From: a virus
Reading direction: 5' to 3' (one strand)
Virus genome (UHGV): UHGV-2152145
DNA: 10,830 bases
In this document: in pieces, positions 1-10,830 of the stretch
How the letters are laid out: each line of letters starts with the position of its first letter
Position numbering within the stretch: position 1 is the stretch's first letter
Notes under the pieces: generated by a model
Told to the model about the DNA's origin: nothing
Seen by the model: the letters and a program-made list of their open reading frames with translations, nothing else
Databases searched by the model: none
Made by a program: the position numbers and the translations under genes

Positions 1-879
1 ATGAAAATACTGCCCGTTGTCTCCACCAAAGGTGGTGAAGGTAAATCAACACAATCCGCAAATCTTGCTGGTTTTCTGGCCGATGCAGGTATACGTACCC
101 TGCTGATTGACGGAGATCATGCTCAACCCACAGCCAGTAATATCTTTCCGCTGACATATGAAGCGCCAGCCGGCCTTTTTGAACTTCTTATGCGTACGGC
201 TGACCTCACTCATCCCGATAATATCATTTCCCGCACGGCTATCGATGGCCTTGATCTGATTGTCTCCAATGATCCTCATGAACAGTTAAAAACCGCGATG
301 CTTCACGCCCCGGACGGGCGTCTTCGCCTCCGGAATGTTCTGCAACATCCACTTTTCCTGAATAACTACGATGTCATTGTCGTTGATTCTCAGGGGGCGC
401 GCTCCGTCATGCTGGAGATGATAGTACTGTCGGCGACTGAGTCGGTTGTCGGGATGGTCAATCCGGTTCTTCCCGATGTTCGTGAATTTATTCGCGGTAC
501 TGTCAACGTCATGGAGAACCTGCTGCCCTACCGTGAACTTGGGATACCCCTGCCTAAAGTACGCACGCTGGTTAACTGCATGGACTATACCGCGCTGGCC
601 AGGAAGACGCTGGATGAGCTGGCCGGAATTATTCAGACCGGTCGTTACAGCAGACAGTTACCTGAAGGTGCCGTTTCCCTTCTTTCCACACAGATTTACG
701 ACCTGAATATTTACAAGCAGGGACATGCGGCTGGTCAACCCGTTCATCGTCTCGAAAAAGAATCCACACGTCGCAGTGATTCTGCGCTTGTCACGATGCA
801 CAGCCTGGCCTGTGAACTCTTTCCTGAGTGGAAACCGGCGTTTGACGGGCTGCTGGAAAACGGAGGAATTCGTCAGTGA
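1..879 (+). CDS. parA: ParA/Soj-family partition ATPase (deviant Walker A), complete 292 aa
   Basis: N-terminus MKILPVVSTKGGEGKSTQSANLAGFLADAGIRTLLIDGDH carries the KGGxxK[ST] deviant Walker A typical of ParA/MinD ATPases, with a hydrophobic DS (VVDSQG) Walker B-like segment further on. The ORF starts at window position 1 and stops with TGA at 877-879. Confidence 0.9.
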   Translation: MKILPVVSTKGGEGKSTQSANLAGFLADAGIRTLLIDGDHAQPTASNIFPLTYEAPAGLFELLMRTADLTHPDNIISRTAIDGLDLIVSNDPHEQLKTAMLHAPDGRLRLRNVLQHPLFLNNYDVIVVDSQGARSVMLEMIVLSATESVVGMVNPVLPDVREFIRGTVNVMENLLPYRELGIPLPKVRTLVNCMDYTALARKTLDELAGIIQTGRYSRQLPEGAVSLLSTQIYDLNIYKQGHAAGQPVHRLEKESTRRSDSALVTMHSLACELFPEWKPAFDGLLENGGIRQ

Positions 880-1008
880 TTCAGGTTAAGCGAGAACCAG
901 TCAGCTCTGTTGCTGTGGCTTATGGAGGTTATCAATACCGGAAGTCGTTATTTCATCAGTGTCATTAATTTTATCCATTTAATCAATATGATGAGAAGGA
1001 TTAACCCC

Positions 1009-1503
1009 ATGAATAACAGCAGCAATACCACAAACCGTAATACGTCTTCACCCGTTGAGTCAGCCTGTCATGCGTTACTGGATTTTATTGCCCGGGAAGT
1101 CTTTGAGAATAAAGCATCGGAAGAGGATGTCAGGGAGCGTTGCAAAGTATTTACAGCGCTGCTTAACGAAGGATTTAAAGCCCTGCTTGATGAGTCAGGG
1201 CTGAATCTGTCGAATCTTCGTAAACAGTGTAAGGAACTGGAATCTCAGATAACCAGACTGGATTCTCAGTCCGACGCTATTTGTCGCAGAAGCGCTCAAA
1301 TTGAACGCTTCATTGGCCACCATTTACCTTTTTTTGATTTGAACAAAGTTTCTGGTACTGCCAGTCAGTCATGTGAACCAGCGCCTTCTCCGGCTCAGTC
1401 GGCTGTGTCCAGTAGTCAGCCCAGTAATCTGTCAGAGCAAGGGACATCTCTGCGGGGGTCATCTGCTCAACCGTTGCCGGGAGCCAGTGATGCTGATGAA
1501 TAA
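1009..1503 (+). CDS. Hypothetical protein, predicted coiled-coil core with Ser/Pro/Gln-rich low-complexity C-terminal tail
   Basis: ATG at 1009 is preceded by GAAGGA (995-1000) at 8-nt spacing; the ORF-track start at 910 has no RBS. The central region (LRKQCKELESQITRLDSQ) looks helical/coiled-coil. The last ~190 nt overlap the minus-strand ORF 1310..1783, so the 3' portion is uncertain. Confidence 0.5.
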   Translation: MNNSSNTTNRNTSSPVESACHALLDFIAREVFENKASEEDVRERCKVFTALLNEGFKALLDESGLNLSNLRKQCKELESQITRLDSQSDAICRRSAQIERFIGHHLPFFDLNKVSGTASQSCEPAPSPAQSAVSSSQPSNLSEQGTSLRGSSAQPLPGASDADE

Positions 1504-1783
1504 GAGCAAACTTAACGGCTTGTTGAATGCTGATACTGTTATCGTCCAGAAAAAACCAGCGACGGCTGTTAATCAGCCAGTGTCCGAGCCAGCAAAGTCG
1601 GTAAGCGAGCTTCTGGTCAGCCCCGGGAAAGATTTCAGTTCCCTGGTCAAAGAAGGTTTTACAACGTTCCACATCGTCGGTGCTCATGCCTCCGGCTTTC
1701 CAGTTTTCATAATATTTTGCCATGTTGCCATCCTCATCATGGTTGTTATCAATGCCGGACGGCAGTTGTTTTTCTGTATTCAT
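1310..1783 (-). CDS. Possible divergent minus-strand ORF (157 aa) initiating inside repeat copy 1; uncertain
   Basis: The minus-strand ATG (complement of 1781-1783) is preceded by AAGGAG at ~7-nt spacing. The first 11 codons (MNTEKQLPSGI) are identical to those of minus ORF 2669..3064 because they lie within the repeat. The product is Trp/Tyr-rich and protein-like, but it overlaps the 3' end of + CDS 1009..1503, and antisense ORFs of this size are common in this window. Confidence 0.3.
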   Translation of the reverse strand: MNTEKQLPSGIDNNHDEDGNMAKYYENWKAGGMSTDDVERCKTFFDQGTEIFPGADQKLAYRLCWLGHWLINSRRWFFLDDNSISIQQAVKFALIHQHHWLPATVEQMTPAEMSLALTDYWADYWTQPTEPEKALVHMTDWQYQKLCSNQKKVNGGQ

Positions 1784-1956
1784 AAAAATTCTCCTTTAAA
1801 ACAATCTGTTATGAGTATGCGAATGCTGTCCGTACCTTCTGACCGGGGTCGGCAAACTTACCGGTCTGAAAACGTACAGGCAGTTATGGGCATTTTATGC
1901 CCTGCAACTGTTCGTCCGGCGCCCTTTTTCCTTTTTTTACACAGCCAGGTTTCCGG
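1751..1956. repeat. Copy 1 of a ~206-bp direct repeat (leader/regulatory element), upstream of CDS 2011..2913
   Basis: Aligned by eye to 3032..3237 at a constant offset of 1281 bp with no indels and roughly 16 mismatches. The central block (~1826..1920) differs at only 2 positions. Contains the palindrome GGGCATTTTATGCCC (1888..1902) and the imperfect inverted repeat TCTGACCGG-N14-CCGGTCTGA (1838..1869). Confidence 0.9.
1888..1902. promoter_or_regulatory. Perfect 15-bp palindrome GGGCATTTTATGCCC inside repeat copy 1 (identical site at 3169..3183); candidate operator or RNA hairpin
   Basis: 6-bp arms GGGCAT/ATGCCC around a TTT centre, conserved exactly in both repeat copies, followed about 20 nt later by a T-rich tract (CCCTTTTTCCTTTTTTT). 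No canonical sigma70 -35/-10 pair could be assigned confidently by eye. Confidence 0.35.
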
Positions 1957-2010
1957 TTATCTGCGGGGAAGTGACGCACCTGGCGGGCAGAGAGATATGG
2001 AGGTGAAAGT

Positions 2011-2913
2011 ATGTCTTCCTCAGTGAAATATTCTCCGGTTCCGGCGGTGTTAACCCGCCCTGAATTGCTGGCTGAACTGAACCTGCTGATGACCCGGATT
2101 GCCAGTGGGTGTCGTGTGGGGGTTCCGGCGTCATGTCGTCCGGTCATTGCGGTGCACGGTGGTTATGTTTCATACAGTTCTCCACGCGCCGGACGTGTTT
2201 TTCAGGACGGTTCCCGCCCGGAGATAGTGATGGCCGTCAGTAACCGGGAACGGATGTGCGAATGGTTCAGTCAGGTCTGGCTTCCGCTGCATCTGGCTGC
2301 CCTTGAAGGCGATGAGAGTGCTTTTTTCAGTGCGGAGGTCAACATGGTGCGCCGCGAGCTGCAGCGCGTTCCGGGGAATTCAATGAACTGCATGTGCTGG
2401 GCAAGCCTTGCTGCACTGGCATTTGATGCTGAAGAGCGGGTGGAACGGCAGAAAGGCAATAATGAGAACATCGCAACATATGATGAGAGCATCGCAACAT
2501 ATGCATTCCGTGCTGCCTGTACTGTGAGTCTCTGTCTGAGCCGGAATGTTTCCGGAGGTATTCCGCGCTCATACCCTGAATGGAAAGCGATTTTATTTCC
2601 CCGTGATGGTGCTGACATTTTCCCCGACGGGTGGCTGGAAAATATGACCCGTCGGGCTGAACGTGTCTTTACGAGTGCGAAACGTCAGTGTGGAATGCTC
2701 TCAGCCAGTCAGGCAGCGCTTTTTTCTCAACAAACACGTCAGTGTGCCAGTGAGCAATGCTCCGGCCGTATTCAGGCCGGCAGTCATCATTCAGGGAGCC
2801 ACCCTGACGTTTCAGCTTATGAAGTACGCTGTGCACAAGAAATGTCGCTTTCACCGGTCCATTCGACCCGACAGTGTTCAGTTCAATCCACTGATTCTGC
2901 TGAAACGGAGTGA
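2011..2913 (+). CDS. Hypothetical protein (300 aa), no recognisable domain; flanked on both sides by the 206-bp repeat
   Basis: ATG 2011 is preceded by GGAGGTG (1999-2005) at 5-6 nt spacing, directly downstream of repeat copy 1. Contains an in-frame 21-bp tandem duplication (2464..2505) and a Cys/Ser/Gln-rich C-terminal ~80 aa that looks low-complexity. The 3' end overlaps minus ORF 2669..3064. Confidence 0.5.
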   Translation: MSSSVKYSPVPAVLTRPELLAELNLLMTRIASGCRVGVPASCRPVIAVHGGYVSYSSPRAGRVFQDGSRPEIVMAVSNRERMCEWFSQVWLPLHLAALEGDESAFFSAEVNMVRRELQRVPGNSMNCMCWASLAALAFDAEERVERQKGNNENIATYDESIATYAFRAACTVSLCLSRNVSGGIPRSYPEWKAILFPRDGADIFPDGWLENMTRRAERVFTSAKRQCGMLSASQAALFSQQTRQCASEQCSGRIQAGSHHSGSHPDVSAYEVRCAQEMSLSPVHSTRQCSVQSTDSAETE

Positions 2914-3064
2914 AAGGATGAGCCGATTCAATACAGTTCGGGGGGAAGGGGTTACAGAGCCCGTCTTTTTCCGTCATGACCTTTCCGTTACTCAGCAGCC
3001 AGAACTGCTGGGTGTATTTCACTTCAGATCCAATGCCGGACGGCAGTTGTTTTTCTGTATTCAT
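2669..3064 (-). CDS. Possible divergent minus-strand ORF (131 aa) initiating inside repeat copy 2; uncertain
   Basis: The minus-strand ATG at 3062-3064 is preceded by AAAGGA. It shares only the first 11 residues with ORF 1310..1783 and then diverges completely. It overlaps the 3' low-complexity tail of + CDS 2011..2913. Confidence 0.25.
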   Translation of the reverse strand: MNTEKQLPSGIGSEVKYTQQFWLLSNGKVMTEKDGLCNPFPPNCIESAHPFTPFQQNQWIELNTVGSNGPVKATFLVHSVLHKLKRQGGSLNDDCRPEYGRSIAHWHTDVFVEKKALPDWLRAFHTDVSHS

Positions 3065-3237
3065 AAAGTTTTTCCTTTAAATCAGATTGTTATGAATGAG
3101 CGAATGCTGTCCGTACCTTCAGACCGGGGGCGGCAAACTTACCGGTCTGAAAACGTACAGGCAGTTATGGGCATTTTATGCCCTGCAACTGTTCGTCCGG
3201 CACCCTTTTTCCTTTTTTCACATAGCCGGGTTTCCGG
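3032..3237. repeat. Copy 2 of the ~206-bp direct repeat, immediately upstream of dnaB
   Basis: Same element as 1751..1956. Contains GGGCATTTTATGCCC (3169..3183) and the perfect 9-bp inverted repeat TCAGACCGG-N14-CCGGTCTGA (3119..3150). The dnaB RBS GGGAGG and ATG 3261 follow about 20 bp after the repeat ends. Confidence 0.9.
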
Positions 3238-3260
3238 CAGTCAGAGAGGGAGGATACACC

Positions 3261-4649
3261 ATGGCTGAACGCTATATTCCGCGCTCCGTTGATGCTGAAC
3301 AGGCTGTGCTTGGCGGCCTGATGCTTGATAATGATCGCTGGGATGAAGTGGTGCTGATGCTCAGGAGGGAGGATTTTTCTCTGGCTGTGCACAGGGTGAT
3401 ATTCCGCTCTATGTCAGAGCTGGCAGTCAGCGGTCAGCCGTTCGACCTCATCACGCTGAGTGAGCATATTGAGAAAACGCACAATATTGAGGCACTCGGC
3501 GGCTTCGCTTACCTGGCTGAGCTCAGTAAGAATACACCTTCAGCAGCCAATATCATGGCTTATGTCCGTATTGTGGCGGAAAAGAGTATGCTGCGGCAGC
3601 TTCAGGAAACCGGTAATTCTCTGGTTGCTGATGTTGCATCGCCGGATGCCACTCCGCGCGCAGTTCTTGAATCCGCGGAACGGCGACTTTTTTCTCTTTC
3701 CCAGACAGGCATGCTGCATGAGCGCAGTGAAGTGAGCCTTTCCTCCGCAATGGAGCTGGCCCTGCGTCAGCTGGAAGAAGGACTGAGGGCGGGCGGGATG
3801 ACGGGCACCCCAACGGGGTTTGATGAACTGGATGAGATGACCTGTGGCCTGCAGCCCGGGGATCTTATCCTTCTGGCAGCACGTCCGTCGATGGGGAAAA
3901 CGGCCCTTGGGCTCACTCTGTGTCTTAATGCCCTGCGTGAGCGGACCGATGAAACGGTATTCCTGTTCAGCATAGAAATGTCCAGGGAGCAACTGATTCT
4001 GCGTACCCTGTCGATGCTGTCCCGGGTGGAGCTGACTCGTCTTCGCAGCAGCATGATGGACGATGAGGAGTGGGCGAGACTTACGGCAACAATGGGTGAG
4101 TTCATGCAGGAGGGGACATCTGTCGGTGAAGGTAACCGCCTGATCATTGATGACTCGTCATTTCAGACTCCGTCATCACTGCGCGCCAGTGCCCGTCGTT
4201 ATGTGCGTCTGTATGGCAGACCTTCCCTGATAATGGTCGATTATCTCCAGTTGATTCGTTCACCGGACCAGGAAAACCGCACTCAGGAGATTGCGGAAAT
4301 ATCCCGCGCCCTCAAGTCGCTGGGGAAAGAACTTGGATGCCCTGTGCTCGCACTGTCGCAGCTTAACCGACAGGTGGAACAGCGGGCAGATAAACGACCA
4401 AACAACGGTGACCTGCGTGATTCCGGGGCGCTGGAGCAGGATGCTGACCTCATTATGTTTATTTACCGTGACGAGGTTTACAACCCCGGCACTCTGGATA
4501 AGGGCGTGGCGGAAATCATTGTGAGCAAACAGCGACAGGGACCGACCGGTACGATACGGGTGAGCTTCGATGGTCGTTACACCCTGTTTTCACCGTTTGA
4601 ACGTGGCTGGAATTTTGACCGTTCCGGAGGCAATGCGTATGTCAATTAA
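3261..4649 (+). CDS. dnaB: DnaB-family replicative DNA helicase (463 aa)
   Basis: N-terminus MAERYIPRSVDAEQAVLGGLMLDN is a typical DnaB N-terminal domain start. Walker A ARPSMGKTALGL, Walker B-like LIMVDYLQL, and SQLNR plus DLRDSGALEQDADLIMFIYRDEVY match the RecA-like DnaB C-terminal domain. The start is set at ATG 3261 with GGGAGG at 3248-3253; the ORF-track start at 3096 lies inside the repeat and lacks an RBS. Confidence 0.9.
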   Translation: MAERYIPRSVDAEQAVLGGLMLDNDRWDEVVLMLRREDFSLAVHRVIFRSMSELAVSGQPFDLITLSEHIEKTHNIEALGGFAYLAELSKNTPSAANIMAYVRIVAEKSMLRQLQETGNSLVADVASPDATPRAVLESAERRLFSLSQTGMLHERSEVSLSSAMELALRQLEEGLRAGGMTGTPTGFDELDEMTCGLQPGDLILLAARPSMGKTALGLTLCLNALRERTDETVFLFSIEMSREQLILRTLSMLSRVELTRLRSSMMDDEEWARLTATMGEFMQEGTSVGEGNRLIIDDSSFQTPSSLRASARRYVRLYGRPSLIMVDYLQLIRSPDQENRTQEIAEISRALKSLGKELGCPVLALSQLNRQVEQRADKRPNNGDLRDSGALEQDADLIMFIYRDEVYNPGTLDKGVAEIIVSKQRQGPTGTIRVSFDGRYTLFSPFERGWNFDRSGGNAYVN

Positions 4650-6264
4650 GCGAAATCATTCCCTTGACCTGGGGGCCGCCATCATGCAACCGGGGCGCCA
4701 GGCCAGTAAGACCGGTAACGTGGTTGCCCTGGGGGAAACGCCCATGGTTCTGACGCTGGATCAGTTGCGCCCTAATCCTGATAACCCGAGAACCACGCGC
4801 AATCCCCGGTACGACGATATTAAAAGTTCAATTTTCTCCCGCGGACTGGATACGGTGCCAAAGGTCACCCGGATACCGGAGAGTGAGCCGGATATCTACA
4901 TCTTCAGCGATGGTGGTAACACTCGTTATCAGATCCTGAGAGAACTGTGGGAGGAGACCGGCGAGCAGCGTTTCTACCGTATTCATGTGCTTTTCAAACC
5001 GTGGCCGGGGCGGCTTCAGTGTGTCATTGGTCATCTGGCTGAGAATGAAGTCAGGGGCGAACTGACGTTTATTGAAAAGGCTCAGGGTATCCATAAAGCA
5101 CGGATGATTTATGAAGAGTCCCTGCAGCGGACTGTGACGATCAGAGAACTGGCATCATTACTGACAGATGAAGGCCTTCCGGTAAGCCACTCATCCGTCA
5201 GCAGGATGGAGCATGCGCTGAAATATCTGTATCCGTGGATCCCCGAACTACTGGAGTCAGGAATGGGGAGACCGCAGGTCAATTCTTTGTTATCTCTCCG
5301 TCAGGATGCGGAACGCATCTGGGGGCAGTTTGCAGTCGCGGCGGAAAACGATGTGGATTTTGATCGCGTGTTTGGTGAATGTTGCGGCAAATTCAACTCG
5401 CCGGAACTCTGGTCCATGGAAATGTTCAGGGACGAGCTGATCGGTGACCTGCTGAAGGCTCTGCCACATCCGGTACTGGATTACGATCGCTGGTTGCTGG
5501 AGCTGGATCCCCGGGAGCGTAATCGACGTCACCATTTTGGTGAACCCGAACCGGTACTCATGCCGGCGGGCAGCCCCCCGGAACCGGGGGCTCAGGTGGC
5601 GTCTGGCGGGATGACGGAAGCTGCTCAGGTCGTTGCCGCCACTCCCGCAGACCGTGAGAGCGTCATGAATACTGCGCAATCAGGGGCTGAGAAAGAGGAC
5701 CGCCCGGTCGCAGATAAACGCGAACGACGCAGAAAGGAAGTTCAACCGGATATGTATGGTGGCGAAGACTCATACAGCGGTGATTGCGGAGAGGATGCGA
5801 CCGGTGAGTCAACTGATATACCGATAATGCCGGAAGATAACGCCATGCAGGAGGGGGGAGAATTTCGCCTGGCGTCTGCATTCACTGGTGCTGAACAGGA
5901 TGATATCGAATCTCTGCAGAATGAGGCGTTTCACCTCGCATGGGAGCTGGCGTCACATACAGGCTGTGTCGATGAGATAGCGATGGACCGGGAAAGTGAG
6001 CTGTCTGCAGGATTTGGTGCGGCAGAGGCAAATTGCTCACCGGTCATGGCATTTCTTGTCAGACTGACCGGTGAGGAGGTTCTGCGGGTCAATCCGGTTT
6101 CCCTTGATGCACTGCTGATAGGCGGCAGTACTGAAGAAGACCTGCCGTTGCTTGATGATGAACATGCAGGAAAGTTGCTTCGCCTGCTGGGTGTGTTGCG
6201 TCGTCTGCGGGGGCTGCAGCGTATGGTGGAAGACGAGAGTGAGGAAGGGCGCGATGAATGCTGA
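4639..6264 (+). CDS. parB: ParB-like nuclease-domain protein with long acidic low-complexity C-terminal extension
   Basis: LDQLRPNPDNPR and GNTRYQ match the ParB/Srx N-terminal domain signature (xPNPxNPR box, GxxR). ATG 4639 has GGAGG at 4626-4630 with 8-nt spacing and overlaps the dnaB stop by 11 nt, consistent with translational coupling. The C-terminal ~230 aa are rich in E/D/P/G/A. Confidence 0.8.
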   Translation: MSIKRNHSLDLGAAIMQPGRQASKTGNVVALGETPMVLTLDQLRPNPDNPRTTRNPRYDDIKSSIFSRGLDTVPKVTRIPESEPDIYIFSDGGNTRYQILRELWEETGEQRFYRIHVLFKPWPGRLQCVIGHLAENEVRGELTFIEKAQGIHKARMIYEESLQRTVTIRELASLLTDEGLPVSHSSVSRMEHALKYLYPWIPELLESGMGRPQVNSLLSLRQDAERIWGQFAVAAENDVDFDRVFGECCGKFNSPELWSMEMFRDELIGDLLKALPHPVLDYDRWLLELDPRERNRRHHFGEPEPVLMPAGSPPEPGAQVASGGMTEAAQVVAATPADRESVMNTAQSGAEKEDRPVADKRERRRKEVQPDMYGGEDSYSGDCGEDATGESTDIPIMPEDNAMQEGGEFRLASAFTGAEQDDIESLQNEAFHLAWELASHTGCVDEIAMDRESELSAGFGAAEANCSPVMAFLVRLTGEEVLRVNPVSLDALLIGGSTEEDLPLLDDEHAGKLLRLLGVLRRLRGLQRMVEDESEEGRDEC

Positions 6265-6985
6265 TGCCGCACGTCAGGATCAACTGATTAAACGGATAAG
6301 AAAACTGCTGGCGCTGAGCCGGAATAACAGTAACCCCCATGAGGCAGGCCAGGCACTTTCCCGTGCTCAGGCGCTGATGCGCAAGCACGGTATCACTGAA
6401 CTGGATACTGATATTTCGGTGATAAAGACCTCGTCATCAAAGGGGGCCCCGTCAGAAGCGGAAAAAGTTCCGGTATGGATGGGGCGCCTTATGCATGTTG
6501 TTGCAGAGGCATTCGGATGCCATACATACCTGGACTGGCGTATCACAACCGGAAGGTACTGGCGGCGGGTTGTCATATTTTATGGCTTTGGGGAGCGCCC
6601 GGTTGTGGCGGCGTATGCCTTTGATGTTCTCTGCCGGCAGATGCAAAAGGCAACAAAGGCGTATCTTTCAACCCAGAGCAGGGCATTAAAATTGTCAACC
6701 CGCAGGGCAAGAGCAGCCATGTTTCGTGACGGCTGGGTTTATGGGGTGCGTGATGTGGTGGATGCATTCCCGCTCACGGAAGATGAGACGCGTGTAATGA
6801 AGACGTGGCTGAAGAGACAGCAATTTGAGGGAATGGCTGCCTTCCGGAATGTTAAGGACTGTAATGGTGGTGATCGTGCACGCTGGCAGGGATACAGCGA
6901 GGGTAAAAAGGCAACACTGCATCATGGTGTTGGTTCCCGGAATCTGAGACCTGAAAGCCTGATATCGGGCGGAGGTGAGGTATGA
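6254..6985 (+). CDS. DUF2786-like protein (conserved hypothetical of plasmids/phages/islands)
   Basis: N-terminus MNADAARQDQLIKRIRKLLALSRNNSNPHEAGQALSRAQALMRKHGITELD fits my recollection of the DUF2786 N-terminal helical motif (IxKIrKLLALaxsxNxxEAxxAL). Start 6254 follows GAGGAAGGG and overlaps the parB stop by 11 nt. Confidence 0.65.
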   Translation: MNADAARQDQLIKRIRKLLALSRNNSNPHEAGQALSRAQALMRKHGITELDTDISVIKTSSSKGAPSEAEKVPVWMGRLMHVVAEAFGCHTYLDWRITTGRYWRRVVIFYGFGERPVVAAYAFDVLCRQMQKATKAYLSTQSRALKLSTRRARAAMFRDGWVYGVRDVVDAFPLTEDETRVMKTWLKRQQFEGMAAFRNVKDCNGGDRARWQGYSEGKKATLHHGVGSRNLRPESLISGGGEV

Positions 6986-7560
6986 GTAACAACTTGTCAC
7001 AGGCCACCAACGGGCTGTTGATGCAACTGGTGATGGATCTCAAGAGTGGCTATCTGCGGCGATGTGAAGCACTGGGGCTTTCCCGGGAAGAAATGCAGAT
7101 GCTGCAGGGGCTGAGCATTGAAGAAATTCACTATCTGTCAAATTCAGAAGTGTCGGTGCTGCGGCTGGATATTAACCACAACAATCTTGTGCGCATGTTG
7201 CAGCAGGCGCGGACTGAACAGAAACGTCTGCAGCGAATCGATCGCGCTCTGGCGCTGGGGGGCTCTATCGAACTCATGGCGTTTTATTTTGGTCTTTCCA
7301 GCGTGGATGTGGCTGCGCGGCGTCGTATCTCCGGTATTGATGTTCGTCCCGGAAGGGGGATCACCCTGAGTGACGATGAGAATTCTGAACTCTGGCGGTT
7401 GTGGCAGAAAGCCGGGATCAATGATGTGGAGAGTGTGGACGGGCTGGATGTCATGATGCTTTGTGCTGAACAGATGAACATTCCACTGACGGCCATCTGG
7501 CATGCCGTCAGAGGGTGGCATACAACCGGAAATCCGGATCAGGTAAGGAGCGCGTCATGA
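6982..7560 (+). CDS. Hypothetical protein (192 aa), part of the coupled operon
   Basis: ATG 6982 overlaps the upstream stop (ATGA) and is preceded by GGAGGTGAGG. Composition is protein-like with no motif I can name with confidence. Confidence 0.6.
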   Translation: MSNNLSQATNGLLMQLVMDLKSGYLRRCEALGLSREEMQMLQGLSIEEIHYLSNSEVSVLRLDINHNNLVRMLQQARTEQKRLQRIDRALALGGSIELMAFYFGLSSVDVAARRRISGIDVRPGRGITLSDDENSELWRLWQKAGINDVESVDGLDVMMLCAEQMNIPLTAIWHAVRGWHTTGNPDQVRSAS

Positions 7561-7805
7561 AGATGACAGAACTGGTTCCCGGAGTGCTGACAAGTCCGGG
7601 CGTCCCTCCCGCCAGTCAGCGTAAGGCGGTTGAACTGGTCAATCGCTTCCGTCGTGGAGAGCGGAATTATCATGAACTGAAGGAAAGGGGATTTGGTTAT
7701 TTCAAGATTGATGTTGGTCCTGACTGGCGGTTACTGAGCCGGAATAAAGGGCTGACCTGGGCCCTGTTGAGTCATGAACGATACAACAACATGAGACTGA
7801 AGTGA
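7557..7805 (+). CDS. Small hypothetical protein (82 aa); weak resemblance to HigB/RelE-superfamily toxin C-terminal core
   Basis: ATG 7557 overlaps the upstream stop (ATGA) and follows AAGGAG (7545-7550). The C-terminal half GFGYFKIDVGPDWRLLSRNKGLTWALLSHERYNN resembles the HigB-like pattern (Gxxxxxi.V...WRl....followed by an aromatic/His near the C-terminus). This is a by-eye pattern match only. Confidence 0.5.
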   Translation: MKMTELVPGVLTSPGVPPASQRKAVELVNRFRRGERNYHELKERGFGYFKIDVGPDWRLLSRNKGLTWALLSHERYNNMRLK

Positions 7806-7814
7806 GGTGGAAAG

Positions 7815-8072
7815 ATGAGTAATGCAGCAAGACTCCAGCTGGGTTTTTCTCCGTTTTCAAAAACTATCGTGCTGGCAAAAATGCGTAATCTTGACGACGG
7901 AACCAGTCTTCGTGTCGGTAATGATCCCGGCCGCGATGTAACCAATGAGGCGGCTCAGCTTGTCTGGCATCTGGTCATGGCAGAAGGTGGTGAAATTATG
8001 TGGGAAATGGACGATGGCTCCCGCATGGTGCTGAAGGCTGAAAGTCAGGAGGCAACCAGTGAGCAAGATTAA
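7815..8072 (+). CDS. Small acidic hypothetical protein (85 aa)
   Basis: ATG 7815 is preceded by GAGGTGG (7803-7809). No HTH or other recognisable motif. The 3' end overlaps the next gene start by 14 nt. Confidence 0.5.
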   Translation: MSNAARLQLGFSPFSKTIVLAKMRNLDDGTSLRVGNDPGRDVTNEAAQLVWHLVMAEGGEIMWEMDDGSRMVLKAESQEATSEQD

Positions 8073-8727
8073 CTACCAGGCACTGCGTGAGGCGGCAGAG
8101 CAGGCAATGCATGACGACTGGGGATTTGACACGGATCTTTTCCATGAGCTGGTAACACCATCGATTGTGCAGGCACTGCTGGATGAACGGGAAGCCAAAA
8201 GCAAACTCCTGGCCGAACTGGACGCTAATTTATCCGAACTGGAGGCTGTTTTATCGGCGATGGGCGAAGAGCTCCAGAAAGCGACTGAGTCAATTGAGCG
8301 GGCTGATGCGGCTGCTACGTTGGCACACGAGACGTTTTCGGCGCTGGCGGCGGAGAATGCGATACTGAAGACAGCACTTCCTCAACCATTCGGACCTGAA
8401 ATGATGAAGGCTCTTGATGCGTATGAGAAGCACCAGGATGAAGTACCAGAGGCAGGAATGCTCAATGCATTTTTCATCTTACGCGACAGCATCTGTGTTG
8501 AAACCCCAGCCACCGATGCTTTCCTGGCTGAAGTACGGGCGCAGGGGGGGGATGCTGCTATAGAAGCTGCAAAAAATCTGGTGGCTCAGGAATATGAGTA
8601 TAAGGATTTCAAAGCGGCGCAGAGTGATTGCTGTATGTTTCCTGGTTCAGACTTGGTAGGGAAGGTTGAAATGACCGAGTGGTTAGTTGACTTTGCCGCA
8701 GAGCTTCGCAAAGGAGGCAACCAGTGA
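8059..8727 (+). CDS. Hypothetical coiled-coil protein (222 aa); shares its RBS and first ~12 codons with the next gene
   Basis: GTG 8059 is preceded by AGGAGG (8047-8052). The N-terminus MSKINYQALREAAEQA is near-identical to the start of 8724..9458; from memory this resembles ead/Ea22-like prophage proteins. The central region is helical/coiled-coil in character. Confidence 0.6.
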   Translation: MSKINYQALREAAEQAMHDDWGFDTDLFHELVTPSIVQALLDEREAKSKLLAELDANLSELEAVLSAMGEELQKATESIERADAAATLAHETFSALAAENAILKTALPQPFGPEMMKALDAYEKHQDEVPEAGMLNAFFILRDSICVETPATDAFLAEVRAQGGDAAIEAAKNLVAQEYEYKDFKAAQSDCCMFPGSDLVGKVEMTEWLVDFAAELRKGGNQ

Positions 8728-9458
8728 ACAAGATTGACTATCAGGCACTGCGTAAGGCAGCACAAAACTATCAGTCGACGCTGGCGTGGTATCAGTCCAT
8801 CCCGGACAGCCCAAATGCTGAACGGGATTGTGATGCGGCTCTGGCTGCGTTTAAGCATCACATCCGTCATCGGGAAGTGGATATTATCTCCGGGCTGTTG
8901 GATGAGCTGGACGAAAAACAGCAATACATTAAATCCCGCGACCAGGAGAATGAGGATATTGCTCTTACGGTTGGGAAGCTGAGAGTTGAGCTTGAGGAAG
9001 TAAAACAACACGCTGAAGAATTATCCGAAACCAACGCTGTTCGTAACCAATGGCGGCCAGATATTTGCCCAATAACCGGACGTGCATTTTTCATGTGGAT
9101 TGAGCATCCGACATTGGGAAATGTGCCGACGTATGGTGGCCCATTAGACAGTTACACCATTCCAACAAAGGACGGTGACGGTGAGTTTTCATGTGAGCGT
9201 TACGATCATGATTTCGGCGGTTGGGTAGAAAGCGAATGTCCTGGGTTATATCTGATTGATGATAAAGAACAATGCAGAGTCTACGAACTGGAGGAACGAG
9301 TTAAGGAACTGGATGCTCGGGAAATATCGCTCCCGGAACGTAGCAGTATGCTTCATCGAACAGATTTTAACGAGGCTTACCACACGGTAATGGCATACAA
9401 AGTTTCTGAAGTCATCGCTGCAATCCGCGTCGCTGGCATTCGCATCAAAGGAGAGTGA
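8724..9458 (+). CDS. Hypothetical protein (244 aa), mosaic: head shared with 8059..8727, tail shared with 10391..10606
   Basis: GTG 8724 is preceded by AAGGAGG (8711-8717). N-terminus MNKIDYQALRKAA; C-terminus ...AAIRVAGIRIKGE matches the C-terminus ...CTAAGIRIKGEQVK of 10391..10606. Overlaps the upstream stop by 4 nt. Confidence 0.6.
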   Translation: MNKIDYQALRKAAQNYQSTLAWYQSIPDSPNAERDCDAALAAFKHHIRHREVDIISGLLDELDEKQQYIKSRDQENEDIALTVGKLRVELEEVKQHAEELSETNAVRNQWRPDICPITGRAFFMWIEHPTLGNVPTYGGPLDSYTIPTKDGDGEFSCERYDHDFGGWVESECPGLYLIDDKEQCRVYELEERVKELDAREISLPERSSMLHRTDFNEAYHTVMAYKVSEVIAAIRVAGIRIKGE

Positions 9459-9459
9459 T

Positions 9460-9975
9460 ATGGCGTTAACACACCGCGAACTCTGTCAGATTGCGTACAA
9501 GTTCCTTAAGCGCAACGGGTTCAAGGTTTGCTTTCATGACCGCTTTATAGCTGTAACCAGCACTGGAGAACAGCCAGATGCTATGGGATTCAGAAATTCA
9601 GCATCATGCCTGATAGAGGTGAAGTGTTCTCGTTCTGATTTGTTGGCAGATAGAAAAAAGCGTTTCCGTAAAAATCCCTCTCTTGGCATGGGCGACTGGC
9701 GATTCTTTATTAGTGAGCCGGGAATTATTTCAGTTGAGGATTTACCTCCTGGCTGGGGATTACTTCACGTTGTTAACGGAAGAGTTCGGAAAGTACATGG
9801 ATGGCCCAGGGGTAATTGCTGTTGGGGTAATCCTGACGATAAGCCATTTACCGGGAATAAGCAGGTTGAATGCGATTACATGTTATCTGCATTAAGGCGG
9901 ATGGAGTTGAGAGGGCACCTTAATGAAATATATGACGGTGTAATTGTTAATAAGAAAGAAGGAAACGCGGCATGA
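9460..9975 (+). CDS. Candidate PD-(D/E)xK-fold nuclease (171 aa); visibly more AT-rich than its neighbours
   Basis: Motif arrangement GEQPDAMGF...(about 10 aa)...CLIEVKCS fits the PD-(D/E)xK core (PD, then hydrophobic strand ending E-x-K), with an upstream acidic residue in HRELCQ. ATG 9460 follows AAGGAG. By eye the composition is AT-richer than the flanking core genes. Confidence 0.55.
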   Translation: MALTHRELCQIAYKFLKRNGFKVCFHDRFIAVTSTGEQPDAMGFRNSASCLIEVKCSRSDLLADRKKRFRKNPSLGMGDWRFFISEPGIISVEDLPPGWGLLHVVNGRVRKVHGWPRGNCCWGNPDDKPFTGNKQVECDYMLSALRRMELRGHLNEIYDGVIVNKKEGNAA

Positions 9976-10394
9976 TCACTATTACCAAAGGACGACTGCT
10001 GACAATCAGGCAGTGGCGCGAAACATACGGACCGGGTAGCAACGTTGTACTGCCAGCAGAAGAAGCGGAAGAACTGGCGCGGATTGCCCTGGCGTCGCTG
10101 GAAGCCGAGCCGGTTGGTGAGTTTTATGAATACAAACCGGGTGACTGGTATCAGCGTTCGGTCGGGGATAAAGCGCCAAAGTGGACACCACTCTACGCTG
10201 TGCCACCAGTGCTTGTGGCACCTGAAGGACTGGTTAAGGCTGTGCGCTTTTATGAACAGGTTAAGCGTGAAAATCCGCCAGTCGAAACCGGAGCATGGAA
10301 AGACGCTGTTGACTGGGTATTACAGGAAGCATGTCAGGCTGTTCATTGGTGCCGACAGATATCAGACCTTCAGGAACAGGAGAATCATTCATGA
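9972..10394 (+). CDS. Hypothetical protein (140 aa)
   Basis: ATG 9972 overlaps the upstream stop (ATGA) and is preceded by GAAGGAAA. No recognisable motif. Confidence 0.55.
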   Translation: MITITKGRLLTIRQWRETYGPGSNVVLPAEEAEELARIALASLEAEPVGEFYEYKPGDWYQRSVGDKAPKWTPLYAVPPVLVAPEGLVKAVRFYEQVKRENPPVETGAWKDAVDWVLQEACQAVHWCRQISDLQEQENHS

Positions 10395-10606
10395 GAAAAA
10401 TCAGTGGAATGTTGAATCTGGAGAAGGCCAGGATGCAGTTGCGTGTTTTGTTATCTGGACCTGTTCCTGCAATCACTCCGATGGCGCATGCCGTGGCAAT
10501 AAAAGTTGTGCTTGATGCTCTGGATGCTAGTGAGCGGAGGGTGGCTGAACTGGAACAGGTCTGTACTGCCGCGGGGATTCGTATCAAAGGGGAACAAGTG
10601 AAATGA
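10391..10606 (+). CDS. Small hypothetical protein (71 aa) with C-terminal AGIRIKGE tail shared with 8724..9458
   Basis: ATG 10391 overlaps the upstream stop (ATGA) and follows AGGAG. The ORF-track start at 10331 lies inside the upstream gene with no RBS. The C-terminal ~15 aa and their nucleotides resemble the 3' end of 8724..9458. Confidence 0.5.
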   Translation: MRKISGMLNLEKARMQLRVLLSGPVPAITPMAHAVAIKVVLDALDASERRVAELEQVCTAAGIRIKGEQVK

Positions 10607-10830
10607 AACTGAAAATGCAGACAATTTCGGGTCCTGTGATTATCGACAGTAATGAGGTGACACAGTTTTACCCGGACCATGAAAGTGGAGGGGAACTCAC
10701 CGCTGTTGAATACTTTACTGACGAGGGAAGATGCACCACCCGGGTACGCCATTCCTTTTATCAGGTTGCTGAGGCACTTGCCAGTGCATGGCATGTGGAT
10801 GATGCATCAAAAAGGAATCGCCGTGGATAA
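10603..10830 (+). CDS. Small hypothetical protein (75 aa)
   Basis: ATG 10603 overlaps the upstream stop (ATGA) and is preceded by AAGGGGAA. Stop TAA falls at the window end (10828-10830). Confidence 0.5.
   Translation: MKLKMQTISGPVIIDSNEVTQFYPDHESGGELTAVEYFTDEGRCTTRVRHSFYQVAEALASAWHVDDASKRNRRG

Follow-up and report, generated by a model that had tools for sequence, protein, structure and literature searches.

In the window analysed here (the whole stretch of 10,830 nucleotides from the virus genome UHGV-2152145), two open reading frames on the minus strand, ORF1(-) and ORF2(-), begin inside the two copies of a repeat with the same peptide, MNTEKQLPSGI, and then continue into unrelated sequences, and their 3' ends overlap genes called on the plus strand. 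This raises the question how one and the same translation start came to be placed on two different gene bodies, and which strand is coding where the frames overlap.

Genomic context

From its gene order the window is recognisable as the parA-dnaB-parB end of a SPI-7-type integrative conjugative element. It contains the row parA, dnaB-PI, parB, DUF2786 and DUF2857, beside a tRNA gene and the gene of a tyrosine recombinase. In E. coli regions of 97% identity the annotation names a 'SPI-7-type island replicative DNA helicase' along with ParB, DUF2786 and DUF2857, and an integrase and a tRNA adjoin. The partition and replication gene row of the island opens with parA (1..879, plus strand), encoding a ParA-family ATPase (Pfam AAA_31, CbiA and ParA) whose relatives in E. 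coli carry the annotation 'ParA family protein'. It is followed on the same strand by plus164 (1009..1503), by the 300-aa gene plus300 (2011..2913) and by dnaB-PI (3261..4649), the island replicative helicase according to its Pfam matches (DnaB, DnaB_C) and its RefSeq annotation. Searches of Pfam, NCBIfam, PHROGs and PADLOC returned nothing meaningful for ORF1(-), ORF2(-), plus164 or plus300, and no sigma-70 promoter with a conserved position was found for either the minus or the plus genes in a consensus scan and in a position-weight scan of seven copies on both strands.

A shared translation start

The repeat (direct repeat family D1) occupies positions 1750-1971 and 3031-3252, its copies being 222 nt each and 90% identical. 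It supplies a ribosome-binding site (RBS), the ATG and eleven identical codons to ORF1(-) (1310..1783, minus strand, 157 aa) as well as to ORF2(-) (2669..3064, minus strand, 131 aa), which we named orfY. The start codons lie at 1781-1783 and 3062-3064, codon 11 ends at 1751 and 3032, and the left edge of the repeat (1750 and 3031) coincides with the opening base of codon 12. The repeat boundary, which an earlier note on this DNA had placed at codon 11, was thus recovered one base past it, and the divergence described there after the shared codons was borne out by the ORF translations and by a profile-profile comparison, in which the first 14 columns alone align and the rest is unrelated. An RBS is indeed present in each copy, but the identity claimed for it did not stand, as copy 1 has AAGGAG and copy 2 the similar AAGGAA.

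The same module (RBS, ATG and a MNT..QLPSGI start) was found in 139 E. coli genomes out of 5426 complete ones, without exception on the chromosome and always directly upstream of dnaB-PI, and also in islands of Proteus, Buttiauxella, Edwardsiella, Pantoea, Serratia and Salmonella. Given this recurrence, the shared start is evidently far beyond chance. The Pantoea, Serratia and Salmonella loci, which were fetched after the idea had been formed, serve as a replication. Extra copies of the element lie upstream of cargo genes, so that an island holds one to three copies, and in every related island dnaB-PI directly follows the last of them. Since the element is present in only 3 of 80 SPI-7-type loci that were collected through the similarity of their DnaB, with one genome for each species (iterated nhmmer and covariance model), it is specific to a clade; a comparison of the repeat with 72,556 plasmids gave no match.

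Of the three readings put forward in the earlier note, the bidirectional cassette in which a shared 5' segment sits on different gene bodies proved essentially right. A short leader peptide does not agree with both ORFs running on into conserved proteins, and two chance ORFs agree neither with that continuation nor with the recurrence of the module across genera. The related possibility of a leader-peptide attenuator, for which a short ORF ending in or close to the structure would be expected, was rejected, as the minus ORFs extend over 131-165 codons. Points that go beyond the earlier note are that the repeat is a conserved folded element, that the eleven codons lie in its stems, and that a third frame appears to be kept open.

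Two unrelated gene families on the minus strand

In one clade of SPI-7-type integrative conjugative elements the interval from parA to dnaB-PI holds, in antisense, a gene of a family of hypothetical proteins that we named orfX; ORF1(-) is a diverged paralog (~30% identity) of this family. Members were defined by a length of 140-165 aa, a MNT..QLPSGID start, the motifs RLxWLGxWL and MT..E(M/I)..AL, an antisense position between parA and dnaB-PI and a start inside the element; ORF1(-) belongs to the family, its position and start being confirmed. A profile search yielded 27 members sharing the RLxWLGxWL motif, and the residues R62, L63, W65, L66, G67 and W69 are invariant in alignments A6, A8 and A9. 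ORF1(-) is tied by tblastn to the orfX of Proteus and Buttiauxella (E-values 3e-6 to 7e-7) and of E. coli, and its full-length homologs, which reach down to ~50% identity, also cover the C-terminus where it overlaps the tail of plus164. The substitutions between orfX orthologs number 74, 47 and 32 at minus codon positions 3, 1 and 2, respectively. To judge from these patterns, ORF1(-) is a real gene under protein-level selection.

The orfY gene belongs to a second family with the same eleven-codon start, unrelated to orfX: beyond the prefix the orfX motifs are missing, and it has relatives of its own, P0034 (55% identity, starting with MNTNEQLPPGID) and P0035 (38% identity, prefix absent), each with the element directly upstream on the opposite strand. 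The predicted fold is all-helical for ORF1(-) and beta-rich for ORF2(-). Again the substitutions concentrate at minus codon position 3 (60/42/30 and 87/53/42 at positions 3/1/2), and orfY too is, by this pattern, a real gene under protein-level selection. The minus genes are nevertheless dispensable, as they have decayed in some islands, with a mutated ATG in copy b of L002 and copy a of L003 and a premature stop in L001.

The coding strand in the overlaps

The coding strand of the two overlaps, 1310-1503 and 2669-2913, had been left undecided in the earlier note, which proposed a check by codon position. Such a check indicates that the substitutions follow the minus-strand phase in both regions. 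Comparison of the window with L002 gives 36, 24 and 53 substitutions at plus codon positions 1, 2 and 3 of 1009-1309, so that plus164 shows plus-strand coding selection from 1009 to ~1309, and 9, 22 and 7 substitutions in 1310-1503; the excess at plus position 2, which there equals minus position 3, places this stretch in the minus phase. In 2669-2913 the E. coli sequences alone, which are 95-99.5% identical and therefore little diverged, contain 20 variable sites and offer a hint against plus-strand coding, and the metagenomic homologs settle the coding strand as minus. Over the overlap the amino acid identity in the minus frame is 0.57 (window versus L091) and 0.40 (window versus L092), compared with 0.37 and 0.16 in the frame of the plus tail.

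The gene plus300 is conserved to ~2711. Its relatives stop ~20-25 residues past a RAER(V/I)FTSA motif and are directly followed by dnaB. In E. coli EC554 (L090) a 241-aa version directly overlaps dnaB and the similarity to the window ends at 2711, and in Pluralibacter the homolog lies in a 244-codon ORF and ends ~22 residues past RAERIFTSA, with window residues 1-232 matched by tblastn from locus position 7324. The tail of plus300 (2712-2913) is read as read-through into a segment that is missing from the shorter relatives, and the tail of plus164 (1310-1503) as read-through over the 3' end of ORF1(-). On these comparisons both plus-strand tails are evidently accidental extensions by which the upstream genes run on opposite the minus genes. 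According to the earlier note the minus ORFs would be spurious if their products had no homologs and the plus-strand genes were conserved including their tails; the outcome was the opposite, with diverged homologs for the minus products and unconserved plus tails.

The NCBI annotation is inconsistent on this point, as the choice between the minus gene and the plus frame varies from genome to genome, and the two plus genes are given unconserved tails. The analysis resolves this disagreement of the automatic annotation with itself.

A conserved folded element

The core of the repeat is a structured element of 176 nt with five helices. In copy 1 (1750..1971, plus strand; core 1750-1925; 200 bits with the covariance model) these are P1 (1753-1769 with 1904-1921), P2 (1777-1783 with 1811-1817), P3 (1825-1835 with 1874-1884), P4 (1837-1846 with 1861-1870) and P5 (1889-1891 with 1899-1901). 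The helices of copy 2 (3031..3252, plus strand; core 3031-3206; 198 bits; z-score -7.76) are found at the same positions plus 1281. The core of copy 1 is followed by a C/T-rich tract (1922-1937), and the equivalent tract of copy 2 (3203-3218) is predicted to pair with the ribosome-binding site of dnaB. No match at E <= 1 to any Rfam covariance model was obtained in the whole window on either strand.

The fold is conserved via compensatory changes, and better so on the plus strand. Among 14 sequences 97.5% of the cells are paired and 12 pairs have changed on both sides, against 4.1 +/- 1.4 in shuffled alignments; among 20 distinct copies 95.7% are paired and 23 of the 46 pairs show compensatory changes, against 7.0 +/- 1.8 when shuffled and 4-8 in slid controls. 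The fitting of alignment A11 to the covariance model inflates the paired percentage. The preference for the plus strand is seen in the 94 G.T cells versus 7 A.C cells and in the consensus folding energy, which is -52 kcal/mol for the plus strand versus -33 for the minus strand.

The eleven shared codons sit in the 5' arms of P1 and P2, and in P2 the complement of the minus-strand ATG is paired with a plus-strand ATG. The RBS of the minus ATG has been retained in all lineages although the surrounding loop has diverged. The encoded prefix is dispensable, as the L092 homolog begins at codon 12 with an RBS of its own inside P1, and in the predicted structures the pLDDT is below 50 for residues 1-19 of ORF1(-) and for residues 1-6 and 9-11 of orfY. 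It appears that the eleven codons are constrained by base pairing and not by the function of the peptide. In addition, a sequence variant of P5 is common to the copies of one island and not to the copies at the same position across islands, which points to gene conversion between copies.

An open frame opposite the minus genes

The exact antisense frame of each minus gene is open on the plus strand and continues through the adjoining copy of the element. The first of these relay frames, L1 (1496..2026), lies opposite ORF1(-) and continues through copy 1. Its ATG at 1496 overlaps the stop of plus164 (ATGAATAA, 1496-1503), its stop (TGA, 2024-2026) is reached 16 nt past the plus300 ATG at 2011, and from one stop to the next the open frame spans 1343-2026. 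The second, L2 (2918..3268), lies opposite orfY and continues through copy 2; its ATG at 2918 is found 4 nt past the stop of plus300 (TGA, 2911-2913; GGAGTGAAAGGATG), its stop at 3266-3268 overlaps the ATG of dnaB at 3261 (ATGGCTGA, 3261-3268), and the frame is open over 2648-3268. At all four junctions in the window a stop thus overlaps or abuts the next start. The stop-AAGG-ATG junction of L2 is also present in the metagenomic contig L091, and in all lineages compared both frame ends have junctions of the type ATGA or ATGnnTRA. The pattern was seen in 14 copies and 3 later loci, and the start/stop overlaps in at least nine lineages.

A plus frame of this kind can only be open if the minus genes avoid the codons TTA, CTA and TCA. 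ORF1(-) has a single one, codon 148, which lies upstream of the start of L1, and orfY has none in four lineages; seven minus ORFs together contain 1 such codon in 968. The same frame of 10 other genes in the window contains 62 stops in 2712 codons, from which ~22 would be expected in the minus ORFs; Leu and Ser codon usage leads to an expectation of 18.0 stops, and multiplying the zero-stop probabilities gives 10^-8.6. The antisense plus frame is nearly stop-free, and its ends overlap or abut the neighbouring starts and stops.

The stop-free frame suggests a relay ORF that is translated. The peptide itself is not conserved, as codon periodicity inside the element is negligible (the variable sites number 21, 20 and 27 for codon positions 1, 2 and 3), and no homologs of the L1 translation were found outside this clade. 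We propose tentatively, and with slightly more doubt than belief, that selection keeps the relay frame free of stops over the antisense genes and the folded RNA so that ribosomes reach dnaB-PI. Should this be true, the synonymous choice in the minus genes (no TTA, CTA or TCA) would be dictated by translation of the opposite strand, where the peptide is unconserved. A gap of 130 untranslated nucleotides separates parA from plus164, and thus the chain of coupled ORFs in the window is not continuous from parA.

Proposed explanation and its alternatives

We consider the following explanation as a whole to be probable. In one clade of these islands a unit between parA and dnaB-PI consists of a small opposite-strand gene (orfX), the element of ~176 nt and a plus frame over both, in which the element brings the RBS, the ATG and some eleven codons of the antisense gene within the 5' arms of P1 and P2. 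Duplication and recombination of this unit would have resulted in the two units of the window, with copy 1 on ORF1(-) and copy 2 on orfY. The eleven codons would have remained identical on different bodies because of the base pairing in the element and the gene conversion that homogenises its copies, the peptide itself seeming not to matter. Ribosomes would translate the relay frame from the upstream cistron over the antisense gene and the fold to dnaB, which would provide translational coupling and protection from polarity. The fold would act in the plus-sense mRNA, and since this RNA is complementary to the translation start of the minus gene, the operon and the antisense gene would be expressed in opposition to each other. 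If so, the relay and the plus-strand fold would together form a compact two-state switch between replication/partition and the antisense genes.

A different role for the fold has to be weighed here, as G.T pairs are tolerated in DNA too and the structure could act as single-stranded DNA. The element would then fold on the plus strand during conjugative transfer or rolling-circle replication and be an ssi/sso priming site or a Frpo-like promoter; in the Frpo-like version the minus genes that start inside it would be expressed early, the repeats being early-expression cassettes. In line with this, the folding is strand-specific and on the would-be template strand of the minus genes, every copy holds the RBS and ATG of a small variable minus gene, the copies are repeated within an island as Frpo elements are upstream of leading-region genes (PMC11541004), and, folded as DNA, the minus strand of copy 1 reaches a z-score of -3.86 (for the plus strand, folding was done as RNA only). 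We nevertheless regard such a role as unlikely. No -35/-10 pair was found in any stem, a consensus scan gave nothing in the element, and a position-weight scan of seven copies gave no match conserved in position; the longest hairpin arm, of ~25 nt, is too short for a promoter, and the repeat is unmatched in the plasmid collection. Moreover, many of the pairs have retained G.U intermediates, as is typically seen in RNA, and the element lies within a plus frame kept open for translation, so that it is part of the plus-sense mRNA whenever the operon is expressed.

The open frames might also be taken at face value, with L1, L2 and their relatives as the true genes and the minus ORFs as shadows that are open only because stops are scarce in the exact antisense of a gene. 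Toward parA and dnaB the plus frames have the junctions of a textbook operon, and the NCBI pipeline calls the plus frame in L006 (5741..6253) and in L002 (3749..4288). This seems to us very improbable, since the substitutions peak at minus position 3, which is plus position 1 and hence the wrong phase for plus-strand coding, and since amino acid identity is higher in the minus frame (0.52 versus 0.37, and 0.55 versus 0.43). The minus-frame Trp and Met codons are invariant, fixing third positions of plus-frame Pro and His codons that would otherwise be free; the plus-frame translations are rich in Cys and Phe and have no relatives outside the clade, and the RBS of the minus ATG has been kept in all lineages while the loop around it diverged. 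It is harder still to credit that the shared start is a plain by-product of the segmental duplication of an intergenic promoter region, with a functionless fold and open frame. The junction of the duplicated segment at 2711 does resemble illegitimate recombination and not a site-specific event, and several copies have decayed. Against this, half of the base pairs show compensatory changes across genera, the avoidance of stop codons has a probability near 10^-8, and the start/stop overlaps recur in at least nine lineages.

Several known types of element were considered and rejected. For an integron gene cassette the breakpoint at 2711 lies inside plus300 and not at the edge of the repeat; nothing is annotated as an integron integrase, and the sole annotated recombinase is of the tyrosine type beside a tRNA, which we read as the island integrase. 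A reverse transcriptase, as expected for a retron, is absent, and the products of 131-165 aa are not hydrophobic, unlike those of a type I toxin-antitoxin system.

Comparison with known systems

The folded repeat is a conserved structured element, previously undescribed, of a widespread family of enterobacterial islands, in which it is situated at the entry of the replication/partition operon. If the relay is true, it would be a clear natural case of an ORF that is selected to be translatable and not to encode a protein, and one in which the codon usage of a gene is shaped by the opposite strand, which bears on overlapping genes, translational coupling and Rho polarity.

In integron cassette arrays variable genes are separated by copies of the folded, strand-specific attC repeat. 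The island resembles them in having variable genes between copies of a folded strand-specific repeat, but here the repeat carries the translation start and itself lies within an opposite-strand frame that may be translated.

The parA-shi-parB region of ICEclc comes from the same broad island family and likewise has a short ORF right after parA, with overlaps of a few bases on its neighbours: shi shares 17 bp with parA and 8 bp with parB (PMC6812849), and the junctions described here are ATGA or ATGnnTGA, the latter also an overlap of 8 nt. However, shi encodes an 85-aa protein with a tested function (PMC6812849) and has no opposite-strand gene, whereas the bridging frame described here is 117-300 codons long, specifies an unconserved peptide, holds a whole antisense gene and a fold of 176 nt, and has dnaB and not parB as its downstream partner.

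Plasmid leading regions contain repeated Frpo/ssi single-strand promoters (Masai and Arai 1997, as cited in PMC11541004), and copies of Frpo precede ssb, psiB and ardA there. As far as that account goes, Frpo and ssi elements are comparable in being strand-specific folds of a few hundred bases that are repeated in a conjugative element, each beside a small variable gene; they differ in that the present element has no -35/-10 in a stem and no similarity to the plasmid collection, and lies inside an opposite-sense frame that may be translated.

Finally, embedded antisense overlapping genes have been reported in E. coli (bioRxiv 10.1101/2020.11.18.388249), and both systems have a protein-coding ORF wholly within an ORF of the opposite strand. 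To the extent covered by that report, the present case differs in that it is the embedded gene that bears protein-level selection, the containing frame apparently being only kept open, and in that the arrangement is conserved across genera, with defined coupling junctions.

Island setting

The window is one end of an integrative conjugative element of the SPI-7 type. ParA (1-879) and DnaB (3261-4649) gave clear Pfam matches, and E. coli chromosomes of 97% identity annotate the same row (ParA, dnaB-PI, ParB, DUF2786 and DUF2857), in which dnaB-PI is labelled 'SPI-7-type island replicative DNA helicase' and which an integrase gene and a tRNA gene adjoin. The basic layout across islands is parA, an orfX gene on the opposite strand, a structured element and dnaB-PI; the stretch between parA and dnaB-PI is the variable part, and holds both minus-strand ORFs of the window. 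An in-frame ATG at 3096, in the second copy of the element, would lengthen dnaB-PI by 55 residues (3096-3260); the RefSeq relatives place the start at the equivalent of 3261.

A repeat with two antisense starts

A direct repeat of 222 nt (1750-1971 and 3031-3252, 90% identity) supplies, on the minus strand of each copy, a ribosome-binding site, an ATG (1781-1783 and 3062-3064) and the codons for MNTEKQLPSGI, with which ORF1(-) (1310..1783, 157 aa) and ORF2(-) (2669..3064, 131 aa) begin. The shared repeat and its two starts are real. The earlier note had described the ribosome-binding sites and the first 11 codons as identical; the peptide is indeed common to both, but the sites read AAGGAG or AAGGAA, depending on the copy. 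The repeat edge, put exactly after codon 11, is correctly placed but for one base, by which it lies further on. Past the shared start the two ORFs are unrelated, as had been claimed, the profile-profile alignment covering the first 14 columns only. The first reading offered, a shared 5' segment on different gene bodies, comes close to correct, with two real antisense families using one start.

A second case of a common 5' end on different gene bodies is found elsewhere in the window, where a 51-nt direct repeat (8047-8097 and 8712-8762, 90% identity) spans the ribosome-binding site and about 13 first codons of the consecutive plus-strand genes 8059-8727 and 8724-9458, whose proteins start with MSKINYQALREAAEQ and MNKIDYQALRKAAQN.

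The antisense gene families

Homologs of ORF1(-), a diverged paralog in the orfX family, are full-length down to about 50% identity, and the similarity takes in the C-terminus, where the gene overlaps the plus-strand tail. A profile search retrieved 27 family members, from E. coli, Salmonella, Proteus, Buttiauxella, Serratia and Pantoea, in which R, L, W, L, G and W are invariant (RLxWLGxWL motif) and the MNT..S.I start is nearly so. Translating each repeat copy from its conserved ATG showed an orfX-family gene of 141-165 aa to be the usual partner of the element. Substitutions between orfX orthologs number 74/47/32 at minus codon positions 3/1/2. The coding strand where ORF1(-) and ORF2(-) overlap plus-strand genes (1310..1503 and 2669..2913) had been left undecided, with codon-position comparison as the proposed check. 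In 1310-1503, the tail of the plus-strand gene plus164 (1009..1503), the changes relative to the E. coli C5 locus are in minus phase (22/9/7 at positions 3/1/2), whereas 1009-1309 has the plus-frame pattern (53/36/24 at plus positions 3/1/2). The coding strand therefore changes at about 1310, and from there on the plus-strand tail is under no coding selection.

For ORF2(-), called orfY, a word-indexed protein search found close E. coli relatives only, some of them frameshifted, and an exhaustive search added two more distant homologs, P0034 (119 aa, 55% identity, starting MNTNEQLPPGID) and P0035 (134 aa, 38% identity). Conserved blocks such as HPF.P, WIE.D, EYG and WHTDV.V extend across the overlap with the plus-strand tail, and in both contigs the element lies directly upstream on the opposite strand (78.8 and 42.4 bits). 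Substitutions at minus positions 3/1/2 amount to 60/42/30 against the metagenomic contig L091 and 87/53/42 against the contig L092, and in the overlap identity is higher in the minus frame (0.57 and 0.40) than in the plus-tail frame (0.37 and 0.16). The overlapping plus-strand gene, plus300 (2011..2913, 300 aa), bears this out through its shorter relatives: the E. coli EC554 homolog (241 aa) runs straight into an overlap with dnaB and resembles the window only as far as 2711, and the Pluralibacter homolog stops about 22 residues past the conserved RAERIFTSA motif. Positions 2712-2913 are thus read-through into a segment that those relatives lack. Within plus300, a 21-nt tandem duplication (2459-2500) gives NENIATY/DESIATY.

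The earlier note had also considered that both might be chance ORFs, to be recognized by minus products lacking homologs beside conserved full-length plus-strand genes. The reverse was found, and ORF1(-) and ORF2(-) are both real genes, the former of a conserved family. Family and fold searches with orfX and orfY gave no match.

Decay is seen in several copies, whose ATG is mutated or which have acquired a premature stop; the minus genes are therefore accessory. The start is ATA in copy b of L002 (E. coli C5, around 4045) and copy a of L003; a 29-codon remnant is all that is left in L003 (3001-3075); in L001 (3338-3434) a premature stop follows codon 30, and the RefSeq protein is shortened.

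A conserved fold in the repeat

The core of each repeat copy (1750-1925 and 3031-3206) is a structured element that has not been described before. As RNA, the plus strand of both copies forms three hairpins enclosed by a stem, P1 (z-scores -3.7 and -7.8). In 14 copies 97.5% of the cells are paired and 12 pairs changed on both sides (4.1 +/- 1.4 in shuffles). A larger set of 20 distinct copies, drawn from nine genera or contigs, has 95.7% of its cells paired, a percentage flattered by fitting the alignment to the covariance model, and both-side changes in 23 of 46 pairs (7.0 +/- 1.8 in shuffles, 4-8 with slid partners). G.T cells outnumber A.C cells by 94 to 7, and the consensus energy is -52 kcal/mol on the plus strand versus -33 on the minus strand, the gap being widest in the most diverged copies. 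The fold is conserved, and better on the plus strand. No Rfam family matches the element, and its covariance model finds it only within this island clade.

The 11 shared codons form the 5' arms of P1 (1753-1769) and P2 (1777-1783), and in P2 the complement of the minus-strand ATG is paired with a plus-strand ATG at 1811. The minus-gene start, common to two antisense gene families, appears to be constrained by the structure. Disorder is predicted for the prefix, and the orfY homolog of L092 does without it, starting at the equivalent of codon 12 from a ribosome-binding site that P1 sequence provides; the peptide itself may therefore not be what is conserved. L092 (192-341, 338-742), a diverged metagenomic relative, has an element without hairpin P2.

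Islands carry one to three copies of the element: three in E. coli C5 and RM13745, and two flanking orfX (2865-3034 and 3477-3646) in Serratia ureilytica. Hairpin P5 (1889-1901 and 3170-3182; copies a, b and c of L002) occurs in two compensated versions, TGGGCA..TGCCCT and CCGGGA..TCCCGA. Each island has one version whatever the copy position, suggesting gene conversion between copies within an island.

An open frame opposite the minus genes

The plus frame exactly antisense to each minus gene, here called the relay frame, stays open across the gene and all of the element. In the 968 codons of seven minus ORFs, each of a different lineage, a TTA, CTA or TCA codon occurs once; in 10 other genes of the window the corresponding antisense frame has 62 stops over 2712 codons, a rate at which about 22 would be expected (18.0 from Leu and Ser codon usage), and the product of zero-stop probabilities is 10^-8.6. 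The relay ATG either overlaps the stop of the plus-strand gene before it or adjoins that stop: as ATGA on the parA stop in four loci (L088, L056, L087 and L002), and in the window as ATGAATAA at 1496-1503 and as ATG 2918, 4 nt past the plus300 stop. At the other end it overlaps the dnaB start as ATGnnTGA in every lineage (3261-3268 in the window) and plus300 with ATG 2011 and TGA 2024-2026. Three loci fetched later (Pantoea ananatis, Serratia ureilytica and Salmonella) have the same layout, codon avoidance and junctions. In the window parA and plus164 are 130 nt apart, which leaves the coupled chain continuous only from plus164 on.

Translated, the relay frame resembles antisense noise, its relatives are confined to the clade, and within the element it has almost no codon periodicity. 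The evidence for the relay frame is statistically strong, and we interpret these features as selection that favours an open, translated bridge rather than a protein. In L092 the plus-strand gene upstream shares the frame of the relay over about 273-279 codons, reaching the dnaB start. At L006 5741-6253 and L002 3749-4288 RefSeq annotates not the minus gene but the relay frame, as a hypothetical protein, making annotation of the locus inconsistent between genomes.

Possible function and relation to known systems

We propose that ribosomes translate the operon mRNA without a break, through antisense gene and fold as far as dnaB, which would keep coupling and avoid Rho polarity, and that the fold acts in this plus-sense mRNA. 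For a C/T-rich tract that follows P1 there, pairing with the dnaB ribosome-binding site is predicted. Given the complementarity of the plus-sense RNA to the start region of the antisense gene, expression in one direction should counteract expression in the other. Alternatively, the element could work as single-stranded DNA, for instance in priming or as a minus-gene promoter; the Frpo type of promoter is unsupported, no stem holding a -35/-10 pair and no matches being found among plasmids.

In the related island ICEclc, shi shares 17 bp with parA and 8 bp with parB (PMC6812849). With such overlaps there, and those of the relay frame with its neighbours here, tight coupling is a trait of this island family.

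Follow-up and report, generated by a model that had tools for sequence, protein, structure and literature searches.

A repeated element between parA and dnaB

Why should a sequence stand twice, nearly unchanged, in front of two different genes, one of them a replicative helicase? The window that raises this question, a stretch of 10,830 nucleotides from the virus genome UHGV-2152145, corresponds to the left end of an integrative conjugative element (ICE) of the SPI-7/ICEPm1 type, with the gene order parA ... dnaB-PI, parB-like, DUF2786, DUF2857. The ORF at 4570-6264 matches TIGR03764 ICE_PFGI_1_parB (3.8e-113) and the one at 6982-7560 matches DUF2857 (8.7e-66). A tyrosine recombinase gene adjoins parA, nearly all ICE genes lie on the + strand, and the ICE encodes dnaB-PI, ssb, topB and replication proteins. 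ICEs of the SPI-7/ICEPm1/PAPI-1 type spread virulence and resistance genes in the Enterobacterales, and little is understood of how their replication and partition operon (parA-dnaB-parB) is controlled. The genes and repeat copies concerned are the following.

922..1000, + strand: third copy of the element, decayed, found by alignment (21-nt match of 922-942 with 1739-1759)
1009..1503, + strand: cassette gene of the 165-aa family, with 51% identity to the gene downstream of a complete element copy in E. coli E24377A
1745..1957, + strand: element copy 1, direct repeat at the junction of minus-strand gene A and the 300-aa gene (covariance-model match 1745-1955, 232.9 bits)
2011..2913, + strand: 300-aa cassette gene of no known family (AlphaFold2 pLDDT 63; residues 244-300 disordered)
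3026..3238, + strand: element copy 2, direct repeat at the junction upstream of dnaB-PI (covariance-model match 3026-3236, 226.9 bits)
3261..4649, + strand: dnaB-PI, the replicative helicase of SPI-7-type islands, following copy 2 (Pfam DnaB and DnaB_C; RefSeq annotation of near-identical E. coli islands)

The model of the 300-aa protein had no fold match in the PDB. The first-pass annotation of this DNA had reported a ~206-bp repeat upstream of dnaB and a second gene, with a central block that differs at only two positions and a strong ribosome-binding site (RBS) at ATG 2011 and at the dnaB ATG at 3261. All of this was borne out. The direct repeat (1750-1971 versus 3031-3252) extends over 222 nt at 90% identity without gaps, the best-conserved 207 nt are 92% identical, and this identity is far above chance expectation in a 10.8-kb window. 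The two differences in the central block GCGAATGCTG...GTCCGGC are a T/A in a stem and a T/G in a loop, and a strong Shine-Dalgarno sequence precedes both start codons. The decayed copy retains only the left ~75 nt; its core (the helices P2 and P3, the 3' arm of P1 and the T-rich tract, see below) is deleted, and the remnant is now joined to the RBS of the 165-aa-family gene.

The element is a discrete unit of ~215 nt that occurs one to three times between parA and dnaB in one subclade of islands, from E. coli, Salmonella, Proteus/Providencia, Edwardsiella and Citrobacter. Among 5426 E. coli genomes 139 carry it (in 220 places), always between parA and dnaB-PI, and in one complete E. coli ICE, of which 90 kb were searched with the covariance model and with motifs, only two copies came up, both in the parA-dnaB interval. 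Most related islands are without the element, and there parA or a small + strand gene directly adjoins dnaB. A helicase-loading or replication-control site, as had been suggested earlier, is therefore unlikely in any essential role, since most islands with the same dnaB-PI do without the element.

The sense strand is predicted to fold into a four-way junction

In the predicted fold the + strand, which is the sense strand for dnaB, forms a four-way junction of ~170 nt with four helices, closed by the long-range helix P1 (17-22 bp, arms ~135 nt apart). The parts are listed for copy 2, with copy 1 in brackets.

3034..3050 (1753-1769), + strand: 5' arm of P1, TGCCGGACGGCAGTTGT, pairing with 3185-3202
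3058..3098 (1777-1817), + strand: P1.5, paired by RNAalifold (alignment columns 87-93/124-130)
3106..3165 (1825-1884), + strand: P2, a long hairpin that includes TCAGACCGG-N14-CCGGTCTGA
3168..3184 (1887-1903), + strand: P3, a small hairpin, GGGCATTTTATGCCC
3185..3202 (1904-1921), + strand: 3' arm of P1, GCAACTGTTCGTCCGGCA
3203..3238 (1922-1957), + strand: T/C-rich tract CCCTTTTTCCTTTTTTC and small hairpin P4, conserved in 4 of 5 lineages

What had been taken for two separate palindromes are instead sub-helices of this junction, the long-range helix of which had gone unseen. The first, TCAGACCGG-N14-CCGGTCTGA, pairs without exception in copy 2 and with a single mismatch in copy 1, just as described; GGGCATTTTATGCCC was called a perfect palindrome, but consists of 6-bp arms that flank a 3-nt centre. 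P2 is the longest continuous stem (~23 bp, with 14 nt between its arms) and has a conserved loop, GnCGnCAAAC, and an internal loop GAAAA; its 14-nt loop is inverted in a single lineage, Salmonella. In P1.5, TATTCAT (3058-3064, the complement of a minus-strand start codon) pairs with ATGAATG (3092-3098, a conserved + strand ATG), and the loop contains the complement of the minus-strand RBS. This pairing changes from A-U to G-C in 5 sequences, and the + strand ATG/GTG is conserved across all lineages. The arms of P3 measure 5-6 bp, with compensatory changes (C-G/G-C/G-U and G-C/A-U) and shifts of register between lineages. Read by eye, the P3 loop has the form TAnnnT on the minus strand in 5 lineage variants.

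Comparison of the copies clearly argues for this fold, in line with the earlier proposal to look for compensatory changes. The fold pairs 93.2% of the alignment cells, versus 27-40% after sliding of the partners, and both sides have changed in 15 pairs, versus 4.9 +/- 1.4 in shuffled alignments (none of 500 reached 15). In P1 alone, double changes affect 7 of 15 pairs and the paired fraction of cells is 99.4%; the helix was predicted independently by RNAalifold, which recovered P1, P1.5 and P2 unaided. The P1 of ICEPm1, Edwardsiella, C. braakii and Salmonella is rebuilt from other bases, with energies of -22 to -42 kcal/mol. The covariation spans five diverged lineages. Moreover, the fold appears to favour the + strand: G.T wobbles occur on that strand at 21 pair positions, versus 8 positions with A.C, and the predicted P1 duplex is more stable on the + than on the minus strand in 24 of 25 distinct copies, by a mean of 4.1 kcal/mol. 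Conservation of the columns is highest in the helices and lowest in the RBS loop. The suggestion that the repeat is a functional cis element and not a neutral duplication is thus upheld, by the conservation of the helices and by the compensatory changes.

The Rfam comparison recommended at the outset (cmscan of the whole window against Rfam 15, both strands, E <= 1) gave 0 matches, while the search of relatives found the element and its helices conserved in the one subclade. It is well supported that the parA-dnaB-parB operon carries a new structured nucleic-acid motif of ~170 nt, with covariation in four helices, that is absent from Rfam.

The minus strand of the element starts accessory genes

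According to the first-pass annotation nothing in the coding annotation explained the repeat. This does not hold for its left part, where the RBS, the ATG and the first ~12 codons of minus-strand genes are situated.

1310..1783, minus strand: gene A, 157 aa, no known family; RBS, ATG and first 11 codons within copy 1
2669..3064, minus strand: ORF C, 131 aa, starting in copy 2; first 11 residues as in gene A, unrelated thereafter

The left 34 nt of the element form the RBS-proximal start of these ORFs (ATG at 1783 and 3064), which share the starting peptide MNTEKQLPSGI. Gene A is a real gene: its changes by codon position show a third-position excess (426 versus 220/248) and its homologs reach down to 50% identity, in Salmonella. 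No family was found for it in Pfam, NCBIfam, PHROGs or PADLOC. ORF C has no coding periodicity (86/36/78), is left unannotated by PGAP in E. coli, and is probably what remains of a gene start, now fused to a fortuitous ORF on the strand opposite the 300-aa gene. In the minus frame both antisense families, A and B, show an excess of changes at the third codon position. The minus strand of the element is shown to supply the RBS, the start codon and the first ~12 codons of an antisense accessory gene. The 5' arm of P1 lies in codons 5-10 of the minus-strand ORF. Despite being codons, 16 of its 17 columns are invariant among 37 E. coli-type copies, with zero synonymous changes.

Two explanations based on recombination can be weighed at this point. 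The copies could be scars or incidental duplications, by-products of cassette shuffling without a function of their own. The homology borders are indeed sharp, islands with 1, 2 or 3 copies differ in the flanking genes copy by copy, one copy has decayed and several minus-strand ORFs are truncated or disrupted. However, by-products would not be expected to concentrate their conservation in helices, to covary across five lineages, to lack synonymous changes in the codons of the P1 arm or to persist in single-copy islands, as the element does. This explanation was already disfavoured and we regard it as very improbable. Alternatively, a recombinase might flip the segment between the P1 inverted repeats and so redirect expression between the flanking genes. 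The 17-bp inverted repeats around a ~135-bp segment, the tyrosine recombinase gene next to parA and the occurrence of the P2 loop in both orientations between close relatives would suit such a switch. Yet in each of the ~60 copies the segment between the P1 arms points the same way, the only inversion being that of the 14-nt P2 loop in one lineage; inversion would part the minus-strand gene from its start codon, and the covariation in P1.5, P2 and P3 would be left unexplained. An invertible switch is, in our view, barely credible.

An open + strand frame bridges the antisense genes

The whole element is enclosed by open + strand frames (1373-2026 and 2663-3268).

1496..2026, + strand: bridging frame 1 (open from 1373), crossing gene A in antisense and then copy 1
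2918..3268, + strand: bridging frame 2 (open from 2663), through copy 2

The ATG of the first frame (1496) overlaps the stop of the 165-aa-family gene (1501-1503), and the frame stops 13 nt past the ATG of the 300-aa gene at 2011. The second starts with an ATG (2918) 4 nt past the stop of the 300-aa gene (2911-2913), and its TGA (3266-3268) overlaps the dnaB start (ATG at 3261). In all copies and lineages the + strand frame stays open all along the antisense gene and the element. Counted from the downstream start, its stop begins at +5, +13, -21, +5, +5, +1, +5, -11 and +1 nt in nine contexts; the stops before dnaB begin at +5, +5, +5, +1, +5 and +1. At its other end the frame begins on the parA stop, with an ATGA overlap in ICEPm1 and a GTGA overlap in E. 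coli. The junctions of frame stop and next start read ATGGCTGA, ATGCATAA and GTATGA.

Translational coupling through overlapping stop and start codons is known from ATGA-type junctions. The bridging frame resembles these in that it starts on an upstream stop and ends on or beside the next start, so that an upstream stop overlaps or abuts a downstream start as in coupled genes. It differs in that the coupled 'gene' is an antisense-looking frame of 116-250 codons with an unconserved peptide, and in that a whole functional gene is encoded opposite to it. The codon periodicity of the + frame inside the element is weak (344/308/406), which suggests that the frame is kept open rather than encoding a conserved peptide. 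The conserved internal + strand ATG has no Shine-Dalgarno sequence in the E. coli-type copies. The antisense genes avoid TTA, CTA and TCA, i.e. the stops of the + strand, save in their last ~10 codons (P of finding none 0.02-0.05 per gene, 6 genes). The region is stop-poor, with 2 of 3 + frames open before dnaB. In 7 of 9 contexts the unrelated right flank is open, for which shuffling gives a probability of 0.11-0.52 in each case.

Two earlier descriptions thus stand in part. The element is a structured 5' region in the broad sense, but is not untranslated in the literal one, as it lies within a + reading frame. It does precede both dnaB and the 300-aa gene, but is not simply their leader: it is a two-faced junction that also starts minus-strand genes.

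Transcription signals and DNA-level explanations

A scan for sigma-70 consensus promoters on both strands of the element, in the window and in the ICEPm1-type, E. coli single-copy type and Salmonella versions, found none, in agreement with the first reading by eye; this fits expression of the + strand genes by read-through. No terminator-like site was found between parA and copy 1, nor, within the element, an intrinsic terminator, defined as a G+C-rich hairpin with a U tract 0-2 nt behind it; P1 is long-range there and CCC precedes the T run. From the gene order, the open, co-oriented and overlapping frames and this lack of internal promoters or terminators, we infer that + strand RNA probably crosses the element. 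The downstream Shine-Dalgarno sequence is predicted to be mostly paired (P(unpaired) 0.13-0.43 in 8 contexts), although composition-matched shuffled upstream sequence does equally well; likewise, the T/C tract is predicted to pair with the dnaB Shine-Dalgarno no more than composition-matched shuffles do.

A promoter for the antisense genes has to lie in the element, yet none is recognisable, so part of the conservation may reflect protein-binding DNA. The element could even be, as a whole, a double-stranded control region between divergent genes: a bidirectional activator-dependent promoter or operator in which the P2 arms, P3 and the two P1 boxes (~150 bp apart) are protein sites, possibly with looping or cruciform extrusion. 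It does lie between real minus-strand genes and + strand genes, the TAnnnT of the minus-strand P3 loop is -10-like in the five variants read by eye, and the conserved sequence of the P2 loop survives inverted in Salmonella. Moreover, promoters of the related ICEclc depend on BisDC and share a common motif (PMC12409273, PMC9286271), and the island encodes such a protein pair. A DNA-level control region would not, however, predict compensatory changes in four helices, with arms 150-190 nt apart included and bases changing in both arms, and symmetric protein sites would not predict the strand asymmetry of the wobbles and of the P1 energies. The lack of a sigma-70 consensus on either strand in four lineages, the absence of the P1 boxes and the P2 repeat from other operons of the same ICE and the lack of likeness to the published bisS sequence also speak against it. 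We consider such a region unlikely.

In ICEclc, BisDC consists of a ParB-like protein and a DUF2857-like partner (PMC9286271, PMC12409273), bisS is a 23-bp near-perfect palindrome (GAGCTATCCCCnGGGGATAGCTC) found inside genes, twice, 2 kb apart (PMC12409273), and the transfer-competence promoter motif recurs at 8-11 promoters across the ICE (PMC9286271, PMC12409273). The present island belongs to the same broad ICE family, has its ParB-like and DUF2857 genes just downstream and likewise carries a repeated cis sequence with inverted repeats. The bisS sequence is unrelated, though, and the element is confined to the parA-dnaB interval and absent from most relatives. The earlier idea of a shared operator is unsupported for this protein pair, as the motifs do not recur elsewhere in the ICE and have no likeness to the published bisS site. 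A bisS-type control site was rejected: the element has no parS-like near-perfect palindrome (P3 arms of 5-6 bp, P1 arms ~135 nt apart), and its motif does not recur at other core promoters over the 90 kb of the complete E. coli ICE.

A third explanation is that the + strand folds as single-stranded DNA during transfer or rolling-circle replication and acts as an ssi/sso priming site or as an Frpo-like promoter for the minus-strand genes. In an Frpo-like model the + strand is the template for minus-strand genes. The strand-specific fold would then need no upstream promoter; the ICE context, with dnaB-PI, ssb, topB and replication proteins, fits; DNA-parameter MFE folds also give the four-way junction; and a flipped loop is a mutation typical of DNA hairpins. 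The repetition before variable small genes recalls Frpo in plasmid leading regions (PMC11541004). Frpo/ssi elements are single-strand DNA promoters of such regions (Masai and Arai 1997, as cited in PMC11541004), and the present element is like them in being a repeated, strand-specifically folded sequence of similar size (~200-300 nt) in a conjugative element. It is unlike them in forming a four-way junction and not one long hairpin, in having no -35, -10 or UP-like hexamers in any stem and in lacking similarity to plasmid sequences, those bearing Frpo included: a distant-mode blastn of the 230-nt element against 72,556 plasmids gave no match. Furthermore, neither ssb nor the transfer genes have a copy nearby, the element is missing from most relatives that share the replication genes, the + strand gene bias would make the minus strand the transferred one by analogy with F-type plasmids, and the open + strand frame would be left unexplained. 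We therefore hold a single-stranded DNA element to be improbable. As an Frpo/ssi promoter it is an unlikely candidate, with P2 (~23 bp) too short for both hexamers and no sigma-70-like hexamer pair in the four lineages.

A proposed portable junction in a coupled operon

The explanation we put forward, tentatively and with doubt slightly outweighing belief, is that the element is the portable junction of an accessory-gene array in the parA-to-dnaB operon, combining a cis-acting mRNA structure, the start signals of an antisense gene and the bridging frame. The operon would be read as a single + strand transcript from a promoter upstream of parA. The bridging frame would pass ribosomes along and deliver them to the next start codon and, being translated, would avoid Rho-dependent polarity across the inserted antisense gene. 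The four-way junction in the mRNA might set the amount of translation that gets through; it might also sequester the stretch complementary to the initiation region of the antisense gene, and so limit pairing of sense and antisense RNA or make it regulatable. Recombination between elements would multiply the copies and exchange cassettes.

Structured cis-regulatory mRNA leaders, to which the SAM-I riboswitch with its P1-closed four-way junction belongs, share with the element a conserved secondary structure, backed by compensatory changes, on the strand that is sense for the downstream gene. As in riboswitch-like leaders, a long-range P1 closes several hairpins, loop and internal-loop bases are conserved, and the element lies on the sense strand just before the downstream start, followed by a pyrimidine tract and the Shine-Dalgarno region. 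Unlike them, it has no Rfam match, precedes a helicase and proteins of unknown function instead of metabolic genes, is enclosed in an open reading frame, shares sequence with the start of an antisense gene and has no identifiable ligand or expression-platform switch. Cis-antisense control of translation starts is known from FinP/traJ and from RNA-OUT/RNA-IN of IS10. Here too the + strand structure is the exact complement of the stretch where the minus-strand gene begins, from its RBS over the start codon to the first codons, with the anti-RBS in the P1.5 loop. In contrast to these systems, no promoter for a short antisense RNA was found, the operon mRNA itself being the 'antisense', and the element is much larger and common to several unrelated target genes.

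Several observations weigh against the mRNA reading. The weak codon periodicity, the stop-poor surroundings, the lack of a Shine-Dalgarno sequence before the internal ATG, the shuffle-level masking of the downstream Shine-Dalgarno and the unrecognised promoter of the antisense genes, all described above, belong here. A translated frame is also an awkward place for a stable four-way junction, since ribosomes would keep unwinding the structure. The inversion of the P2 loop in Salmonella would be tolerated more readily by a double-stranded DNA site than by a loop tied to one strand. Finally, the decayed copy at 922-1000 shows that a + strand gene can persist without the core.

It is possible, though rather doubtful, that the locus represents an undescribed way to embed antisense accessory genes in a coupled operon, in which a structured, stop-free bridging frame constrains the codon choice of the antisense gene, ribosomes re-initiate downstream and arrays of 1-3 cassettes arise by recombination between junctions. 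Should this view of the bridging frame be right, the locus would be a clear comparative case of simultaneous selection on both strands, with a real antisense gene on one and a frame on the other that is kept open only for being translated; it would then be relevant to the discussion of antisense genes that overlap others, and to the question of how an operon can take up insertions and yet escape Rho-dependent polarity. The covariance model obtained here can be used to find such cassette arrays and their uncharacterised cargo genes.

Genomic context of the repeat

The window represents the left end of an integrative conjugative element (ICE) of the SPI-7/ICEPm1/PAPI-1 type. The genes were assigned by family searches and from the RefSeq annotation of E. 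coli islands that are 98% identical:

1-879, plus strand: ParA (family search and RefSeq annotation of relatives)
1009-1503, plus strand: gene of a 165-aa family (sequence comparison)
2011-2913, plus strand: 300-aa gene without known family
3261-4649, plus strand: dnaB-PI (family search and RefSeq annotation of relatives)
4570-7560, just 3' of dnaB: ParB-family protein (TIGR03764), DUF2786/DUF7168 gene and DUF2857 protein, in this order

The ParB-family and DUF2857 proteins, the latter with a weak FlhD-like match, resemble the BisD/BisC activator pair of ICEclc. In a complete E. coli relative the genes that come next are ssb, topB and those for type IV transfer, almost all in the same orientation.

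The ~206-bp direct repeat described in the first-pass annotation is real: 1750-1971 and 3031-3252 (222 nt) align without gaps at 90% identity, rising to 92% over the best-kept 207 nt, and the central ~110 nt indeed differ at two positions. The plus-strand ATGs at 2011 and 3261, each preceded by a strong Shine-Dalgarno sequence, were also placed correctly. What had been overlooked are two minus-strand ORFs (1310-1783 and 2669-3064) that start in the left edge of the repeat, with AAGGAG or AAGGAA as RBS, an ATG and the same encoded beginning MNTEKQLPSGI, and a plus frame that passes through each copy without a stop (1373-2026 and 2663-3268).

Anatomy of the element

The element is a discrete unit of ~215 nt, with an abrupt homology border ~8 nt left of TGCCGG and a right end after GGTTTCCGG, and is found between unrelated flanks (at least five on the left and at least four on the right). 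Its features are listed with the coordinates of copy 2, before dnaB-PI; those of copy 1, before the 300-aa gene, are obtained by subtracting 1281. P1, P1.5, P2 and P3 are the helices of a four-way junction.

3034-3050 with 3185-3202: P1, 17-bp long-range helix TGCCGGACGGCAGTTGT / GCAACTGTTCGTCCGGCA
3058-3064 with 3092-3098: P1.5, TATTCAT with ATGAATG
3106-3165: P2, the long inverted repeat noticed earlier plus two outer stems
3168-3184: P3, the short palindrome noticed earlier
3203-3238: pyrimidine-rich (T/C) tract, then P4, a small hairpin

The inverted repeat of P2, TCAGACCGG-N14-CCGGTCTGA, has one mismatch in copy 1 and is perfect in copy 2, as had been stated; GGGCATTTTATGCCC, taken for a perfect palindrome, is really an inverted repeat whose 6-bp arms enclose 3 nt. 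The conserved parts of P2 are its loop, GnCGnCAAAC, and the internal loop GAAAA. In P1.5, TATTCAT complements ATGAATA of the minus gene, the partner ATGAATG holds a plus-strand start codon (ATG or GTG across all lineages), and the loop contains the complement of the minus-gene RBS.

A third, decayed copy lies at 922-1000, before the 165-aa-family gene, to the RBS of which it is fused. It retains the left ~75 nt (GTTATCAATACCGGA...), and the core (P2, P3, the 3' arm of P1 and the T-rich tract) is deleted. This natural deletion shows that the 165-aa-family gene can at least persist without the core.

Evidence for the fold and its strand

The first-pass annotation had proposed a comparison with Rfam and a search for compensatory changes. 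The former, a scan of the window at a permissive E-value, gave no match. The latter revealed changes on both sides in 15 of the 40 pairs versus 4.9 +/- 1.4 in column shuffles, none of 500 of which reached that number, a significance that overstates independence because the copies are related by descent. Standard pairs occupy 93.2% of the cells in the alignment used (A5), a share that falls to 27-40% if one partner is shifted against the other by 1-3 columns. In P1, where pairing amounts to 99.4%, seven pairs changed on both sides, and ICEPm1 (TGTCGGACG/CGTCCGACA) and Edwardsiella (GCCAGGCA/TGCCTGGC) rebuild the helix from different sequence; in C. braakii, a metagenome copy and Salmonella it forms helices of 19-22 bp (-32 to -42 kcal/mol). 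P1, P1.5 and P2 were predicted by RNAalifold without any hint, and when each window copy was folded singly by minimum free energy, the four-way junction came out again, whichever strand was used and with RNA or DNA parameters alike.

Conservation is highest in the helix columns, the RBS loop being the most variable part. Among 37 E. coli-type copies, 16 of the 17 columns of the P1 5' arm are invariant, though the arm lies inside codons 5-10 of the minus ORF. This pattern of conservation argues against the view that the repeat is an incidental duplication.

When a Watson-Crick pair undergoes a transition, one strand shows G.T and the other A.C. Read on the plus strand, the wobbles are G.T at 21 pair positions versus A.C at 8, and the P1 duplex is steadier on this strand in 24 of the 25 distinct copies (mean 4.1 kcal/mol). 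The folding strand is therefore the one that has the sense of parA, of dnaB and of almost every ICE gene, evidence that we take as good, not decisive, because the counts are not phylogenetically independent.

Compared with all other lineages, the 14-nt P2 loop has the opposite orientation in Salmonella (L104 3925-3945 and L106 2925-2945), reading GATGTTTGCCGACAT versus TGTCGGCAAACAT in the otherwise very similar locus L085, which looks like a recent hairpin-loop inversion. An invertible switch is argued against by the ~60 copies, all of which have the P1-flanked segment in the same orientation.

Distribution

The 230-nt element was found in 139 of 5426 complete E. coli genomes, at 220 places that are all chromosomal, and 72,556 plasmids gave no match. 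Islands that lack the 300-aa gene have a single copy directly 5' of dnaB-PI; other islands have two or three copies inside 2.7 kb. E. coli E24377A carries two. Conservation in related elements, another check put forward earlier, was found in part. Among 64 protein-guided dnaB-PI loci of other species, Proteus mirabilis and Providencia (ICEPm1-type), Edwardsiella ictaluri and Citrobacter braakii have the element, but in most of the sampled relatives (Kluyvera, Pantoea, Photorhabdus, Yersinia and others) it is absent and parA or a small plus-strand gene abuts dnaB. Salmonella copies were found via homologs of the minus-strand protein, and a pattern scan of metagenomes gave further copies, with one contig identical to both window copies. 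The alignment comprises 42 distinct copies in all, and the covariance model (R1) was built from 35. Applied to 45 distant loci of the SPI-7 type and to a 90-kb stretch of a complete E. coli ICE, this model gave no additional copy; the P1 box, P2 repeat and P2 loop had only chance 9-mer matches across the ICE, and for the complement of the P2 loop nothing above chance was found elsewhere in the window.

A single-stranded DNA element (ssi/sso or Frpo-like) would fit the fold and the context, as both the strand-specific folding and the ICE setting agree with it. However, when Frpo features were tested, the stems lacked promoter hexamers and the plasmids lacked similarity; moreover, such an element is hard to reconcile with the absence from most relatives and leaves the open frame discussed below unexplained. 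The closest cis elements described in this ICE family, the bisS sites and the transfer-competence promoter motif of ICEclc (PMC12409273, PMC9286271), differ from the present one in sequence, form and distribution.

Minus-strand genes and the bridging frame

The minus-strand ORFs that begin in the element comprise the distantly related families A (150-158 aa; window 1310-1783) and B (142-143 aa) and a family C (window 2669-3064). A and B are real genes, with a third-codon-position excess of 426 versus 220/248 and 59 versus 26/30, respectively. Family C is without this excess (86/36/78) and probably represents a leftover start followed by a chance antisense ORF. In the window this 131-aa ORF overlaps the final 245 nt of the 300-aa gene, and in some islands an in-frame 165-nt deletion cuts both, to 76 and 245 aa. 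Gene A is disrupted in E. coli SW070917 (L001 3873-4313) and identical islands, where the element-started ORF ends after 30 codons and RefSeq has a 114-aa remainder from an internal Met.

By eye, the P3 loop is a candidate -10 box of the minus genes (TAnnnT on the minus strand, in five lineage variants). That the element acts as a double-stranded promoter or operator must in part be true, since the minus genes need a promoter. The P2 loop, conserved though inverted in Salmonella, favours this reading; the strand-asymmetric covariation in four helices is left unexplained by it.

The plus frame directly opposite the minus genes, here called the bridging frame, is free of stops in all copies and all lineages. 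Outside their last ~10 codons, the A and B genes contain no TTA, CTA or TCA, which would be read as stops on the plus strand; for this absence the island's own codon usage gives a probability of 0.02-0.05 per gene (six genes, about four lineages). The unrelated right flanks 3' of the element are open in 7 of 9 contexts, with a shuffle probability of 0.11-0.52 each. The bridging frame begins on the stop of the preceding plus gene (a parA ATGA overlap in ICEPm1, GTGA in E. coli); in the window, ATG 1496 sits on stop 1501-1503 and ATG 2918 lies 4 nt past stop 2911-2913. Its own stop has its first base between -21 and +13 nt relative to the start codon that follows, in nine contexts (+5, +5, +5, +1, +5 and +1 before dnaB), and in ICEPm1 it constitutes ORF 3022-3753 of locus L007, which ends on the dnaB ATG.

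The peptides encoded by the bridging frames are unconserved and resemble antisense translations, and codon periodicity favours the minus frame, so that the long plus ORFs were rejected as real proteins. A conserved small protein within the element was likewise rejected, given the weak periodicity of the plus frame (344/308/406) and a peptide that inversion of the P2 loop makes wholly different. It is the openness of the frame that is conserved, not the encoded peptide. The dnaB frame itself is open for 55 codons 5' of ATG 3261 (3096-3260; ORF 3096-4649, 517 aa), and therefore two of the three plus frames are stop-free across the right half of copy 2. Public annotation of the region is inconsistent: some records label the open plus frame 'hypothetical protein' (L008 3241-3753, L073 1122-1661, L108 1510-1866), and others annotate the minus-strand gene instead.

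A proposed role in the parA-dnaB operon

The simplest account that uses all observations starts from an ancestral parA-dnaB operon that would have been a chain of translationally coupled plus genes, into which a module of two parts, antisense gene and junction element, would have entered before it multiplied. A plus strand kept translatable across the module would prevent Rho-dependent polarity and pass ribosomes on to the start codon that follows. The junction would fold within the operon mRNA. With the internal ATG (3092 in copy 2, 1811 in copy 1) buried in P1.5, this fold may limit or gate the passage of ribosomes to dnaB and other plus genes. The fold may also sequester the stretch complementary to the antisense RBS, ATG and first codons, in which case sense and antisense RNAs would not simply annihilate each other.

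Expression of the plus genes by read-through would fit the sequence signals. In line with the earlier failure to assign a sigma-70 promoter, a scan of the window and three other lineages gave none inside the element, and the terminator-like matches in the same four did not exceed chance and either lay outside the element or were non-homologous, with no such site between parA and copy 1. Other candidate signals were rejected. By eye, GGCAC in the P1 3' arm recalls a sigma-54 -24 box, but the -12 GC is missing in all lineages; the P2 loop GGCGGCAAAC is similar to the RfaH ops site in copy 2 only and the essential T is missing. Masking of the Shine-Dalgarno sequence by the T/C tract was no better than in shuffles.

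Flanking proteins and other repeats

The A, B, C, 300-aa, 165-aa and 145-aa proteins had no credible match in Pfam, NCBIfam, PHROGs or PADLOC. AlphaFold2 models were of low to moderate confidence, with pLDDT values of 55 and 63, and a Foldseek search of the PDB with the 300-aa model gave no match at E <= 0.001; residues 244-300 of this protein are predicted to be disordered. In a Pluralibacter MAG (L048 2279-3013) a homolog of the 300-aa gene lies directly 5' of dnaB, to which it is coupled, and no element copy separates the two, for which reason the 300-aa gene may be an older member of the operon than the element. At 2459-2500 the window's 300-aa gene carries a 21-nt tandem duplication (ATAATGAGAACATCGCAACAT / ATGATGAGAGCATCGCAACAT) that encodes the 7-residue unit NENIATY / DESIATY. 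A 51-nt direct repeat of 90% identity (8047-8097 and 8712-8762) spans the RBS and N-termini of the adjacent ead/Ea22-like genes 8059-8727 and 8724-9458, which are tandem paralogs.

Follow-up and report, generated by a model that had tools for sequence, protein, structure and literature searches.

A variable parA-dnaB interval in SPI-7-type integrative conjugative elements, with accessory gene units that each carry a structured repeat

Islands of the SPI-7/ICEclc type spread virulence and resistance traits in Enterobacterales and Pseudomonas. In ICEclc, an integrative conjugative element (ICE), parA is followed by shi, a 258-bp gene that overlaps both parA and parB, while SPI-7 is reported in the same paper to be without a shi homolog (PMC6812849). 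The ParB-like BisD of ICEclc loads at palindromes termed bisS (PMC12409273). In these two papers and a review (PMC6812849, PMC12409273, PMC5812530), a repeated structured element or an array of gene units is not described for the parA-dnaB interval. The current study concerns such an interval within a stretch of 10,830 nt, listed as UHGV virus genome UHGV-2152145 and referred to here as the window. Its helicase scores 682.4 bits against NCBIfam NF040583 (dnaB_SPI-7_type; curated cutoff 655), its ParB scores 377.6 bits against the ICE-type model TIGR03764 (ICE_PFGI_1 ParB; cutoff 143.75), and its Pfam matches comprise a ParA-type protein upstream as well as DUF2786/DUF7168 and DUF2857 downstream. 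The helicase, the ParB and the two downstream domain matches together argue for an SPI-7-type ICE and, judged by gene content, the window is the parA end of such an element. In all related loci, the first gene of the module is annotated as a ParA family protein, and among the E. coli relatives the parA-dnaB module lies at island borders, adjoining cadC/tRNA or an integrase. The ICE integrase, the GI-type T4SS and the relaxase lie outside the 10.8-kb window; in the related locus L089, a full ICE gene set follows downstream (integrase, STY4528/STY4534 replication proteins, topoisomerase III, SSB, PilL and TIGR03759 ICE proteins). The features of the interval are as follows.

parA, 1..879, + strand: ICE-type Walker ATPase that bounds the variable interval on the left (Pfam AAA_31/CbiA/ParA matches).
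ORF1009, 1009..1503, + strand: the + gene of unit 1, 54% identical by tblastn to a 498-nt gene of related arrays; its tail (1310-1503) is antisense to M1.
M1, 1310..1783, - strand: 157 aa, divergent from the + genes, with its start codon and first 11 codons inside R_A (homologs; PGAP annotation in L005 and L127).
R_A, 1726..2005, + strand: upstream copy of the structured repeat R, core at 1748-1942, consisting of a closing stem, three hairpins and then a U-rich tract (MFE -68 kcal/mol, folding z-score -4.85).
X, 2011..2913, + strand: the coding sequence formerly called an orphan, 300 aa, with a core of aa 1 to ~228 (2011 to ~2700) and a tail (~2700-2913) that is unselected in the X frame (alignment, codon-position counts).
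Tandem duplication in X, 2459..2500, + strand: 21 nt, encoding the two 7-aa copies NENIATY/DESIATY, one of which is missing in homolog P0007.
M2, 2669..3064, - strand: 131 aa, starting inside R_B and overlapping the X tail (59% aa identity to the distant metagenome locus L091).
R_B, 3011..3285, + strand: dnaB-proximal copy of R, core at 3029-3223, with a U-rich tract predicted to pair with the dnaB Shine-Dalgarno region (folding z-score -5.73).
dnaB-PI, 3261..4649, + strand: SPI-7-type island replicative helicase, the right anchor of the variable interval (NF040583).

This module shares its markers (ICE-type ParA, dnaB_SPI-7_type, ICE_PFGI_1 ParB, DUF2786 and DUF2857) with the parA-shi-parB (bisD) module of the ICEclc/PAPI-1/SPI-7 family. 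A further parallel is the small accessory gene placed after parA, sometimes overlapping the parA stop codon, which is shi in ICEclc (PMC6812849) and X in the related loci L091 and L092. However, X (231-300 aa across its family) is not homologous to Shi, the product of a 258-bp gene. On inspection, R bears no resemblance to the bisS palindromes of ICEclc (PMC12409273), a candidate identity that was rejected.

The one long direct repeat of the window, at 1750-1971 and 3031-3252, consists of two 222-nt copies that are 90% identical and separated by 1281 nt from start to start. They flank the coding sequence at 2011-2913, just as an earlier note on this DNA had claimed. Comparison with other loci defines R as a ~195-nt conserved element plus ~45 nt of trailing sequence. 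A minus-strand ORF begins in both copies, which hold its 'CAT' start codon, its ribosome-binding site and its first 11 codons (MNTEKQLPSGI), and R ends 20-60 nt 5' of the start codon of a + gene, which may be X, the 498-nt gene or dnaB. A unit of the array comprises a + gene (ORF1009 or X), a convergent minus gene (M1 or M2) overlapping its 3' end, and one R. The 1281-bp segment is one such unit, made up of X, M2 and one R, and the minus ORF at 2669-3064 indeed overlaps the 3' end of the 300-aa ORF at 2011-2913. The earlier note had raised insertion or duplication of a leader-plus-gene unit as a possible origin of the arrangement, a wording that needs correction, since R is neither a plain leader nor a simple duplicated promoter; it is a conserved three-way-junction structure shared with the start of a divergent gene. 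Elsewhere in the window, a second direct repeat (8047-8097 and 8712-8762; 51 nt, 90% identity) coincides with the starts of the neighbouring genes 8059-8727 and 8724-9458, whose proteins have an N-terminal region in common (25% identity over 100 aa), so that a pair of tandem paralogs is probable.

On the + strand, R folds into a three-way junction, in which a closing stem of 16-17 bp (1753-1768 with 1907-1923) surrounds three hairpins. RNAalifold recovered 46 pairs from 17 R copies, 12 of which show compensatory changes. Among 70 copies (57 distinct), standard pairing is kept in 98.1% of cells, as opposed to ~35% in slid controls, and 14 pairs have changed on both sides among the 57 distinct copies, versus 4.8 in shuffles (0/500 reach 14), although the underlying covariation alignment was fitted to the structure model and is biased towards structure. 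G·U combinations occupy 274 cells on the + strand versus 14 for A·C, with three positions being near-fixed G·U, an excess which argues for selection of the fold on the strand that is sense for X and dnaB. Based upon this comparative evidence, R is a conserved structure under + strand selection. It combines the features expected of a structured cis-regulatory RNA leader, namely a conserved fold, compensatory changes, sense-strand orientation and a location 5' of a coding start. Searches of 800-3500 on both strands with the Rfam 15 covariance models gave no match at E<=1, a sigma-70 promoter scan detected no promoter-like site inside R on either strand, and a terminator scan returned a single terminator-like hairpin (2989-3014), which is within chance expectation. 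A Rho-independent terminator or attenuator would show a GC-rich stem with a U run directly behind it. The closing stem ends in ...CGUCCGGCA, followed by CCC and then UUUUUCCUUUUUU; what this stem encloses is a junction of 170 nt, the U run begins at a distance of 3-4 nt, and the terminator scan did not flag the arrangement. Pairing of the U-rich tract with a Shine-Dalgarno sequence is predicted for the dnaB-type copies only and not for the X copy. Translation of the divergent M gene starts within hairpin 1, which includes both its ribosome-binding site and its start codon. The apical loop of hairpin 2 (1841-1866 / 3122-3147) contains an unpaired 14-nt motif, RGRGNNGNNRAAAC, which is kept from E. 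coli to Proteus, Edwardsiella and Buttiauxella. Its conservation in spite of being unpaired suggests sequence-specific recognition by a protein or another RNA.

Regarding the gene between the repeats, its variable sites relative to the distant metagenome locus L091 are distributed 68/56/104 by codon position and, by this measure, X is a real protein with a conserved core of ~228 aa. As stated in the earlier note, X contains no recognisable domain: it has no match in Pfam, NCBIfam or PHROGs, and its core (aa 1 to ~228) has no fold match either. It is no longer an orphan, as it belongs to a small family (231-300 aa) encoded between parA and dnaB, whose core falls into just 16 clusters at 50% identity in a set of 1.84 billion proteins and some members of which occur in islands without any repeat. 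Homologs are also syntenic in parA-dnaB intervals that lack repeats or have a repeat on one side only. As for the Cys/Ser/Gln-rich tail that had been singled out as unusual, variable sites within the overlap at 2669-2913 peak at M2 codon position 3 (33 vs 22 and 18), X codon position 3 is the least variable among E. coli variants (3 sites vs 12 and 10), and the DNA compared with L091 is 62% identical in the M2 frame versus 44% in the X tail. Given this reversal of codon positions, the absence of the tail from homologs of 231-241 aa, and its pLDDT of ~35 in the predicted structure, the tail represents read-through that is not under selection and lies antisense to M2. Since homolog P0007 has a single copy of the 21-nt duplication, the latter is a small within-gene slippage polymorphism. 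In the metagenome island L099 (6243-6898), a deletion fuses X codon 77 to dnaB codon 312, leaving a decayed copy of the array.

The minus-strand ORFs that start inside R (M1 and M2) are likewise real genes according to their patterns of substitution and conservation. M1 homologs of 142-165 aa are found in E. coli, Salmonella, Proteus and Buttiauxella, with their starts always inside R; in Proteus and Buttiauxella, M1 is a single gene divergent from dnaB-PI. M2 always accompanies the 3' side of X, and the variable sites of 2669-3030 peak at its codon position 3. ORF1009 follows its own frame in 1009-1309, where variable sites number 33/21/48 by codon position. Its Ser/Gln/Pro-rich tail, however, is by the same measure unselected read-through antisense to M1, comparable to the X tail and M2, because the variable sites of the ORF1009/M1 overlap follow the M1 frame (9/8/26). 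Apart from the 11 residues encoded in R, no homology was detected between M1 and M2 or between ORF1009 and X. Neither these M genes and ORF1009 nor the 261-nt and 498-nt genes of related loci match Pfam, NCBIfam or PHROGs. The window does not contain the 261-nt gene. In many E. coli relatives (L003 2705-2965, also L004, L005, L100, L103 and L123) this gene overlaps parA at its stop codon, and it matches shi of ICEclc (258 bp) in size and position. Truncated M genes are common next to an intact copy of R (L001, L003, L006, L040, L094). RefSeq contains + strand 'hypothetical proteins' that run through R and the M1 antisense strand with M1 itself uncalled (L002 3507-4019, L004 2584-3123, L090 7743-8282), and such calls probably represent a systematic mis-annotation in these islands. 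The annotation is corrected here: M1 and M2 had been missed in favor of + ORFs with odd low-complexity tails or + ORFs passing through R. Candidate roles for X, M1 and M2 lie in establishment or in interaction with the host.

As to its distribution, R occupies 220 places in 139 of the 5,426 complete E. coli genomes searched, with a median of 1 and a maximum of 6 per genome, whereas X occurs in 56 of the 5,426. R lies directly 5' of dnaB-PI in E. coli, Salmonella, Edwardsiella, Proteus and Buttiauxella according to profile and covariance-model searches, which also identified it in 31 metagenome contigs, although copy-number frequencies among the metagenome loci are biased, as these were chosen by the R pattern. 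The covariance model R1 retrieved from 60 dnaB-PI loci of other genera only the three copies already known (Edwardsiella, Proteus and Buttiauxella); R is therefore not universal in the family. No match was obtained by blastn against 72,556 plasmids, Frpo-bearing plasmids included, and within 40 kb of the L089 island R is confined to the parA-dnaB interval. In the sequences searched, R is thus limited to a single interval of a single ICE family. The number of copies in that interval ranges from 0 to 3, in the following layouts.

0 R: parA-X-dnaB, with overlapping stops and starts (Erwinia L092/L093).
1 R: parA-R-X-dnaB (Salmonella L094/L102).
1 R: parA-X-M2<-R->dnaB (L091).
1 R: parA-...-M1<-R->dnaB (Proteus, Buttiauxella, E. 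coli L002/L101/L106).
1 R: parA-261-nt gene-R-dnaB (L003, L100, L103).
2 R: two copies flanking X and M2 (the window, L001, L006, L110, L112, L123).
2 R: two copies flanking the 498-nt gene and M1 (L117, L114, L104).
3 R: both units (L005, L090, L004).

L045 has a single copy of R as well. The variable presence of X that the earlier note had predicted among related elements is evident from these counts. Its own counter-scenario, in which the gene would be universal, with two repeats and no single-copy variants, is clearly contradicted by the numbers of genomes with R (139) and with X (56) and by the median of one R per genome. The layout predicted to result from deletion, parA-ORF1009-M1<-R->dnaB, exists in L002, L101 and L106. 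Loci of the L002 type correspond exactly to the product expected from recombination between R_A and R_B of the window, but at ~90% identity, and a precise deletion derivative of the window's own element was not found, as relatives that are at least 95% identical all keep the X unit. The proposal that the repeats are the borders of a variable cassette is supported, with the qualification that X also occurs without a repeat or with one on a single side, so that the repeats do not define its presence.

The exchange of units is clearest within one backbone lineage, in which all four combinations of the two unit types occur between flanking genes that are 98-99% identical. For example, dnaB is 99.3% identical both between L005 (both units) and L104 (498-nt unit only) and between L004 (both units) and L100 (no unit), and the upstream M gene (M1p) is 99.3% identical between L112/L110 (X unit only) and L005/L090 (both units). 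Mosaic haplotypes are present among the R copies. The single R of L100 is chimeric: it resembles the first copy of L004 in its left flank, the second in its core and the third at its right end. Over 1350-6400, the window matches L001 at ~99% identity; only inside R_B does this value fall to 75-90%. In hairpin 3, the right half of R_B has the haplotype of the window's own R_A, which sets it apart from every other dnaB-proximal copy. This R_A-type hairpin 3 and the local drop in identity versus L001 indicate, at the level of haplotypes, gene conversion between the two copies. Truncated copies of R break at different internal points (model position ~47 in L004, 59-67 in L008, and the last 36 nt only in L007), which favors homologous or illegitimate recombination over a site-specific system. 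The exact architecture and gene order of the window was not found in the 5,426 E. coli genomes, with the best coverage being 82%. The ORF1009 region (~900-1350) is absent from L001 and matches L002-type islands at ~90-98%; by alignment, the window appears to be mosaic, its left part being of the L002 type and its right part of the L001 type. As shown by these comparative data, R-bounded units are gained, lost and reshuffled by homologous recombination and gene conversion between R copies. The parA-helicase interval thereby offers an example of ICE backbones swapping accessory genes without a dedicated recombinase.

Based upon these features, we consider it probable that the locus as a whole is a modular parA-dnaB array that recombines at R, with R acting as a + strand RNA leader. 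R would be part of a read-through transcript from parA to dnaB, originating at parA or in the preceding unit, and would act in cis to set the expression of the gene behind it. Several observations argue for this placement: 1) the fold belongs to the sense strand and has conserved G·U pairs, 2) the position of the 5' arm near the left edge of R, together with at least five left-flank contexts, leaves no dedicated promoter, 3) the distance to the next start codon is short and fixed, and 4) pairing between the U-rich tract and the Shine-Dalgarno sequence is predicted in dnaB-type copies. At the dnaB copy, the U-rich tract is predicted to sequester the Shine-Dalgarno sequence. Since the sequence of hairpin 1 is complementary to the start codon and ribosome-binding site of M, the R RNA would be antisense to the M translation start, and M expression might be inversely coupled to the + operon. 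X, in turn, can also occupy a translationally coupled position between parA and dnaB. As another identity for R, we considered an sRNA gene driven by a promoter of its own, which is unlikely, as the 5' arm lies 5-10 nt from the left edge of R and the left flank differs among five contexts. Counted against the leader function are the lack of a detected promoter, the existence of SPI-7-type islands that work without R, and the lack of predicted Shine-Dalgarno sequestration at the X copy.

The most serious alternative is that R functions as folded + strand ssDNA while the excised island is transferred by conjugation or replicates as a rolling circle, serving as a single-strand origin, a priming site or an Frpo-like ssDNA promoter with M1 and M2 as early genes. 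A + strand ssDNA function would account for the strand asymmetry equally well as an RNA leader does, and a strand-specific, multi-branched structure of ~175 nt is reminiscent of ssoA or G4-type ssi elements. R is also located beside the island's own replicative helicase gene at the island end, the + strand is the template for M1 and M2 only, both of which start in R, and the unconserved left flank of R provides no apparent dedicated promoter for an RNA containing the 5' arm. Moreover, multi-copy ssDNA promoters are found in plasmid leading regions, and these Frpo/ssi elements resemble R as repeated, strongly folding intergenic elements of ~200-300 nt near the end of a conjugative element and upstream of uncharacterised genes (PMC11541004). 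Despite these parallels, Frpo/ssi promoters are recognized by -35/-10 hexamers in the stem and by a fold on the template strand, whereas the stems of R are without -35/-10-like hexamers in both the scan and on inspection, and its fold is on the sense strand of X/dnaB, though this is the template strand for M1/M2. By blastn, R shares no sequence similarity with the plasmids searched, and it forms a three-way junction as opposed to a single long hairpin. In addition, near-fixed G·U pairs are typical of RNA, while the equivalent G·T pairs are destabilising in DNA, R is held tightly 20-60 nt 5' of a + gene start, and the M genes are often truncated next to an intact R. A literature search for the oriT position or the transferred strand of the SPI-7-type ICE family yielded nothing usable. 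On balance, we regard the ssDNA role as unlikely. Were R to act in this way, it might provide an origin or promoter active in the recipient ahead of second-strand synthesis.

A much weaker candidate would be an integron-like cassette system, with R as an attC-like folded site cut at a fixed point by a dedicated recombinase. The resemblance lies in units that are separated by a repeated, imperfect inverted-repeat element folding as a single strand, and that occur as 1-3 units in variable combinations. Integrons are defined by an adjacent IntI-type integrase with an attI site and by recombination at one fixed point. However, no integron integrase was found in the window or in the related loci examined, where the neighbouring genes encode ParA and P4-type island integrases, and the truncated (L004, L008, L007) and chimeric copies of R break at differing positions, with exchange tracts of varying extent that resemble gene conversion. 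The attC sites of integrons are 57-141 bp in length, whereas R is at least 195 nt, contains the start of a divergent gene, and lies upstream, not downstream, of its + gene. Such a system is therefore highly improbable here. Equally hard to credit is a neutral accident, in which a single tandem duplication of the M-dnaB intergenic region left a functionless second copy and variable presence merely tracks the vertical divergence of island lineages; the single-copy state is indeed the commonest (median 1) and the M1<-R->dnaB layout of Proteus, Buttiauxella and Edwardsiella looks ancestral, yet the upstream copies retain the complete fold and show compensatory changes, just as the dnaB copy does, the two unit types occur in four combinations on ~99% identical backbones, R copies are chimeric or converted, and Salmonella keeps R only upstream of X.

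Returning to the modular array with R as a probable + strand RNA leader, a broader proposal can be attached to it tentatively, and we would give it only somewhat more credence than a purely ssDNA role. R may represent a previously undescribed class of structured nucleic acid of SPI-7-type ICEs with a dual role, namely that of a + strand RNA or ssDNA control element at the junction of the M gene and the replication operon, and that of a built-in recombination scaffold of an integrase-free cassette array. If so, these islands would swap accessory genes beside their replication genes. In any case, R is a new candidate for a structured RNA or ssDNA motif; it covaries strongly and is situated where the island genes for replication, partition and activation begin.

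Among the described repeats, REP/BIME and ERIC sequences are imperfect palindromes in polycistronic mRNAs that are present in several copies and are able to affect mRNA fate as well as serve as recombination substrates. R is similarly a multi-copy imperfect palindrome and a recombination substrate, but it is restricted to one interval of one ICE family, and it is longer, branched and overlaps a gene start. The variable-region hotspots of ICEs, such as those of the SXT/R391 family, occupy fixed intergenic positions of the backbone, at which the accessory genes differ between otherwise similar elements. The parA-dnaB interval is comparable in being a fixed position with differing accessory genes. 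Unlike in those hotspots, each unit here brings its own copy of one and the same structured element of 200 nt, and the array thereby has its own recombination substrates, such that precise removal is possible. We view the array as an accessory-gene hotspot of ICEs in which every unit includes one copy of a structured element not described before.

Follow-up and report, generated by a model that had tools for sequence, protein, structure and literature searches.

We analysed a 10,830-nucleotide stretch of DNA (UHGV virus genome UHGV-2152145; hereafter, the window) around a small ORF whose product, here called the ParE-like protein, is by its predicted structure a member of the RelE/ParE toxin-fold superfamily. 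Judged from a comparison of homologous loci, the protein is solo, with no conserved partner gene. The first-pass annotation had proposed that this gene and the small acidic ORF behind it might form an atypical toxin-antitoxin pair; on the same comparative evidence, that pair is not real, and its two halves are a database-annotated toxin-like domain and phage cargo. We estimate a probability of about 45% that the ParE-like protein works without a partner, as a toxin-fold protein directed at the activated host cell. The features of the window are summarized in Table 1.

Table 1. Features of the window and the matches that define them.
Feature	Coordinates	Strand	Description
ParA	1-879		
SPI-7-type DnaB	3096-4649		681.8 bits, cutoff 655
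ICE-type ParB family protein, BisD-like	4570..6264	+	NCBIfam TIGR03764 ICE_PFGI_1_parB, E 3.8e-113, 377.5 bits, cutoff 143.75
DUF2786/DUF7168	6152-6985		Pfam
DUF2857 gene, BisC-like	6982..7560	+	Pfam PF11198 E 8.7e-66; weak FlhD match E 0.0012
Translational-coupling junction (predicted)	7546..7560	+	Shine-Dalgarno AAGGAG 7546-7551, ATGA start/stop overlap 7557-7560 (read from sequence)
ParE-like ORF	7557..7805	+	82 aa, basic, predicted RelE/ParE-superfamily fold, Pfam PF24732 ParE_like; no cognate antitoxin
DUF7446 ORF	7815..8072	+	85 aa, acidic; Pfam PF24233 E 1.7e-15, phrog_1578 E 2e-31
Mosaic junction	8047..8097	+	51-nt module: ribosome-binding site and 5' end of Ead/Ea22 gene
Two tandem Ead/Ea22-like genes	8059..9458 (8059-8727, 8724-9458)	+	Pfam PF13935 E 1.9e-11, 1.3e-17

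The window contains the core at the left end of an integrative conjugative element (ICE) of the SPI-7/ICEclc/pKLC102 family. The genes for ParA, the TIGR03764 ParB, the DUF2857 protein, and STY4528 are co-oriented and are followed by conjugation genes; the downstream part of this arrangement was taken from a 96.7%-identical E. coli locus, which continues with STY4528, PFL_4669, topoisomerase III, SSB, PilL, TraD, and TIGR037xx ICE proteins. In ICEclc, the ParB-like protein is BisD and the DUF2857 protein is BisC, and the two together form the master activator BisDC, which locks 3–5% of cells into transfer competence (PMC7423338). In ICEclc, bisDC lies within the PalpA transcript, which extends from alpA as far as orf96323 and is switched on in no more than 3–5% of cells (PMC7423338).

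Both small ORFs of the first-pass annotation are present, with a 9-nt spacer between them. The ParE-like ORF is, by its substitution pattern, a real gene under purifying selection, because the dN/dS values in pairwise comparisons among its island copies were 0.06–0.33 where dS was estimable. A Shine-Dalgarno sequence lies 5 nt 5' of its start, and its ATG shares 4 nt with the TGA of the DUF2857 gene; the gene is predicted from this overlap to be translationally coupled to DUF2857. It is also predicted to be operon-internal because a consensus scan of positions 6800–8400 gave no promoter-like site and no terminator-like site on the + strand. The encoded protein has a pI of 10.47 and a net charge of +7.7. 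The motif that had been quoted as the end of the product, ...GFGYFKIDVGPDWRLLSRNKGLTWALLSHERYNN, is present near the C-terminus, but it is not the end itself, as the four residues MRLK still follow. The DUF7446 ORF has its own ribosome-binding site (GAGGTGG), and its product has a pI of 4.58 and a net charge of −6.4.

The ParE-like protein matched PF24732 (ParE_like) over residues 21–78 with an E value of 7.3e-18. The score of 64.8 bits lies above the curated cutoff of the family, 24.4 bits, and makes the protein a full family member; no other toxin family in Pfam was matched at E ≤ 1. RefSeq contains a 100% identical protein (WP_001682043.1, “ParE family toxin-like protein”), and in E. coli chromosomes identical or near-identical copies of the two proteins are named “ParE family toxin-like protein” and “DUF7446 family protein”, respectively. 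Pfam and RefSeq already list both the family and its toxin-like character, and the resemblance of the 82-aa sequence to toxins is well beyond chance. In PHROGs, the ParE-like and DUF7446 proteins belong to the function-unknown families 1525 and 1578, respectively. Neither protein was matched in NCBIfam, PADLOC gave no defence-system match, and a literature search found no paper on PF24732 or “ParE family toxin-like” proteins, DUF7446, or STY4526/STY4528. A profile search collected 283 homologous clusters (90% identity), mostly enterobacterial, and an exhaustive single-sequence search gave 35 representatives at 50% identity. Among 68 diverse members of PF24732, R58, L60, S61, H73, and Y76 were invariant and A24, W57, L59, G65, W68, and E74 were nearly invariant, E74 being conserved in at least 90% of the sequences.

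An alignment-based AlphaFold model of the ParE-like protein (pLDDT 89.7, pTM 0.76) consists of a short N-terminal hairpin, a helix of residues 18–32, four strands, and a helix of residues 73–81, a predicted compact alpha/beta toxin fold that can be superposed on solved toxins. The top ranks of a Foldseek search with this model were taken by YafQ, YoeB, the H. pylori toxin of 4lsy/4ls4, HigB, and RelE, with probabilities of up to 0.99 and TM-scores of 0.46–0.57. The best 47 matches contained no ParE except one entry titled “YoeB/ParE toxin”. The HigB/RelE-like character suggested by the first-pass annotation was thus borne out by the structure prediction, the model being closest to YafQ, RelE, YoeB, and HigB. 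At the sequence level, PDB searches by phmmer with the single protein and by hmmsearch with the 68-sequence profile returned chance matches only (E ≥ 0.7). Furthermore, hhalign comparisons of the family profile with E. coli RelE, YoeB, and P. vulgaris HigB gave probabilities of at most 5%, the best being a 23-column stretch of HigB. As these searches gave no significant sequence link to solved toxins, the toxin assignment rests on the Pfam family and the fold comparison.

A MAFFT alignment placed R58 at the position of RelE R61, YoeB R65, and HigB R73, and Y76 at that of RelE Y87 and HigB Y91; these equivalences are only suggestive, and the hhalign comparisons were not significant. The other RelE-type catalytic positions are not conserved in PF24732, and only part of the canonical set is matched. 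By its predicted structure and its conserved residues, the ParE-like protein probably stands nearer to the ribosome-dependent mRNA interferases (YafQ, YoeB, RelE, and HigB) than to the gyrase poison ParE. The Foldseek ranking, with YafQ, YoeB, HigB, and RelE and almost no ParE, argues that the label “HigB/RelE-like” suits the protein at least as well as “ParE-like”. The Pfam and RefSeq names suggest a true ParE-type poison of DNA gyrase that would stall host replication upon activation of the element, a function that we regard as very improbable.

We then compared the surroundings of the gene in one genome per species, located by a pattern scan based on a 12-sequence alignment (36 loci). The ParE-like gene directly followed DUF2857 in 28–29 of these loci, in the order ParA-DnaB-ParB-(DUF2786)-DUF2857, across more than 15 enterobacterial genera and with DUF2857 identities as low as 46%. 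The same 4-nt ATGA overlap was found in most ICE loci, and the DUF2857/ParE-like pair recurs on plasmid-borne enterobacterial copies. The usual gene on the 3' side was STY4528 (412–438 aa; NF040582, E 4e-126), after a gap of about 100 nt. Among 5426 complete E. coli genomes, 92 carried an island-type ParE-like gene, and it adjoined DUF2857 in all of the rows listed. STY4528 directly follows DUF2857 in ICEHin1056, pKLC102, and an ICEclc-type Pseudomonas plasmid, where the ParE-like gene is absent; a universal core gene of the whole ICE family is thereby ruled out. By its distribution, the ParE-like gene belongs to the core of one lineage of the SPI-7/ICEclc/pKLC102 family, the Enterobacterales branch. 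The alternative that the first-pass annotation had offered, a conserved small core protein of the element, accordingly holds within that branch but not family-wide.

The search for a cognate partner was extended to a pooled set of 116 ParE-like loci, in which 115 upstream and 107 downstream neighbours were scorable. The upstream neighbours fell into 8 unrelated clusters, the largest being a 3'-5' exonuclease (64 loci), DUF2857 (31), a 66-aa protein (11), and a 123-aa protein (5). The downstream neighbours fell into 13 clusters, headed by a Dam-like methylase (58 loci), STY4528 (26), a 338-aa protein (5), and a 128-aa protein (4). DUF7446 was the downstream neighbour at one of the 107 loci. None of ten representative neighbours of ParE-like genes contained an antitoxin domain, and a search of the window against Rfam at E ≤ 0.1 gave no RNA and hence no match to an RNA antitoxin.

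A HigBA-like type II pair, in which the DUF7446 protein would be an atypical antitoxin that lacks an HTH, has some superficial appeal. Only 9 nt separate the gene of a basic toxin-fold protein (pI 10.5) from that of a small acidic one (pI 4.6), which has its own ribosome-binding site; the toxin comes first as in higBA, and the adjacent pair occurs with both genes intact in 26 of the 5426 complete E. coli genomes. The acidic and HTH-less character that had been ascribed to the downstream protein was also confirmed, as PF24233 was its only match in Pfam, with no HTH or other DNA-binding domain; PDB gave no match to it. However, the two families are unlinked elsewhere. DUF7446 was found in none of the 36 genome loci with a ParE-like gene. 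In viral contigs (80 ParE-like and 80 DUF7446 loci, 160 in total, with co-occurrence scored within ±5 kb), both families occurred together at 1 of 80 loci on either side, the one shared contig being the same island filed as viral. GenBank phages contained the ParE-like gene in 65 records and DUF7446 in 21, and in the 2 shared records the genes lie about 9 kb apart. Twelve prophage places of DUF7446, from three lineages and in early-left operons, had no PF24732 neighbour. The most common gene of island loci at this place, STY4528, came next in 26 of the 107 scorable loci, and other E. coli island variants carry a different 58-aa or 91-aa gene with Ead/Ea22 fragments after the ParE-like gene.

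The remaining properties of a type II system were also sought at this locus. A DNA-binding domain together with a toxin-binding tail was found neither in DUF7446, nor in the ten representative neighbours, nor in DUF2857. An autonomous, autoregulated bicistron was likewise not found: the ParE-like gene is joined upstream by the ATGA overlap, the DUF7446 gene is joined downstream by a 14-nt overlap, and the consensus scan gave no promoter-like site, so that DUF7446 also has no promoter of its own. With no adjacent antitoxin across the homologous loci, the proposed pairing of the toxin with an acidic partner did not survive the comparison, and we consider that there is hardly any chance that DUF7446 is the antitoxin.

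The origin of DUF7446 lies instead on the phage side. Its product shares 58–82% identity with phage proteins, those of lambdoid phages among them, and the family occurs anywhere in 232 of the 5426 complete E. coli genomes. DNA homology to Stx-converting lambdoid phages (83–93%) begins at 8047, inside the 3' end of DUF7446, and extends to the Ead/Ea22-like genes, which show the same 83–93% DNA identity to Stx phages; the 14-nt overlap mentioned above is between the first of them and the end of the DUF7446 gene. Moreover, the 51-nt module of the mosaic junction is repeated at 8712–8762, before the second Ead/Ea22 gene. The protein identities, the Stx-phage homology from 8047 onward, and the repeated module together argue that the DNA from 7815 onward is phage-derived cargo. 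In the arrangement read here, a lambdoid-phage Ead/Ea22 block, with DUF7446 as its first gene, was inserted between the ParE-like gene and STY4528, where the content of the islands varies.

The upstream neighbour deserves separate consideration. DUF2857 could form a toxin-antitoxin-like or regulatory pair with the ParE-like protein, either neutralising it or being modulated by it, in which case the ParE-like protein would be a third subunit, a co-activator, or an anti-activator of a BisDC-type regulator. DUF2857 is the sole conserved neighbour within the islands, and the order of regulator and then toxin is like that of relBE and parDE. Toxins of the RelE/ParE superfamily co-regulate with their antitoxins in canonical systems. 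The conserved ATGA overlap implies a coupled and therefore near-stoichiometric synthesis of the two proteins, and BisC itself belongs to a transcription activator (PMC7423338). However, BisDC of ICEclc functions without a ParE-like protein (PMC7423338), and DUF2857 is directly succeeded by STY4528 in the three elements named above. On the other side, 77 of the 80 viral ParE-like loci, in phages and prophages, lacked DUF2857. The DUF2857 domain spans residues 10–181 of 192 and leaves a tail of only about 11 residues, whereas the usual toxin-wrapping tail of an antitoxin is much longer. DUF2857 as an antitoxin was ranked lower because each of the two genes is widely present without the other, and we regard a partnership of this kind, regulatory or antitoxic, as distinctly unlikely.

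Phage relatives of the ParE-like protein are shorter (72–75 aa), and P2-like and lambdoid prophages have them as solo genes of early operons. In P2-like prophages, the relative is flanked by an exonuclease gene on one side and by a gene for a Dam-like methylase or a primase on the other, a short distance upstream of the replication gene; relatives were also found in lambdoid prophages and adjoining a ParB-like gene. These surroundings bear on whether the fold is still that of a toxin. A domesticated, non-toxic RelE/ParE fold would have a structural, nucleic-acid-binding, or replication-accessory role in the islands and in phage early operons. The neighbours are consistent with such a role, being always of the replication or partition type in islands (DnaB, ParB, and STY4528) and exonuclease, Dam methylase, primase, or gpA-type replication genes in prophages. 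The family also persists without any antitoxin, its canonical catalytic set is only partly matched, and the closest precedent, Shi, shows no toxicity by itself (PMC6812849). Against domestication, the family has kept R58, H73, and Y76 without exception and E74 almost so, at what the suggestive MAFFT alignment gives as catalytic positions of RelE, YoeB, and HigB. Inactivated toxin folds usually lose their catalytic residues. In addition, the ParE-like protein is strongly basic, like ribosome-binding toxins. On balance, a non-toxic domesticated fold seems unlikely to us.

We favour a solo toxin-fold protein that acts on the activated host cell. The ParE-like protein would be made only once the ParA-DnaB-ParB-DUF2857 operon of the island switches on, and its phage relatives would be produced at the onset of early lytic transcription. 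It would then hit the host, most likely by a RelE-type inhibition of translation or growth in the activated, transfer-competent cell. The transcriptional silence of the operon, in place of an antitoxin, would keep the protein harmless at other times. Such a role would have a parallel in ICEclc, where the same operon encodes Shi, a protein derived from HicA and lacking an antitoxin. A more specific proposal is that, in Enterobacterales, the bistable BisDC-type switch of the island has taken over the RelE-fold protein as an effector or regulatory subunit of its own, synthesised in constant proportion to the BisC-like protein. In the few donors that are competent for transfer, it would shut down translation and growth, which would be a second, independent instance after Shi of an ICE taming a toxin fold to this end, or else it would bind BisC or BisD and tune the switch. 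The relatives in phages would serve host takeover at an early stage, again with no antitoxin. We offer this elaboration tentatively and regard it as somewhat doubtful.

The new part of this analysis is comparative: a solo RelE-fold gene is fixed beside a BisC-like gene in enterobacterial islands and recurs as a phage early gene. The 283 clusters make up a family of antitoxin-less proteins with a predicted RelE fold, whose genes have a fixed place beside the BisC-like gene in a widespread group of enterobacterial conjugative islands and also occur in early operons of prophages, both P2-like and lambdoid. If the ParE-like protein is active, it would be the second case, after Shi/HicA, in which this ICE family has domesticated a toxin fold to control transfer-competent cells. 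An active protein would also be a warning that annotation pipelines should not infer a toxin-antitoxin pair whenever a gene with a toxin-like domain has some small neighbour.

Compared with known systems, the ParE-like protein does not differ at the family level from Pfam PF24732 and the RefSeq “ParE family toxin-like protein”, a family defined by sequence alone. In regards to the mRNA interferases of the RelE superfamily, YafQ, YoeB, RelE, and HigB have two helices before the sheet, whereas the model of the ParE-like protein has one. The ParE-like protein also differs from them in having no significant sequence homology, cognate antitoxin, or autonomous operon, and it is known here from its sequence and a model. 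Like HigBA, RelBE, and ParDE, the locus combines a predicted toxin fold with what is superficially a small neighbour of opposite charge; those systems have a conserved DNA-binding antitoxin, an autoregulated promoter, and a bicistronic unit, whereas none of the three was found here.

The closest comparison is with Shi of ICEclc, which has a diverged HicA fold and no HicB, binds ParA, and arrests the division of transfer-competent cells together with ParA (PMC6812849); the shi position is annotated as a HicA family toxin in the ICEclc-type plasmid. Like Shi, the ParE-like protein combines a predicted toxin-superfamily fold with the lack of a cognate antitoxin, and both are encoded inside the core operon that the ICE family shares, ParA-ParB(BisD)-BisC. 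The ParE-like gene follows bisC, whereas shi lies between parA and parB, and the islands of Enterobacterales, unlike the Shi lineage, have DnaB in the operon, with no HicA-like gene noticed there. The function of Shi has been demonstrated (PMC6812849), whereas the role of the ParE-like protein is proposed by analogy. Since its predicted fold is of the RelE/ParE rather than the HicA type, the ParE-like protein would be at most an analogue of Shi and not a member of the Shi family.

An identical 82-aa ParE-like protein, encoded in a near-identical operon, was found in ten further loci (L021-L028, L030, and L031; gene at 5001-5249), the genomes of which are labeled Kluyvera, Chimaeribacter, Dryocola, Pseudescherichia, Superficieibacter, Pantoea, Enterobacter, and Erwinia. 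This identity across genera indicates a very recent cross-genus spread of one island. The DUF2857, ParE-like, and DUF7446 genes were also present, with 99-100% identity to the window, in the 9.4-kb IMG/VR contig IMGVR_UViG_2778261447_000014 (L068/L148). This contig is a fragment of the conjugative island of the window, and the phage origin of its cargo genes probably explains why it was classified as "viral."

All of the window 3' of the ParE-like gene looks phage-derived. The interval between the ParE-like gene and the replication gene STY4528 is a cargo hotspot, and its contents vary among E. coli island variants. The two tandem Ead/Ea22-like genes share a 51-nt repeat (90% identity) that comprises their ribosome-binding sites and first codons, and the first position of copy 1 is exactly where DNA homology to Stx-converting lambdoid phages sets in. 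The repeat looks like a recombination joint for shuffling "ea" region genes.

Coordinates of the cargo, repeats, and neighboring features in the window
Feature	Position	Strand	Remarks
ParA to 300-aa hypothetical gene	880-2010		gap of ~1.1 kb
ORF in extra sequence	910-1503	+	
ORF in extra sequence	1310-1783	-	
222-nt repeat, copy 1	1750-1971		just 5' of the 300-aa hypothetical gene (+) at 2011
ORF 5' of DnaB gene	2669-3064	-	
222-nt repeat, copy 2	3031-3252		just 5' of the DnaB gene (+)
DUF2857 (BisC-like) gene	6982-7560		
Phage-derived cargo	7815-10830		DUF7446, two Ead/Ea22-like genes, 171-aa and 140-aa proteins
51-nt repeat, copy 1	8047-8097		
51-nt repeat, copy 2	8712-8762		
171-aa protein	9460-9975		phrog_9263 (E 8e-122); also phrog_631
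140-aa protein	9972-10394		phrog_660 (E 1e-42)

In E. coli NCTC9112, the island of which is 96.7% identical, the gap following ParA spans only ~340 nt (L001 14772-15108), and the window therefore carries ~0.8 kb of additional sequence, in which neither ORF matched a Pfam family. A direct repeat of 222 nt (90% identity) was observed between ParA and DnaB, the true start of the latter being likely near 3258. Each repeat copy overlaps the 5' end of one of the two minus-strand ORFs, the products of which share the N-terminus MNTEKQLPSGI. The two copies of the 222-nt repeat may represent the duplication of an island promoter or of a site bound by a regulator.

In regards to the DUF2857 protein, residues 31-93 gave a weak match to FlhD (E 0.0012 in Pfam and 0.0053 in NCBIfam). 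For ICEclc, a resemblance of BisC to FlhC has been reported, and an FlhD domain was not found in BisD (PMC7423338).

Toxin folds seem to have been repeatedly recruited around the operon that holds parA and parB. The Pseudomonas veronii plasmid NZ_CP039632.3 possesses a separate conventional RelE/ParE toxin gene, with a small gene 5' of it, just after STY4528. Moreover, the small gene between parA and parB (L065 1087-1323) bears the annotation "HicA family toxin"; in this plasmid, which is an ICEclc-type element, it occupies the position of shi in ICEclc.

Follow-up and report, generated by a model that had tools for sequence, protein, structure and literature searches.

Comparison of a 10,830-nucleotide stretch of DNA (the window) with related loci indicates that its block at 8047-10830 is, with good confidence, an exo-xis-type lambdoid accessory gene array that sits in a slot of an integrative conjugative element (ICE) and has been diversified by recombination or slippage at its gene junctions. 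Two Ead/Ea22-like genes in tandem make up the array together with four small ORFs, and all of it is read as a section of a long series of genes that overlap and would be coupled in translation. The head, a 5′ junction of Ea22-family genes made up of a Shine-Dalgarno sequence, a GTG placed over the upstream stop, and 12-13 codons, would be portable, as would the tail, a 3′ junction of the form ...GIRIKGE, stop, one base, ATG, in which the KGE codons AAA GGA GAG would serve as the Shine-Dalgarno sequence of whatever gene comes next. Because coding and translation-initiation roles would be combined in them, these junctions would hardly change, even synonymously, and would for that reason remain as nucleotide-identity islands shared by genes that are otherwise unrelated. 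On comparison of loci, homology-dependent recombination, or slippage, acts at these islands and at a few conserved internal joints, where it deletes, duplicates and swaps the intervening modules and leaves downstream translation intact. This is no new kind of system, as Ea22 mosaicism and linker-mediated exchange are already established. It does, however, show cleanly, at the level of sequence, how a mosaic accessory region is put together, with the same junction-bounded modules circulating among phages, phage-plasmids and a conjugative element, and it offers a simple, testable account of the Ea22 "+GE" motif, which is unexplained in the literature.

A link of the two large genes to the Ea22 family had been suggested in an earlier, sequence-only reading of the window, and it was borne out by profile search. 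Both ead1 (8059..8727, + strand, 222 aa) and ead2 (8724..9458, + strand, 244 aa) match PF13935 (Ead_Ea22; cut-off score 27 bits), with scores of 45.1 bits (1.9e-11) and 65.1 bits (1.3e-17), respectively, and PGAP labels their homologues ead/Ea22-like. The N-terminal pattern of lambda Ea22, M/V-S-x-I-N/D-x-Q-A-L-R-E-A-A-E, is present; the first ~45 residues of ead1 are those of the lambda protein (91% nucleotide identity to lambda ea22 over 8058-8193), and most of ead2 is matched at 94% by phage JEP4. Lambda Ea22 itself starts with VSEINSQALREAAEQAMHDDWGFD and ends with SDAGIRIKGE, and on alignment its N- and C-termini are what we call head and tail. In ead2 the head is followed by a variable N-terminal module, a conserved, putative coiled coil, the C-terminal domain and finally the AGIRIKGE tail, so that the protein ends in +GE; ead1 lacks this motif and ends in ELRKGGNQ, a second common tail type (tail type 2). 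Both genes share with the lambda Ea22/P22 Ead family the PF13935 match and the same head, and ead2 also shares with lambda Ea22 a putative coiled-coil segment and the AGIRIKGE tail. The mosaicism of Ea22, its terminal +GE motif and its three-part build of short N-terminus, coiled coil and variable C-terminal domain are all published (PMC7093339, PMC10834534), and the same build probably applies here. Unlike in lambda and P22, the genes lie in an ICE operon, 3′ of parB/DUF2857/ParE-like/DUF7446 and not in the phage pL operon, and they form two tandem copies, the first ending in KGGNQ instead of +GE. Their C-terminal domains are, as far as compared, unlike that of lambda and the published V1-V3 variants.

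A single phenotype has been published for the family: in lambda and Stx phages, Ea22 acts pro-lysogenically. A search of PDB sequences returned no match for ead2 and only noise for the neighboring 171-aa ORF, NCBIfam had no match for the block proteins and Rfam had none, while PHROGs gave only families annotated "unknown function", several of them per protein over partial ranges. The sole PADLOC match to defence models was a marginal coiled-coil match to DruG (E = 0.0015, 15 bits). The AlphaFold2 model of ead2, built with 45 homologues, shows a helix at 30-101, but its mean pLDDT of only 46 and pTM of 0.29 make it too poor for a fold search.

Head 1 (8047-8097) and head 2 (8712-8762), both on the + strand and 51 nt long, are identical at 46 positions (90%), whereas the best 51-mer match in shuffled sequence was 30/51; the near-identical starts of about 50 bp over the ribosome-binding site and first codons that the sequence-only reading had noticed are therefore above chance. 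Each head spans the 12 nt 5′ of the start (AGGAGGCAACCA), a GTG start overlapping the upstream stop, and 13 codons, which encode MSKINYQALREAA in head 1 and MNKIDYQALRKAA in head 2. Head 1 contains the Shine-Dalgarno sequence AGGAGG and aligns with heads of other loci and with lambda ea22, while the first 16 nt of head 2 double as the final codons and stop of ead1 (GGNQ*). The 12 nt 5′ of the start are also conserved, even though they lie inside two different upstream genes and in different frames; at head 1 the gene concerned encodes a DUF7446 protein, and its final 14 nt overlap ead1 and run through the head in another frame. The two heads are perfectly identical over 16 nt at most, and alongside this block the junction sequence contains a 12-nt core, CAGGCACTGCGT. 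Past the heads, nucleotide identity drops abruptly from 90% to nothing alignable, and the ead1 and ead2 proteins are ~25% identical, in the coiled-coil stretch only.

The head is found well beyond the window. In IMG/VR we counted at least 102 unique head-bearing proteins of 20-315 aa with at least 33 full-length architectures, in loci that were picked for carrying the head, so that head conservation among them is by construction, and on contigs that come mostly from related enterobacterial prophages, so that "DNA-unique" ORFs are not independent samples. Head codons in loci selected by their tail were checked with a relaxed motif. Among the matches listed, the head 2-type ead-ead junction was the commonest.

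Tail 1 (9431-9454) and tail 2 (10570-10593), also on the + strand, are identical at 20 of 24 positions. All four differences are synonymous and AGIRIKGE is in frame in both genes, which agrees with the recurring 3′ end described in the sequence-only reading. The head pair and the tail pair are the only two 24-mer pairs with at least 20/24 identity in 7500-10830; the best 24-mer match over 30 shuffles was 19/24, and none of 5000 protein shuffles produced a shared 8-residue peptide. Tail 1 matches the 3′ end of lambda ea22 at 97% identity, and with its junction (9431..9462) it reads GCT GGC ATT CGC ATC AAA GGA GAG TGA T ATG, the stop of ead2 coming directly after the motif. Tail 2 is a diverged copy (GGG ATT CGT ATC AAA GGG GAA) with the same amino acids, followed in 10391..10606 by three further codons (QVK).

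Among the IMG/VR matches listed, the codons for GIRIKGE were identical in 45/45 tails bar one ATT for ATC. All 52 of the KGE tails listed had AAA GGA GAG TGA, and 50 of these were followed by N+ATG, with at least 21 different N-termini downstream. The fixed codons together with the adjoining start argue that the tail carries the Shine-Dalgarno sequence of the next gene, in line with the earlier proposal that a ribosome-binding site is embedded there. The published "+GE motif of unknown significance" would be accounted for if the K-G-E codons are such a site. The Shine-Dalgarno sequence alone does not account for the GGC ATT CGC ATC portion of the tail, and the fact that tail 2 keeps its amino acids despite four synonymous changes points to a degree of constraint on the protein, or to no more than retention of the Shine-Dalgarno sequence. 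Unrelated proteins bear the tail (the XF1762 family, a 71/100-aa family and others, among the matches listed), and on XF1762 proteins it falls outside the family model. Also among these matches are 27-aa stubs consisting of head and tail only, some of which are frameshifted and look like decaying scars. Conserved boundaries around unrelated interiors, as first suspected in the window, thus recur in many other elements.

The block occupies a hypervariable slot of an SPI-7/PAPI-1-type ICE of E. coli. The surrounding backbone encodes ParA, DnaB, ParB, DUF2786, DUF2857, ParE-like and DUF7446 proteins, and near-identical loci continue downstream with an STY4528-family Rep, a PFL_4669-family ICE protein and topoisomerase III. 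The genes are found in this backbone, not under pL in a lambdoid prophage, where an exo-xis region would be placed. The DUF7446 gene (7815..8072, + strand; PF24233, 57.1 bits) forms the conserved left flank of the slot, and ICE diversity was sampled from contigs encoding its product. Across genomes, at least 5-6 different gene sets come after one and the same DUF7446 protein, and the left flanks are at least 99.2% identical among ICE types W, A and D. The slot extends from ~8098 to ~10220, and to ~10410 in one variant. A scan of genome contigs for the DUF7446 protein gave 2 loci only, one in an Aeromonas ICE and the other on a MAG contig that is probably contaminated. When homologous loci were aligned, heads and tails were kept and interiors swapped or deleted, the outcome that the cassette interpretation had predicted. 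The variable cargo includes an intact 171-aa lambdoid accessory ORF (9460..9975, + strand; phrog_9263, 7.7e-122), which ICE variants W, A and B carry and C and D lack.

Two parts of the original proposal had to be abandoned. The segment 8724..10606 had been viewed as cargo enclosed between a shared head and tail, but ead2 by itself already has both a head and a tail and makes a complete Ea22-type gene. The 71-aa ORF at the end of that segment (10391..10606, + strand; C-terminus ...AAGIRIKGEQVK) is not exchangeable cargo: together with the 75-aa ORF (10603..10830, + strand; phrog_5994, 1.7e-26) it forms the right flank, which is conserved in every ICE variant examined, and no breakpoint was seen at its tail in these variants. 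In near-identical loci the replication gene of the STY4528 family comes next after the 75-aa ORF.

E. coli S19-651 and 12 other genomes match the window at 4800-8097 and 8712-10830. What these matches have in common is exactly a single 51-nt head; the genomes lack the 665 bp that separate the heads in the window, and with them ead1. The crossover, where head-1 context gives way to head-2 sequence, maps within the 16-nt identical block AGGAGGCAACCAGTGA at 8712-8727 (equivalent to 8047-8062). The window and S19-651 thus differ by an exact head-to-head event, which we read as a deletion, although its direction could be that of an insertion. The minimal efficient pairing segment has been given as 31-34 bp for RecA and 23-27 bp for Red-beta (PMC3945230). 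Because the 16-nt identity is shorter than either, RecA-independent slippage, or an ancestral event between heads that were more similar, may be responsible.

The same boundaries stand out in the IMG/VR contigs when the ends of high-identity tracts (at least 200 nt at 90% identity or more) are counted. Among the matches listed, positions -40..+20 around the start collect at least 336 left ends and positions -40..0 at the stop at least 259, compared with about 0-10 in neighboring 20-nt bins. Many breakpoints also separate domain modules inside genes, near 8500, 8893, 8997, 10115 and 10218, so heads and tails are preferred joints but not exclusive ones, and the exchange units are often sub-genic. 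The original interpretation is thus borne out in part. Breakpoints at 8891-8895 and 8995-8998 flank the coiled-coil segment QQYIKSRDQENEDIALTVGKLRVELEE (8891..8998, + strand), which is common to lambda ea22 (82%), JEP4 and the L010/L011 loci, and which forms an internal recombination joint. The lambda segment QQYIKxRDQENEDIALTVGKLRVELE is present in ead2 as well; the similarity of ead1 there is compositional only. In the 45-homologue alignment the head is identical and the coiled coil and C-terminal domain are near-invariant, with at least 7 unrelated N-terminal modules placed between head and coiled coil. Taken at the sequence level, the comparison shows that modules between the islands and internal joints have been deleted, duplicated and swapped by recombination or slippage.

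Conserved junctions could instead reflect protein-level constraint only, with an N-terminal helix and a C-terminal peptide needed for oligomerisation or partner binding, no role for the junction DNA, and mosaicism arising from random illegitimate recombination followed by selection (the Hendrix model). We consider this unlikely. It would fit the position of the head within the PF13935 model, the survival of AGIRIKGE in tail 2, and the finding that the activity of full-length lambda Ea22 requires more than the C-terminal domain (PMC10834534). Against it, synonymous sites are frozen over dozens of otherwise unrelated ORFs among the matches listed, conservation reaches 12 nt 5′ of the start into different genes and other frames, and the tail is found on unrelated families and outside the XF1762 model. 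The junction moreover persists as non-coding AAAGGAGATTGATATGG in ICE variant C, and the S19-651-type variant is an exact head-to-head deletion with its crossover in common sequence. A second explanation, that ead1 and ead2 are old paralogues produced by local tandem duplication and that the head is merely their slowest-evolving part, is very improbable. The two genes are adjacent, in the same orientation and of the same Pfam family, with weak coiled-coil similarity, but their identity falls abruptly after the head, and each has much closer relatives elsewhere (lambda for the first ~135 nt of ead1, JEP4 for most of ead2), which indicates that their interiors came from different sources. Least probable of all is a dedicated integron- or shufflon-like cassette system with heads and tails as sites of a specialised recombinase: variable genes flanked by short conserved sequences and 27-aa stubs resembling empty sites would suit it, but no integrase, invertase or other recombinase domain was detected in the ORFs scanned in the 10.8-kb window, no inverted repeats were found at heads or tails, many breakpoints lie elsewhere within genes, the frameshifted stubs look like scars, and these junctions are shared by lambdoid phages, phage-plasmids and ICEs that have unrelated recombinases. 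Nothing suggests dedicated cassette machinery.

Recombination or slippage at shared junctions has several precedents. In the modular view of Botstein and Susskind, lambdoid phages evolve via conserved "linker" sequences, and Rad52-like recombinases carry out relaxed homologous recombination (De Paepe et al. 2014, PMC3945230). As with such linkers, short conserved sequences mark module boundaries here, high-identity tracts end at them, and one variant pair is explained by exchange within common sequence. Unlike those linkers, the junctions overlap coding sequence and translation-initiation regions and share at most 16 nt of identity, and over the 10.8 kb seen no Red/Erf recombinase was recognised in the ICE that carries them. 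In the PeSL cassettes of T4-type phages, repeated junctions ending in a Shine-Dalgarno sequence and start flank non-essential ORFs in hyperplastic regions, and recombination between neighboring PeSLs deletes or inserts the intervening ORF (Arbiol et al. 2010, PMC2839356). The repeated Shine-Dalgarno/start junctions and the removal or addition of an ORF between them are alike in the window, but a PeSL is an intergenic promoter and stem-loop terminator, whereas the junctions here are translational and lie within coding sequence. No PeSL-type sigma-70 promoter plus terminator was found in them; promoter-like sites were absent from the + strand of 6000-10830, and terminator-like sites inside the block were no more frequent than expected from shuffles. 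Integrons (attC/IntI) likewise carry promoterless variable genes in the same orientation between conserved boundaries, but the 10.8 kb seen has no integrase and no attC-like imperfect palindrome, and breakpoints also fall within genes.

A broader and rather doubtful possibility is that Ea22-type arrays form a plug-and-play diversification locus common to lambdoid phages, phage-plasmids and ICEs. Dual-use junctions, at once coding and translation-initiating, would be universal recombination handles, and any effector domain or small gene inserted between them would be expressed at once. The +GE would be the Shine-Dalgarno sequence of the next gene and not a protein motif, while the 27-aa stubs would be empty sites that keep ribosomes moving along the operon. 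An arms race with host or rival-element functions would drive the diversification, and module swapping would resemble that of orphan modules in polymorphic toxin loci. The CDI and Rhs loci indeed combine a constant N-terminal part with swappable C-terminal domains, but here no toxin, immunity or secretion domain and no demarcating pre-toxin motif was detected, and the proteins are presumed cytoplasmic. A further likeness to CDI and Rhs loci is the presence of terminal-module fragments downstream, namely the tailed 71-aa ORF and the 3′ half of a mosaic 140-aa ORF (9972..10394, + strand). The first part of the latter, 9972-10118, is like DUF551-type 5′ ends, and 10217-10394 is a C-terminal module that elsewhere terminates Ea22-like proteins, for example a 236-aa protein of 2015C-3121, and that is placed directly after the head in a 104-aa protein of TUM1886.

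The window contains a tightly packed series of plus-strand genes in which each start overlaps the preceding stop or lies close to it. Genes for a DUF2786/DUF7168 protein (6251..6985), a DUF2857 protein (6982..7560), a ParE-like protein (7557..7805) and a DUF7446 protein (7815..8072) are followed by two tandem Ead/Ea22-like genes, ead1 (8059..8727, 222 aa) and ead2 (8724..9458, 244 aa), and by ORFs of 171 (9460..9975), 140 (9972..10394), 71 (10391..10606) and 75 aa (10603..10830). No promoter-like site was detected on the plus strand of 6000-10830 and terminator-like sites there were not in excess, which fits one long coupled operon. The ParE-like toxin-domain gene (PF24732), directly 3' of the DUF2857 gene, had no recognisable antitoxin family next to it.

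A repeat search returned a 51-nt direct repeat, the head, at 8047-8097 and 8712-8762 (46/51 identical), comprising 12 nt 5' of the start, the GTG start and 13 codons. It also returned a 24-nt repeat, the tail, which encodes AGIRIKGE at 9431-9454 in ead2 and at 10570-10593 in the 71-aa ORF (20/24 identical); the four differing positions are all synonymous, and the reading frame of the second copy continues for three further codons (QVK). These were the only 24-mer pairs in 7500-10830 with at least 20/24 matches. Both repeats noticed in the sequence-only reading are therefore real, since shuffles never reached the observed matches: the maximum for 24-mers was 19/24 (30 shuffles), the best 51-mer match was 30/51, and a shared 8-residue peptide appeared in none of 5000 protein shuffles. 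Past the head, ead1 and ead2 are only ~25% identical, over a coiled-coil stretch.

The suspected kinship with Ea22 was borne out by Pfam PF13935 (Ead_Ea22, cut-off 27 bits), which scored 45.1 bits for ead1 and 65.1 for ead2. In translation from NC_001416, lambda Ea22 has the sequence VSEINSQALREAAEQAMHDDWGFDADLFHELVTPSIV ... QQYIKRRDQENEDIALTVGKLRVELE ... SDAGIRIKGE; the first ~135 nt of ead1 are 91% identical to lambda ea22, the ead2 coiled-coil segment 82% and its last 31 nt 97%. Head and tail are therefore the two ends of the Ea22 archetype, and by these matches lambda ea22 looks like a recombinant of pieces split in the window between ead1 and ead2. In PHROG, the matches of each block protein were partial-length hits to several families, none of known function; PADLOC, NCBIfam, a PDB sequence search and Rfam gave nothing informative for the block, and an AlphaFold2 model of ead2 (mean pLDDT 46) was too poor for use. 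Published work has already described Ea22 as three-part and mosaic, with two or three variants in a genome (PMC10834534, PMC8614690, PMC7093339). No description of Ea22-like genes in an integrative conjugative element (ICE) was found in the literature, though RefSeq annotates such genes.

The window is such an element, of the SPI-7/PAPI-1 type, and not a phage. It carries genes for ParA, DnaB, ParB, DUF2786, DUF2857, ParE-like and DUF7446 proteins; near-identical loci have genes for an STY4528-family island replication protein, a PFL_4669-family ICE protein and topoisomerase III after the block, and 2059-10830 is 100% identical to a contig of GCA_907175675.1. Of 5426 complete E. coli genomes, 2811 carry parts of 7800-10830 (on chromosomes and plasmids), and none has at least 80% of it in one piece. 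The closest ICEs, that of E. coli S19-651 and 12 others, match 4800-8097 and 8712-10830, with the two matches overlapping on one 51-nt head, and are missing precisely 665 bp, the stretch between the heads of the window. The S19-651 alignment joins the upstream context of head 1 to the downstream sequence of head 2, switching inside a 16-nt identical block, AGGAGGCAACCAGTGA. This difference may reflect deletion or insertion, in either direction.

In other ICEs that encode this same DUF7446 protein, different genes follow it (numbers are lengths in aa). The window (type W) has ead1, ead2, 171, 140, 71 and 75; type A has ead2, 171, 140, 71 and 75; type B has ead(202), ead(104), an XF1762-family gene, 171 and, further on, 71 and 73; type C has a truncated head-bearing ORF, an HNH gene and others; and type D has ead(202), ead(236), 71 and 75. 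Alignment of related elements, which the sequence-only reading had proposed, thus found slot contents swapped or missing, with a single head kept in S19-651. Types W, A and D share at least 99.2% identity in their left flanks, and one W-type backbone resembles that of an A type more closely than that of the window, so the slot changes faster than the backbone. The 71-aa gene, counted earlier among the candidates for exchangeable cargo, is present in every variant, as is the 75-aa gene, and both therefore belong to the right flank.

Three observations concern the slot and its annotation. A related ICE on an Aeromonas finlandensis contig (L007, 6270-8977) encodes a DUF7446 homologue (68% identity), after which, in place of Ea22-like genes, come a 598-aa protein that we take, from a motif recognised by eye, to be N6-adenine methyltransferase-like, and a 304-aa protein that is presumably, on the same basis, cytosine-C5 methyltransferase-like; the same slot thus carries different accessory cargo in another genus. 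A 3.2-kb contig labelled 'MAG: Actinomycetes bacterium' (JAFAFN010000164.1), with a DUF7446 protein 86% identical to that of the window and ead1-like pieces, is most likely an enterobacterial contaminant or mis-binned. In many genomes RefSeq/PGAP calls the first 179 nt of the 171-aa ORF (window 9460-9975) a 'frameshifted hypothetical protein' (3996-4174, 5177-5355 and 5513-5691 in comparison loci L001, L010 and L011) and gives the 140-aa ORF no annotation. In the window, as in 6/6 homologous ICE loci translated, all 171 codons form one open, intact frame, so the pseudogene call looks like an annotation artefact.

Comparison of the loci shows exchange and deletion at head and tail junctions. 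Homology ends against eleven loci recur, in window coordinates, at 8047/8097, 8499-8501, 8743-8767, 8891-8895, 8995-8998, 9431-9464, 9972-9988, 10112-10118 and 10216-10221, some at gene junctions and some within genes. For tracts of at least 200 nt at 90% identity or more among the 104 regions listed, 336 left ends fell at -40..+20 of a start and 259 at -40..0 of a stop, and 236 right ends at 0..+60 of a start and 181 at -20..+20 of a stop; neighbouring 20-nt bins held about 0-10. Mosaicism extends into the 140-aa ORF, in which the first ~147 nt match DUF551-type genes at their 5' ends and the last ~175 nt are a module that comes directly after a head in a 104-aa protein of strain TUM1886, there ending in IGIKGE, and that also forms the end of a 236-aa Ea22-like protein in strain 2015C-3121. 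The idea of modular genes recombining at shared ends was thus right in kind, with homologous ICEs differing in slot content and tract ends piling up at junctions, but the cassette limits had been misplaced and the units exchanged are sub-genic.

IMG/VR was scanned with one exact pattern for the head and one for the tail, yielding at least 120 matches each from related, not independent, prophages. Head-bearing ORFs comprised at least 102 unique proteins of 20-315 aa in at least 33 full-length architectures, all joined by local similarity among the matches listed, where a GIRIKGE-like tail closes ~60% of the unique proteins. When 45 close ead2 homologues were aligned, the head was identical and the coiled coil, C-terminal domain and tail were near-invariant, and at least seven unrelated N-terminal modules occupied the stretch between head and coiled coil. 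Other proteins that end in the tail are not Ea22-like; they include the XF1762 family, whose model stops 27 residues short of the protein end and so leaves the tail outside, a 71/100-aa family and several others. Some 27-aa ORFs consist of head and tail alone, a number of them frameshifted. This minimal ORF, MSEISYQASITAGIRIKGE..., was seen in at least 29 copies and 18 or more distinct sequences (IMG/VR loci L132, around 2870-2990, L140, L137 and others), some with a 1-nt deletion; the gene 5' of it ends in ...FYQGNFQEAVL and a stop, and the ATG of the 3' gene follows the tail's Shine-Dalgarno site. Such ORFs look like scars left where Ea22 genes were lost, through which translation of the neighbouring genes is still linked.

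Among the matches listed, in ORFs selected by head only, 45/45 GIRIKGE tails read GGC ATT CGC ATC AAA GGA GAG, bar one ATT for ATC. All 52 KGE-type ends listed read AAA GGA GAG TGA, and in 50 of them one base and an ATG follow, the genes that start there having 21 different N-termini between them. The string AAAGGAGAG is a Shine-Dalgarno sequence, placed at the usual spacing from that ATG, and the same string (AAAGGAGATTGATATGG) is kept as non-coding sequence 5' of the next gene in variant C. The other common end, ...RKGGNQ and a stop (CGC AAA GGA GGC AAC CAG TGA; 8707-8727 in the window), is the upstream half of the following ead gene's head, in which the QALR codons CAG GCA CTG CGT are nearly invariant. 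We infer that heads and tails are translation-initiation regions within coding sequence. This double use would keep them constant and so make them islands of homology. It would also offer a simple explanation of the terminal '+GE' motif of Ea22, whose significance was called unknown by Dydecka et al. (PMC7093339). At the lambda tail junction, 3' of ea22 (1040-1075 of the lambda locus, L004), the sequence reads AAAGGAGAGTGAGATCGG, and other phages have ...TGAGATGA... there, as the start of a downstream gene; the gene that the ea22 tail once served seems to have been lost from lambda.

Dedicated recombination machinery is absent from the locus: a domain scan of the window ORFs found no integrase and a repeat search at heads and tails no attC-like repeats, so the locus does not resemble an integron. 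The two heads of the window are perfectly identical over 16 nt at most, which is shorter than the minimal pairing segments of RecA (31-34 bp) and Red-beta (23-27 bp; De Paepe et al., PMC3945230). Exchange and deletion could have come about by slippage between direct repeats lying close together, by recombination in an ancestor whose heads were more similar, or by a relaxed phage recombinase acting while lambdoid prophages resided in the same cell. Exchange at these junctions resembles Botstein's modular model, in which it proceeds through conserved linkers. For the PeSL cassettes of T4-type phages, experiments have shown that repeated regulatory junctions recombine with one another (PMC2839356); unlike those, the window's junctions are translational, without promoters and terminators.

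Elsewhere in the window, a 222-nt direct repeat (1750-1971 and 3031-3252, 90% identity) lies 5' of the plus-strand ORF at 2011 and of dnaB and has no Rfam match. Each copy adjoins a minus-strand ORF starting MNTEKQLPSGI (1310..1783; 2669..3064) and contains a hairpin-like core, GGCATTTTATGCC; the pair looks like a duplicated divergent regulatory region.

Follow-up and report, generated by a model that had tools for sequence, protein, structure and literature searches.

Gene order at the locus and the ORF 9460..9975

The window, by which we mean the whole stretch of 10,830 nucleotides that was analysed, is the left (replication/partition) end of an SPI-7/PFGI-1-type ICE of Escherichia coli. In related copies of this ICE the genes occur in the order integrase, ParA, dnaB-PI, ParB, DUF2786, DUF2857, ParE-like, DUF7446 and Ead/Ea22-like gene(s), followed by the nuclease ORF, small ORFs, the STY4528-family replication protein, the PFL_4669 protein, topoisomerase III, STY4534 and ssb. 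All genes from approximately 3100 to 10830 are on the + strand, and many of them overlap at their stop and start codons. The gene under study is intact and spans positions 9460..9975 (+ strand, 516 nt); it encodes an MmcB-like PD-(D/E)xK nuclease-fold protein of 171 aa, and in this ICE it lies after dnaB/parB and ahead of the STY4528 replication gene, topB and ssb.

Immediately upstream lies the second of two tandem Ead/Ea22-like paralogues (8724..9458, + strand; PF13935, E 1e-17), which is translationally coupled to the nuclease gene and has its stop codon at 9456-9458. A Shine-Dalgarno-like GGAG, read from the sequence at positions 9450..9453 (+ strand), is found within the 3' end of this upstream gene and 6 nt before the ATG of the nuclease gene. 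The stop codon of the latter overlaps the next start codon as ATGA at 9972-9975, and further ATGA overlaps are present at 10391-10394 and 10603-10606. The nuclease gene is thus translationally coupled within the long rightward operon of the ICE, and is expressed as one of the inner cistrons of such an early or replication operon. The three downstream reading frames, all on the + strand, are a 140-aa ORF at 9972..10394, which showed no Pfam match (DUF551 included), belongs to PHROG 660 and is represented in RefSeq only by pseudogene fragments, and two small ORFs at 10391..10606 and 10603..10830, which had no match in Pfam, NCBIfam or PADLOC.

Promoter-like and terminator-like sites between 7400 and 10830 did not exceed the shuffled expectation, and no promoter-like site was found near the nuclease gene; the stretch contains no Rfam family. 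No LexA-box-like site was identified upstream of the nuclease gene, and the count of such sites was within chance. A perfect LexA-box-like palindrome, CTGTGATTATCGACAG (CTGT-N8-ACAG), was observed downstream at 10634-10649, inside the ORF 10603..10830 and about 250 nt before the position of the STY4528-family replication gene in related ICEs; a single exact match of this kind is near chance, with about 0.15-0.2 expected. Elsewhere in the window, a 222-nt direct repeat (90% identical, copies 1281 nt apart at 1750-1971 and 3031-3252) is situated directly upstream of the ORF 2011..2913 and of the dnaB-PI gene, and it is the reason why the minus-strand ORFs 1310..1783 and 2669..3064 have N-termini that are nearly identical. 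Possibly the repeat represents a regulatory or leader region that has been duplicated in the replication module of the ICE.

In public annotation, copies of the gene in related ICEs that are 99.8% identical have been labelled by RefSeq/PGAP as a "frameshifted" pseudogene together with a second short CDS (L001 12001-12516; L003 10449-10964; L005 9694-9872), which would favour reading the ORF as decaying or spurious. In these copies the 516-nt ORF is actually full-length, and a single substitution (S59A) separates it from the window. Comparison with the Stx1-phage and P7 copies yielded a dN/dS of 0.07-0.08, and synonymous sites were saturated between the gene and relatives of 90% amino-acid identity; the gene is under strong purifying selection, and with a dN/dS of 0.07 it must be regarded as a real one. 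A decaying pseudogene or spurious ORF was ruled out by the full-length ICE copies and the dN/dS value, and the 3,148 cluster representatives retrieved at E<=0.001 in a profile search and the confident fold prediction, both described below, also make it an extremely improbable explanation.

A phage-derived cassette within the ICE

Nucleotide similarity between the window and phages is confined to positions 8899-10116. This segment (8899..10116, + strand) consists of the 3' part of the second Ead/Ea22-like gene, corresponding to the 3' half of that gene, the nuclease gene, and the first ~48 codons of the ORF 9972..10394. It is 95.3% identical at the nucleotide level to upf88.3-upf89.0-upf89.5 of phage P7 and 94-96% identical to Stx phages. 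The P7 protein Upf89.0 and the Stx1/Stx2-phage protein (e.g. AU5Stx1 gp12) are of equal length to the ICE protein, share 97-98% amino-acid identity with it and fall into PHROG 9263 / 631; their genes are likewise flanked by an Ead/Ea22-like gene and a DUF551-type head. The operons differ, however: the ICE copy sits in the SPI-7-type replication/partition operon, whereas the P7 and Stx copies sit in a P7 C1-controlled operon and the phage pL operon, respectively.

A close relative of the ICE provided the complementary view. The ICE of E. coli 2015C-3121 (L042) is 92.6-97.2% identical over the compared flanking segments, and its BLAST matches to the window cover 7751-8371, 8501-8998 and 10220-10830 only. 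The segment 8999..10219 (+ strand) is absent from it, with 261 bp in its place, and the gene order there is DUF7446, Ead, Ead, a 216-nt ORF, a 228-nt ORF and STY4528. The more distant ICE of NC101 has a single short Ead gene at that place. The ICE backbone and the nuclease gene were found within ~1.7 kb of each other in only 46 genomes. Together these data show that a cassette of ~1.2 kb originated in lambdoid or P1-like phages, in their early region of the exo-xis type, with the left recombination junction inside the Ead/Ea22-like gene, near 8899-8998. The right junction falls inside the ORF 9972..10394, since phage identity ends at 10116 and identity to the 2015C-3121 ICE resumes at 10220; this ORF is therefore a mosaic. 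Its head (to 10116, the first ~48 codons) is common to phage DUF551-type proteins, the middle ~100 nt are of other origin, and its tail (10220-10394, the last ~58 codons) corresponds to an Ead/Ea22-like 3' end in the nuclease-less ICE. The two small ORFs that follow (10391..10830) are part of the ICE lineage and not of the cassette.

The base composition of the locus agrees with this history. The earlier note had described the gene as more AT-rich than its flanks and as acquired cargo, and had proposed windowed GC as a check. The GC content of the nuclease gene is 0.450 (45.0%) versus 0.518 (51.8%) for the window, about 7 points lower, and versus 0.482 and 0.525 for the upstream and downstream genes; among all 516-nt windows of the stretch it ranks in the 2nd percentile. 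The AT-richness is hence real but modest. GC is uneven, as the note had anticipated: the low-GC zone begins at ~8850, inside the upstream gene, and coincides with the phage-like cassette, which has a GC content of 0.473 against 0.527 upstream of the Ead region. Low GC as an intrinsic trait of the family was also considered and rejected, the mean gene-minus-flank difference being +0.008 over 33 other loci of the family; the value of 0.45 instead resembles the phage surroundings of the gene (0.46-0.47). The low-GC cassette with its 95% identity to P7 and Stx phages, its absence from a close ICE, and a GC content like that of the phage flanks support the view that the gene was acquired as cargo. 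The locus offers a clean example of a phage early-region cassette recombined into an ICE at Ead/Ea22-like genes.

Several smaller features of the Ead/Ea22-like genes were observed as well. A 51-nt repeat (90%; 8047-8097 and 8712-8762) extends over the RBS and GTG start of the tandem Ead/Ea22-like genes into their first codons, and the number of Ead genes at the locus ranges from one to three among related ICEs. In view of this repeat and the variable number of genes, the Ead heads look like a recombination hotspot at which phage-derived cassettes are swapped in and out. The C-terminus of the second Ead/Ea22-like protein, AGIRIKGE (9432-9458), is found again close to the C-terminus of the 71-aa protein encoded by the ORF 10391..10606 (10565-10606; …AAGIRIKGEQVK), a further sign of shuffled Ead modules.

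Protein family, fold and predicted active site

The product of the ORF 9460..9975 reads ...GEQ-P39-D40-AMGFRNSASCLI-E53-V54-K55-CSRSD..., in which P39-D40 and E53-V54-K55 make up the PD...E-V-K arrangement that had first drawn attention to the gene as a possible PD-(D/E)xK nuclease. Database searches with the single sequence were largely silent: no match was obtained in Pfam, which includes Hjc and related small PD-(D/E)xK nucleases, in NCBIfam or in PADLOC, and phmmer against the PDB returned noise only. In PHROGs the protein belongs to families 9263 (E 8e-122) and 631, both annotated as "unknown function", with a weak match (4e-4) to a "DNA repair protein" family. The family itself is large, as a profile search of 1.84 billion cluster representatives retrieved 3,148 relatives at E<=0.001 and 2,400 at E<=1e-10. 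From an alignment of 98 representatives with 33-58% identity to the nuclease protein, D40, D60, G78 and R81 were found to be invariant, and H5, E37, P39, E53, K55, S57, R58, D64, K67 and R70 were conserved in at least 90%. The predicted catalytic residues D40, E53 and K55 are thus conserved, and so are E37 and, at position 27, an acidic residue. The predicted active-site codons occupy 9568..9624 (+ strand), with E37 at 9568-9570, P39-D40 at 9574-9579 and E53-V54-K55 at 9616-9624.

An AlphaFold2 model built from 41 homologues was confident (pLDDT 85, pTM 0.79) and displayed the following structural features: a helix at residues 5-18, strands at 22-25, 41-45 (b2) and 48-54 (b3), a helix at 58-64, and a strand at 80-85. 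The alpha-beta-beta-beta-alpha-beta core of the PD-(D/E)xK superfamily is present, with D40 just before b2, E53 near the end of b3 and K55 directly after it. The best structural neighbour was the MmcB-like protein 3dnx, followed by restriction enzymes, Can2, Hjc, VRR-NUC and NucS; matches in BFVD included several phage proteins named "MmcB-like DNA repair protein". The sequence family of 3dnx is annotated as "MmcB family DNA repair protein", PF06319, and 3dnx is the structure given for DUF1052/PF06319 in a survey of the PD-(D/E)XK superfamily (PMC3424549). The restriction-endonuclease-like core with 3dnx as top neighbour, and the retention of the D/E/K residues in distant homologues, bear out the nuclease assignment by the fold search that had been suggested for it.

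Profile comparisons pointed in the same direction. The family profile from the 98 relatives matched 3dnx among PDB sequences at E 1.1e-5, and HHalign against 28 true MmcB proteins gave a probability of 98.3% (E 2.3e-14) over 124 columns. The D, E-x-K, SRxDFxxD, LPxxxGLL and C-terminal ALRR (A-x-R-R-L) motifs were in register, and the active-site residues aligned with D39 and E53-C54-K55 of the MmcB proteins. An Acinetobacter plasmid homologue, 34% identical (BLASTP 3e-21), passes the Pfam MmcB-like threshold with 24.4 bits. Neither the nuclease protein nor the P7 copy matched PF06319 (gathering score 22 bits) at E<=1, and 21 of the 98 relatives did match it, all at E 3e-4 or worse. The MmcB type, one of several named in the earlier note, is thus the nearest family, and we hold with high confidence that the protein has a PD-(D/E)xK fold and is homologous to MmcB. 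It is a remote, mobile-element-borne sister clade of PF06319, homologous yet below the curated threshold.

The nearest family, MmcB-like proteins (PF06319, formerly DUF1052), includes 3dnx, which is SPO1766 of Ruegeria pomeroyi, and MmcB of Caulobacter crescentus. Unlike these, the nuclease protein scores below the Pfam gathering score, contains an extra insertion of ~7 residues (KxFRxxPxxGMG) and has a longer region before the last helices; in addition, E37 is conserved in the nuclease clade but not in MmcB. MmcB is chromosomal, SOS-regulated and found mostly in alpha-proteobacteria (PMC3424549, PMC9578287), whereas members of the nuclease clade reside on phages, plasmids and ICEs, in gamma-proteobacteria among others. 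The Caulobacter protein has been described as a PD-(D/E)XK endonuclease; it confers protection from mitomycin C and cisplatin, has a link to translesion synthesis and is proposed to be a partner of translesion polymerases in crosslink repair (PMC9578287); the statements on MmcB function rest on a review and a preprint. In contrast to Caulobacter mmcB, the nuclease gene does not appear to be a stand-alone SOS gene, as neither a LexA-box-like nor a promoter-like site was found upstream of it.

We also considered whether the protein could be an Hjc-type resolvase acting on Holliday junctions or branches during phage or ICE recombination. Sub-threshold Pfam Hjc matches were obtained for 41 of the 98 relatives, the family profile reaches Hjc chains at E of about 0.1, Hjc structures are among the fold matches, and the Stx-phage copy lies downstream of exo/bet/gam. 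Nevertheless, the protein reaches neither the threshold of Hjc (PF01870, 21.1 bits) nor a close structural match to it, and the additional beta-hairpin and C-terminal helices that it has in common with 3dnx are not found in Hjc. Archaeal Hjc (PF01870), YraN/UPF0102, VRR-NUC and AHJR-like proteins are all far more distant than the MmcB-like proteins. A resolvase of this type is an improbable identity for the protein.

Distribution of the relatives and candidate functions

An identical or near-identical gene occurs in 17% of complete E. coli genomes (931 of 5,426). Prophages account for most of these occurrences and plasmids for 250 places, and the exact sequence was found on 78 contigs. The carriers are Stx1- and Stx2-converting phages, P1/P7-type phage-plasmids, IncF leading regions and SPI-7-type ICEs. 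Database entries call the gene "hypothetical" throughout; some homologues bear the unsupported names "minor tail protein" (P7 RefSeq), "adenylosuccinate synthase" (phiARM81mr) and "structural protein" (Vibrio phage H20). Papers on the exo-xis region mention neither this ORF nor a nuclease.

The placement of the gene within these elements was then compared. In Stx phages it belongs to the pL operon, 3' of the gam-bet-exo and exo-xis genes and between Ead/Ea22-like and DUF551 genes, and in P7 it is upf89.0, near humD and flanked by Upf88.3 and Upf89.5. On pND6-2 a relative has rdgC, dcm, ssb and umuDC nearby, and on a Xanthomonas plasmid one lies beside topoisomerase and dcm genes. The IncF leading region holds a 69%-identical paralogue between psiA and hok, an arrangement that occurs in 153 E. 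coli genomes. This paralogue, seen for instance in the E. coli plasmid pTW11681_100 (L044 10668-11186), is an optional insert in F-like plasmids, placed after psiA and before the hok/DUF5431 locus, and most psiA-bearing plasmids are without it. In phage Vi01 a homologue (L047 3980-4597) is directly upstream of the DNA primase gene and shares its last base with the primase start. Primase-adjacent homologues were also seen in other Ackermannviridae, Vi01-like phages being virulent; the tblastn similarity of Vi01 spans query residues ~4-113 only, and the annotated Vi01 protein has 205 aa. Taken together, whether on a phage, a plasmid or an ICE, relatives of the gene are repeatedly found in modules that are expressed first or that process DNA.

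Immediate neighbours were surveyed for relatives of >=~43% identity in 33 species, taking the two nearest co-directional ORFs on each side (118 ORFs, 33 genomes). No dominant partner emerged, as the commonest neighbour family accounted for 7 of the 118 ORFs in the 33 genomes. Ead/Ea22 proteins were encoded by 7 of the 118, DNA methyltransferases by 7 in total, DUF551 proteins by 4 and NinG by 2; RusA, RdgC, replication protein O and others were single cases.

These comparisons bear on the proposal, made in the earlier note, that the nuclease and the downstream ORFs could form a small system. In this reading the nuclease would act as effector, with the ORFs within 9972..10830 as its partners in defence, exclusion or toxicity. 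PD-(D/E)xK domains are common defence effectors. Can2/Card1-type nucleases were among the fold matches, and ATGA start/stop overlaps run along 9460..10830. The overlaps are, however, a property of the whole operon, and the neighbours are not conserved among the Stx phages, P7, IncF plasmids, pND6-2, Vi01 and the Xanthomonas plasmid. The ORFs 10391..10606 and 10603..10830 are present in an ICE that has no nuclease gene, the ORF 9972..10394 is a mosaic of pieces common to other genes, and no sensor domain was found. A search of PADLOC-DB 2.0 with the four proteins (ORFs 9460.., 9972.., 10391.. and 10603..) returned zero families at E<=1. The proposal therefore did not hold up, and we rate such a system as highly unlikely.

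The reading that we favour, with reserve, as the probable one is that of a single-domain, metal-dependent PD-(D/E)xK DNA endonuclease of the MmcB sister clade, with damaged or branched element DNA as its substrate; its role taken alone, that of a predicted endonuclease acting on such DNA, we would put at close to an even chance. The role is assigned by analogy with the one proposed for Caulobacter MmcB. As a single-domain, metal-dependent DNA endonuclease of a large mobile-element clade, the predicted enzyme would cut the element's own damaged or branched DNA (crosslinked or lesion-containing DNA, stalled forks, recombination intermediates) at the time of element induction, transfer or the start of replication, so that replication, translesion synthesis or recombination could proceed. 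It would presumably not degrade bulk DNA, since plasmids, ICEs and temperate phages carry the gene stably, which would hardly be expected of an indiscriminate nuclease. The association with repair and translesion-synthesis genes that we infer is one of a few loci rather than a statistical enrichment. The commonest neighbours in the 33 genomes, Ead/Ea22 proteins and orphan DNA methyltransferases, would fit a role in anti-defence or establishment equally well.

An establishment or anti-defence factor is accordingly the main rival, and the resolvase, small-system and pseudogene readings are less likely. Such a factor would be made first at entry or induction and would disable a host defence or a competing element, for instance by cleaving rival DNA, a signalling molecule or a nucleic acid of the defence. 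The early pL or exo-xis position in phages is in keeping with it, as are the orphan DNA methyltransferases among the frequent neighbours (7 of 118 ORFs, 33 loci), which also appear in the Stx-phage, pND6-2 and Xanthomonas contexts. The paralogue that 153 E. coli genomes have in the IncF leading region, with psiA on one side and hok on the other, likewise favours it; leading regions have been reported as hotspots for anti-defence genes in a paper that does not name the nuclease family (PMC11541004). On the other hand, the protein has no similarity to a known defence or anti-defence protein (no PADLOC match), its nearest family is a DNA-repair nuclease, replication and repair genes occupy the same contexts, and a homologue adjoins the primase gene in the replication module of a virulent phage. 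We therefore consider anti-defence or establishment an unlikely function, and retain the processing of damaged or branched element DNA as the preferred one.

A broader possibility, to which we would assign a similarly low probability, is that the mobile-element MmcB-like clade is a shared "first-in" establishment factor of phages, conjugative plasmids and ICEs. This clade comprises thousands of sequence clusters with no curated model and is found both in the phage pL operon and in the plasmid leading region beside psiA/psiB; it could represent a new type of anti-defence nuclease or a processor of the element's incoming or damaged DNA. If this were true, both the induction yield of Stx phages and the transfer of plasmids or ICEs would depend in part on a factor that had so far gone unrecognised.

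The gene had already been deposited many times in databases as hypothetical, the fold family was known, and distant relatives had been labelled MmcB-like. What is added here is the assignment of the phage/plasmid/ICE clade to the MmcB lineage with its predicted catalytic residues, the boundaries of the cassette in this ICE, and the recurring placement in early modules. The protein is a divergent member of a known enzyme family and not a novel type of system. Placing it in the MmcB lineage predicts a concrete biochemical function and names the residues that would carry it out. The standard agent for inducing Stx prophages is mitomycin C. Since MmcB is tied to mitomycin C tolerance, an early-expressed MmcB-like nuclease could affect phage yield, and such an effect could alter toxin output after DNA-damaging treatment.
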